A stretch of DNA of 64,000 nt from Selaginella moellendorffii (lineage: Eukaryota; Plantae; Lycopodiophyta): assembly GCF_000143415.4 (NCBI RefSeq), contig NW_003314293.1, forward strand, positions 372,001-436,000, given 5' to 3'. Positions 1-64,000 of the stretch are shown here, piece after piece; the stretch's first letter is position 1, and each line of letters begins with the position of its first letter. The position numbers and the translations under genes are program-made. Below the pieces are notes generated by a model, which did not search any database, was not told the DNA's origin, and was given only the letters and a program-made list of their open reading frames with translations.

Positions 1-1530
1 CTTCCTACGTCTCCATGAATCTTACACGACCCCAGTAATGCCATCCAGGCAGCAGCATCCGGCTCAAACGGCATATAGCTCAGCACTTCCTCTGAGTCCT
101 CGAGCTGCCCGAGCCGTCCCAGAAGATCAACGATACATCTGTAATGCTCCAAGCCGGGACGCAGTCCATAATCGTCCTGGAGCGAGTGGAAAAACTCCAA
201 GGCATCGGTCACCAATCCCGCGTGACTACTCGCGAACAAAACGCTCAGAAACGTAACTCGGTCGGATAGAACACCCTCCTGTTCCGTCTCCCTGTAAACT
301 CCGCAAGTTCTCATCCTGTGGCCGTTCTCGGCAAAGCTTCCCATCATGGCGTTCCAGGTGATGAAGTTTCTCTTCTTCATCCCCTGGAAAAACTCGAGAG
401 CCGAGTCCAAGCTTCCGCATTCCCCATACATGTTGACGAGCGCCGTCCCCACGACGAGGTCCGACTCGTAGCCGTGCTCGAGAATGCCCGAGTGAAGAAG
501 CTTGCCTTGTTTCAATGCTAGCGAGTTTGAGCACGCGTCCAGAGCCGCAACGAACGAGGCCTTGTCGGGCTTCATGCCACTGTGACTTAACTTGCAAAAG
601 AGCTCCAGTGCCTCGGTGTTGAATCCATTGAGAGCGTAGGCCGAGATCATGGCGTTCCAGAGGATCACGTCCCCTTCTTCGTCTTCCCGCGACAGCTTCT
701 CAAAAACTTGATTTGCCTCGTCCCAGCAACCAAGAGTTCCATAGAGCTTGACGAGAGCTGTTCCCATGATGATATCCACCGGAAGTTTGGAGTTGATAAC
801 TTCTGCGTGGATGATCCGGCCAGTTGCAAGCTCCTCGAGCTCCGCGCACGAATCCAAGACGGTGACAAAGGTGACGCGATTCGGCTCCACTTCTTCCACT
901 CCCATTCTTCGAAAAAGCTCGATCGCCCTCTTGGCCTCGCCGTTCTGAGAGTAGACTGTGATGACCGCTGTCCACGAGGCAACGTCGTGCTCGAGAAGGG
1001 GGACTCCCCTCGAAAACTCTCCGCGCGTCCTCGACTCGTCCACACTTTCCATACATGTTGACGATCGATGTGAAAACCATGGAGTCGAGCCTGGAGCTTA
1101 GAGCTGAATCCTCGATGGAAGAGTGAATCCCCTTGGCCAGAAAGAACTCTCCAAGGTTTGTGCAAGCGTCGATGACAGTGAGAAACGAGATCTCGTCAAT
1201 CTCGACTCCCTCGAGATCCATGATAGTGAAGAGATGAACAGCGTCTTTGCAATGCCCGTTCTGGGCATATGCCGCCATGAGAGAATTCCAGGAGACCACA
1301 TCCCTCTCGAGCGTGTCATCGAACATCCTCTTGGCCTCCTGGACGAATCCATTCTGCCCGTAGGCATTGATCATCACATTGCAAGGGATGGCGCTGAGCT
1401 CCGGGATGGAATCGAAGAGCATCTTTGCCTGGCGCATAAACCCTAGCTGGGCAAATCCCCCGACTACCGCCGTCCACGCCACCGCGTTGTGGCACGGCAT
1501 CCTGGCCAGCAAATCCCTTGCCTCAGCGAA
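1..1530 (-). pseudogene. PLS-class PPR pseudogene, duplicate of the gene at 19254-21161
   Basis: Near-identical to ~19372-20900. It has a 1-nt insertion near 1004 (ggactcccct vs ggatcccct) that shifts the frame after RRVFEG. Homology stops abruptly at ~1530, so the N-terminal ~87 codons are missing. It runs off the window edge. Confidence 0.9.
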
Positions 1531-1559
1531 TTTCACTAATGTCAATTGCATCCTATATC

Positions 1560-3950
1560 ACTAGTTTCTTCCTCCATCTACCTATCCTTATTTTACTTTG
1601 GCAAGTTCTTGGATGCTGGAAAGGTTTCAGTAAAGCTACTGCTAGAAGGCACTTACCCCACCTTATAATACATATCTATGCATTCTTCGCCCCTTTCATG
1701 GATCGAATGTCAATTTTTTCAAGCCAAGATTATACTTGCTTCCACATATTTCTCAATATTCTTTGCAATCTTCTTTTGGTTTGCCAATTCTATTGCTTTG
1801 TTCACCTTGTAGAAACATTCTCATAACTTGAACTCAACTATCTGAGTCATACCCTATTCATAAGAATCCTGCAACATAATTTTCATTGGATCCCCCTTGA
1901 AGTGTTAATTAGTGACTATAGATGCTAAACAATCTTACTGTCCTTTGGAGTCTTCATCGCAAATTTATACAGAAGTCTTCAATTGTCCAAGATGAAGAAC
2001 CAATCACCAAATCTCAATTTCACATCCCTTTAAATGCCCCATAAAGTCTTGAATCCCAACTAGTCTCATGAACATTGTACTCCTAGCCCATAGTAATATG
2101 CTATAAGTTAATCAGCCATTCACATGAATCTAATGCATATGGTTTTCACTTTATACTTTATAGTGATTTATTATAGCCATGATGATTCAATGATCAAAAT
2201 ACGCAAGTTCTCCCCTATATTATTGCTAAACTATAGGCATTCAATAGATTGATTTGGCTGGATGATTGTATGGACCTAGAAAACCTAAAGAAGCATATCT
2301 ATACCAATGCTAGGCAATATGTTAAGTAAAATTTCTGGTAGGGTCTTTAGCATGTCTCCATCATCATGGAGTGGGAAAAACCTACCCATACCATGTTTGC
2401 CACTTATTTTGGCTTGTCAAATACCACTTGCCACACTATTATATACATGCATTCTTTCATCCTATTGGCATAGCTATTGCTAATCTTTAATCATGGTGTA
2501 GAAGCTAATTGAGATTGTCCTCAAAAATGGCTTCCACTGACTCCTCCTAAACCTGTTTGGAGCCTCAAGTTGTCACCCTTTAGAGCATGTTTATAATGTT
2601 GGCATTTTGCGGCACAATGCCTCATGATCTTGGTTTTGGCAGAGACTTGAAACAGTCAAACGATAGTTGCAAACCCAATTAGATCTTGCAAGCTATTGCA
2701 AAAATGAATATCACCCATTTTTGATATACCAAAAATGGGTATATCAAAATTGCACCACTTTGCATGCAAGTCCCTTGAATTCAGGCAAAATAAGCTATAT
2801 AAATTCAGTGTAATATAGTGAACAATGAGTCTAGCTAGCATTCTACATCCTAAACTTGCTTAAGTGAGATTTTGTTCTTGTCAAGCTACTGTAACAAGGA
2901 GTGCATGCAAGACTTGTTGTATCAATCACTTTCTAATAGTCTTCTATGGTAACACTTTAGAAATGGTGAATGTGATTTGAGCTTTAATAAACTAACAAAT
3001 TTCAAATCATTTAAACTCTACCAACAGTGCAAATTGTCTAAATTCATCATAAGAATATTTTATATATTCTAGTAAATGTTTTATTGGGCATTTGATTATT
3101 CATTAGCTTCCTTTAGTAGATAAAGATACATTTGTCAAGACCTTTAATAAATCTTTTAGAATGTGATTACTATTATTCTGGGAATAAGACCCATAATCTT
3201 TTGGACCATATGGTTCATCTAGATACTCTTTAGTATTCATATAACCATCCTCCTTTACATCTTCTTGGTTAGGTTTGGTATTGAAAACTAGATTAGGTTG
3301 TTGGCTACAAGCGAATGAGCTTTAACCCTATCTACTAGAACCATACACTCAAAGCCTTTTTACAACTAGATCTCTACTTCATATGCTAAATAAAATACCC
3401 TCCAAAGCTGCAATCTAGGAAACCTTTAACATGCACCATGGAATGAGTGGGAGGTGTGAGAGAAAGATCAATGCATCAAAACATAGAAAATAAGTTATAT
3501 AGAAGATGGACAACGTTCCAATCTCTGAATATTCTAGTTTATCTACCATAACAAACTAAATACATTAGATGGTTTTGGTCTATTTTTGCTCACCAAAAAC
3601 CTTGAATATTCAATTTTTCACTACAACAGTTAGTTTAGTTTTGCTTTTCTGCCAAACTCTAAAAGCATAATGTGTCTAGTGGGTTTTATAGTATGGCTGA
3701 ACTATTTTGCATTAGCAATGATTTTGGCAATAGTAAAGTACAAAATGTTTTTTAGCTTAACAGTTGCTATTGGTTTTGGTAGTGTATCTTTAGTAGTTGT
3801 TGTTGAGGCTCTTTTCCTAAATCATACGCTTTATGGTTGGTTGAACAACTTTTGCAATATCATAGTTGTGAAATTTGATATTTGCAGAGAACTCTTCAAT
3901 ATAGCAAGTAGAATCAAGAAATCTAGCACTCGAAGAAACAATAAATGTAA
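1560..3950 (-). mobile_element. Highly decayed Ty3/Gypsy-like pol relic (RNase H/integrase fragments)
   Basis: AT-rich with no intact ORF. Minus-strand translation gives broken fragments reminiscent of Gypsy pol: GLGGV near 2540, ..GFLGP near 2275, LWA-R-like near 2085, and a GDxV-like integrase tail near 2000. The boundaries are approximate. Confidence 0.35.
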
Positions 3951-4421
3951 CTTGCTAGATCATTAATTAACTAGCTATATATGATGAAAAAACTTACTTG
4001 TCTTACATTTATAATATTTTATCTTTTGATGTGTTATGACAATGTGAGCTTTACGTATGACCAACACACGGATTCTCTTTTCTTGGAGATATTCACTCAA
4101 GTCAGCCACACCTTGAACGGCATGTCTTGATAAGTGATATAGACAAGATCAGGTACAACTTCATCTATCGTGTTATTTACTGATGTTTTCTGCAATCCAT
4201 CCTAAGAAACTCAGGATCAAACTATAAGAAACCAGGTACAGTGATGCGAGCGTCGTGTGCTATTGTGTTGGTGTTGTCTTTTTCTTGTTTTGTCATCATA
4301 GGAAAGCTGGAGATAGATGAAAAGCGGCCGTAGCTCTCTCCTCTGCAAGCTTCTCAACAGCAAAGTAATAGCAAGTTCATTTACAAGTCATTCGTTACAA
4401 GTTCATTCAGGACAAGTTCCT

Positions 4422-5177
4422 TCACTTGTTTATTCCCTCTAAAACCCGGCCTACGACCTTCTTTCTCTGCTCCGCTTCTCTCTTGTCCAGGTTAGCAAGA
4501 GCCCCGTTCATGAAACCTGCCTTGTACTCCTTGATATATCTCGTGGGAATTGCTGGCCCCTTCTGGAGGATGGCAGCCACATTCTTGGTCTCATAGCTTG
4601 CCACAGCCTTGCAGCATCCAAAGTCGAGTGCTGAGAATCTCGTCATGTTGTTGGCTCCCTTAGCCAGGTAGAACTCGATATCCCATCCGTCTAGATGAGC
4701 TTGAAAGACGAGAAAGCCGTAAAACTTCCCAAATTCAGTAGCCAGGGCCGAAACTTTGAGGTGGGGGAATCGCTCAGCCAGCCTTGCACAGCCCTTATCT
4801 GTAAACCGCACCTTGAGTAGCTGCTCATGTCCTTGGATAGGAAGAAGTTTCTCCATTGTGAATGCTGGGCAAGAACCGTGTTTTCCCAACACTTTCGCCG
4901 TCTGCAAGCCAAGCATGTGTCACACAATGACATGAAAATCCAATCCAAACCTCAGGGTTCCCGTAGATCTGTTCGAGAATGTGGCCAGGTGCACTTCGCA
5001 GCTCCGGGATGAATTCCATCGGTTTGGGAATCGACAATCCTTCTTCGCCATCGGCTCCAATTGCAATCCAACCAGCGTAGATTGCCTGGTATCTTCAAGC
5101 CCTGGATTCGCCACTTTGAGAACACAGTCATCCAGAAAGATGACAACACTCGTCTTTCCCTGATCAGGACTCAGCAT
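4422..5177 (-). pseudogene. Atypical protein-kinase-like gene (DUF3669-like), frameshifted
   Basis: Ordered kinase-fold motifs: QGKTSVV...VLKV, IPKPMEFI, FTMEKL, HLDGWDIEFYL, LDFG. A 49-nt GT-AG intron at 4902-4950 joins QIYGNPE to TAKV. A frame change near 5090-5100 is needed to join the N-lobe. Confidence 0.55.
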
Positions 5178-5671
5178 TGCTCTCTCTCTCTCTCTTCACT
5201 CGTTTGCCCTGATCCTTGCCCTAGCCTCGCAACTCTTTCCCTCGCTGCTTCCTTGTCCCCTAAAGTCAAATTTGATTCGCATATTCTAATGTCGTCCCGC
5301 TCAAAATTTCAAAATTATTCATAGGAATATTCTACTATTCTATAATGTTATCAGGAAAAGAATAATATCAATGTATGTATGTACTATAATAATAGTCGTG
5401 AAATGAATGACATTTTGGCTCACTAGTTTCTTAATAGTTTATCAGTTTGAATAAAGAAGCATGAAGCTTTAGAAATGAAAACGAAGTTCAGTTATATAAA
5501 AAAATTAATTTTCTTACATTATATTTTAATATATATTAATAATAATACAATTTAAGTATTAAATATTGTTTCATGAAATAAAATTCACAAGATTAAGTTT
5601 GGTTATGAGTTTATATTCTTAATTATTTTAATATTGTTACAATCTAGATGAGTTTGATTCAACTTTTAAAT

Positions 5672-5870
5672 GGTTGTTATTTATTTAGATTAATCTTGTA
5701 TTTATAATTTATAGCATATTAAAAATTTATTAACTTTCCAAAGAACTTCCTAGTATATACCAATGTGCCAATGTGTTTATAAATTATAAACATTTTTTAA
5801 ATTATAAAATTCCAAATAATCAGTTATATTAATAAAATAATAAAACTACTAATATTATAGTAAAATAATT
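5672..5870. repeat. AT-rich repeat unit; second copy at ~11094-11223, continuing after 17419
   Basis: ggttgttatttatttagattaatcttgtattta...gtttataaattataaaca recurs at 11094-11210 with substitutions. Confidence 0.7.
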
Positions 5871-5954
5871 TAATAACCTCACAGAAAACTATTATACAAT
5901 TACATGAATTTTTAAAGATATTATTAGAATATCCTAGTATATTCTTTATACTAC

Positions 5955-6129
5955 TGTGAGGGCCAAGTGTACAGCTACAATGCCATATACTAATATTAGC
6001 GTAGTGGATTTTGGTAGCCGTCGGATTGGTTTCAATCCGGACCACTCGCTCCTGTATATAAGCTAGGGTTTTTTGGGCTAATGGATATGCACATTTCTGT
6101 ATTCCTTTTCCATATTCCATACACTCACA
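5955..6129 (+). repeat. 5' LTR of Gypsy copy 1
   Basis: TGTGAGGGCC...ACTCACA, with a TATATAA box at ~6055. Matches 10792-10966. Confidence 0.95.
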
Positions 6130-6130
6130 T

Positions 6131-6146
6131 TGGTGGAGGAGAGGGG
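6131..6146 (+). other. Primer binding site, tRNA-Ala type
   Basis: TGGTGGAG just after the LTR (TGGTGGAGATG in copy 2) is complementary to the 3' end of plant tRNA-Ala (...CAUCUCCACCA). Confidence 0.7.
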
Positions 6147-6362
6147 CACCTTTGATTGTCCCTGGGGAGTGCTTGGATTTGGGATTTCAGTTTAGATCTA
6201 GCTTTTGCATTGTCTAGATCTAGCTTTTTCCATTTCCTTTCTTTTGTTCTTTCCTTTCAGGATTTTGGTTTAGATTTAGCTTTTTGCATTGTCTAGATCT
6301 ACCATTTCTTTCCAGCTTTTTGTCATTTCTCTTCTTTTGCTCTTTCTTTCTCATTCATTTTC

Positions 6363-7295
6363 ATGGCCGATCCGCAATCTCCTCCTTTGACTCTAGAGCA
6401 GCAGTTGGTTCAATTGCTTGATGCTATGCGCTTGCAATTGAACAACCAAACTCAGTTGATGGCGGCGTTCACGGCACATGGTACAACTCCTCCTGCTTTT
6501 GGTGCCAATCCTCGCGTTCGGCCGGAGTTCTTTCGTGGGAATCCTGGGGATGATGTGTACCATTGGTTCGATCACTTCACGGTGATTGCCACATATCATT
6601 CTTGGGATGATGCTCGACGTTTGCGTGAGTTCCCCACATGTCTTCAAGGGATGGCATTGCAGTGGTACAATGGATTGAGCGTAGCTACTCGTGGCGATTG
6701 GAGTGTTCTTCCGGACGTCTTCAAACGCGCCTTCGGACACGCCGACGATTGTGATGATGCCTTCCAACAATTGCATCGTCTTCGCCAAGGGCCATCTGAG
6801 TTGGTGATGCAATTTGGCGTTCGTTTCCGAAGTCTTTTGCTTCGTGCGGAGCCAAATATGTCGGAGCAGATCAAGCTAGGAATGCTGTGGCCAGCACTTC
6901 GTCAGGATCTTGTCGGACTTGTGCATGCACTTGCTCCTGCCACTCTTGACGATGCTCTTCGCTTGGCACAACGTTATGAGACGTCGCCTCTTCCACTTCT
7001 TGCTACACGTCCTTCAGCTCCACTTCCTATGAGTGATGGTCCTGTTCCCATGGAGGTTGATGCTGCTGCTACTCGAGTCCAAGGACAAGGGCGAGGACGT
7101 GGTCGTGGCCATGACATTCGTTGCTGGGCGTGTGATGAAGTTGGTCATACTTATCGGCGTTGTCGGCGCTTTCCGGATTGGCGACCTCCATTTCCTGGGT
7201 GGAGACCTTAGCGTCAGCAACGTCCCGTTGGTGCTGCTGCAGTGGAAGGTTTGGATACCGAGGTGCATTCGGGAAACGAGGAGTCGCGCGAGTAA
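6363..7295 (+). pseudogene. Retrotransposon gag with CCHC zinc knuckle; premature TAG at 7209-7211
   Basis: Capsid-like region, GPVPMEVD, and CWACDEVGHTYRRC (CX2CX4HX4C). The TAG is TGG in copy 2, so the natural gag end is TAA at 7293-7295. Confidence 0.9.
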
Positions 7296-7334
7296 TGGAG
7301 GGACCTTGCACGAATAAGTTAGTGACCCCTCCAT
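7271..7334 (+). promoter_or_regulatory. -1 programmed ribosomal frameshift signal: G_GGA_AAC plus H-type pseudoknot
   Basis: The heptamer is in X_XXY_YYZ phase with gag, and pol continues in the -1 frame (GKRGVARV...DTGS). After a 6-nt spacer, stem 1 is 7284-7292/7305-7313 and stem 2 is 7295-7302/7327-7334. Confidence 0.8.
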
Positions 7335-10300
7335 CTTTCTTTCGGGAGTATCATCAAGGGGTTCACTCGGCACCGGTTCATCCAGTGTTTACTTTCCAAG
7401 CTCGTTTTTATAACAAGAGGTCTCCTATTCTTCTCTCCGTGTTGGTTGATACAGGCTCGAGTTTATCTTCTATTGCTCGACCTGTTGCCACACGTTGTCG
7501 TCTACACTTGCGTCGTGCGGCGGATCCAGTTTTCATTCTTTATGGCAACGGCCGTACACATGCATGTGCACGAGATGAGGCGGACCTGGTTGTGCGTGTG
7601 GGCGATCTCGAGCTTGAGTTGCAGTCGTTGCGGGTGGTGCCGAGTCAAGCTTTTGACCTCATTCTTGGTATGGATTGGTTGCAGCACAATCATGCCAAGT
7701 GTGACTTTGAGGTTTTTCCCCCTTGTCTCATACTTCCTTATGTTTCATCCATTCCTCTCACTTCCGTACCTTTTCGTCCCTCTACTTCTACCTCTGCTTC
7801 CATTACTTTTGTTTCCCCATTATTTCCTCTTGTGTTTCCATCTTGTTCTGCTCTTCCCTTTTCCGATCCCTCCGATGATCTTTGTGTTGCAGCTGTTGAC
7901 CAGCTCATGAAGGAGTATTCTGATCTCTTTGAATTTGACCTATCGTCTGGGGCCAAGATTGCCACACGTCATCCCATTCCAACCGGGGATGCTCGTCCAA
8001 TCAAGGTTCCTGTTCGTCGTCGGTCACCCAAGGAGATCAAGATTTTACGTGCAAACGTCAAAGAGATGTTAGAGAAGGGTGTTATTCGGAAGTCGCGGAG
8101 TCCTTGGGCATGTGAACCTCATCTTGTGACGAAGCCTGATGGGAGTATTCGTTTCTGCATCGACTATCGTCCGTTAAATGAAGTGACGATCCCGGACGTG
8201 TACCCTCTTCCTCACACTGCTGATCTCTTGGATCGTCTGGGGTGAAGTCGTTGGTTCACCAAGCTAGATCTTGCTTCTGGGTATTGGCAAGTACCGATGG
8301 CTGAAGACGATATTCCTAAGACTGCTTTTCGTACACCATTTGGTTTGTACGAGTTTTTGGTGATGCCGTTTGGTTTGAACAATGCTCCAGCAACTTTTCA
8401 GCGGATGATGGATGAGGTTCTTTGCAATATGCCGGAGGTGACGGCTGACTTCATTGATGATGTCTTGATCCACTCGGAGGGGCCGTGGGAGGAGCATGTT
8501 CGTGATGTTTGTAAAGTGTTGGATCGGCTACGCGACGTTGGTTTAAAGCTGAAACGGTCGAAGTGCGTGTTTGGGTCCAAGGACACAACTTATCTTGGGT
8601 ACCGTATTTCTCGTGAGGGTTTGCAAGTTGATCCTGACAAACTTGTGGCTGTTCTAAAGTTCCCTACTCCGAAATGTGTGAATGATGTACAGCGCTTTTT
8701 GGGTAAGGTGCAGTATCTCGGTCGTTTTGTGGATCATCTTTCCGATCGCACTACACCATTGCGAGCGTTGCTGAAGTCATCAACGTCATCTTTCATCTGG
8801 TCTTCGGATTGTGAGCGGGCGTTCGTGGATCTCAAAGAGCTATTGACGACTCCTCCGGTTTTGGCATATCCTGACTACACTCGACCTTTTATTTTGCGCG
8901 TGGATGCTTCTGACATTGGTCTTGGAGGTGTGTTGATGCAAGAGAGCTCGAGTGTGCCTGGTCAGCGCCATCCCATTGCATACATAAGCCGTACATTACA
9001 ACCAGCGGAGATGAACTACTCCACGACGGAGAAGGAGTGTTTAGCAGCAGTCTGGGGTTTCGAGAAACTTCATGCATATCTACATGGTTCTCGGACATTA
9101 CTTGAAGGTGACCATGCTGCTGTTACTTCATTATTGAAGCGGAAGAACCTGGTTGGGCGTACGGCTCGATGGGCTTTGAAGCTTCAGATATATGATTTCG
9201 ATGTTGTTCATCGCCCAGGGAGTTCTATGGCTGATGCTGATGCCCTTTCTCGAGCTCCTCTTCCTTCTCCACTCACTTCTCATGTTTCTGACGAACCTGT
9301 TGTTCCAGCGTCTGTGGATTTTCTAGATGAGGATTCTGTGCCGTCAGCGGTTGCTGTCCTTGATGTTCAGTGTCCACAGGGCGCAGAGCAAGATCTACCT
9401 TCTCTTGATGAGGTTCGCGAGGCTCAAAAGATTGAGCCGTGGATTCGAAGGCTTCGAGATGGGTTTGAGAATCTTGCATCACTTGTTGATGACTTGCCTT
9501 TCCGGCATTTACATTCTCAATATCGCCTTGAAGATGGCCTTCTTTATTTTGTGGGGACGGATCCTGATGATCATTTACGGTTGGTGGTGCCTTCGGTGTT
9601 TATTCCGCGGTTTCTCCATGCCTACCATGATTCTCCTGTTCTAGGTGGGCATATGGGACACTGTCGTGTCACCGAGAAGCTGCGCAGGTCTTTCTATTGG
9701 CCGGAGATGCGACGTGATATTATCCGGTATGTGCGTAGCTGCGTTTGGTGCCAAGCTCGTAATACTCCCCCTTGTGCTGCGGAAGGACGGTTGGAGTCAA
9801 TTGCAGTTTCCCGTCTGTTTGAGTTGGTGGCGTTTGATCTTATGGGACCTTTTCCACGATCAACTGCTGACAATGAGTATGTTATTATTGCTTCTAACTA
9901 CTTGACTCGTTGGGTGGAAGTTGGTGCTCTCGCTAGCGCCTCTGCAACTGCTGTTGGATACTTCCTCCTCAATCGAGTGGTGTTCCAGCATTCTTGTCCA
10001 GAGCGGATTCTTTCGGATAATGGTCCTGCATTTATGGCTGAGGTATTTTATGTTTTGACATCTCGGTTGGGGATACGCCACACTTTTACGAGTGCTTATC
10101 ATCCACAATCAGACGGTCTGGTGGAACGGCTTGTTCGGACATTCAAAGGGATGATTGCGAAGTATGTGAACTTTTAGCATTCGGATTGGGATGGTTATTT
10201 GCCATCTCTTCGGTATGCCTATGTCACAGGGGTGCAAAGTTCTGTTGGTGCTTCACCATATAAACTTCTATATGGTCATGATCCAATATTACCAACAGAG

Positions 10301-10759
10301 CTGGGTTTACCTTCGCGATTGCCACGAGCTCCTGATGCTAGGTCATGGGATCAGTATTTGACAAGCATTCTTCCACTTGTCCGAGCAGAGTCTGCCGAAC
10401 ACTTAGGCCGCATACAAGTGGGACAACAACGGCACTACAACTCCCATCATCGTCCAGCTGCGGAGTACAAAGTGGATGATTTGGTGTTAGTCCGTTTTCC
10501 CCATCTTACGGTACGTGGTTTGTCTAAGGGGCTCCTTGCGCAGTGGAAAGGACCGTATCGGGTGTTGCGGCAAGTTGGACCGCAAGTTTATGAGGTTCGG
10601 CATGACGTTCAGCAGGCCGATCCTCCAGAGATTGTGCATGTGCAGCGGTTAAAACGCTTCATACAAAGGGATCAGGAGCAGTTAATACCGTCTACAGATC
10701 CGCCGATGCCTCCTCCTGACGTTCCTCCAGATCCCGGCCCATCTACAAGAGAACCCTGA
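7271..10759 (+). pseudogene. Gypsy pol (protease, RT, RNase H, integrase) with in-frame stops at 8243-8245 and 10175-10177
   Basis: VLVDTGS protease; RFCIDYRPLN, VMPFGL and FIDD (RT); DAS..GLGGVL and NYSTTEKE (RNase H); HHCC, SDNG, YHPQSDG and WKGPY (integrase). The ORF pieces are all in one frame, and copy 2 has Gln at both stop positions. Confidence 0.93.
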
Positions 10760-10776
10760 CGGCCTTCCATTATTCC

Positions 10777-10791
10777 GAGAGGAGGGGATGA
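10777..10791 (+). other. Polypurine tract
   Basis: GAGAGGAGGGGATGA immediately before the 3' LTR. Confidence 0.85.
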
Positions 10792-10966
10792 TGTGAGGGC
10801 CAAGTGTACGGCTACGATGCCGTATACTAATATTAGCGTAGTGGATTTTGGTAGCCGTCGGATTGGTTTCAATCCGGACCACTCGCTCCTGTATATAAGC
10901 TAGGGTATTTTGGGCTAATGGATATGCACATTTCTGTATTCCTTTTCCATATTCCATGCACTTACA
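10792..10966 (+). repeat. 3' LTR of Gypsy copy 1
   Basis: 175-bp match to 5955-6129. Confidence 0.95.
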
Positions 10967-13900
10967 CTACTATTTTATAAAGAGTTTTTTTAAAAATTAT
11001 TCCAATCACTTTTTAGTTTGGTTAAACAAAAGTGGGTAGTAGTGGATATATCTAAATTATGCTTGGATATTCTAAGATATTTCACCATTTAACAGTTGTT
11101 ATTCATTTAGATTAATCTTGTATTTATGATTTATAAACATATCTTAGTTTATAAACTTTCCTAAACACTTTCTATAATTAATTTTCTGTTTATAAATTAT
11201 AAACATATTTATAATATAAACTTTTTGAGTGCATGGAATATGGAAAGGGAATACAGAAATGTGCATATCAATTAGCTCAAAAACCCTAGCTTATATACAG
11301 GAGCGAGTGGTCTGGATTGAAACCAATCCGACGGCTACCAAAATCCCACTACACTAATATTAGTATACGGCATCGTAGCTGTACACTTGGCCCTCACATC
11401 ATCCCCACCTCTCGAAATAATGGAAGACTATCAGGGTTCTCTTGTAGACGGGCTGGGATCTAAAGGAACATTAGGAGGAGGCATTGGCGGATCTGTAGAT
11501 AGTATTAACCGCTCTTGATCCCTTTGTATGAAGTGTTTCAACCACTGCACATGCACAATCTTTGGAGGATCGGCCTACTGGACATCATGCTGAACCTTAT
11601 AAACTTGTGGTCCAACTTGCCACAACACTCGATACGGTCCTTTCCACTGTGCAAGGAGCCCCTTAGATAAACCACATACTGTAAGATGGGGAAAACGGAC
11701 TAACACCAAATCATCCACTTTGTACTCCGCAGGTGGACGATGATGGGAGTTGTAGCGCCGTTGCTGTCCCCGTTGTAGGAGTTGTTTTCGTTATAGGAGT
11801 TGTAGTGCTGCCGTTGTTGCCTAAATGTTCAATAGACTCCGCTCGGACAAGTGGAAGAATGTTTGTCAAATATTAATCCCATGACCTAGCATCCGCAGCT
11901 CGTGGCAATCGCGAAGGTAAACCCAGCTCCGTTGGTAATATTGGATCATGACCATATAGGAGTTTATATGGTGAAGCACCAACAGAACTCTGCACCCCAG
12001 TGACATATGCATACCGAAGAGACGGCAAATAACCATCCCAATCCGAATGCTGAAAGTTTACATACTTTGCAATCATCCCCTTGAACGTCCGAATGAGCTG
12101 TTCCACCAGACCGTCTGATTGTGGATGATAAGCACTCGTGAAAGTGTGGCGAATCCCCAACTGAGACGTCAAAACATGAAATGCCTCAGCCATAAATGTG
12201 GGACCATTATTTGAAAGAATCCGCTCTGGACAAGAATGCTGGAACACCACTCGATTGAGGAGGAAGTATCCAACAACAGTTGTAGAGGTGCTAGCAAGAA
12301 CACCAACTTCCACCTAACGAGTCAAATAGTCAGAAGCAATAATAACATACTCATTCCCAGCAGTCGACCGTGGAAAAGGTCCCATAAGATCAAACACCAC
12401 CAACTCAAATGGACGGGAAACTGCAATTGACTCCAACCGTCCTTTCGCAGCCCGAGGGGGAGTATTACGAGCTTGGCACCAAACGCAACTACGCACATAC
12501 CGGATAATATCACGTCGCCTCTCTGGCCAATAGAAAGACTTGCATAGCTTCTCAATTACATGACGATGTCCCATATGCCCACCTAGAACAGGAGAATCAT
12601 GGTAGGCATGGAGAAACCATGGACTAAAGATAGAAGGCACCACCAGCCGTAAATGATCATTAGGATTTGTCCCCACAAAATAAAGAAGGCCATCTTCAAG
12701 ACGATATTGAGAATGTAAATGCTGGAAAGGCAAGTCATCAGCAAGAAATGCAGGATTCTCAAACCTATCTTGAAGCCTTTGAATCCATGGCTCAATCTTT
12801 TGAGCCTCATGAACCTCATCAAGCAAAGTTAGATCTTGCTCTGCACCTTGTGGACACTGAACATGAAGTATAGCAACCGCCGAGGGCACAAAATCCTCGT
12901 CTAGAAAATCCACAAATACTGAAACAATAGGCTCATCAGAAACATGAGAAGAGAGTGAAGAGGGAAGAGGAGCTCGAGAAAGGGCATCAGCATCAGCCAT
13001 AGAACTCCCTAGGCGGTGAACAACATCAAAATTATATATCTAAAGCTTCAAAGCCCACCAAGCAGTACGACCAACAGGTTCTTCCACTTCAATAACGAAG
13101 TAACAGCAGCATGGTCACCTTCAAGTAACGTCCGAGAACCATGTAGATATGCATGAAGTTTCTCAAAACCCCAGACTGCTGCTAAACACTCCTTCTCTAT
13201 CGTGGAGTAGTTCATCTCCACTGGTTGTAATGTACGGTTTATATATGCAATGGGATGGCGCTGACCAGGCACACTCGAGCTCTCTTGCATTAACACACCT
13301 CCAAAACCAATGTCAGAAGCATCCACGCGCAAAATAAAAGGTCAAGTGTAGTTAGGATATGCCAAAACCGAAGGAGTTGTCAATAACTCTTTGAGATCCC
13401 CAAACACCCACTCACAATCCGGAGACCAAATGAAAAACGACGTTGATGACTTCAGCAACGCTCGCAATAGTGTAGTGTGATTAGAAAGATGATCCACAAA
13501 ACGCCCGAAATACTGCGCCTTGCCCAAGAAGCACTGCACGTCATTCACACACTTCGGAGTAGGGAACTTTAGAACAGCCACAAGTTTGTCAGGATCAACT
13601 TGCAAACCCTCACGAAAAATACGGTACCCAAGATAAGTTGTCCTTGGATCCAAACACGCACTTCGACCGCTTCAGCTTTAAACCAACGTCGCATAGTCGA
13701 TCCAACACTTTACAAACATCACGAACGTGCTCCTCCCACATCCCCTCCGAGTGGATCAAGACATCATCAATGAAGTCAGCAGTCACCTCCGGCATATCGC
13801 AAAGAACCTCATCCATCATCCGTTGAAAAGTTGCTGGAGCATTGTTCAAACCAAATGGCATCACCAAGAACTCATACAAACTAAATGGTGTACGAAAAGC

Positions 13901-14871
13901 AGTCTTAGGAATATCTTCTTCGGCCATCGGTACTTGCCAGTACCCAGAAGCAAGATCGAGCTTGGTGAACCAACGACTTTGCCCCAGACGATCTAAGAGA
14001 TCAGCAGTGTGAGGAAGAGGGTACACATTTGGGATTGTTACGTCGTTTAACGGATGATAGTCGATGCAGAAACGAATACTCCCATCAGGCTTCGTCACAA
14101 GATGAGGTTCACATGCCCAAGGACTCCGTGACTTTCGAATAACACCCTTCTCCAATATCTCCTTGACATTTGCACGTAAAATCTTGATCTCCTTTGGTGA
14201 CCGATGACGAATAGGAACCTTGATTGGATGAGCATCCCCAGTAGAAATCGGATGACGCGTGGCAATCTTGGCTCTAGACGATAGGTCAAAGTCAAAGAGA
14301 TCAGAATACTCCTTCATGAGCTGGTCAACTGCTACAACATAAATATTGTCAGAGAAATTGGAAAAGGGAAGAGCAGAACAAGATGGAAACACAAGAGGAA
14401 ATAGTGGGGAAACAAAAGTAATGGAAGCAGAGGTAGAAGTAAAGGGACGAAAAAATGAGAGGAAGGGATGAAATATAAGGAAGTATGAGATAAGGGGGAG
14501 AAGCCTTAAAGTCACACTTGGCATGATTGCGCTGCAACCAATCTATACCAAAAATGAGGTCAAAAGTTTAACTCGGCACCACCCGCAACGACTGCAACTC
14601 AAGCTTGAGATCGCCCACACACACAACCAAGTCTGCCTCATCCCGTGCACATGCATGTGTACGGCAGTTGCCATAAAGGGTTCCGCTGCACGATGCAAGT
14701 GTAGACGACAACGTGTTGCAACAGGTCGAGCAATAGAAGATAAACTCGAACCTGTATCAACCAACACGGAGAGAATAATAGGAGACCTCTTGTTATAAAG
14801 ACGAGCTTGGAAAATAAACATTGGATGAACTAGTGCCGAGTGAACCCCTTGATGATACTCCCAAAAGAAAA

Positions 14872-16030
14872 TGTAAGCTCCTGAATTTGGACTTCCCGAG
14901 AGGTCACCCAACCCAGTACTATTCAAACCCAAGGACACTTAACCCTAAGTATCCCAAGACCATTAACCAATTGGAAAAAGGGGTGCACTTCTATTCATGG
15001 GCCCTTTCCCTCTATATTTGAACCCCATGGATTGTCTCTCAAGTTGTTCCCTTTGGTTGCTTACAATCCACCATGCTTCCCTGCAAGTTCATGCCCTCAT
15101 GAACGGAAGCTGAGAGCCGCAGCTCTCCCTTTGGTTGCTTACAATCCACCATGCTTCCCTACAAGTTCATGCCCTCGTGAATGAAAGCTGAGAGCCGCAG
15201 CTCTCCCGAGAGCCTTGCTCTCTTGACACCCTACCCCTCAGGTTGAGCCCAGCAGGAGCAAACTGGACCAGCCAGATGTCAATCAACATGTGGTGCAATT
15301 CCCCTAGCCAACCAATAGAGTCGGACCCGAGACCCCTCTGATACCAAATGTAAGCTCCTGAGTTTGGACTTCCCGGAAGGTCACCCAACCCAATACTATT
15401 CAAACCCAAGGACACTTAACCCTAAGTATCCCAAGACCCTTAACCAATTGGAAAAGAGGGTGCACTTTTATTCATGGGCCCTTTCCCTCTATATTTGAAC
15501 CCCATAGATCATCTCTCAAGTTGTTCCCTTTGGTTGCTTACAATCCACCATGCTTCCCTGCAAGTTCATGCCCTCATGAATGAAAGCTGAGAGCCGCAGC
15601 TCTCTCGAGAGCCTTGCTCTCTTGACACCCTACCCCTCAGGTCGAGCCCAGCAGGAGCAAGGGCATGAACGAAAGCTGAGAGCCGCAGCTCTCTCGAGAG
15701 CCTTGCTCTCTTGACACCCTACCCCTCAGGTCGAGCCCAACAGGAGCAAATTGGACCAGCCAGATGTCAATCAACATGTGGTGCAATTCCTCTAGCCAAC
15801 CAACAGAGTCGGACCCGAGACCCCTCTGATACCAAATGTAAGTTCCTGAGTTTGGACTTCCCGGAAGGTCACCCAACCCAGTACTATTCTAACCCAAGGA
15901 CGCTTAACCCCAAATATCATAAGACCCTTAACCAATTGGAAAAGGGGGTGCACTTTTATTCATGGGCCCTTTCCCTCTATATTTGAACCCCATGGATCGT
16001 CTCTCAAGTCGTTCCCTTTGGTTGCTTACA
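14872..16030 (-). mobile_element. Tandem Cassandra-type TRIM (3 LTRs, 2 internal domains) with 5S rRNA-derived segment in each LTR
   Basis: 194-bp TGTAAG...CTTACA LTRs at 14872-15065, 15349-15542 and 15837-16030. tRNA-iMet PBS TGGTATCAGAG at 15336-15346 and 15824-15834 (minus strand). Short noncoding internal region and a 5-bp TSD GAAAA/GAAAG. Confidence 0.92.
14889..14944 (-). ncRNA. 5S rRNA-like internal control region (A-box/IE/C-box) inside Cassandra LTR; also at 15366-15421 and 15854-15909
   Basis: The minus strand reads GGTTAAGTGTCCTTGGGTTTGAATAGTACTGGGTTGGGTGACCTCTCGGGAAGTCC. Plant 5S reads GTTAAGCGTGCTTGGGCGAGAGTAGTACTAGGATGGGTGACCTCCTGGGAAGTCC. Confidence 0.88.
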
Positions 16031-17718
16031 GAAAGATGGAGGGGTCACTGACTTATTCGTGCAAGGTCCCTCCGTTACTAGTGCAACTCTTCATTTCCCG
16101 GATGCATCTCGGTGTCCAAACCTTCCATTGCAGCAGCACCAACAGGACGTTGCTGACGCCAAGGTCTCCACCTAGGAAATAGAGGTCGCCAATCCGGAAA
16201 ACCCTGACAATGCTGATAAGTATGACCAACTTCATCACATGCCCAACAGCGAACATCACGGCCACGACCACATCCTCACCCTTGACCTTGGACTTGAGCA
16301 GCAGTAGCATCAACCTCCATTGGAATAGGACCATCGCCCACAGGAAGTGGAGCTGAAGGATGTGCAGCGAGAAGTGGAAGAAGCAACGTCTCATAACATT
16401 GTGCCAAGCGAAGAGCATCGTCAAGGGTGGCAGGAGCAAGTGCATGCACAAGTCCAACAAGATCTTGACGAAGTGCTGGCCACAACATTCCTAGCTTGAT
16501 CCGCTCCGACATATTTGACTTCGCACGAAGCAAAAGACTTCGGAAACGAACACCAAATTGCATCACCGACTCAGATGGCCCTTGGCAAAGACGATGCAAT
16601 TGTTGGAAAGCATCATCACAGTCATTAGCATGTTCGAAGGCACATTTGAAAACATCTGGAAGAACACTCTAATCCTCGCGAGTGGTTGCTCCCAAACCGT
16701 TGTACCACTGCAACGCTGTCCCTTGGAGACACGTGGGAAACTCACACAAACGTCGAGCATCATCCCAAGAATAATATGTGGCAATCACCGTAAAGTGATC
16801 GAACTAATGGTACACATCATCCCCAGGATTCCTACGAAAGAACTCTGGCCGAACGCGAGGATTGGTACCAAGAGCAGGAAGAGTTGTACCATGTGCCATG
16901 AACGCCGCCATCAATTGAGTTTGGTTGTTCAATTGCAAGTGCATAGCATCAAGCAATTGTACCAATTGCTGCTCCAGAATCAAAGGAGGAGATTACTGAT
17001 TTGCTATGGAGACGAATGAAAAAGAAAGAGCAAAAGAAGAGAAACGACAAAAAGCTAGAAGGAAATAGTAGATCGAGACAATGCAAAAAACTAGATCTAA
17101 ACCAAAATCTTGAAAGGAAAGAACAAAAGAAAGGAAATGGAAAATGGAAAAAGCTAGATCTAGACAATGCAAAAGCTAGATCTAAACTGAAATCCCAAAT
17201 CCAAACACTCCCAAGGGACAATCAAAGGTGCTCCTCATCTCCACCAATGTGAGTGCATGGAATATAGAAAGGGAATACAGAAATGTGCATATCAATTAAC
17301 CCAAAAACCCTAGTTTAGAGCGAGTGGTCTGGAATGAAACCAATCTGACGGCTACCAAAATTCCATTACGCTAATATTAATATATAGCATCGTAACCGTA
17401 CACTTGGCCCTCACAACTTCTATTTAATCTAGTGAATTAATAAGTAAGAATAATACTACTATCAAGCAAACTAACCGTTGTTGCTAATGGATCCTGAGCA
17501 CTTAGAGATAGGTTTTTGTTGCCTAATTCACATTTAGTAAATCTGAAGCTTGCAGATTTCAGCTGCAAAGGATGCTCGGGATCTGCTCCAAGAGGAGAGG
17601 ATGGTACGTGAATTCGACGAGCTAACTTTCACTATCTCTTTCTCTATCACTCCACCAAAAGAAAATGGAGCAGCTTATGGCTTCAAACTAGTGGCTAGTT
17701 GAGAACAAAGGTTACAGT

Positions 17719-18570
17719 TCACTTGGAAGAAAGAAGTCGACACAGTCTCCTGGAAGGATACCATCCTGGAGCACAGTTTGCAGCGGTACATTGTAGTGGC
17801 AGGCTCAACAGGTTGTTTTGGTTTCACCACAGTCCGCTGCTTGATCTTTTTCCCGCACTTGATAGCCTCTTTCCGGCCAGTTTCCGTTTGACCAGTGGTG
17901 GAGAGTTGAAAAGCCTGTAGCTGCGAGGTGGCTGGGGGTTAGGACCCTTGATGTTGGAAAGGAAAATTACCTGGCGCATGAATCCATCATTTGGGCTGGC
18001 TGTCTCGCTAGCTTGTTTCAAGGTCCCCAATGCATCTGCATCAAAGAAAGAATAACTCAAGCTTAAACTTTGGAGCACGCAAGGATACGTACCCTCAACT
18101 GACAGCTTCTCCTTCCACATAAGGTATGCGGTGACCACAGCCGCACTGCACATTTAACAAACATTTGAATGAAGATTAGACTCTGTTACGTACCTGCGAG
18201 AGAAGCCACCAATGCAATGGACCAGCACTATACCCTTCTGCACGCCCTCTTCGATGAAAGTTATGCAGTCCTCCAAATAATCCAGCAAGTTCTGATCCCT
18301 GCTGTCCTCCAAGGGAATGATCTTCTGGATTGGCTTCAAATCTGGGTCAGCGCATGGACACTTGGCAGACAGCTCGCATGCAACTCGCCCCAGCGCCTGC
18401 TTCTGTTGAGCCGAAAGTGCTGAGCTGCAAAATTGAGACACATACATGCCGTCGGCGAAGCAGAGCGGGGCCACGGACAAGATATGGGTAACTCCCCATT
18501 TCGCACCAGACAAGAAAGCGAGGGCGTCTTGGAGGGTGCCAATGTAGAGATCCGGACGCACCTTCTTCAT
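17719..18570 (-). CDS. Dual-specificity phosphatase, DUSP12/YVH1-like (multi-exon)
   Basis: LYIG, VLVHCIGGFSR|SAAVVTAYLM (HCxxGxSR) split by a 48-nt intron at 18146-18193, SPNDGFMRQ, and YRCKLC at the start of the zinc-binding domain. The 3' end is uncertain. Confidence 0.85.
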
Positions 18571-19253
18571 TCCCCCAACCGCAGCGATCAAGCGCAAACC
18601 CTAAACTCTGCCGTCGGTGGTCATGGATCTTAGCCGTCCACGTCTACCTATCTGTGACTAACCGGCAATTTCAATTTGTTTTTCTCGAAGTAGAATCGGA
18701 ACAAAAGCTTGTTTGTGATACCAACGATTCCAGCATACAGTCACGGTGGCCCGTATTTCATCCAACATTATCAAATCATCGCGAGATTGGATACGGAAGA
18801 CCTTAGAAAATGCCGCTGTCGTTACGAACTTCATCGGTGAGACACGGGAGGGATCCGTGAAATCGCACTGATGGAGGTTACGTCCACGGCCTAGAAGAAT
18901 CCCCGTATGATGCAGCAATTGAGATAGAATAGTACCTTCGATCTTAGCGAGAAAACAACTCAGACTCCGCGTCAGCTTTAGAAAAACAGGACGACTTATC
19001 GACGAGAAAAACATATAAAGCATTGCACGAGACAAACCTGTGATGCTTCTTCGTGGAAGCATAAGAAAAGTGTCGAGAACATTCACCTGGAAAAACAAGA
19101 GAAACTGTGACATAAAAAATTACCTGGAGATGATTAGCCACTGTACCGGTTTGAAAGTTATTGAAACCTGAAAGTTATGAGATCAGAAAAAGCTCGATAC
19201 GTCACGTAAAGTGTAGAGAACATATGCCTGAAAGATTTTACCTGCAGGTGGAA

Positions 19254-21161
19254 CTACGATTCATCAGCCAGCCAGTCATCGGATGACGAGGTAGGAGTGG
19301 ACGACCAGAGGCGACAGGCGGCCAAGTTGCAAGGATCCAAACGAAGAATCAGTCGAGCGACTCTTCCTCCTCGTCCTACGTCTCCATGAATCTTACACGA
19401 CCCCAGTAATGCCATCCAGGCAGCAGCATCCGGCTCAAACGGCATATAGCTCAGCACTTCCTCTGAGTCCTCGAGCTGCCCGAGCCGTCCCAGAAGATCT
19501 ACGATACATCTGTAATGCTCCAAGCCGGGACGCAGTCCATAATCGTCCTGAAGCGAGTGGAAAAACTCCAAGGCATCGGTCACCAATCCCGCGTGACTAC
19601 TCGCGAACAAAACGCTCAGAAACGTAACTTGGTCGGATAGAACACCCGCCTGTTCCATCTCCCTGTAAACTCCGCAAGCTCTCATCCCGTGACCGTTCTC
19701 GGCAAAGCTTCCCATCATGGCGTTCCAGGTGATGAAGTTTCTCTTCTTCATCCCCTGGAAAAACTCGAGAGCCGAGTCCAAGCTTCCGCATTTCCCATAC
19801 ATGTTGACGAGCGCCGTCCCCACGACGAGGTCCGACTCGTAGCCGTGCTCGAGAATGCCCGAGTGAAGAAGCTTGCCTTGTTTCAATGCTAGCGAGTTTG
19901 AGCACGCGTCCAGAGCTGCAACGAACGAGGCCTTGTCGGGCTTCATGCCACTGTGACTTAACTTCCAAAAAAGCTCCAGTGCCTCGGTGTTGAATCCATT
20001 GAGAGCGTAGGCCGAGATCATGGCGTTCCAGAGGATCACGTCCCCTTCTTCGTCTTCCCGCGACAGCTTCTCAAAAACTTGACTTGCCTCGTCCCAGCAA
20101 CCAAAAGTTCCATAGAGCTTGACGAGAGCTGTTCCCATGATGATATCCACCGGAAGTTTGGAGTTGATAACTTCTGCGTGGATGATCCGGCCAGTTGCAA
20201 GCTCCTCGAGCTCCGCGCACGAATCCAAGACGGTGACAAAGGTGACGCGATTCGGCTCCACTCCTTCCACTCCCATTATTCGAAAAAGCTCGATCGCCCT
20301 CTTGGCCTCGCCGTTCTGAGAGTAGACTGTGATGACCGCCGTCCACGAGACAACGTCGTGCTCGAGAAGGGGGATCCCCTCGAAAACTCTCCGCGCGTCC
20401 TCGACTCGTCCACACTTTCCATACATGTTGACGATCGATGTGAAAGCCATGGAGTCGAGCCTGGAGCTTAGAGCTGAATCCTCGATGGAAGAGTGAATCC
20501 CCTTGGCCAGATGGAACTCTCCAAGGTTTGTGCAAGCGTCAATGACAGTGAGAAACGAGATCTCGTCAATCTCGACTCCCTCGAGATCCATGATAGTGAA
20601 GAGATGAACAGCGTCTTTGCAATGCCCGTTCTGGGCATATGCCGCCATGAGAGAATTCCAGGAGACCACATCCCTCTCGAGCGTGTCATCGAACATCCTC
20701 TTGGCCTCCTGGACGAATCCATTCTGCCCGTAGGCATTGATCATCACATTGCAAGGGATGGCGCTGAGCTCCGGGATGGAATCGAAGAGCATCTTTGCCT
20801 GGCGCATAAACCCTAGCTGGGCAAATCCCCCGACTACCGCCGTCCACGCCACCGCGTTGTGGCACGGCATCCTGGCCAGCAAATCCCTCGCCTCCGCGAA
20901 CAATCCATTCCTGTTGTGCGCCACCAGCAGCGCCGTCCAGGAGAAGACGTTCTTGCGGAAGATCCGGTGGAATGCCCGCTGTGCATCGCCCAGGCAGCCG
21001 CATTTGCCGTAGAGCTGCACGAGGAGATTGCCCGGGAACGTCTCCCCGTCCGATCCCGCCGCCCTGAGATGATCGTGGATCCTCCTGCCGTCGGCGATGG
21101 CGCCGGCTTTGATCTTCTGCCTGAGAAGCGCGCAGTAGGCCGCGGAATCCGGATGCCTCAT
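19254..21161 (-). CDS. PLS-class pentatricopeptide repeat protein with E domain (organellar RNA-editing factor type)
   Basis: Intronless 635-aa ORF with repeated ALVNMYGKCG / DVVSWNxxxxAYAQNG motifs and an E domain (HYRCIVDLLGRLG...MPFEPDAAAWMALLGSCKIH). No DYW domain. Confidence 0.95.
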   Translation of the reverse strand: MRHPDSAAYCALLRQKIKAGAIADGRRIHDHLRAAGSDGETFPGNLLVQLYGKCGCLGDAQRAFHRIFRKNVFSWTALLVAHNRNGLFAEARDLLARMPCHNAVAWTAVVGGFAQLGFMRQAKMLFDSIPELSAIPCNVMINAYGQNGFVQEAKRMFDDTLERDVVSWNSLMAAYAQNGHCKDAVHLFTIMDLEGVEIDEISFLTVIDACTNLGEFHLAKGIHSSIEDSALSSRLDSMAFTSIVNMYGKCGRVEDARRVFEGIPLLEHDVVSWTAVITVYSQNGEAKRAIELFRIMGVEGVEPNRVTFVTVLDSCAELEELATGRIIHAEVINSKLPVDIIMGTALVKLYGTFGCWDEASQVFEKLSREDEEGDVILWNAMISAYALNGFNTEALELFWKLSHSGMKPDKASFVAALDACSNSLALKQGKLLHSGILEHGYESDLVVGTALVNMYGKCGSLDSALEFFQGMKKRNFITWNAMMGSFAENGHGMRACGVYREMEQAGVLSDQVTFLSVLFASSHAGLVTDALEFFHSLQDDYGLRPGLEHYRCIVDLLGRLGQLEDSEEVLSYMPFEPDAAAWMALLGSCKIHGDVGRGGRVARLILRLDPCNLAACRLWSSTPTSSSDDWLADES

Positions 21162-21460
21162 TCATCATCGCGATCCCGCCAAGACCATATGCCCAAGAAC
21201 CCTAAAATTTGCCCAGCAGTCCTAATTTCTCGTGACAACCGCCAAAATTATTTGGGCGGCGCTGGATGTTTGCTTCCTACATTTAGGAATAAAACCAAAG
21301 GGTACGGCTTTCCCTCTTATTTACCAGCGATCGTGGCCGTCGATGCGGTGGTAGATGGTAAATTCTCCATCTCTCGACCACGTGGAGCACACAAGCCGTG
21401 GCAAATTGACTCTAGGGTTTATAGATCGACCGCTCGGATCGTTCTAGGGCCGCGCATTCT

Positions 21461-24400
21461 ATGCTCGCAGCTGCTTGGAATCTCTGTCTGGCAGCTCCAA
21501 TCGTCCGGAAAGGTCATCTCTCGCAATAGCAACCTCGCGATATCGATTTCAATGCAGATTCAGGCCTTTCGCCTCCCCGGCTGAGCTGCTTCCATCGCGT
21601 CCGATCCGTGCACTTCCGCGCCTCGATCGCTTTGCGGCAGCGACAGGAGATCGCAATGGGTGAGCGCGATGTCTGGAAATTTCTCCTCTGACGCGAAATT
21701 TGGCAGTGTCGGGGCATCCATTCGAGAGTATTCTCACTTCCTTGTCCAAGGACGACGGTGGGGAGTATGGGAAATATTACAGCCTTCCAGACTTGCATGA
21801 TCCACGAATTGGTATGCTGGTGTTCTCTCTTGATTTGATCTCAAATTTTCTCTCTTTTTCGTTCGATTGCACAGAGAAGCTGCCTTACTCGATCAAGATT
21901 TTGCTGGAATCGGCCATTCGAAACTGTGACAACTTCCAGGTTACAAAGGACGATGTAGAGAAAATTGCCGACTGGGTTAACACTGCTCCAAAGCTAGTGG
22001 AAATTCCTTTCAAGCCTGCTCGAGTTATCCTCCAGGTTTGGAAGCTACGAATCAAACAATTGTGATGTGACTTGTTCCAACTCTTGTGTTTTTTTTTTTT
22101 TTCTTTTTCCTTCAGGATTTCACTGGTGTACCAGCTCTGGTGGATCTAGCTGCAATGCGGGATGCTATGAAGAGGCTCGGTGGCGATCCCACAAAAATCA
22201 ATCCTTTGGTAAAACCTTTGTTCTTTTTTCTCATGAGGAAAGTTGGTTCTTGCTTTTAGATACCTGTCGACCTCGTGATTGATCACTCCGTACAAGTCGA
22301 TGTCGCTCGCTCGGCTAATGCCGTCGCGAGCAACATGCAGTTTGAGTTTAATCGCAACAAGGAAAGGTTTGCGTTTCTGAAGTGGGGATCGGTTGCCTTC
22401 AAAAACATGCTGGTGGTTCCTCCTGGTTCTGGTATTGTCCATCAGGTATGAGCCCAGTTTTTAAATCTGGAAGTTTACATTTGTCATTATTGTCAGGTGA
22501 ATCTGGAGTATCTCGCTCGAGTAGTGTTCAACAGAGATGGCTTTCTTTATCCGGATAGCTTGGTTGGTACTGATTCGCACACCACCATGATAGACGGACT
22601 TGGAGTTGCCGGATGGGGAGTTGGAGGAATCGAAGCGGAGGCAACAATGCTTGGACAGGTATTTTGATTCAGGATTTTGCAACATCTATCCGGATTTTTC
22701 AAATTCATCCATTTTTGTTACAGCCAATGAGCATGGTTCTTCCGGAAGTCGTGGGGTTTAAGCTAGTAGGCAAACTTCAGGCTGGAGTCACTGCAACAGA
22801 TCTGGTCCTTACTGTAACGCAAATGTTGAGGAAACATGGTGTGGTTGGGAAGTTTGTTGAGTTTTACGGTCTGTATCTACTTGAGTTTTATACTCCTAAC
22901 GTTTTCCTTTTATTTCAGGCGAGGGTGTCAGCTGCCTTTCACTAGCTGACCGAGCAACTATTGCTAACATGTCGCCGGAATATGGTGCTACTATGGGATT
23001 TTTCCCTGTCGATCAGATGACCTTAAATTATTTAAGCTTGACAGGCCGTGATGCAGAGAAGGTAACTTTATACATTTCTAAAATAAAACCTTATGATTTA
23101 GTATAATAATACAGGTGAAAATGGTCGAAGCTTATTTGCGTGCAAATGATATGTTTGTGGACTATTCTCAGGTAACAAGATACTATAGAAATTTGCCTAA
23201 CAGTTTTTTATTATTCGCGTAGAAACAACCTGAGACGGTCTATTCAGCATATCTAGAGCTCGATTTGGGAAGCGTTGAACCCTGCATTTCTGGACCTAAA
23301 CGGTTAGCTTTTGTCGATTTTTGATGGCTCGCTCCTTCTCTAACATCCAACTTTTTCTGTTAGTCCGCATGATCGGGTTTCTCTTAAGGACATGAAGGCT
23401 GATTGGCAGGCCTGCCTAGACAATAAAGTTGGCTTCAAAGGCTTTAACATTCCGAAGGATCTTCAGCACAAGACCGCTCAATTTACATACGAAGGAAAGC
23501 CGGCAGAGCTAAGACATGGGGATGTCGTCATTGCCGCGATTACAAGCTGCACGAATACATCCAATCCCTACGTGATGCTTGGAGCTGGACTAGTTGCCAA
23601 GAAGGCAACGGAACTGGGACTCGAGGTATGCCATCAATATGTTCTCTAGATGGTTAACTTAGTTTTGTAAGCAGGTTCGTCCCTGGATAAAAACAAGTCT
23701 TGCTCCTGGTTCAGGCGTTGTTACGAAGTACCTTATAAAAAGGTAATTGTTTGATTGCCGCATGCCTGTATTCTGAACCACATGTAAGTACTGCAGTGGT
23801 CTTTTGAAGTACCTTGATATGCAAGGATTTAGTGTTGTGGGATATGGGTGCACTACCTGCATTGGAAACTCTGGCGAGCTACATGAGGCTGTGGCTACAG
23901 CGATAGCGGATAATGGTACGTAGCTCTCTGCATTTTCTCTTGTTACTTACTGTCTTCTGTCAACAGATATTGTTGCTGCAGCGGTCTTATCGGGAAATAG
24001 GAATTTCGAAGGACGGGTGCATCCCTTAACGCGGGCCAACTATTTGGCTTCTCCTCCTCTGGTTGTAGCTTATGCATTAGCAGGAACGGTAAGCCTTTGT
24101 TTTCAGCACAACCGTGTTTTTATGATTTTCTTTGCAGGTAAACATCGACTTTGAGAAGGAACCCATCGGTGTTGGCCACTCTGGGAAACAAGTTTTCTTG
24201 AGAGACATTTGGCCAACGTCGGAAGAAGTCGCAAAAGTATGTATTGTGAATCACTTTCATCTTTTTTCTTAAAACTCGTTCACTTCCAGGTTGCAGAAGC
24301 TTCTGTGTTGCCCGAAATGTTCAAGTCTACATACGAATCCATCACGAAGGGCAATACTATGTGGAATGACTTGCCTGCTCCTACTGGAGATCTCTACTCA

Positions 24401-25360
24401 TGGGATCCTAAATCAACGTACATTCACGAGCCGCCATTTTTCAAGACCATGACTCGAGATCCACCCGGTGTTCATGGCGTTCACGACGCAGCCGTTTTGC
24501 TAAATCTCGGGGACAGTATCACTACCGATCATATTTCACCAGCCGGGAGCATCCACAAAGACAGTCCGGCTGCCAGATATTTGACGGAAAGAGGCGTCGA
24601 GAGGAAAGACTTCAACTCTTACGGCAGCCGACGTGGAAATGACGAGGTTATGGTTCGTGGGACGTTCGCAAACATCAGAATTGTGAATAAGCTGCTCAAA
24701 GGTGAAGTGGGACCAAAAACCGTCCATCTTCCTTCTGGGGAATGTCACTGGGTTTTCGATGTGGCGCAGGTATTTCTTCTATTTCATGTTTGGTCTTTAA
24801 GAGAACTGAGGTTTCCTTTGCAGAAATATAAAGACGAAGGAAAGGAGATGGTGGTTCTTGCCGGAGCAGAATATGGCAGTGGCAGTTCACGAGATTGGGC
24901 AGCCAAAGGGCCCTTCCTTCAGGTTAGACCAATTAAGTTTTCAAGCTAAAGTCATGGATCGCTTTGTTGGCAGGGAGTGAAAGCTGTCATCTCTAAGAGT
25001 TTCGAGAGAATTCACCGGAGCAACCTTGTTGGAATGAGCATCATCCCTCTGTGCTACAAGAATGGCGAAGACGCAGAATCGCTTGGTCTTACTGGACATG
25101 AAACCTTCACCATCGAGCTGCCATCCACGATCGAGGAGATCAAGCCCGGGCAGGACGTGCTTGTGAAGACCAACACGGGGAAGGAGTTTACTTGCACACT
25201 TCGCTTTGATACGGAGGTATGAAAACTTTTTTTTTTTCTTTTTGCTGGTGGAGTTTTGATCTTTGGCTTTACACTTGGCTATGCACAGGTTGAGAAGACT
25301 TACTTTAATCACGGTGGAATCTTGCACTATGTGTTGAGGCAGCTACTTGGCAGTGCTTAG
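21461..25360 (+). CDS. ACO: Aconitate hydratase (aconitase), about 20 exons
   Basis: [82 protein letters not shown] and [10 protein letters not shown]; ends [11 protein letters not shown]. The start is 21461 (with presequence) or 21656. Confidence 0.97.
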
Positions 25361-25439
25361 ACTAAAGGACTCTTTTGTGAATTTGGAATAACGTGCTTTT
25401 ATTTCTCAAACAAATCTAAGTGTAGTAACATCCTTGCTT

Positions 25440-28400
25440 TCATGCTTGCAGCTCCTTGGCCAGCTCCTTTTTTAGTCTCAGCCTCTTCTTCTTGGAAGGC
25501 TTTGTGGACAACGCTGCCACAATGCTCTTCAAGGCTGACGCGACGCTGATGCTTGCCGGTGGTGGCGAGCTCTCTTGTTTAGTTTCTGCTGCTGGAGGGG
25601 TCGTAAGATCATCGATGTCTATGGCCTTCGCGGCTACTCCAGGTTCTTCTCCTTCGCTGATTACTGCTGGTTCTTCGGTTTTGCTAGCGGCTTTTGGATC
25701 CTCTTGTAGCAGCGGACTCTCTTCCTCGCTGGTGGGAGTCGTTTCCTCGACTTGCTCTTTGTCTTCCTCCTGAGCGTCTGCTGGCTCGTCTTTGACAGTG
25801 ATGAGAGCTGCGTCGTCTGGAGCAGTGATGCCTTTGTCTTCGGCTGGTGTGAAATCTTGTGGTACTCTTTCAGCTTCTTTCTCTTTCTTTTGAGTTCCTT
25901 CGTCTGGAACAATGAGACCTTTGTCTTCGCCTGGTGTGGAAACTTCTGGTACTGCTTTGTCTTTGTCTTCCTCCTGACTTTCTGCTAGCTGAGTTCCATC
26001 GTCTTCGGCAGTGATGAAAACTGCTTCGTCTAGAGGAATGTCGCCTTTGTCGTCGGCTGGTGTTGTTGCTTCTTCCTTGTCGTTTTCGTGGACGATGCTT
26101 GTTGTTTCGATCTCCTTAGCCTCCCGATCCTCGCGATTCTCTGCTGGATGAGTTCCTTCACCAGCAGCTACTGCCGCTTCTTTCTCTTCGTCCGCAGATA
26201 CCAATGTTTCTTCAACTGTTGCTTCTTCAGCTTCTTGGTCCGGAAAGGCGACATCTGCGTCGTGAAATTCTTCCTTGTCCGGACTTATACCTTCTGCTAC
26301 TTGAGTTTCGTCGTGCACCTCTTCCTTGTCCGGAAGTGTATCTCTTGCTACTTGAGTTTCGCTGTGCACCTCTTCCATGTCCGGAATAATATCTTCGTCT
26401 ACTCGAGTTTCCTCGTGCACCTCTTCCTTGTCCAGAATTATATCATCGGCTACTTGGGTTTCGTCGTGCACCTCTTCCTTGTCAGGAATTATATCTTCGG
26501 CTACTTGAGCTTCATCGTGGATCTCTTCCTTGTCTGGGATTATGTCTTCTGCTGCCTGAGTGCTCGTGGAAAGATCATCCGTTCGGAGAACTGTTGTTTC
26601 TTTCTCTTTCTCTCCGCTTGGATCTTGATCTTCTGCTACTTGAAGTCTTTCCTCGCGTTTGTCCGCTGCTTCCATCTCCAAGTTCTCTGCGATCTTAGCC
26701 CGAGTTTCTTCACTGCTCACTGTTTCTTGCACCTTTTCTTCGTCGTCGCCAGCAGCTGGAACAGTCCTGTCCACGGCTTCGTCTTTCAAAGGTTCGTATT
26801 CAATCAGATTTGTTGACTCCTCGGTATCTCTAATATCTTGCTCGCCTTCTTCATGCCGACCTTCCACTGGATTCTGGATTGCTTCGTCACCACCTTCGAC
26901 TGCCTTGTTCTCCGCTTCCTCCCTGGCTTCGATAGCTCCCTCGACATCTTGGAATGTCGACGGCAAGTCTTCTCCCCCTTTATCATCAGCTTCACTTTGC
27001 AGCGTAATCTCCTCGTGTGGTTTCTCTCCGACTTCTTCAGCAGCTGTGTTCTCAATTCCATCTTGAAGCTCAAGTCCTCTGTCAGCCTCATCTGTCTTCA
27101 ATGGCCCTTGACTTTCCAAAACCAGTTCGCCAGCAGACGCTTGATCGTTTCTAGTCCTCTCTTTGCCATCTGCGTCTATTGCTGCTTGATCCTCAGCTCC
27201 ATCCAACTGTTCTCCTGCTTGCTTAGTGACCACACTTTCATCTGTTGCTGGTTCAACTTCCACGGCACTGCCTTCGTCTGTATCCTTACTTTTCTGGATG
27301 CTATGATCTTCGGTAACTCCAGAGTCCTCCAGCTTCTCAATTTGTGCATCTCTGCCGTCGTCAGCCTCAACTTTGGATTTGGCGTCATCGTCCAAAGTTG
27401 TCCCGCTTTCTTCTGTTGTCATCGTTGGTAGTTCGTCTTCGGTTCTCTTGTCAACAGCAACGGTATCTTTTGTTTCTTCTGATGATCCGGCAGCTAGTTC
27501 GTCGCCCTCGATTTTGTCTAGAGGTACTGCATCTTCAACGTTGGAACTTTCGCCTTCCTGATCAGCCTTGTCTTTGGTTGGTGTCCCGTCAACTTGGTCT
27601 TGTCCGTGCAATGTGGTCTCATTCTCTGCTTCGTGGACTTGCTCAGCCTCGCGTGGTGTTTCTTCAGCCGCTTCTTTCTTGTCTTGAGCATCAGACTCTG
27701 GCGCAGCAGATACTTGATCAGTTCTATGATCCTCGCCTGCGTCTACTTCGTGATCTCCACTGCTCGTCTTTTCTTCGACACTTTTGCTTCCAGATTCCTC
27801 TGCGGCGTCTATCTCCTCCATCGGTTCTGTTGCTAGTTGTTCCTCACTAACACTTGCGCTTCCGTCTGGAACAGCTTCCTCGAGTATCCCAGATTTGTCA
27901 GCCAGCTCTTCTTCGGCTTGCACTTTACTTTCTGGATCTTCTGCCACATCGACCAGCTCATCAGCTCGTTCTTCCGTCCCTGTTGTTGTATCCACTGCAG
28001 CTTCATCCTCTTTCTCCACTTCCCTGCTGTCAACAATTTGCGATGATGTTCTCTGCTCCTCACCAGGTTTTTCGTTTCCTAGCGACGCAGCATCTGCTTC
28101 GTCCGATGCTGCACTCAATGCTTGATCTGGGATCTCCTTAGTGACACTCTCTGGTGTTGTTGCAACGTCCTCATTTTGTCTACTGTCAACGGCTTCTGCT
28201 GTACCAGTAATCTCCGACTCAATTCTCGCGTTTTCATCGACCTTCTCTTTGCTTTCCCCAACTTTATCCTCGCTCCGCGCATCATCGATTTCCTGAGCCT
28301 CTGCTGGCTTTTCGGGTTCATTGAGATCTCCAGCCTTCTCATCTTTGTCTTCGATTGTGGTGTTCTTCAAGGGCCTGCTTTCCAGTTGTTCAGAGTCTGC

Positions 28401-31400
28401 TACTGGTGCTTCGTTGTCTGCGTTTCCTGCTGCTTCGACCCTGTCTTCCAGCTGAAGCTCCTCCACTTGTGATTCTTCGTTGCTATTCAGCTCACTGTTT
28501 ATTACGAGGTCCCGTGACTCCGCCTCAAGTTGCTCTGCTGCTGGCTCTTCACGGTCCTGCGTTTCCTGCTTCTCTAATATCATTTTCGACGTAGATTCAT
28601 CCGTGTCTGCTTCATTTGTTGCCGTCGCAGGGACCAATTCAATCTCCCTTGCTACTTCTGGTGTTTCTGCAGTAGTTTCCACCTGGTCAGGCACTGTGTT
28701 TCCAGTCACGTCTTCATCATTCGCCGACTCGACGGCTTCAATCTGCTCCATCACCTTAGAAGCGTCCTCGCTCGATACCGTTTCCTCGATTTTCGCTTCA
28801 TCGGCTGCTACTTCCTTTTCCTCGGGAACGACTCCAATCACCTTAGTCGTCTCGGCCTCCATTTTCACTTCATCGTCCACTGCTTCCTTTTCCTCAGTGC
28901 TGGCGAAGTCCTCCTCGATTTGATTACTCGTCTCTAAAGCAGCTGCTGTCTCCTTGATCTTCACGTCATTGTCTGCTGTTCCCTGAATCTCCTCCATCGG
29001 TGCTTCTAGAGAAGTTTCCACCTGGCCTGTTGCTTCAATTTTTACTTCATCACCGGCTGTGTCGTCCTCGTTTGTGGCAGCTGCTATTTCTGAGAGATCT
29101 TCTACCTGGCTAGGCACTGTTTCCTCGAACTTCTCTTCATCTGCCGTCTCAGAAGTTGATATACTCTCTGTGGCCGCTTCCACAGGATCGAGTGGTTTCT
29201 CCTCGTTTGGGATCGTTTTCTCAACTGGACTCGCATCAGTTTGTTCCTGCTGGACGGTCATTGATTCCTCCTCTGATTGTTGTTCCTCAGCATTCAATGA
29301 TGTCTCTTCGAGGCTTGGTGATGGCTCGACTTCAACAGGGCTTCGTTCCGTAGTCTCTACTTCAGCGGGTTCTTCTGTAGTAAGTGGCTCGCTTGCTGCT
29401 TCTCCGGTTCCAGCTTCTTCCGATCCAGCTTCCACTTTTGTAGCCTGCTCCAACGGGTTGATATCAGCTTCGGGAGTTTGAACTGGCGCTCCGATTGTTG
29501 GGGCTATAGGTTGTTCGTCAACTTTTGCCTCCTCAGGGTCAGCGGGCGTTGCTTCTTTTTCCTTCGCTGGAACATCTTCTTCTGCTGTTGGATTCTCCAC
29601 CTCGGTCGGTTTTGGTTCTTCCTCCACAGGTGCGTTTACTTCCTCCGTTGACTTGTCAACTGGCGTTGTTTGATCCACACTTTGTTCTAGTGTACTCGCT
29701 GCTGGTGCTTGCATAAGATCGGCTGCTTTCTCGGCCTCGTCTGGCGTTGCTTCCTCGACTGGATTCTCATCAGCTTGTCTTGGCCCTACGGCCGGCGATA
29801 TTTCACTGTCTTCCAGCGTGGTTTCAATCCTCACTGCCTCAGCATTCAGTGAAGTCTCTTCGAGGCTTGGTTGTGGCTCGGTTTCGACAGGAATTGGTTC
29901 GAGTTCCACGGTTTCAACCTTGGTAGTATCACCTGTGACGACTGGCTCGGTTTCGGCAGGAATTGGTTCGGGTTCTACGGTTTCAGCCTTGGCGGGATTA
30001 CCTGAGATGAGTGGCTCGGTTTCAGCAGGGATTGGTTCGGGTTCCACGGTTTCAACCTTGGCGGGATCACCTGTGATGAGTGGCTCGCTTTCAGGGATTG
30101 CGCTGTCTCCGTTTCCACCTTCTTCCGATCTGGCTACTTCCAGTGTTGGTGCTTCAACAAGTTCCTCCAGCGGCTTGATGTCAGCTTCGGGAGTTTCCAC
30201 TGGCGCTCCGATGCTTGTAATAGAATTTAACTCGTCTATCAACGCAGCGTCTGTGCTGTCGCCAGCCTCTGGAAATATAACTTGTTCGTCGACTTTTTCC
30301 TCCTCTGTAGAAGCTGGTTGTTCTTCGGTGCTTGGTGTTTCGGTCAACTCTTCCATGGGAGGTTTGGAAGTCTCGGCTGTTGTCTCATCCACATTTTGAT
30401 GAGTGGCTTCTGCAGATGTCTCCACAGGTTCAACAACTTCCTCTTCCGGAGCTTCAACAAGCTCCTCCTCAGCTCGTTCTTCTGGAAAAGTTGTAGCAGC
30501 TTCTTCATCCCCGCCCGTTGCTACAGCTGGTTTGTGTGTTTCAAGAGCTATTTCCTGCTCCATCACTTCAACTGGCTCGTCCATAGCTGTTTCGTTCGGT
30601 TGAGCCGGTTCTTGTGTCTCTACAGAAGTATCCAGCTCGTCAGCCACTGTCTCTTCAACTTTTACATCGTTTGTTGTTTCCGGAATCTCCTCCACCACCT
30701 TTGGTGCCTTTACTGTTTCTGAGAAAGTGTTTTCCTGGCTAGCCACTGTTTCCTCTTCATCAACCAGCTCCTTATTTTCTGTCACTGTTCCGCCAAGCAC
30801 AGTATTTCCTTCGTGATCGGCTGCAACTTCATCCACCACCAGTGTTTCTATAGAAGTCTCCAAGTCATTAGGCATTGTTTCCTTAGTACTAGTTTCATGA
30901 TCGGCTGCTTCCATCTCCTTTGGTGTTTCTAAAGATGCTTGCACGTCAGTTTCCTCGACCTGTTCTTTACTATCGGATGTTGTTTCCTTCTCGTCAGCGA
31001 TGGCGGTCTGATCAGACACTGTTTCCTTAACTCCATCGTCCACTGGTTCCGTTTCCTCCGTGCCTGCAACGACTGCTGGTGTCTCAACACTCGCTCCTGT
31101 ATCATCCTCTGTTTTCTTTTCCTCGTTGCTAGCGTCGTTTTCATGCGGAGTAACTTCTTCAGAAACTGTTTCTAAAGATGTTTCTACCGCGTCCGAGAGT
31201 GTTTTGTCATTCGTTTCGTCATTATTCCCTTGTTCCTTCTCAGTGTTCCTGGCTCCACTTTCCTCCATCGCTTCCACCTTAACATCTTCATCAGGAACAG
31301 TAAGGTCGCGTTCCCCATCAGGCAAGCTTTGACGCTCAATATCCTCTGTTATTTCAGCTACCGTATCCACGATGTCATCTCCTGGTGTGCCTTCAGTCGC

Positions 31401-32622
31401 TGAATCTTCTTGGCCATGATCTCCAGAGTTTCTTGCTGCATCAACAGTTACTGCTTCTTCAACCATGTCCGACTTTTCTTGCAAATCACTTCCGTCGCTT
31501 GTCGCTGGAATCGAGGCCAAAGTATCAACATCAGCTGCTGCTCCAACTTCTTCTTTCGGACTCGAGTTCTCCGGATTACCTCCCACTTCCAATGACGATG
31601 TCCCTTCGGCTACTGTTTCATTCTCATGTTGACTACTCTGTTCCTCGATCTGATGTTCCAAATGACTTTCAGGGGACTTCTCTTCGTCAGGGATCTGGGC
31701 ATCACTCTCTGCACGAGGTGCTGCTTGTTCGCTTGTTCCAACTTCGATGCCACCTTTTCCACTATCGTGAAAACTTTCATCAGAAGTGTTCCTGTTCTCA
31801 GATTCCCCGACGACTGATCCGCTTTCCTCTTCAGTGTTCGCTGGATTATCAACCTCGGCCAGACTTGGTTCGTCTAACTTGAGTTGATCATTGCTTTGCT
31901 GTGGATCTGTTTCTTCCAGTGACTCTTGTCCACTCCCATTTTTCGTTGCCTCTGCTACTCGATCCTCGGCTTCTAGCTTACTTCCAAGAGTCTGATCTTC
32001 GAGAAGAACCTTACCATCAAGATCTTCGCTTGATACGTCCGTTTGTGAACTTGCCTTGTCTTCGTCAACACCATCTTTCACAACCTCTTGTACCCCGTGC
32101 TCGACTGGAGCAGCATCACGATCACCTTCTACTGCTGGATCACCTTTCTCGCTTGCTTTAATCGTCACGGTTGCTGGTAAAGGTTCCTCCACTGCGTTCA
32201 TCTCAGCTCCTTCTCCGTCATCTTTACTTTCAAGTAACGCTTGACCACCATTTTCTTCGACTTTATCCACAAGTTTCTTCTCGTCCAGAGGCTCCACTAA
32301 AACAGCCGCCGGATTCTCTTCCTCAGACTTACCATCTTCGACAGGCTTTGATTCTTTTTCTCCAGATCTAACGCTTAAGTCCTTTTTACTCTGATCACTG
32401 TCTACTCCACTCTTCTCCTTATCCAAAAAACTAACGCCGCTCAAAGAACTATTCTCACTCTTGCTTTCTAAAGCTAAGCCTTCGATGGCGATGCTCTCTT
32501 CGGCAGCCTACGAGAAGAATGCGATAGAAAAATCAAAATCTTGCCACTAAAATCTTATGCTAAAGATCTCTAAGCCATACCTGGATCGCGTCGCTATTTA
32601 CTTCCGCATCATCTAGGCCCAT
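25440..32622 (-). CDS. Giant acidic (E/D/T/A-rich) repetitive disordered protein A, ~2,370 aa, with basic C-terminal tail
   Basis: A 7-kb open exon plus a small first exon (MGLDDAEVNSDAIQ, 32622-32581) joined by a GT-AG intron. It ends ALKSIVAALSTKPSKKKRLRLKKELAKELQA. No folded domain was recognised. Confidence 0.85.
26265..26560 (-). repeat. 51-bp (17-aa) coding tandem repeat, about 6 units (DKEEVHDETQVAEDIIP)
   Basis: Directly visible in both the DNA and the translation. Confidence 0.9.
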
Positions 32623-33378
32623 GGCAGAGGTATTCGATCAAAAACAGCACCACGGATCGATCGATCCTCCAATGAAAGAACAGATTCCGCCTCTGCTCCA
32701 AGAATCAAGCCCGGGATCGCAAAGATCGATCGAAACCCGATGGATCGCTCGCCAGGCGCCAAGGACAACCTATCTTAATCCACTGAGAAGAAATAATCAC
32801 CCTAAAATCTCATCATATATCCACATACACCGCCAACGTCTTGTCTCCTACAATATTCCTTCCAGAAAGGAATCGGATCAAAAACTTTGGGCGGGAAAAT
32901 GCTTGCGTGTCAGGTCCACATGGCCCAGCATCTATCCACATCACCTTTCTTTTTGGTCGGCACCGTCCAAACTGTCCTCCAGCCTGGCATGGGCCACACA
33001 GGGCTAGCTGTCCAGTCATTCTTTTCTCTTTTTTCCTGGCCACTAGGTGGAGAAGTTTAAATGGAGGATGATGTGGGCAATCCAAAAGGTGGCAAAGATT
33101 GGAATCCAAATTCTAAAAGATATTCACACCGACATAAAGCTGTCCAAGCTGACGATGATTTTTAGAATAGTTCTTTGGTTGCATGCAAGCTAGCATTTAT
33201 ATTCCTTCCCACCACATCGACGAGAATAATATACAGAGCTTATCAACCAAACACAATTTTCTTTATACTATATAACTGTATGTACAGAGCTTCTTATCCA
33301 AACCATGGAAGCTCTCCGTAGAGAGAGCTGTTTCGCGTTTTCAGTTATTTCATATTGGCTCTGTGTTTTGTCATGCGA

Positions 33379-36300
33379 TCAACTGCTTGGTTCTACTTTT
33401 GCTGTTTCATCTGATAGTTTTGTTTCCGAGGTTGTTTCGTGATGGGCTGGTTCAACAGAGTCAACGGGCTTGTCTTCCTGAGATTCTTTCGTAGTTTCAG
33501 TTTCGGTTTTGCTTTCAGGTTCGGTTTTGGTTTCAGGTTCTGCTGGCATCTCATTCTCGTGCGCTTCCTCTGCAATTGACTTTGGGTTTGAAGTCAGTTC
33601 TTCCACCTTTTCAGGGTCAGCGGCCGTTGACATTGTACTCTCTTCTTCTTCCTTGGCAGGAACTTCTTCTGCTACAGCTGCTAAATTCTCCACCTCGGTC
33701 GCTTGTGGTTCATCGTCCAAACTTGGTGCGTTTACTTCCTCCGTTGACTTCTCGCCAAGGTCAACTATTGTTGTCTGATCCACACTTTGTTCTGGTGTAC
33801 TTTGTTCTAGTGTACTATCTGCTGGTGCTTTCTCAACCTCATCCGGCGCTGTTTCCACGACTGGATTCTCATCAGCTTGTCCCGGCTCTAGGGCCGCTGG
33901 TACTTCATTGTCTTTCGGAGTGGTTTCAATCTTCTCTGGCTTCTCAACTGGTTCTTGTTCCTCGGCATTCAGTGGAGTCTCCTCGAGGCTTGGTGGTGTC
34001 TCGGTTTTGCCAGGGATTGGTTCGGGTTCCACGGTTTCAACCTTCGCGGGATCACCTGTAATGAGTGGCTGGCTTTCCGGCATTGCACGGTCTCCGGTTC
34101 CAGCTTCTTCAGATCCGGCTACTTCCAGGCTTGGTGCATCAAGTTTTTCCAGTGGCTTGATGTCAGCTTCGGGAGTTTCCGCTGGGTCTTCCACCGCCGC
34201 TTCAATGTTTGCAGCAGGATTTGATTCTTCTATTGATGCAGCGTCTGTGCTCTCGCCACCTTCTGGGAATATAACTTGTTCGCCAACTTTTTCCTCCTCT
34301 ACCGAAGCTGGTTGTTCTTCTGTGCTTGGTGTTTCAGTAGACTCTTCCGTGGGAGATTTGGAACTCTCGGCTGTTGTCTCATCCACATTTTGATGCGACA
34401 CTTCCTTGGGTTCTCCAGGCGTCTCCACGACTCCAGCAGCATTCTCTTCTGCAGTTCCAACAAGCTTCTCCTCAGCTGGTTCATGTGGAGGAAGTGTAAC
34501 AGCTTGTTCTGGCTCTTGTATCTCTAGAGCTCTTTCCTCCTCCTGTGCTTCAGCAGGCTTGTCCATTTCAGCAGCTGGTTTGTTCAGACCAGTCGTTTGA
34601 TCCGCCAGTTCCCGTGTGTCGTCCTCTACGTGTTTCTCTGCAGGCTCCTCCATTGGTTCATCTGCTTGAGCTACTGCTTCTGTTTCAAGAGCTTTGTCAT
34701 CTTCCGTCGTGGCAGCCGGTTCCTTTGCTTCCAGTTCCTGTGTTTCATTGTTGATTGTCTCGTGCTTTTCCGGAATCTCCTGTTTTAGTTCGTCCAGCTT
34801 CGTAGTTTGGACTGCTTCTTGTGGCACAGGAGTTCCTTCAGAATGCTCCACCATTGCAGGAACTGGCTCATCCACACTGGTTAATTCTGCAGCTGGTTCA
34901 TCCAAACTAGTTCTTTCAGCTTGCTCCTGTGTCTCACTGGCTGGTTCGTCTACTTGTTTTTCAGGAACCTCCACTGGATCATCCATCACGACCGCTGGAT
35001 CGAGCTCGTCCTTGCTCGTTACTGGTTCCTGTGTTTCAAGAGCTCTTTCGTCTGCTTCTTGTTCCCCGGGCTCTTCCACAGTCACAGCTGGTTCTGGTTC
35101 CTCACTTGGTGTTTGAGCAACTGTTTCCTCTTCAGCCTGTTCCAGAACTTCAACAGACTCATTAGCTGGTTCATCCACAGCTGGCGTCTCAAGTAGTGGC
35201 TCTTCTGAAGCTGTGTCTTCAGCAGGTTCCTCTAACTTAGCAGCTGCTTCCTCCTCGCTTGTCGTTTGAACCGTTTCAGGAACTGCTTGTTGTTCTGGAA
35301 GTTCGCCTGGCTCATTTGGAGTAGGAGCTGGTTCATCCACAACTGGCTCGTCAACTTCAACAGGCTCCTCCACGGAAGATGGTTCTTTCTCACTCGTTTG
35401 ATCCTTTGCATGTTGCTCTGGAACTTCGACTAGAGTAGCAGCTGGTTGATCCACAACCGGCTCATCCGCCACCACAGATGATGGTTCCTTCTCACTCGTC
35501 GTCTCAACAGTCTGGTCCTCTGCATGTTGTTCTTGAACTTCAACTGGCTCAGCATCTAGAGTAGAAGCCGGTTGATCCACAACTGGCTCGTCTGCCACCA
35601 CAGAAGATGGTTCCTTCTCACTTGTCGTTTCATCCTTTGCAAGTTGTTCCGGAACTTCGACTGGCTCAGCATCTAGATGTGAAGCTGGTTGGTCCACAAC
35701 TGGCTCGTCGGCCACCACAGAAGATGGTTCCTTCTCACTCGTCGTTTCATCCTCTGCAAGTTGTTCTGGAACTTCGACTGGCTCAGCATCTGGTTGATCC
35801 ACAACTGGCTCGTCCGCCACCACAGAAGATGATTCCTTCTCACTCGCAACAGTCTCGTCCTCTGCAAGTTGTTCCGGAACTTCGACTGGAACTTCAACTG
35901 GTTTTGCATCTAGAGTAGAAGCTGGTTGATCCACAACTGGCTCGTCCGAAGCTGTGACTTCATCGGGTTCCACCACCAAAGAAGATGGTTCCTTCTCACT
36001 CGTTGTTTCAACAGTCTCATCCTCTGCATGTTCTTCTGGAACTTCGACTGGCTCTGCATCTGGTTGATTCGCAACTGACTCATCCGAAGCTGTAACTTCC
36101 ACCGGTTCCTTCGTATTCTCATCCTCTGCATGTTGCTCTGGAACTTCGACTGCCTCACCTAGAGCAGAAGCTGGTTCATCCACAACTGGCTCGTCGGCCA
36201 TAGAAGGTGGTTCCTTCTCACGAGTCGTTTGAACAGTCTCATCCTCTGCATGTTGTTTTGGAAGTTCGACTGGCTCAGCATCTAGCGTAGAAGCTGGTTG

Positions 36301-39300
36301 ATCCAGAACTGCGTCCGAAGCTGTGACTTCAGCAGGTTCCTCCACCACCAATGGTTCCTTCTTGCTCGTAGTCTCATCCTCTGCATGTTGCTCTGGAACT
36401 TCGACTGCCTCACCTAGAGCAGAAGCTGGTTCATCCACAACTGGCTCGTCCTCCTCGGCCATAGAAGATGGTTCTTTCTCACTAGTCTCATCCTTTGCAT
36501 GTTGTTCCGGGACTTCGACTGGCATAGCAGCTTGTTCATCCACGGGGGATGTCTCAACGGGCTCCTCCAAAGTTTCGACTTCAGCAGGCTCCTCCTCACG
36601 TGTTGCTTGAACTGTTTCTGTCACCAGTTCTTCTGGATGTTGTCCTGGAACTTCAACAGGTTCATCTTGAGTAGGAGCTGGTTCGTCCACAACGGGTGAC
36701 TTTACTGGCTCTTCAGGAGCCTCCTCCAACTTAGCCGATGGTTCCTCCTTGCTCGTGGTTGGAGCTATTTCATCCTCTAAATGCTCTTCCGGAACTTTGA
36801 CAGGATCTGAAGCTTCAACTTCAGCAGGCTCCTCCACATTAGCAGATGGTTCCTCCTCGCTCGTCGTTTGAACTGTTTCAACCCCCGGTTCCTTCAAATC
36901 TTGTTCTGGAACTTCGACAGGTTCATCTCGAGTAGAAGTTAGTTCATCCACGACAGGTGCCTCCGCTGGCTCTTCCAAAGCTTCACCTTCCTCCAACTTA
37001 GCAGTTGATGGTTCCTCAGTCACGGGTTCCTTCAAATTTTGTTCTAAAACTTCAGCAGGCTCGTGAGCTGGTTCGTCCACGGGGGGTGTCTCCACCGGCT
37101 CTTGCGAAGCTTCACCATCAGCAGGTTCCTTCAACTTACCCTCGGCTGGATCCTCCACAGTCGTTGTCTCTGGCGTCCCAAGAGCTGGTTTTTCAGCCTC
37201 GGCTGGTTCCTCCACAGTCGTCGTCTCTGGCGTCCCAAGAGCTCGTTCTTCAACCTCCGCTGGTTCCTCCACAGTCGTCGTCTCTGGCGGCTCAAGAGCT
37301 CGTTCTTCAACCTCGGCTGGTTCCTCCACAGTCGTCGTCTTTGGCGTCCCAAGAGCTGGTTGTTCAACCTCGGCTGTTTCCATAGTTGGTTCTTGTTCTT
37401 CCGTTTTTGCTTCAACAGTTTCCTCTAAAGCTGGCTCAGAGGCTGCTGCTTCCTCTTTACCAATAGCGTCATCCGTAGTTGACGTAGTAGTATCCAGCTT
37501 ATCCTCGGCCGGTTTCTCCGTCTCTGGCGTCCCATCTTCAACCTCGGCTGGTTCCATTGTCCCGATGGTTGGTTCTTGCAGATCACGATCTGTTGATGAT
37601 GGTTCTTCTGCTTTTCCTTCAACAGGTTCCTCCAAACCTGGCTCAGATATTGTTGCGTCCTCTTTACCAATAGCGTCATCCATAGTCTCCAACTCATCCT
37701 TGGCTGGTTCTTCCACTGTCGTCCCAAGAGCTGGTTCTTCAACCTCGGGCGGTTTCTCCGTCTCTGGCGTCTCATCTTCAACCTCGGCTGGTTCCATTGT
37801 CCCAATGGTTGGTTCTTGCAGATCACGATCAGTTGATGCTGGTTCTTCTGCTTTTCCTTCAACAGGTTCCTCCAAACCTGGCTCAGATGCTGTTGCGTCC
37901 TCTTTACCAATAGCGTCATCCATAGTCTCCAACTTATCCCCGGCTGGTTCTTCCACTGTCGTTGTCTCTGGCGTCCCAAGAGCTGGTTCTTCAACCTCGG
38001 CTGGTCCCATTGTCCCGATGGTTGGTTCTTGCACATCACGATCAATTGATGCTGGTTCTTCAGCCAAAGTCACTGGTTGATCAGTGCTCTCTTCAACCAC
38101 GCTAGGAGGCTCAGCTTTGGCATCAAGAACTTGATACTCAGGTTCTTCCGCCGCTTCAACTTGAGGCTCATCTGCTAGTGATTTCGTTCGTTCAGTTTCT
38201 TCACCAGTTTCTTCCGGCGTCTCGGCAGTTGGCGCTGCTTCAACACTTGTTTCAACTCCCGTGTCCTCTTTCCTGTCAAGTTCAGCCCCAGCCTTCTCAT
38301 CTGAAACAGCTTCCACGGTTGGAGCAGCGTCGTCAACTGTTGCATCGGGTGAAACTTCAGTTTCGACGTCAGGAGCGGAGCTCGTAACCTCGGAGTTCTC
38401 CGTGATATCAGGTGCCGTTGTCGCAGGAATATTAAAAGTTTCCGGTGCAACTTCTCTAGACTCTTCGTTTGGTTCGAGAGTATCCTCTTCCTTGACCTCC
38501 AAAGTATCAGGTCCTTGAGCTCCAGCCGTTTCTGGAGGAGGCTCGACGCCTCCTTCTTCACTTAGCACAGGCTCTTCAGTCGGTGTAGCGTCAAGAGCCA
38601 CTGTCGTGTCTTCTAACGCAGTACTTTCCTCACTCTCAACAGGCTGAGTAGTAGAAGAAGCCGCTTTAGCGCCTGTTTCCTCCGGCAAGCTCACTGGAGC
38701 TGCTTGTTCTTTCGCAGCACCGGCACTGTCCAAATTGGTTTCCTCGCTCACAGGTTCTTCACGATCCTTTGACTCAACCTCAATCTTGCTATCTTCAACC
38801 TGTGGCGTCTCTTCTTCAGTTGGAATTTCTTCCGTTTTTTCTTCCATTTGCGGCACAATCTCGGCCTGAGGAGCACTCTCGCTGTCCACTTTTTCCTCAA
38901 CTTGAGGAGGAGCTTCGTCCATTTGCAGTTCTTTGTCACCGCTAGACACATTGTCGGTTTCATGCATGGTTTCTGGTGTAGCAGCCTCGAACTCTTCGGC
39001 TTGAGCAGAAACTTCTTCCGTTTTCTCTTGATTATCTTTGCTTTCTGGCACTTTGTCGACTGTCTCTGCCGCCAGAGTTTCCTCCGCATTCGGTTCGGTT
39101 TCTTCGACCTCGGCCTCAGTTTTATCTTCCGGTATCTGTTCGGGTTGATCGACAGCTTTAACTTCGCTTTCTCCACTTTCTGCTACATTCTCACGCTTGG
39201 CTTCCGTTATCTCTGGAGCAGTAGCTACATGGTCTTCAGGCTCGTCAACATTTCCTTCCACTGTCCCTCCGGTTTCGATGTTCTGTGGTACTTTTTCGTC

Positions 39301-40561
39301 CGCAGCGGTAGCCTTGTCTTCAACTCCCACCGTCGAATCTACGGGAGCTTCATCCGAAGGTAATGATTCGGGTACTTCCTTCTCCTCTGATGGTTTATCT
39401 GTCAAGTTTTCTAACTCCGACCTGGCTTGAGGAACGTTTTCTTTGTCCATGACATCGGGTGGAACGCCGCCACCTTGAAGAGGGGCTTCTTTGGCATCGA
39501 TCTCCGCCGCTGGACTAAGTTGGTCGTCGATACCTCGTTCACTGACGGCTTCCTTGTTTTGATCCGTAGTTTCGTGTTTTCTAGTATCCTGTCCAGTATC
39601 TTCAGTAGCTTTGGTGTCTTCTGTCATAACTGGCGAGTCATCAGACGTTGGAGCCTCAGGCGGAACATCTTTCAGAGCCTCGGAGACAACAGCGGGAGAA
39701 TCAATTGCCATCGCTTCAGATAGTGGACTTTGATCGTGTTTGGGATCATTGCTTGAATCATCGGTGCTCAAGGGCGCGTCAGCCGCTGGAACTTTAGAAA
39801 AGCTCTCCGGGGGAAGTACCACTTGTTGGGGTAAATCATGAAAAACTTCCTGACCTTGAGGACTTTCGGGTTCCTGGAAACTCTAAACAGCTCAAGAAAA
39901 GGCAAGCGATATTGGAGAACATCATCTTACCGCTTCAACTTTAGACATTCCAACTGGAGACTCCTCAGCTTTTCCAGGAATCTCACGCTGTTTGGGAGTC
40001 AGCAATTAATATTTCGCAGCTCTATGGACAAGAGTACCTCTTTATTGATATCGTTCTCAGGCTTATAGAAATCCTCCACGACGGTCTTGAGTCCTCCCAG
40101 ATATCTTGCTGCACGAGAAAATCTTGGTAGAGTTGGATAAGATCAAACAAGAAACTCGGTTGTTTACCTTTACCTTCACTGCTACTCTCTCCATTGGAAG
40201 ACAAGGGAAGTGAAGATCTCTCTGACGAATCTGGAGTCCGACGAGATGGACTCGACTTCACAGGCATCGAAAACCCGTCTAGTTGCTGGACAAGATCGTG
40301 AAAAACCTCCTCCTCTTGGCCCTCCTCTTCGTGCTCATCCATTCCTTTGATTTCCTCCTTCTGGATGGTCTCAAAGTCATCTTTTGGTTCGTCGGCGATT
40401 AACTTCTTGCCAGTCTCCTGCAAGATCAGATCCAAAACGAATGAGAAATCCAGACCACCACGATAGATCGAAGCTACTTTGATCTTTGTGGCGACTTTGG
40501 AGGCCGCCTTGGACGTTCTGTGGTGGCCGTCATCCTTCTCTTTCCGTTGAGCGTTTCCCAT
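33379..40561 (-). CDS. Giant acidic E/P/V/T-rich repetitive protein B, ~2,330 aa, N-terminal MGNAQ
   Basis: About four short 5' exons (MGNAQRKEK..., ETGKK..., ARYLGG...KE, REIPG...EA) splice in frame through short GT-AG introns into a 6.5-kb terminal exon. Confidence 0.8.
35330..38060 (-). repeat. Nested coding repeat arrays in protein B (~35-40-aa PVVDQPASTLDAEPVEVPEQ units, 20-aa ALGTPETTTVEEPAE units, ~80-aa duplication)
   Basis: Repeated DNA words such as gctggttgatccacaactggctcgtc and ggttcctccacagtcgtcgtctctggcg. Confidence 0.85.
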
Positions 40562-41485
40562 GATGAATCAGAAGAACACACAACTATGTAAAACAATGAT
40601 ACTAGAAATCTCTCGCTGCTCCTCCGTGCAAGGGGCTTGCTTCGTGCAAGCTTCTAAGAAAAACCGGAGCAAGGGAACAAAAACGCGAATGAAATCCAAG
40701 CTTGCGATCAAAAAAACAGTGCAAGTATGAATCACGGTCTCCAAAATCCCTGTCGAGAAAGAGGAAAAAAATCTATATACACGAGCACGCACACCGATCT
40801 CTGCGAAACCAGCAAAATTTACACAAGAAAGCGCTGAATGCCGGATTCTAGCACGAATAGCACGAAAAAAATCACTCCAGATTCACAAAATTACGCCAGC
40901 GCCAGGATCTAAGCCCCTCCCTCTCGCCACAACTTTCCTCTTCGATGGCGCCACGATAAACCCTACAGTGAAAAAACTGTGAAGGCCGGACCAATGCCAG
41001 CTATGAGCGGCGATCGTGGCCGTCCATATAGGAACGATCCAAGCCGTTCACTGACATTGTAAACAGAAAATATTCTTCCTTCCCCACAAGAATGACTTTC
41101 ACGTAGTTGGCTTGGATCTTTTTAGAATTAAACAAAGTGATTATCCTAAAAATCGCTTTGCTGGAATGAGTAGAGAATAAAATTTATTCGATGGCCTTTG
41201 CTGGAAAGAAGCAATGCGAGAAAAAAAAACAATAGAAAGTCGGTCTCTAAAAAACAAGCTTTTCTTGTCTCTTTGCCTCCACAGTGCGTCAACGAAGAAC
41301 TTCAAACCGGGAGAGATCTGGGAGCTCTACCTTTTGGAAGAACAATTTGGACGGAGAGAGATCTCGCGGCGGATCAATAGAAACTTCAAAAACTTGAGTG
41401 TGTTCTTGGTGTGTCTCGCGGGAAACGAATCTCCGGCTCTTAAGACGTAACCATAGCCATTTTAGATAAGCACCTAGCGAAACAT

Positions 41486-42511
41486 TTAGTAAGCCATCCA
41501 GGGAAGAAACGCAAAGAGACTCTGAAGAATGGTTGGATGGTTTCCTCTTGTCAGTACCCACCTAAGCAACCCAGGCAAGGTAGTGAACACACCTGCATCA
41601 CCGGGGACCTCGGAGATCCGCGACACGAGCCACGCCTTGGCGGTCGCGGTGTGCATCGGTAGCATGCTCACAATCTCCCGTCGCAAGAGTCTGCAATCAA
41701 AGAAGGGAATGGAAATGGTTTCAAGTTAGAGTGATCGTTCTCGTTTCATGGAAGAAAAACTTATACTCATTCCAGACTACACAATTGTTTGAGAAATCGT
41801 CAAACTTTGCAAGCGAGCACGTCAACAATCCTCCGAAAGAAACGCGATCTTCTTACGCACAGCAACGGAAAAAAAAGTGCAGCGTCCAAATAGAAAACTC
41901 ACAGCGAAACATAGAGAGACATTTGGTAGGAAACTCATGTACCGTCTCAGGAAAAAAAACCAAACAAAGAAAAAAATAGATGAAAAACTCAAACCCAGCA
42001 AACATCGTCACACAACTCGAGCAGACAAAGAAACAAACAATAGATGTAAAAACTTAACCCGGAAACATTAAGACCCAAAACAATGCTATAGTCATTCCAA
42101 ACTACGCAATTGTTTGAGAGATCATCAGATTTTGCAAGCAAGCACGTCGGAAAGAAGAGTTAAAAATTAGATCTTCTTACTAAAGGAAAACAAATGCAGA
42201 CAAAAAAAAAGGAAAGAGATTTCATTTCAGGAAAAAAAACACAACCCGAGCAAACAAAGAAAAAATAAACAGATCTTCGAACAACAATGAAAGAACTTAA
42301 CCAGAAAACAATAAGAGCAGAGCACCCAAAACAAAGAAAAACATGCAAGAGGAAGCAAAACTTACCCCGAAGAACGAACGCCGCCCAAGGGATTGCGCTG
42401 AGGCGCGCGCGCGCGAAAGAGCGGCGGCGCCTGAGGCCGGGCGGAGCGCGCAGCGGAGGCGGCATTGGCGAACGCCGCCCTCGCGAATCGTCCAGCACTT
42501 CTTGCAGCCAT
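41486..42511 (-). CDS. NFD6/NOXY2-like small mitochondrial protein, tandem copy 1
   Basis: Exon 1 (42511-42366) is the Arg/Ala-rich presequence MAARSAGRFARAAFANAA. Exon 2, from 41690, reads LRREIVSMLPMHTATAKAWLVSRIS (family motif LPxHxAxAxAxLxS). Confidence 0.72.
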
Positions 42512-42728
42512 ATCTTTCCTCTCATGCAGGGTTTAGGGTTTGGGGGAGACCTGACAGAACATTCCCCCACGGATTTCCTGTCACCGAATATACCGTCAAG
42601 CCAAGCGGCAATAATTAATTCCATCAATTTAATCAGCAGCAAAGTTCTTCGTTCCTCGCGTTTCTCGAGTCTTTTTTCTCGTTTTTCTTCGTGATTTTTC
42701 CTTCTTTTTTTTGTGTGTTGTAGCCGAT

Positions 42729-43321
42729 TTAAGCACTACATTCTTCCACCTGGAACATCTTGAGGACCGTTCTAAACACCCCCGCGTCGACTGGAATATC
42801 AGAAATCCTCGACACCAGCCACGCTTTCGCGGTGGCGGAATGGAACGGGAGCATTGTGGAAACCTCTCGCCGCAGCCTGCATTACCCAAGAAATAAAAAA
42901 ATCCTTGTGTGAGAGTTGCGATTCGATGACCATAAACAAGATTTATCAAACAATGCATGCAACGCTGCGCTGACAGAAAAATCGACCAAAACACGAACCA
43001 AGCATGAAGAAAACCAAACGATCAGGAAAAACGAGACCACTAATCAACTCGAAACGCAAAGGAAAAGAACGAAACAAGCTTTACCAAAGAAAACCGTATG
43101 AGAGAGAAAGAAACCAAAAAATGCAGCATTGCATCCAAATGCGGGAAAGGAGAAATTTCACCCTGGGTTGGAACTTACACTGGCGAATTCATTCGATTGG
43201 CGAGGCTGCCCCGCCTGGGAGCGGCGAATCCCAATGGCGGAGGCGGCCGCGGGGCGGCGGCGGGGCGGCGCTGCGCCGCATTGAAGAAAGCCCTCCTCGC
43301 GAAGCCCGTCCTCGCTGCCAT
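42729..43321 (-). CDS. NFD6/NOXY2-like small mitochondrial protein, tandem copy 2
   Basis: Exon 1 reads MAARTGFARRAFFNAA (43321-43179). Exon 2, from 42876, reads LRREVSTMLPFHSATAKAWLVSRISDIPVDAG. Confidence 0.72.
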
Positions 43322-43334
43322 ACACCCAAACCAT

Positions 43335-43349
43335 TAGGGTTTAGGGTTT
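43335..43349 (-). promoter_or_regulatory. Telo-box (AAACCCTA) just upstream of ATG; equivalents at ~42529-42542, ~44478-44489 and ~51343-51357
   Basis: TTAGGGTTTAGGGTTT-type elements lie 10-30 nt upstream of the start codon of all four NFD6-like genes. Confidence 0.65.
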
Positions 43350-43658
43350 GAGCCACAAGGAACATTCGCAAGAATATCTACCGCGAGGGATATACCCATA
43401 TACGGAAAGAATATTCGAGAGCGCAAATTCTTTGCGTCTTTGTTTCTTTGGTTCAAGAACAATAACTTTGCAGAAAGATTTCATGGCGGCGATTTTTCCT
43501 TCACTCGTTTCTCAGCGATTTCTTCTTTCTTGTGTCGAGTTCGTTCTTGCTCCCGTAGTGATGGGACGTGGAATTTGGACACGCTGCAGCACTCTGTCTG
43601 AAGACCACAGTTAAAACACGCTTTCTTTCCCGGGGGGCGGAAAAAAAATATGAAATCC

Positions 43659-44467
43659 TCAAGAACATGCAAGCCAGGCAAACCTGCTTTGGAGGAACTC
43701 TGCTGCAAAACTTTTTTTTTTTTCAGAGTCTATGGTGAGCACAGATTCGTACACACCTGCGTCGACAAGTATCTCCGAAATCCTCGAAACAAGCCACGCG
43801 TTTGCCGTCACCGAGTGCATCGGCTGCATTGTCAGCACCTCGCGGCGCAACCTGGAGACATACCCGCAAAAACAAAGTTTTTCAGTCCACTTTCCCCGTC
43901 AATGTTATCTACAATGACGGGAGAGCTTCAGTGCTGCTTAGCTAAGCCTCCAAAACCCAAAAACAATGGCGGCGTGTCCATCGCAGAGTGACACCCCTCA
44001 GGAAAGTATGCCACCGAGACAAAGAATAAAATCATCACAGAAATCTCTGGATTCTAGAACACCAAGTAGAACTAAACTTGTGCAAAATCATTCCAGCACA
44101 AGCATTCCATAATTCACCCCCAAAAAGGAAAGCCACCGAGACAAAGAACAAAATCATGCACTGTGACATGCAAAAACCTAACTAGAAGACCATTCCTCGT
44201 ACTTGTACTGCAAAATCCCAATCTAGAACAATGCAGCACCAGAAATGCGACAATTCCAGCAAGAAAGACGCCTTCCCTGCCATCTACTCTAGAATCAATC
44301 CAAAGCGATTCTTACCCGGACGATTGCAAGCGAGCAATGCGCGCGCCGCTCCTGGAACTAGCGAATCCAAACCCCGGCTGCGGCTGCGCGGGCCTGGCCG
44401 CCGGCCGCGGCGCAGCGGCATTGAAGAATGCCCTGCGCGCAAAGCGCCCCGCGCTCCTGGCAGCCAT
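43659..44467 (-). CDS. NFD6/NOXY2-like small mitochondrial protein, tandem copy 3
   Basis: Exon 1 reads MAARSAGRFARRAFFNAA (44467-44316). Exon 2, from 43851, reads LRREVLTMQPMHSVTANAWLVSRISEILVDAG. Confidence 0.72.
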
Positions 44468-45119
44468 AATCCCTAGCTAGGGTTTAGGGCTTCTCCAGAT
44501 GCCCTAGAATATCCTCCCGCCGGTTCCCGGTTCGAATATCTTTGTTCTGGCAGACGCGTGGCCCAATCCTCGGCATCGGACACGTGCCATGCTTGACAAT
44601 CGCCGAGAGCAACACGTGTCTTGTAAAGATCTTGAAGATATTTGGAACTTTCCACGTGTTTGCCCGGCAAATATCTCACACGTCACTGAAAAGCGTGTAT
44701 TAGTGCTTAATGGTTTTCAGCGTATAGAAGCGAGGCTTTAGGGCACCTGGCAACAAATCCTTGGCAGTGCGTTGAGCGCGATTGTAAGTTTGATCATATT
44801 TCCTCCATTCTTGAGATGGTTTTTCTGCTATGAAATCTTCGATGGCTGCCTCGCATTTGGATCTCCTATGCTTTGGTTTGAATCGTGGTTTGAATCATCC
44901 ACAGATCGCCATTCTATCGGTGTGTTTTCTTCCGGGATATTGGAACTCTAATGCTTGCATTCTCAAATATTTGTCGTATTTTTTCTTGTGGATCATTGCT
45001 TGTTCTTTCGGATCATTGGCAAAAGAAGTACTGATTTGGAAGCAATGCAGAGAACTCCGGACTTTGGTGATCTCGATCGACTGAGTACAACTTTACTTCC
45101 TGGATTTGAGAAAAAAAAA

Positions 45120-46131
45120 ATGGCGTCGGCGAGTAGCAGCAGTGGCGGTGCCTGGGACGAGCTCAAGATCCAGATGAAGGACCTCCGAGCTCTGCTCCAC
45201 AGCTCCAGCTTGATCGAGAGGAGGATCAAATGCGAAGTGAAAAGGATCCTCAACACTACCATCTCCAACTACGAGGACCCTCACCGCTACGAAAACTCCA
45301 ACACTGTTCTTGAAATACTTTCAGGTATGATTCGCTATAGATCTTTGCACTTTTCCTTTTTGAATAAAAAACGATAGAAAAACAAGAGCTAGATTTTTTT
45401 GCCTGCTTTCTGGGATCTCATTCTCTTCTGTTTGAATGGTCTAGCTCCTTCTTGCCAGGTTCTCTGATGGGATCATTCACCATCACTCCCCATACTGTAT
45501 GAGTTCCGTATCTATACTGAGAGACACACTGTACAGGTCGAGGCATCTCACCGCTAGAGGCAGCGTTTATGTGGATGGGTGCTTGGAGGCCATCAGCTGC
45601 GATCTCGCTGGTTTTCTCGGTCATGGGACTCAAGAACCAGGGCCTCAACTTGAACATCACCGATCCAGGAACTTTGGGGGGATCAGTCCCAGCTCTCAGC
45701 GAAGAACAGCTCTCCCAGCTCCAGACTTTCCGGGATCTTACGAGCCAAGCCGAGAAGGATCTCACGGAAGAACTCGCGACTGTCCAGGTGAGCTAAGCAC
45801 TTCGGTTTTCCCTCAAGTGTTCGTTTGATCTTTGCAGATGATGCTGGCGGATCAGGACGTGGTGACTGATCTCTTGAAGGATGACGAAGGAGCGGAGGGA
45901 TCGTCGTCCAGCTCCTCCAAGCTCAAGGAGACGCTCCATTCTAAAATCTCTAGCCTTCGCGATGTTTTAAAGCGGGCCGACCAGCTTCGCATCAAGACGC
46001 TGCTTGAGCTCCACTCTGTGCTGGCTCCCATCCAAGCAGCGCAATGTAGCATCGTCGCTTTTGAGGTCGCGTTTGCGATGCGCTCCTTAAATTCAGCCAC
46101 ACCACCCACAACATCGTGTCCTCGCAAATGA
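45120..46131 (+). CDS. DOG1-domain protein (DOG1-like, no bZIP)
   Basis: SPLEAAFMWMGAWRPS, LSEEQL...AEKDLTEELATVQ and ADQLRIKTL...LAPIQAA, across three exons. An alternative in-frame ATG lies at 45045. Confidence 0.85.
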
Positions 46132-49100
46132 TTCCCCAAAAACAGAATGACCAATGACCCCTGTGTGTGTGCAAATAATAAAGTGTATTTAGGTCATTGT
46201 TAGTTTTAATCTGTTATCATGTGATTAATCTAATAGAAAATCTATACAGAGTAATTTAAATTTATAGTGGGAGAGCTCCTCAAAACATTCCAAAGTGTTG
46301 CATAATTCTTGAAGAGAATTTCTATGCAAGAATGTAAGAACTTAAAAAGGTTTCATGGACAGGGATATGCTCTTTGATCTTGTGCACAACACTTGAAAGG
46401 AGAACTCACATACCTGGATGCTTGCAGTAAATTTGTCTGTATCACACAGTTCCCTCTTGGTCAGGAGTTGTAACAAAGAATTCCTCCATAGTATGGACTT
46501 CCACTTCCTCTAGAGCCGAAAGCTGATAACTTTCACGAGGGAAGCAACATAGCTGGAGAGCGCAGTGGAGGGCCTTAAGGCCTTCCCGGCAACCTGGTGC
46601 TCCACTTGCAAGCTACTGGGTCTGGCTTGTCAGCTCTTTGACATCACCGAGGTATGGGGTGTTGCGAAAGCATCCCATCACGTCGTTTCTCATCTGTGAT
46701 CTCTTCAGCATCTTAAACAACTTGTCCACATTTCAGTTTATCAGGTAGAACCTTAAAGTTCATGGTTCGCTGTGTGACCTTTGGAGCTGGACTTGGACAG
46801 CCATGCATTGCATACAGTTGACTTAGCAAGCTTTAGAATGCAATGCACCGTATCTCCAGAAACAGTTCCTCTCATCGGTCTAGATTCCCTCCCTGTGTAA
46901 ATCTGGGGCATCTCGACCAAGAGATCATCTACCAAATGTGTCCGATCAGCCCATGGTGAGCTGTAGACTGAAAGAGACGAATTCCCGGCGGGAGAGTTTG
47001 CCATTAGGAAGGATGGTACCTTTGCCAAAGCCTTAATTAAATTGTTTTCGCGCGGAGGAACAGAAAAACAAGCTAGGCTCAGATCTGAACTGTCCATCCA
47101 TTGGAATATCTTGCAACGATCAACATTTCAAATTCAAATTCCTTGGCTATAGTGCCTGCTTGTCTTGTCACTCGAGCCGCCCAACGCCCTGGAACTTCCT
47201 TGGAGCTTTTAACCCCATCCTCTCGCAATCGTTTCCAAGGTTCTGTGGGTTCTTCTCGAGCGTCTAGCTTTTTTTGCTTGACTTGTCCCCATGTCACAAG
47301 TTTGGTTTAGGTTCTGGGTGAGAGCTACATGGCTCATAGTTATGCTCTTGGGACTGATTGTGTGGCCGTTTTGTTGTCTTGCACAGGTGGTGAGTTTCGT
47401 GAATGCCACTGCCATCACCAACATCTCCAACGAACGTCGTGATGCGCACTGGGATCGGTCGCCAATGCTATATCAGTCTCTATCAGGAAAAGCATAGTGG
47501 AGCATATCGTCGCTAGGCAAGAAAATGGATGGACGCAGCTCCAGTGGATCTGAGGGCGCTATTGCCCTCAGATTCACTGGAGCTGTTCCCATCGGTTTTC
47601 TTGCCTAGCGACCGATCAAGACTCTGATGTGACATTGGCACCTCTCTGCTTTTTGCGAGCAACCAAAGCAGCAGCAACCTCCCAGCATGATGGATTGTCG
47701 AGTGCCGCTTGTTCATTCTTTGCTTCATTTTGGAATAGAACTCGCCATTGAGATTTTTCTTTTCCGTTGGCTTTGATCTTGAAACTTCTGCACACTATGT
47801 AACTCGAGGAATGCGCGTGCAGAAGTTTCAAGAATCGACACATTTCTGTCCCATGATTCTCTTGCAGAACACTTCCATTCTGTAGCGCAGCTCGGAAGGA
47901 TGCCAATAGCACAAAGAAAGAACACAAGGGGAGCACACGAACAAGCAAGCGAAAACAGTGAGGTACTTCAAAACTCCGATGCTCAAGCAAGTTTTGTGAT
48001 TATTTCAGTGAACAGGCTAACTTTCTAGGTTCATGACAGCCTCCTTCATGCGCTTCCCAAAACACTTGCTCGATATTCTTTCGAGTCATGCCACTCTCTT
48101 GAGCGATTCCAGAAGTTGAGACGTGAGGCTATGTTTGCCCCGGGCTCTGGAACTAGCCCAGTCTCACATGTAAAATTTCTGAGGTGACGAATTCCTTTTG
48201 GCAAATTGCTTGTTTTTTCTTTGGTTGATTGAGAAGAATGAGCGGACGAACCCAGGGACACGTGATCCGCGTGGATTGGCGTGAACGTCGCTGGATCATA
48301 GTTCATCCTCTTCTGGCTACAGCACTGAGTGACAAGGTGCCACAGATTCCTAACCACAGATTCGAAGTTGCTATTGCCACCATCTCCAGGTTCTCCGGGA
48401 CAGCAAACATCAGCACAGGCTTGCGCCTTTGCCGGGTTCCGGATGCAAGCTCATTTGAGGAAGTTCAAATTGTGGTCGAATGAAGCCTTACGTTTCCTTC
48501 TATGTGATTTTCCTACACGTTTCTCATATTATGTTGTTCCCATCCTTTCACCTTACCATGTAAGCTCAGCCCCCAAAAAAGCAGCCAAGGAAGCTGTCGT
48601 TGATTACCAGAAATTTGGACAAGCTTTCGAAAATGCGGAAGATCGCAGTGATGAGAAACGACGTGATGGGACGCCTTACCCCTTGAAGCTACTTCTCTTG
48701 CAATCTTCGTTTGCATGTAGTGTTGTGATTCACAGCGGCGGAGGCGATTACTATGCCTCATCCGGGCCACTCTTTTTGGCAAAACTCTCAGGCGGAATGA
48801 TCGCCTTTCTTCCTTCCGAACAGTAAGCCACACTTGGCAATGATCCCGTTCGTCCCACGTTTTGGGAGGCCATTGTGATGAGCATCAGGACGCTGCGCCA
48901 CGGGTATTACCCGATCGGCAATCCAGACGCAGAACTCCTTACGTGGAATGCCTCCATTGCATACATTTGCATTAGAAAGTTTTCGAAAAAAAATGCTGCG
49001 CTGCGGCATCTCCGGAAACAGTTCGTGGCATGGAAACTGATCGCAAAGAGATCATCGGCCAAATCCTCTCTGAGCCTATGATCAGCCCCTACGCTCAAAG

Positions 49101-49519
49101 TTTTCTTAAATTGTTTTCGCGCGCGAATTATAGATGAGATCTGGGCCGTCCGTTTTGAAGATCCCTTGGAATATTCTGCAACGAATTCAAACTCCTCTTG
49201 TCGGCATTGGTTTCTTGTCGCTCCATTTTGCATTGATTCCCGCCCTTGTTAAGAGCCCAGGCCTTGTGCTTAAAACTCGAGCATAGTTTCCCTTCAGCGC
49301 TCTCTCGTTTCACCACACATACGGTAAACCAGAAGAGCTTGAACTATGCTTTAAATTCGGGGCTCCTGGGACTGGTGCCTGCTCGCCATTTTTTTTTTTT
49401 TTTTTGTCTCAATGGGGAATTCTTGAAGAAAAGTAACACCTCGGCAAACATAGTGTCATTGTTGGATGAAACTGCTGATCATATGCTAGAACCAAGTTCC
49501 AACTCCAATTGCCAGGGAG

Positions 49520-51241
49520 TCATCGAGAGGCATCACGCCCAGCGTATAGGATTTCCTCGTTGTTCACGATATCATCAATCTCACTTCCGGCAAGATCGCC
49601 GAAAGTCCATCCATTTTCGACCAGCGGAGCATCTCCAAGGGTACCAGCCTTGTCTTTCTCGCTTGCTTCCACCATACCAAGCTTGGGCTCGTCTTTTCCA
49701 ATTGCAGTCGCATTCGCTTCGCGAGCTCGGTTTCCAGTCGCAGTAGCATTGGCATCGCGAGCTCGGTTTCCAGCAGCAGTAACTCGTGATGGCGTTTCGC
49801 CACCTGCGATACTACGTCCGCTCGCAATCTCGATTTTCCCAGTATCAATACCGTTCACTACCATCGCGAAAGTTCTCACTCCGCCAACATTTGGAACAGT
49901 TGCCATCCCATCCGATCTGTTCTCCCCATTCGCAGCATGATCCTTTCCAGCCACTGGAGGAGCTTCCACCTTGCTGTTCTTCCCATTCGCAGTGTGATCC
50001 TCTCCAGCAACTGGACAAGCTTCCACTTCACTGTTCTTCCGATCCTTTCGAGCAACTGGAGGAGCTTCCACTTCACTGTTCTCTCCATTCGCAGTATGAT
50101 CCTTTCCAGCAACTGGATGATCTTCCACTTTCCTGTTCTCGGTATGATCCTTCCCAGCAACTGGAGGAGCGTCCACTTCCGCCAGTGGAGGAGCTACGAC
50201 CATCTTTCCCAGAACCGGATAGACTTGCGACTTAAACACCGTCTTCCTGATGGTGAACCCCGGCAACACCGAAAACGCCACGCTCTCACCGATCGCCAGC
50301 CTCTCCTCATCATCCTCGTCCTCCTCGAGATCATCCGCGGTGATCACGCTGTCCATGAACGCTGGCTCAATCTTCCTTCCAGTCGCTACGCGCAGAATCC
50401 TCGCAGCTGGGTAGAACGAGAAGGCCAAGCGATGGAGCTTCCACACCGATAGCGCCACCTTCTCGAACTGCGATCCAAGCTTTGCCTCGTCGAAGCCGGG
50501 GATCTTCCCCCGGAGCTCCTCCATCTTGGCCGCCGCAAAGACCTCCACTCGATCCTCGGGACAAGCTTGGAACTCCTGGAAGTAGCGGCGGCGCAGCTCC
50601 TCCGGATCGAGGAACTCGGTGAAGCCGCCATCCAGGCCAAAGGTTTCAGCTTCGAAGGCCGCGAAGAACACGTCGCCCAGCGCTGCGCGGACGGCGATCT
50701 TGCGGTGGAGCGGCCGCGCAAAGACGACCGAGGACGCCGCTAGAAACCGGGATGGAAGAACCGATGCGAGATTCTGGATCGCCTCGTTGGCCTGCGCTAG
50801 GGCCGCCTCGAAGAGCGTCGGCGTCGCGGACGAATCGGAGTAGGATCCCCCGAAAGATTGCTCCGAAATCTGGCGCTCCAGCCCGTCGATCTTGCGCTCT
50901 AGCTCGCTGGCCATGGATAGCGTCCTCTCCGTGTTCTTCTTCTCGAGTTCCAAAGCCCTGGAGTTGGTCTCGCGGATGCGCTGGATTTGCCACTGTAAAC
51001 GCCGATTCTCCTCGTGCAATTGCTGCGCACAACCCTGGATTTTGCGAAGTTCTTGATCGAGCGAAGAACATTGCTGATCCAGTTCCCCATTCCTCCGGTG
51101 GAGCTCCTTGCAGTGCTGATCCTGATCAAGGAGGCGCTGTTGGAGCGCGCCATTGACACTGACCTGGGATTCGAGAGAATCCTCGAGCTTTCTCTTCTTC
51201 ATCGCGAAGAGCGTCCCGAAGATCGAAGAGACGAACCACAT
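49520..51241 (-). CDS. GIL1/IRK-interacting-protein-like coiled-coil protein with repetitive C-terminal extension
   Basis: Coiled coil, then VWKLHRLAFSF-PAARILRV...VAFSVLPGFTIRKTVFKSQVY, then APPVAGKDHTANG and GNRARxANATA repeats. Confidence 0.8.
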   Translation of the reverse strand: MWFVSSIFGTLFAMKKRKLEDSLESQVSVNGALQQRLLDQDQHCKELHRRNGELDQQCSSLDQELRKIQGCAQQLHEENRRLQWQIQRIRETNSRALELEKKNTERTLSMASELERKIDGLERQISEQSFGGSYSDSSATPTLFEAALAQANEAIQNLASVLPSRFLAASSVVFARPLHRKIAVRAALGDVFFAAFEAETFGLDGGFTEFLDPEELRRRYFQEFQACPEDRVEVFAAAKMEELRGKIPGFDEAKLGSQFEKVALSVWKLHRLAFSFYPAARILRVATGRKIEPAFMDSVITADDLEEDEDDEERLAIGESVAFSVLPGFTIRKTVFKSQVYPVLGKMVVAPPLAEVDAPPVAGKDHTENRKVEDHPVAGKDHTANGENSEVEAPPVARKDRKNSEVEACPVAGEDHTANGKNSKVEAPPVAGKDHAANGENRSDGMATVPNVGGVRTFAMVVNGIDTGKIEIASGRSIAGGETPSRVTAAGNRARDANATATGNRAREANATAIGKDEPKLGMVEASEKDKAGTLGDAPLVENGWTFGDLAGSEIDDIVNNEEILYAGRDASR

Positions 51242-51368
51242 ACTAAAACCCTGGCGCTCTCTTCGCCCATCGCCCGCGCTTATAAAAGCGCTTCATATGA
51301 GCGTGATGTCACGTCCTAGTCTTAAAGCCCTCTAAACCCAAGAACCCTAAACCCTAGGTAGAGAGAAT

Positions 51369-52171
51369 ATGGCATCGCGCATGGCGGGTCGGGCATTTGG
51401 GCGGCGCATTCTCCAGGCGGCGCCGTCGGCGTCGCGGCGGTCGGCGCCATTTGGATTCGCGGGCGCCGCGCCTCGCAATCCAGTAAGATCCAGGTAAATC
51501 CCTTTGTGGGTGTCACAGGTTCTTGCTTCTTTGTGATCCCGAATCTCTCCTCCTCTTTGCGAATTCTCTTGTCCAGCCACTTTGCGAGTACATTCGTTAT
51601 TCTTCTCTCCTCCTCTTTGCAAATTCTCTTGTCCAGCCACTTTGCGAGTTACATTCGTTATTCTTCTGTCCTCCTCGTTGCAAATTCTCTCGTCCAGCCA
51701 CTTCGCGAGTTACATTCTAGTTGCCATTCCCTTCTCTTTTTGCTCAAACTTTGCAAGGTTTTCTAGCTTTCTCGTGTGCTGCCGCAAGCTCTCTAAGTTA
51801 CCTTGCTTAGAGTTTTCTCTTCTGGCAACTTCCCGATTAGCTTGCGAAGTATCGTGACGATTTATCTTTGCTGTTGCCTCTTTGGAGATCAAAGTCTCTT
51901 GTGTGCTCTTCCACTGCGAAGTTACATTAGAGTTTTCTCTTGTTGGTATGAATGACTATTACACACGTCGTTGCTCTCTCAAGTGGCAACTTTGAGAGCC
52001 TGTAACAAATCTCGATCTCTGCCTGGCAGGATCTTCCGGCGGGAGCTTCTGTCGATGCGGCCGCTCCACAGCGCGACGGCCGACTGCTGGATGGTGTCGC
52101 GGATCTCGGGCTGCGCAACCTGCTATGAAGGTGATCTCAGCTGTCTCTTGGTTCGTTCTCGGATATGGTAG
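51369..52171 (+). CDS. NFD6/NOXY2-like small mitochondrial protein, dispersed copy 4
   Basis: Exon 1 (51369-51493) reads MASRMAGRAFGRRIL. Exon 2, from 52030, reads IFRRELLSMRPLHSATADCWMVSRIS. The 3' end is uncertain. Confidence 0.7.
51543..51718. repeat. ~60-bp intronic tandem repeat x3
   Basis: tctctcctcctctttgc(g/a)aattctcttgtccagccactttgcgagt(t)acattc occurs three times. Confidence 0.9.
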
Positions 52172-52453
52172 AAACTGTTGCCATCACTTTAATATCAAAG
52201 GTGGGTGTTTCAGGCATCTATCTCAAGTGGTTGACGATGTGCCTCGAGAATTCGCAGTCGGTGGCAACAACATGATCAAGTGAAAGAAACCAAGACGAGA
52301 AATACCTCCTGTGGTGCCAGCTTTGCCTAGACTTGTCATCAGTTTAGTTATCTTGTTCTCATGATTGTTCTCAAGAACTATCTGCAATTATTCAAGTGCA
52401 CACATTTTTCTCGTTCGTTTTAAACGGAAATTTCTAAGTACCTTGCTTTGCTG

Positions 52454-55400
52454 CTACCATCGGTTGCCAAACTGTCCATCCCACTCTCGAAGCTGGTCGA
52501 GGTATCCAGCGTTATAAGATAAATTAACCTGCGGAGGATTGTCAAAAAAACGCTTGACAACAACACTTGACGTATAGAAGCATACCTCCTCCAGAGTACT
52601 CACGAAGTCCTGTGTTGTAAGTGGCCTTAGTTCTTGAGGCAGTGGCTGTCCAAAAGCATTTCTTTTGGCCTGAAAACGAGGATGAGTTCACGAAACAGTA
52701 AATTGAAATTGGAAGCAAGTCATTTACTTTCTCTAACTCGAGCATTTCTCGAACAGGCCGATACGCTGCAGCCACAGTTAAGTTCTGAAAGGAAGCAATG
52801 AACGTTTTGAATCACAAACAACTTAAGATTAAGAGTGACACCTTCAAGTCATTTGCGCTATAGCCATCAGTTAATTCTGCTACTCCTTTAAAGTCGAAGC
52901 CATTCTCAATCTCCTCCTTGGCAAGCAGCACAACAAGGATTTTTTCACGGCTTGATAAATCTGGAAGATCCACGCACAATCTGCCATCAGAGAGATGAGC
53001 AACAATGTCGTTTTACTATTGAAAGTAGACCTTTTCGGGAACTTTTGAATGACTGATTCGTCCAAATGGAAGGGTCGGCATGTAGCTGCCATCACCACAA
53101 CTGACTCTGCTATTCCTGACATGAGCCGATCCCATCCATAGATAAACTCGGACTTGAACCTCGTCATTGCTTCTCCAGCTTGTATAGCGAAAATACTGTC
53201 GATCTGATGACGGCACTTACAAGAATAGAACAAAAATGAAAGTGAAATGCACCTCATCGAGAAAAATAATTGATGGAGCCAGCCTGCGTGCAATTGAAAA
53301 CAGGGCTCTGGTCATCCGCTTCGGATCCTCAAGCCACTGCACCACAGAAGCTTCAGTGCCAAACTCACAACCTCTATTAAGGGTACCTTGTACTCAATAG
53401 AATTGCCTCTAAGCCAAAATAAGTTCGCGGAAGACTGGGCTGCAACGGCCTTTGTCAAGTAAGTCTTCCCAGTACCAGGCGGTCCATATAAAAGTACACC
53501 TTTGCAAGGCTATCCAGGCGTCAGAGACACAAAGGTCGTAAGCTTTCAAGACTTACACATGCCAACGCTCCCTTGGCAAAATGTTCTGGTCTCAGGAGGG
53601 GCACCACAACATGCTCTCCAAGAATTTTCTTCACATCCTCAAGTGCACCAACGTCATCAAATTTCGGTGCGCCGTTTGGCGCCAATACTGTAGACAACAC
53701 AGCTTCTTCGAACTCGTCTTTTGCTACTAGCTGTCAAACAAATTAAAAGCAGTCAAATTTGATACAAGCAAATACCTTAGGACCTTGCGCATGCTTGAGC
53801 CGTCTCAGCTTGAGAAGCGCTCTATCCAAGCTGCAAACCTGCATTATCGATCTGATTAAACAGCACAATCTTCCACGTACCTGCCTGCCGAAAGAGAAGT
53901 TTTGGCAGTCGATTTGTCTACGTGAACATTCTGTGAGTTTGAATATTCGTAGCTCACTGCCCAACTTACAACGTACTCGGCCTCTGTAGTAACTTCAGTT
54001 CCTCAGCGTTCCTTCCAAAGAAGAATCGGCTTACCCGAGTATGTGAGAAGGAAGTCACATATTTGAAACTCGATAAATTCCAAACACACCAGGTTGTGGG
54101 ATGTCAGAACCTGAAGAAACACTTTAACAAATAAAAAATGAATCGAAAAATAGAAACCTGAACCTTCTGTAATAGTTGGATATTCTTATTCGCAGTAACA
54201 CGCTCACCGTCTTGCAAAAGAAGCGCTTTCCATCTCCAGAAATCTAGATCATCCTATGAGCTGCCAGAATCAGCTCAAGCCTAAACAGTCGTGTAAACGA
54301 TACCTTTGGAGGAAAAATATCGACCACATTGGCGAATAAGTTATGTATACTCTTCAAGCTCTTCCTTTTAACCTGAAAAAAGCTGTCAAATGACAACGAG
54401 TGACAATTATAACTAGTTACCACAGAAAGAGGCTCATCTGCATCGGAAGTGAAGGTGGCAATAAGAGCGACGTTTCCAATCACTTTGTCCAATTGCCTTT
54501 GTAGATTGTGAATGATCTCCTGCTTCCAAGCTACAGGGACTGCTCTTTCAAACCATTGCTCAAGTTCCGAGAAGTACACAATCAAAGGCTTAGCGCTTCT
54601 ACTTATCTGTAAAAATAAGATGAAAAAAAATCCAAGTATAAAAGACAGGATACCTCGCACAAAGCGCTGATAGTGGCTTGCCATGCTGCAAGGAACATTG
54701 TATTTCCAGATTGATCCTTGTCAAAATCAGACGCTAAAGCAAGGCTGTTAACATATTCTCGGTAAAGTTAAAAAACGAGCTTACCATAATGCCATTCAAT
54801 GGGAGGACTTCTTCGAATGTCCTCGAACCTTGTTGTTAACTTGAGTGCGTCCTCCGTCGCATCAAAGAGGATCCCAATCTTTCCAGAAACACTTTCAGAG
54901 ACGGCAATGACTCGACCTCTACAATCAGTCTCAACAAATAAGTAAATAAATATCGTAAAACTGAAAAACGCTACCTTTGCCTTTCGTCCCTTTTGCTTAC
55001 GACACGATCACCTGAAAGCAGCATCTATGTCATTTAGGCAAATTGTAAAAGCTCTTACCTTTCCTGAACCCATTTTTGAAGCCCGTCACCTTCAATGGTG
55101 TACCACATGTTCAGTAGAATACAGAGGCAATATTACAAACTGTTACCTTCGACATATCATCACCTGCTTCAACTGCATCAGTATAACCATCACCGTGATC
55201 CTGAAAGGAACACAAATTCTCGTAAGTCAAATGGACTGATAACAAAACAAAAATACACGAGAAACGAAGATGGATGGACATACAAGTTCTGGCAAGGAAC
55301 CAGAACCTCAAGCACATACTTGAGGAGCAAGATCTGTACTATCGAGCATTAGTAACGCTACGCCTTGATCATGAGCAATTGCTTTCACCAGCATTTCCTG

Positions 55401-56962
55401 GTACATTTCCGAATCTTTCACACAAAAAGTCAGAGAGTTCGTTTTCACTTTGGCATTGAGGCTTACTTTGTGGACCATTCAGCAAGATCGTATTGCTGGA
55501 GGCACAAAGGCCGGACAAGTGACTCGCTCGTCTAGATTGATCGAGGCACGATCCCAGCGCCTCAACCAGGAAATCCCGAGTGACATCACTGGACACAATT
55601 TGCAACAGTTAGCATACCAGCAACGCGAAATAAGATTATATACCTCAGGTAATATGGGAACTTCGTCAAAGAAGCGTTGATTCTCTCGGCGGGCTGTATT
55701 TTCTCCACGAAATACTTCTTCAGTGACAGCTTCAAACCTGTCCCGACCGCTTTTCTATACTCGAAAGCTTCCCTTGCGACAGTCACGTCTCTCTCGAGCC
55801 GTTCCCGTTCCTGCTGTGCCTCGCACAATGCCTTGGATGCCAAGTCCACTTTCCGTTCGGCCTCGCAGAGATCCTTGCATTTAAGTTCCTCCCTCCGCCT
55901 CTCGAAATCTAGCAAGTCATCAAACTCGTCACCATCCTGCTGAGCACCAAGAGCTCCATCCACCTGAAAAAACGCAAACATTATATGGCAGGAAACGGCA
56001 AAAACAAAAACGAAACTTACAGGTCCATTCCTGAATCCCACGCATCCGTCTTGAGACCGCATAAGCAACTTAGCACGCTTCCTATCAACTTTAGCAAGCT
56101 CAGCCAGCCTGCGCTGCCAGTCGACGTTCCTCTCCCTCTCCACCTCTTTGAGCAAGTCTCCATATCCATCACCGGCCGCGACACCCACGCCCGAATCCCG
56201 CTTCCTCTTGGTCGCCCTCGTCATCTTCTTCCCAGAGCCCAGCCGCGGACTCAAGCCAGCAGCATTCGAGAACTCCTGGTAGCTGCTCGTCTCCGCCGCT
56301 TGGCCCGCCACCACGTTTGAGTTCTCACTCGGCGAAGCGTCCAGGCCAGTCTCCCCAGGACCCTCGAGAAGAAGAGTGTGACCACCTCTTCCAAAAGAGT
56401 TCCCGGACTGTGGCGACGTAGTAGGCAAGCTCGCGGCCGGGATGTTGAAGATCAAGTCGCCACCATTGTCAAGAACCACGACGTCCTCCTCGTCACTCCC
56501 CTCGGTATCCTCTCCACAGCCATCGCCCACGGCGGGCTGTCCAGAGATGGGCGAAGCTCCCGCGGCGGAGAGCTTGGTGGTGTTGCCAAAGAGCTTGTTC
56601 ATCACCACGTAAAACTCCCAGGGAGAGGTGTGGCCAGTGGGAGCGTACTTCATCCTCTCGCGCTTGTAGCGCTTCTTGAGGTTGTCCACCTTGGTCCGGC
56701 ATTGCTGCTCGTTCATGCTGATGCCACAGAACTCGTTCACCTTGTTGGAGACCTCGGTCCACTGCGCCATGGTGAGATTGCCCATGTTGCTCTTGGTCCA
56801 CACGTCCTTGAAGCACTCGAGCAGCATGATCGCGTGCATAAAAGGCCAGGAATCTCGGTTGGCCTTGCGCTTGCGCTGCTGCTGCTGCTGCTGCTGTAGC
56901 TGGCACTGTGATTGCTGCTGCTGCTGGGAATGGCTGGAATCGCCATTGGCGGCATTGCTCAT
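52454..56962 (-). CDS. Trihelix (Myb/SANT-like) domain fused to an MSP1-related plant AAA+ ATPase
   Basis: N-terminal polyQ and W...QWTEVS...[17 protein letters not shown]...WEFY lie in the same ORF as the FPYYL block. Downstream exons give [27 protein letters not shown] (~53462-53485), SIIFLDE and GYSANDLK. Confidence 0.78.
56873..56926 (-). repeat. CAG microsatellite encoding polyglutamine
   Basis: (ctg)n runs on the plus strand translate as [18 protein letters not shown]. Confidence 0.9.
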
Positions 56963-57087
56963 CCCTGGCGAGAAAAATCACACTGTGAGCTCCGCACAGA
57001 TCGATAGAATTGACAATCCCGAGGATAATTCTTAAAATCTAGCTGACAGGGATGGAAGAAACAAGAAATCTCAGGCGCTTGGATCGA

Positions 57088-57230
57088 GATGAAAATCTAG
57101 GCGAGAGAGGAAACGAAAGATTTTCGAAAATCTAGCCGAGAAATCTCTGGAATCTAGGCTCTTGGATCGAGATAGAAATCTAGGCGAGAAAGATTTTCGA
57201 AAATCTAGCCGAGAGAGGGAATGTCTAGCG
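57088..57230. repeat. Short degenerate repeats (AAATCTAG(G/C)CGAGA) between divergent genes
   Basis: The motif recurs about 5 times in the 436-bp interval between the trihelix-AAA gene and TAF13. Confidence 0.6.
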
Positions 57231-57398
57231 CCGCGCATTCGCAGAAGCGCACATTTCTCACCTGACATCGATGCCGCCCCCGCCGCTGCCGCCGCCTCGC
57301 CCTTCCGCGCCCGGGCGGCAGCATCCAGGCTAACGTTTAGATCCATCCCCTTTTAGGGCTCTTCAAATTGGAGAGAGAATTTAGGGTTCTTGGGCTCA

Positions 57399-57988
57399 AT
57401 GGCAGGGAGGGGAGGCAAAGCGCAGGAAGGCGGCAAGCGCAAGCGCGGAATGTTTAGCAAAGAATGTAAGCATGGAGTTTCTCATCTCTTTCGGTTTCTT
57501 TGTATCGATCGATCGCTCGCGCTTTTGCAGTGAGGCTCATGATGTATGGATTTGGAGACGATATTTGTGTAAGCTCGCTTTCTTGTTCTAGTATCTCTCT
57601 AAGCTCGTCGTAAAAGACTCCTACAGCCTCTTCAAGAATCGGTAGCTCTTATGGAGGACATGATGATCGAATACATCACTGATATGGTGTGCTTCGTTTT
57701 TTTCTTCTTACCTTTGCTAACTAGAATTTTTTCCAGGTTCACAAGGCTCAAGAAGTATCCTCGAAGAGAGGAAAGCTCACAACAGAAGACGTGATGTTTC
57801 TCGTCCGGAAGGTAACGATTTAATCTTTGTTTAGCGAAATGGTCATCGAGCTTCTATTGATCCAGGACATCCGCAAGTATGCCCGTGTGAAAGAGCTCTT
57901 GTCCATGAACGAGGAACTAAAACGTGCCAGGAAAGTTCTAAACGAGGACCTGGACGAGCAAAAGCTTGCCGCGCTAGAAACCCAGTGA
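57399..57988 (+). CDS. TAF13: TFIID subunit 13 (5 exons)
   Basis: KRKRGMFSKELRLMMYGFGDD, ESVALMEDMMIEYITDM, KRGKLTTEDVMFLVRKD and KYARVKELLSMNEELKRARK. Confidence 0.95.
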
Positions 57989-58427
57989 AGAAGGCGACGC
58001 TAGCTCGTCGACAAGTAGCAGTAATTTATGCGGTAAGTAGCATACGTCCAGGGAAGAAGACAGTGACAAAAGTAAAAGCAATTCAAGCTCGACATAGATA
58101 GGTAGATGAATCCGGGTGATTCATACAGACGGGGATATAGATTGGTCGACCGATCCGGATGGTTGGTTCATACAGTCCTTTTGGTCATCTTCGTGGGAAG
58201 CAGTAGGGATGGCCAGGTTATGACAGGAATCTGTCATTACAGCACGGTGGAGGAGATGCCACCATTCGAATCCGTGCTTCGGATATCCTTCAAGACAAAA
58301 CGAGCCGACACGAGTTTCACGGAAAACTCGTACTGAGAGTCCGAGGCGGCGTCTTTCGTGTGAGAGGCAAGGCAATAGCAGCAGCAGCAGCAGCAGCGGT
58401 TTCATTCTTCTTTGTGACTTCTGTGTC

Positions 58428-58964
58428 ATGGCGGCAGGACTGAAAAGCAGCAGCGTTCCGTTTCACGCTCTGGGTGTGAATTCCAGCGCCAGAAAGGCAG
58501 CTCCGTCGAGCAAAGGTGTCAGAGCATACAGGGACTCGAAGTATGAAGCCAAAGGTTCTCAAGTTCTCGCTCTCCCGAATGGAGTGCACAGCATGAAGTC
58601 CGACAGAAGCTCTCGGGGGAATCACTTTCAAGCTCTCGAGACATCTCCCAGTGGCACGCAAGCTATCCAACACTCTCGCAGCGATTCCCAAGTTCTCGAC
58701 TTGATCAACTCCACAGCAGCGAGATCTCGTCCTTGGTGGAGTCCTCTTTTCGATTTCTCCAGAGAGGTCTACGACTTGGATGCTTCTACTGACGAGATTG
58801 GCGATGAGATTCAAGCAGGGAAAGCTCCGAGCCGGGAAGTTCCGCTAGAACCAGAAGAGAAATTCAAGCTGCTAAGATCTCAGCTCCGGGAATCTGAGAG
58901 CTGGCACGACACCATGTATCACTCGGCCATAGCTTCACGCCTCGCAACTAGAGCTCGAAATTGA
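58428..58964 (+). CDS. Small conserved plant protein of unknown function (WWxPLF ... HDxMYHSAIASRLA family)
   Basis: Intronless 178-aa ORF. The two motifs match my recollection of a conserved land-plant uncharacterised family. Confidence 0.7.
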   Translation: MAAGLKSSSVPFHALGVNSSARKAAPSSKGVRAYRDSKYEAKGSQVLALPNGVHSMKSDRSSRGNHFQALETSPSGTQAIQHSRSDSQVLDLINSTAARSRPWWSPLFDFSREVYDLDASTDEIGDEIQAGKAPSREVPLEPEEKFKLLRSQLRESESWHDTMYHSAIASRLATRARN

Positions 58965-59098
58965 GCTCGAGATTGATAGATAAAATCGATCGCATTCTTT
59001 GTTTTAATTCTTTTGCAAGTGTACATACACGATGATGGATACTACAACATATCGCCTTTGGGCGTTTACAAATGTGTGTGTTCGTTGCGTTGTTTTTG

Positions 59099-60822
59099 CT
59101 ATGGCTGCTTTACTCTCACTCTCCTTCCAGTACCGTCGGTTCCATCCGCCAAGTGTGTCCATACGGACCTTCGTTTAGATCCGGGCCTTAGTTCGTCGTC
59201 GTCGCCTCCTTCCACTCCAGCCACTGTTCTTAGCAACTCCGATTGCAATGACGGGCAGCTCTCCTTCAAGTAGTCGAAGCCATCGCTTTGGATCACGGCT
59301 AGAAAGACGAAACGAAAAGAAACTTCAGTCGAAGAAGAGAAACAAAATGGAGATATCAAACCTGCCAAGTTGGAAGCGGCAAACTTGAGGCAAACTCTCT
59401 TGAGTTGCGTCGCATGGTGCTGCTCCGCTAGAGCTAGTGTCGTCGCCACTGTGTCTATGCTCACGTCCTCGCAGAGCTTTGCCTCGCAAACTATCCTCAG
59501 CCGGTCCAGTCCATAGCGATCAGCCGCGGCGAGCAAATGTTGAGCCATCATCGTAGAGGCCAAAGATGTTGACGAGTAAGAGCTCGAGGACAGCACCTCA
59601 CTCGCATCTGGAAGCGCATCCCTGTATATAAAGTAAAGCATTGCCTGGAGAAACGTCAATCAGTTCGAGGCTTAGAATCGCTTACATACCTCGAAAACCG
59701 GAGCCTTGATATCTTCCAGTTGTAACAACTTGACGTTGGAGTCACTGAGAGGCCCGTTGAGTTGCGCTCGAAAAACGGGAGATCGAGCCGCCAGGACCAT
59801 CTTGTGCGCGTGGAACACCTCTCCGTCCACCTCAAAAGTAATGTCCGATCCCTCTCCAGACTCCAAAAGTGCTCCAAAGTGGCGGCCAATGTCCGACTCT
59901 GGCACTGGCAGACTTTGCTGACGCAGAGCCTGCATTGACGAGACCACCACGCCAACAGTGCAGGTGATGGAAAGGCTATCATCTTTCAGATAATCCGAGG
60001 TCTCTAGCACCGCCCGGCGAAAAAAACGTTTATAGCCCCTGTAAGTCGAGAAAGCTTGACTTGAGTTAGAAATGTCAGGATGGGGATAAAAGAAAATTGA
60101 AAATCCTTGAGCTGGAATGCAAGAGAGAGTATTTCATGCCGGCCTTGTCAAAGACGCTATCCATTCCAACTTGGAGCTGGAAAATTCCCGTTGATCAATA
60201 CGTGCTAAGCAAGTGACTAATGCACAGACCCCAAGGAAAACGCAAGCAGTCGTCTACTGAAAACTTAAGTCACGCTACAATCGGCATAAAGTGCGCACAA
60301 CGCATAGAATCCAGACCCGACTGTCACAAGGAAGAAAACAAGCTAGCTAGCAAACCAAAGATCACGCAAGAACAAGAAAGAAAACCAAAGGAAAAGCGAA
60401 AGAATTACGTACCACATACTCCCTCGATACTTGAGAGTGTAAGGACCACTCTCGAGCGATCGATCAAAGTGGCTGTGAACCTTGTGCTTGTCTTTGCCAC
60501 TCTGATCCAAGAGCGTCAGCTCAAACAGCGCTCTCACGTCCGTGCCTTCGCTCGCGAGAGCTATAAACACCGAGACGTAGAGGGAGCTGTCCTCCGTGTT
60601 CTTGCCGTCTGGATAGAAGTAAACCGCCCACTGGTAATTCCCCACCGAGAAGGTGTTGCTAGAGATGTACTTGCCAACGCCCATCCCCTTGGCAAGGGAG
60701 TAGCCATTGATGGTGAAGTGATGCGAGCCATTCACAGTCTCGGTCACGGAGCGCGATCGCGAGGACGCGGCGATGGATGGATTGGCCGCGGCAGTGGCTC
60801 CCTCCTCCGGATCTCGTGCCAT
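59099..60822 (-). CDS. BPM: BTB/POZ-MATH domain protein (CUL3 substrate adaptor)
   Basis: MATH domain ([19 protein letters not shown]...YFYPDGK...GSMW|GYKRFF), BTB domain ([15 protein letters not shown]) and [11 protein letters not shown]. Confidence 0.95.
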
Positions 60823-63159
60823 GGACGAGAAATTTCACCCCCCGGATTCTTCACAACCGCATGGTGTTAAACCCTAGAGTACCTCGATCGATTGTCTCGC
60901 GCGTGCTCAAAATCCCTAGAAACGCGAGCCCTCGCGCGCACGCACGCGTTTCTTGCGCCGCCGTGCGTACGCCCTAAAACACATATATCTTTCTTAAAGG
61001 GGTGGTTTTATATTAATGTTTTAACAGAGAGTATATACTAGAGAATACATTTAGAGGGTAGGATCTTTTTATTGTGTTATTCGTAGGAAAAAGGGCTATA
61101 CTATGCAATATAAATTTTTAATGTCATCAATGCATGTTAATTATTTGAATTTCATTATATAGATCTTTTGATTAGGGTCATTATAATAATCATATGATGA
61201 GATTTTGTGAATCTCAAAAATAATCAATCTCAAAAATTAGGATAAAATAGCCATTAAGGTTTTATTAAGTAATTGCCCATTTTTTAATTGATTTAAGAGG
61301 AGAGAAATAAGGTGTGCTATATGTAGTATCAGAGTAAATGACATGAGTTTGATTCCTATTGATTAGTAGTTACTTAAAGAATATAATATACTTTTGAGCA
61401 AAATATAATTCTACCTTTAAATTTAAAATCATATGTATTGAGCATCCATGTATACATCCTTTCTTTTGTGGAGCATCCACAGATGAAAGTAGGACTATGG
61501 TACAAGAGCACCTATGGACAAAAGTAAAATTGTGGTATAAGTGGATGACTAATTGTTTCACTTGGAATAGTTAATTTACACAATAGAAAGATTAGTAAAT
61601 TTAATGTAGAAATGGAAGTGTTAGTTCTCCTTAGCTCAATAGGGGTTGTTAATCAATAGTCAATATCAAAAACTTACAATATAAAGGCCATATGGATAGT
61701 TTATGAATTTAAAAAATTATGGATTTTTCTTTGATGGTCAAAGAATTTTAGAAATCCCAAATAGGATTGCATTAGATATAGCCATGGATACCTATAGTGC
61801 CCATTAGATTTTGAGGAAATCCTTCAAGTATTTTATAAAGATCCATAGGAATATTTGATTTCACATACATAATATGCATTTTTATTTATAGAATATTCAA
61901 TTTCAGGTATAAAATATTCTTTTGAAACCAATATATGATGCCATATGGAATGTTTTACATACAATATAAACTTTTTTCACATAGCACCAATTTATGAATT
62001 ATATGCAATAGCATGTGGCCAATGTTCTCTCTGTTGGAATAAGTGGAAGTACAATTTTGGAGGTCAGACAAAATGGGTGTAGACCATACTTGAGGTCACG
62101 AGTTGAAGAGTTGAGCTCACGAGTTGAGCTCAATTTTCAATTGTAATTTAGTACAAACATTATAAATTTTAAAATTTTAAGGTTATGGTGAACCTAATAA
62201 TTTAATAACTCTCTATATATTATATAGATAAAAATGTTCTAAAGAACACTTTTTGTTCTAATAATTTAAATATTTACTACATGCAATGATAGGGACATTT
62301 GTTAGAACATAAAATAAAATGTTTGCAAAAAGAGTATTCTTGTCACTTCTTTAAATTTGTACTCTATGCTTTCTGGCTAGTAAATGTTAGGTTTGTCAGA
62401 ATTAAAAAATTATTAAATTTGAAATAAGATTCTATGTAAAGCCATATAACCATTTGAAAGGAAAAAAAAAACCGTTGATGTAAGCTTATTGCATATAAAA
62501 GAAAGACTTGGTTCTTTGTAGAATACATTCTTGAGGGGTTTGTCGTAGCATACTGTCTAGAATTTATAGATTTTCATTCACACTCTCATTCGAAAAAAGG
62601 GAAATACACCCACAAATGTCTATGGGTTCTAGTGTTGGTAATTTTAACTTTCACAATCTTTCTTCCTAGGGTTCAAAGGCTAAGAGATGCAATAACTATC
62701 CTATTGCACAGCATAACCAAATCACACAAACGAATGAAAGAAAGGATAGTGAAGATAGTGATCATGAGTTGGAAATAAATGCAATGACAGAGGGTGCAAC
62801 AAATTGGGTGAAAAAGAATACCCTCTTACTTGTTTTAGAAAAGTGCAATTCTGCCACTTTCAAGAAGTGCCCCATATGTTTTCTAGCGTCTGGTGGAAAC
62901 AATGGCAATGATCAGTATGATGGTATATATGCTCTTGCGACACATTGCAACATCACGCACCCGAAAGACTACCATGAAATCTTTTTTGAGATGGTAAAGA
63001 CAGAAATGGAGACACACGAGTACTATAGGCAGTATTGCGAGAAGAACACTCGGAAGCATATAAAATGAAAAGTGAAATGAAAAAGCATATTTTTATTAAT
63101 TATATAAAGTATAATAAGTTTTATTGATAGAGAATAAACATTGATAGTGTTGGAGAAAT

Positions 63160-64000
63160 CTAATTAGCTCCAAAAGTTTTTTGCAACTTAGCAATAGTAA
63201 GGCTTGTTTGGTGTATATGAATATCCACTTTAGGATCCTGGTGCAAAATGTTGATGAAGATGTAGTACATATGCTTGCAAGGAGCATATGCCTTCCTATG
63301 TTCCTCGCGCTTCATAAAGTCTGGACATGTGCAAGAAGGAAAGTTGTGAATGGCAATTGTGTACTCTCCACCTTCTGTTTTGACTGTGTACTCCTTTGCA
63401 AGTGTAGTGATGTACTTCGTGGAGAGAATTTCACACTCAAGTGTTTGAGCCAAGTTTATTTTACCTTGCTTTTGCTTTGAGACGGTACCATTAAATTTAA
63501 CTACCTTACCTTTTCGTGTTGGCCTCCTGTGCATCTCTATAGAAATAATCCTGCTCCTGTCACTCATGTTTCCAACTCTCCTCTCAAGATTAAAACCAGA
63601 TTTCTCAAGTTTTTCAATCTCATCTGAGGTGAGCGCGACCCCATTAGCAACCGGCCATTCTTTAGGTACTGCATCAGGTTTAGTCACTATAGTGTCTTCA
63701 AGCCGCTTCGTATGGTTGGCGTCAGTGTTGCAACAATATAGCCAGCACCATCTTGAAAATCCTGCTTGCTTTCGTTCCCTATAGAAACATGGGGTTGGAA
63801 CAGAAGCCGATTTTTCACCACGAATCCAAGCCCAACATTTGCCCCTCGGAAGCATCCCCACACACCTTACATTCGATTTTGCTAGCACGCGTCAGATTGC
63901 CCATTGCTTCGGCTCCATGCTACGGTAAGCAATTTCAACATGTTGCAATGCACTCTCTTCATCAGCCACTTGAGGTGGCTCGGTCTGAGAGCGGTGTCTT
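63160..64000 (-). CDS. SWIM zinc-finger protein, partial (possibly transposon-derived)
   Basis: YTIAIHNFPSCTCPDF...PCKHMYYI is a CxC...CxH SWIM motif. An extra Cys/His cluster lies upstream, and the 5' part extends toward the window end. Confidence 0.65.

Follow-up and report, generated by a model that had tools for sequence, protein, structure and literature searches.

Little is understood of either trihelix factors or the plant MSP1-related AAA family, and at one locus of the lycophyte Selaginella moellendorffii the two are joined. The window analyzed here is a stretch of 64,000 nucleotides of contig NW_003314293.1 (positions 372,001 to 436,000 of the forward strand), and all coordinates below are positions within it. 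On its minus strand, a lineage-specific chimera of a trihelix DNA-binding domain and an AAA+ ATPase had been predicted from the sequence alone, possibly acting as an oligomeric DNA-bound regulator or remodeler. Does this locus hold one gene or two, does the combination occur elsewhere, and could the AAA module still work as an ATP-driven machine?

Gene structure and transcription

S. moellendorffii transcribes and splices the fusion gene, and the trihelix and AAA parts belong to one gene and one mRNA. Splice joints were taken from RNA contigs of four independent studies and then refined to canonical GT..AG; all listed joints read CT..AC on the plus strand, that is, GT..AG on the minus strand. 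The resulting model has 23 coding exons (3303 nt, 1100 codons) and no internal stop in an exon-by-exon frame check. A single 2,772-nt contig runs from 56959 to 53387, leading from the trihelix exon through spliced exons into the Walker A exon. Exons 1 and 2 are joined in contigs of all four runs, the record lengths fit exons 3 and 4 exactly, and the contigs contain no insertions or deletions. The main features of the gene are as follows:

52454..56962, minus strand: coding region of the fusion gene (ATG at 56962, TAG at 52454-52456; RNA joints and frame check)
57260..57346, minus strand: optional upstream coding exon of the RefSeq models, adding 29 residues that start MDLNVSL (spliced 57259 to 56976)
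55964..56020, minus strand: in-frame 57-nt GT..AG intron inside the 458-aa ORF (contigs of all four runs)
52382..52441, minus strand: 3' UTR intron starting 12 nt past the stop codon (loose contig ends in two runs)

The minus-strand ORF of 458 aa at 55586-56962, from which the original prediction started, is present as claimed, and the range 52454-56962 given with it coincides with the coding region from ATG to stop codon. Its freedom from stops is owed partly to the in-frame 57-nt intron, which is removed in RNA from four of four data sets (joint 55961/56019 in the contigs), and its final 20 residues are read-through into the intron 55589-55643. The further exons expected to complete the AAA module were borne out, as the 23-exon frame is open and every exon peptide is found, in order, in RefSeq XP_024537501.1, to which our model is identical from residue 30 on. 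The 50-nt intron 53831-53880 is likewise spliced and was retained in only one contig. When the intron 56976-57259 is retained, the upstream exon instead opens a 91-codon upstream ORF, and two RNA contigs from two runs read unspliced across this interval.

It is very improbable that a trihelix gene and an AAA ATPase gene lie separately at the locus, linked only through read-through or an assembly artefact. Short-read contigs are blind to transcript ends, so an internal promoter or an AAA-only or trihelix-only isoform is conceivable, and retention of the intron 55589-55643 does yield the 458-aa ORF with its stop at 55586. However, the spliced frame passes from one domain to the other without a stop codon, exon 2 contains both the trihelix-side segment and the first conserved AAA block, identical spliced junctions recur in the four independent studies, and the genome assembly and RefSeq are concordant. 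Full-length cDNA or long-read RNA spanning 56.9 to 52.5 kb had been proposed as the check on the fusion, with transcripts of two separate genes named as the outcome that would refute it; spliced contigs bridging the trihelix and AAA exons were found, and they speak against the two-gene outcome.

The architecture is not unannotated, since a fused protein of 1128/1129 aa is already predicted in RefSeq (LOC9638407, "uncharacterized"). This RefSeq model is right, and the older JGI model EFJ22060.1 (310 aa) is partial.

The N-terminal half

The N-terminal half comprises the following features:

56869..56932, minus strand: polyQ tract, then basic RKRK (sequence; 3-nt repeat at 56875-56926)
56591..56854, minus strand: trihelix (Myb_DNA-bind_4) domain including a fourth amphipathic helix, FYVVMNKL (Pfam, alignment, AF2)
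56189..56221, minus strand: basic cluster TKRKRD in a low-complexity linker, resembling a nuclear localization signal (putative function, from sequence)
55644..55963, minus strand: exon 2, a charged, helix-prone segment running unbroken into the first AAA-family block, …KFPYYL (sequence, alignment)

The ORF 55586-56962 had been said to begin with polyQ and a trihelix/Myb-SANT domain. The polyQ tract reads as stated, and Pfam finds Myb_DNA-bind_4 (PF13837) at residues 37-124 (E 4e-12, 46.8 bits versus a cut-off of 27, profile 2-89 of 89), scoring 43.2 bits on the RefSeq fused protein. In an alignment with 49 relatives the domain keeps W14, W43, G36, Q62, E77, and W90; across this alignment W14 never varies, and conservation of W43 is at least 90%. 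The pattern GNL…W…QC…K(V/I)DNLKKRYK of the plant trihelix (GT factor) family is common to the fusion and the 49 aligned relatives, and the hydrophobic helix-3 position is Val, within KVDNLKK. Going by ASIL sequences, the domain may be of the SIP1/ASIL-like type.

The AF2 model of the domain (pLDDT 77) has a GT-1-like predicted fold. Among 350,542 PDB chains it is matched best by two structures of the GT-1 DNA-binding domain, 2jmw (probability 0.99) and 2ebi (0.92), with a TM by target of 0.67 and an rmsd of 2.4 Å across 69 columns, although the Foldseek E value is only 0.44. A fourth-helix motif, (F/Y)(F/Y)xx(L/I/M)xx(L/I/M), lies just past the trihelix domain in this family (PMC4195496); it is satisfied by FYVVMNKL at 56591-56614, where AF2 places a helix at model residues 93-101. 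As to the putative sequence-specific DNA binding and nuclear localization, the sequence shows only basic clusters (RKRK, KRKR).

The closest trihelix relatives are small fern proteins with only 31-39% identity to the fusion domain. As these are multi-copy, a Harbinger-type transposon origin of the Myb-like domain was considered and set aside, with no transposase and no terminal repeats found.

The AAA half and its family

A word-seeded search with the whole protein was dominated by double-AAA proteins of the CDC48 type and yielded no plant relatives, so the middle region was used as the query instead. This region matches DUF7751-AAA proteins of Riccia, Cicer, and Triticum (E 2e-48 to 2e-31). 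Besides the canonical AAA domain (PF00004, E 5e-26, with AAA_lid_3, PF17862, at E 6e-7, both on the RefSeq fused protein), the AAA half contains the following:

53776..55588, minus strand: exons 3-15, a degenerate first AAA-like domain, an inserted beta segment, and a diverged DUF7751-equivalent helical region (alignment, AF2, Foldseek)
52728..52980, minus strand: AAA lid domain, exons 20-21 (AAA_lid_3 E 6e-7; weak on a single exon)

The 20-residue block at 55646-55705, proposed as the opening of the plant MSP1-related AAA family, reads as stated, and the FPYYLS motif is nearly invariant in 37 relatives. The family alignment shows hardly any variation at positions F10-S15, R48-L51, G53, P54, and E58, and the fusion keeps all of them except R48; the family stretch PRILLSGPAGSE is replaced by another 11-residue stretch. 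The first AAA-like domain reads ILLNGPQNSE instead of a P-loop, where the family has the degenerate form ILLxGPxGSE, and the beta segment reads KGDRV…GRVIAV. For an AF2 model of the middle region (pLDDT 78.7, pTM 0.70), the top Foldseek matches, at E about 2e-6, are N-D1 of p97/CDC48 and Rpt subunits of the proteasome. The Pfam DUF7751 profile (PF24933) gives no match on the RefSeq fused protein at E ≤ 0.01 and 30-81 bits on five relatives, though the equivalent segment, while diverged, is alignable with the family. The Pfam AAA score of the fusion is 92 bits, versus 129-141 in relatives.

A tree with fungal relatives at its root puts the fusion protein inside the plant clade of the family (28 rows, support 97), in agreement with the predicted membership of its C-terminal part. 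Its grouping with Riccia, Cicer, and Triticum is supported at only 82, and its exact sister is uncertain because of its long branch: the end branch is 2.05, compared with a median of 0.1 (~20 times), a mark of very fast evolution in the ATPase half. The plant DUF7751-AAA family has been put in the meiotic clade, nearest MSP1 (PMC3712482), and in our searches this paper alone was essentially the functional literature on it. At1g50140 in PMC4712874 was also considered and set aside, as it serves only as a mapping marker there.

Catalytic motifs of the AAA module

The nucleotide-binding and catalytic elements of the canonical AAA domain are as follows:

53462..53485, minus strand: Walker A, GPPGTGKT, intact (alignment, sequence)
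53325..53389, minus strand: pore loop 1, across the intron 53337-53386; KWLED versus family KWFG(D/E), glycine lost
53253..53270, minus strand: Walker B, IIFLDE, intact (alignment, sequence)
53042..53083, minus strand: second region of homology; TCRP versus family TNRP, and VIQKFPKR versus family VIRRLPRR
52454..52528, minus strand: last coding exon, without the conserved family tail (…YGEGGSR.K….F.)

The sensor-1 Asn has become Cys (codon 53078-53080), and where the family has its two arginine fingers the fusion has Gln (53045-53047) and Lys (53042-53044); in an alignment to VAT/CDC48 chains, this Q and K stand opposite the finger arginines of those chains. In classic-clade AAA proteins, sensor-1 and arginine-finger mutants lose hydrolysis. 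The family alignment further shows a 4-residue deletion in the pore-loop-2 region, whereas the pore-loop Trp is retained, and the family C-terminal tail W(N/D).(Q/L)YGEGGSR.K is missing from the fusion protein.

These features bear directly on whether the protein is an active DNA-bound AAA remodeler or unfoldase, in which a working hexameric motor, brought to chromatin by the trihelix domain, extracts or unfolds proteins there. Such a role would be in keeping with the intact Walker motifs, the pore-loop Trp, and the presence of a lid, and also with the FHA domain at the N-terminus of another DUF7751-AAA subfamily, which makes N-terminal targeting modules a family habit. It is nevertheless unlikely, given the changes in sensor 1, both arginine fingers, and the two pore loops, the truncated tail, and the length of the end branch. 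The sensor-1, arginine-finger, and pore-loop changes thus make active ATP-driven remodeling by homo-oligomers unlikely, so that of the predicted "regulator or remodeler" the remodeler part finds no support as worded. Judged from its motifs, the AAA module is probably a hydrolysis-poor pseudo-ATPase rather than an active remodeler. Lysine sometimes substitutes partly for an arginine finger, and residual ATPase activity is possible.

Distribution of the architecture

Single exons and the public RefSeq fused proteins served as search queries. Among the 149 best trihelix relatives, an AAA module beside the trihelix domain was absent from the other proteins. Partial orthologues of 182-579 aa, sought with a junction fragment (RefSeq-protein residues 230-560), were not found, and protein searches of other organisms gave neither an orthologue nor a fragment of the fusion. 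The view that no trihelix-AAA architecture had been described holds, in that our searches returned no other such protein, protein cluster, organism, or paper. The predicted lineage-specific chimera is a real architecture, and among the organisms searched the combination was seen in one species only. We read it as a new, lineage-specific architecture.

Polymorphism and constraint

Polymorphisms in the RNA contigs are distributed unevenly. In the AAA half there are seven nonsynonymous changes to one synonymous, versus one nonsynonymous (conservative) to three synonymous in the N-terminal half (Fisher p about 0.07, a hand calculation on 12 sites only). This hints at relaxed constraint in the AAA half, which would be compatible with decay and with a scaffold role alike.

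Decay would mean that a trihelix gene was rearranged onto a duplicated AAA gene and that the gene, though transcribed and spliced, is now drifting, in its AAA half or as a whole, toward a pseudogene without a selected function. We regard this as possible though somewhat doubtful. It would account for the amino acid change at seven of the eight AAA-half polymorphisms, the lost catalytic residues, the very long branch, and the absence of an orthologue or fragment from the other organisms searched. It is harder to reconcile with 1100 codons and 22 coding-region GT..AG introns that have stayed intact while the AAA module took on about 2 changes per site, with RNA contigs free of insertions and deletions, with the many fold-determining family residues kept and the confident AF2 model of the middle region, or with an N-terminal half in which the only amino acid change is conservative. 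Long-run coding constraint persists at this gene, as the ORF, the read-supported splice sites, and many fold-determining residues have been kept at more than one change per site.

Proposed mode of action

We put at about even chances the reading that the expressed S. moellendorffii trihelix-AAA fusion acts as a pseudo-ATPase, a scaffold or switch that is tethered to DNA and binds nucleotide. The predicted product of 1100-1129 residues runs from polyQ through the trihelix domain with its fourth helix, the KRKR linker, and the charged helical segment into a DUF7751-AAA body, itself made up of the degenerate first AAA-like domain followed by the canonical AAA domain and lid. The trihelix domain would carry the protein to nuclear DNA. 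With both Walker motifs intact, the AAA domain would still bind ATP, and it would hydrolyze it poorly or never, given Cys in place of the sensor-1 Asn and Gln and Lys in place of the arginine fingers. Substrate threading would be impaired as a result of the lost pore-loop-1 glycine, the shortened pore-loop-2 region (by four residues), and the truncated C-terminal tail. With hydrolysis and threading both predicted to be impaired or lost, a scaffold or switch would be the likeliest mode of action, and it might form assemblies of its own or join canonical paralogues.

A more specific version, which we consider quite unlikely, is that the fusion is a sequence-specific DNA anchor that co-assembles with canonical DUF7751-AAA paralogues and either recruits an MSP1-like extractor to particular promoters or caps and poisons the ring there. 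Co-assembly would follow from the fusion keeping its own nucleotide pocket while being unable to supply arginine fingers. If true, it would represent a eukaryotic transcription factor working via a hetero-oligomeric AAA unfoldase.

Under the scaffold or switch reading, the fusion would be a case of an enzyme body becoming a pseudo-enzyme after acquiring a new targeting domain. The existence of a natural trihelix-AAA fusion also suggests a possible nuclear or chromatin tie for the plant MSP1-related AAA family, a finding whose weight is limited by its occurrence in one species only and by the degenerate state of the ATPase half.

Comparison with known systems

Between the FPYYLS block and the lid, the fusion is collinear with the plant DUF7751-AAA family (Arabidopsis At1g64110/DAA1, At4g28000, and At5g52882, and the longer At1g50140/At3g19740 type): both have a first AAA-like domain that is degenerate, then the KGDRV beta segment, and a single canonical AAA domain plus lid. 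The N-terminus of the family is an unconserved region or an FHA domain, whereas that of the fusion is a trihelix domain. The fusion has also lost the acidic linker and several segments, and its sensor 1, arginine fingers, pore loops, and C-terminal tail have diverged.

A nucleic-acid- or chromatin-targeting domain on an oligomerizing AAA module is a logic that the fusion would share with ATAD2/Yta7/Abo1, which combine AAA with a bromodomain, and with bacterial enhancer-binding proteins, which combine AAA+ with HTH; a likeness of this kind underlies the predicted oligomeric DNA-bound regulator or remodeler. Those proteins belong to unrelated subfamilies, carry other targeting domains, and keep catalytic residues in at least one ring; the only canonical AAA domain of the fusion, by contrast, has neither a sensor-1 Asn nor arginine fingers.

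The land-plant chloroplast RNase J (At5g63420) sets a precedent for a trihelix-type (GT-1) domain on a plant enzyme body (PMC7154860; bioRxiv 10.1101/2025.10.15.682605). Compared with the fusion, it is a metallo-beta-lactamase RNase that bears its GT-1 domain at the C-terminus, is located in the plastid, and is conserved across land plants; its GT-1 domain is reported to bind dsRNA (bioRxiv 10.1101/2025.10.15.682605).

Gene model and transcripts

The original prediction described a 458-codon ORF (55586-56962, minus strand) carrying a polyQ tract, a trihelix domain and a conserved 20-residue AAA-family block; the frame was present in the window as described, and the tract and block matched the sequence. 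Downstream ORF fragments gave weak Pfam matches to AAA and AAA_lid_3. The gene model was built from splice joints and loose ends together with the lengths of the contigs and their per-bin depth, and its reading frame was verified one exon at a time; searches used single exons and the public RefSeq proteins. It comprises the following features:

52454-56962, minus strand: coding sequence, 23 coding exons, 3303 nt, 1100 codons
56962, minus strand: start ATG
55964-56020, minus strand: in-frame 57-nt intron in the 458-codon ORF, spliced out in 4/4 runs
52454-52456, minus strand: sole stop codon
52382-52441, minus strand: 3' UTR intron, beginning 12 nt past the stop codon

Intron lengths range from 45 to 119 nt. 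Because the 3' UTR intron lies so close to the stop codon, it should be unable to trigger nonsense-mediated decay under the usual 50-nt rule.

For 52300-57300, twenty runs from nine studies were listed as containing roughly half of the words sampled, the share expected from spliced RNA. We placed contigs from four runs of four studies (sets X1 to X4) on 51800-57600 (5,801 letters). Every listed joint in the fusion gene reads CT..AC on the plus strand, equivalent to canonical minus-strand GT..AG, and the contigs therefore represent spliced RNA of this gene. Exons 1 and 2 are joined by a contig in all four runs, record lengths fit exons 3 and 4 exactly, and one 2,772-nt contig (X3 record 9) follows the spliced exons from 56959, three bases past the ATG, to 53387 in the Walker A exon; X2 record 5 and X4 record 11 continue into the 3' UTR. 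No indels relative to the window were seen in these contigs. Intron 53831-53880 (minus strand) is retained in X2 record 5, and intron 53204-53252 (minus strand) in minor X1 and X3 contigs with two SNPs; the tendency of contig breaks to fall at these two introns may reflect haplotype bubbles. Since the contigs carry no transcript-end information, they leave room for an additional internal start. Even so, two genes linked by read-through would be a very improbable arrangement, and the claim of one chimeric gene is well supported by spliced contigs bridging the trihelix exon to the Walker A exon.

All exon peptides occur, in the same order, in RefSeq XP_024537501.1 (P0151; 'uncharacterized protein LOC9638407 isoform X1', Selaginella moellendorffii, scaffold GL377597.1). 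At the exon 10/11 junction, alternative splice sites 3 nt apart (54370-54421, minus strand) include or skip a single Val, which is what separates isoform X2 (P0001) from isoform X1; an earlier JGI model, EFJ22060.1, is fragmentary (310 aa). RefSeq begins instead at ATG 57346, in an exon further upstream that opens with the EAR-like sequence MDLNVSL… and contributes 29 extra residues. The proposed upstream intron (within 56976-57346) is unspliced in X2 record 6 and X1 record 4, and there are thus two candidate starts, 56962 or 57346. If the intron is retained, ATG 57346 would open a 91-codon uORF (57071-57346, minus strand).

A divergent TFIID-18kDa (TAF13-like) gene (57261-57600, plus strand; L001 7359-7948), with a plus-strand GT..AG joint at 57465/57531, lies 53 nt from the annotated fusion CDS start, and the two genes probably share a bidirectional promoter. 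A convergent 106-residue gene (51800-52381; L001 13064-13978; plus-strand joint 52128/52212), in which no Pfam family was found, overlaps or adjoins the fusion gene's long 3' UTR, and X4 depth there is very high. Downstream of the fusion gene lies a tandem repeat (51544-51717; 61-nt unit, 2.9 copies, 94 % matching), and GC falls sharply at 61000-62000 (0.27 versus ~0.5 in the flanks).

The trihelix half

The predicted trihelix domain corresponds to a full-length Pfam Myb_DNA-bind_4 match at ORF residues 37-124 (E 4e-12; 46.8 bits, cut-off 27). Cluster representatives numbering 1.84 billion were scanned exhaustively with HMMER, and 49 of the best relatives were aligned with the domain. The invariant or near-invariant columns W14, G36, W43, Q62, E77, S88 and W90 are present, as is the consensus pattern …NRGNL…W.EV…VN…QCKNK.D.LKK.YK.EK…W.FF..M..L.G., which we take to be that of the SIP1/ASIL clade. 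The AF2 model has four helices (pLDDT 77), and its top two PDB matches are both GT-1, to our knowledge the only solved plant trihelix domain (2jmw and 2ebi; probability 0.99 and 0.92, TM 0.67, rmsd 2.4 Å; Foldseek E weak, 0.44). Its closest relatives, 31-39 % identical, are small proteins of the ferns Ceratopteris and Adiantum, and no close parent gene was visible among the relatives of the scan. FYVVMNKL satisfies the fourth amphipathic helix motif of trihelix domains (PMC4195496). Beyond the domain, the chain continues through a low-complexity linker rich in acidic residues and Ser, then a KRKR cluster, and then a segment that is charged and helix-prone.

The AAA half

A search with residues 425-840 of P0001 returned 47 plant proteins spanning liverworts to angiosperms; each has DUF7751, AAA and AAA_lid_3, and some have an N-terminal FHA domain (best matches: Riccia, E 2e-48; Cicer, 5e-39; Triticum, 2e-31). 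ESM Atlas neighbours belong to the same DUF7751-AAA family, with which the fusion protein aligns collinearly from the FPYYLS block through the lid. The original prediction rightly identified this block as the family's conserved N-terminus: across 37 sequences, F-P-Y-Y-L-S shows conservation of 90 % or more. The AF2 model of P0001 residues 436-845 (pLDDT 78.7, pTM 0.70) resembles p97/CDC48 N-D1 and proteasome Rpt subunits (E ~2e-6), which suggests that the family is built like a two-ring AAA protein. Judged from this model and the family alignment, the whole family appears to have a degenerate first AAA-like domain (GPxGSE for the P-loop, an inserted beta segment) followed by an active AAA domain; no statement of such a build was found in the literature searched.

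When a tree was built from the C-terminal 420 residues with fungal relatives as the root, the fusion protein fell within the plant family (97*) and grouped weakly (82) with the Riccia/Cicer/Triticum subfamily, on an end branch of 2.05 changes per site (median 0.1; Riccia 0.28). Its Pfam AAA score was 92 bits versus 129-141 for relatives, and the Pfam DUF7751 model gave no match on it.

Table. AAA motifs in the plant DUF7751-AAA family and the fusion protein
Walker A: family GPPGTGKT; fusion protein GPPGTGKT, kept
Walker B: family hhhhDE; fusion protein IIFLDE, kept
Pore loop 1: family KWFG(D/E); fusion protein KWLED
Pore-loop-2 region: family full length; fusion protein minus 4 residues
Sensor-1: family TNRP; fusion protein TCRP
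Arginine fingers: family VIRRLPRR; fusion protein VIQKFPKR
C-terminal tail: family …YGEGGSR…; fusion protein without

In the HMMER alignment, the finger arginines of VAT/CDC48 align to Q and K of the fusion protein. From what is established for classic-clade AAA proteins, a domain altered in these ways is predicted to bind nucleotide but not to hydrolyse it or thread substrates efficiently. With both Walker motifs kept, the motor might still be active, an unlikely reading given the table's other rows; the suggestion of a remodeller is unsupported, as sensor-1 and the arginine fingers are replaced and the pore loops altered.

Constraint, occurrence and function

The 1100 open codons, the canonical ends at 22/22 coding-region introns and the fold-determining residues, which neutral change at ~2 changes per site would have lost, together argue for a long-term history as a coding gene. 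Within-species constraint is less clear. The window and the RNA contigs differ at 12 positions in the CDS: four in the N-terminal half (three synonymous, one R>K) and eight in the AAA half (seven amino-acid changes, one synonymous), a contrast with Fisher p ~0.07 (hand calculation) on tiny numbers, some contigs maybe deriving from the other haplotype. At 53151 the window has G versus A in all four RNA data sets (codon 943, Ser -> Phe), the assembly allele not being observed in the RNA. A chimera in decay, to which the changes in the AAA half might belong, is possible but rather doubtful beside the long-term coding history.

No AAA part was found in the 149 best trihelix relatives (phmmer, E <=10), PF13837 occurred in 0/47 AAA-family relatives, and searches for full-length orthologues and junction-spanning fragments gave the fusion gene alone. 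The literature searched mentioned neither the locus nor DUF7751, nor any fusion of trihelix and AAA domains. Separately, 0.49 of the words sampled from the fusion region occurred in X13, a run whose label names a different organism (B), which may point to a closely related species or to a labelling issue.

On sequence grounds the likeliest reading, held with roughly even confidence, is that the product would act as a pseudo-ATPase or nucleotide-dependent scaffold that is tethered to DNA and specific to this lineage. It combines two known kinds of protein, and its existing RefSeq prediction is uncharacterised. An enzyme carrying a trihelix domain has a precedent in plant RNase J.
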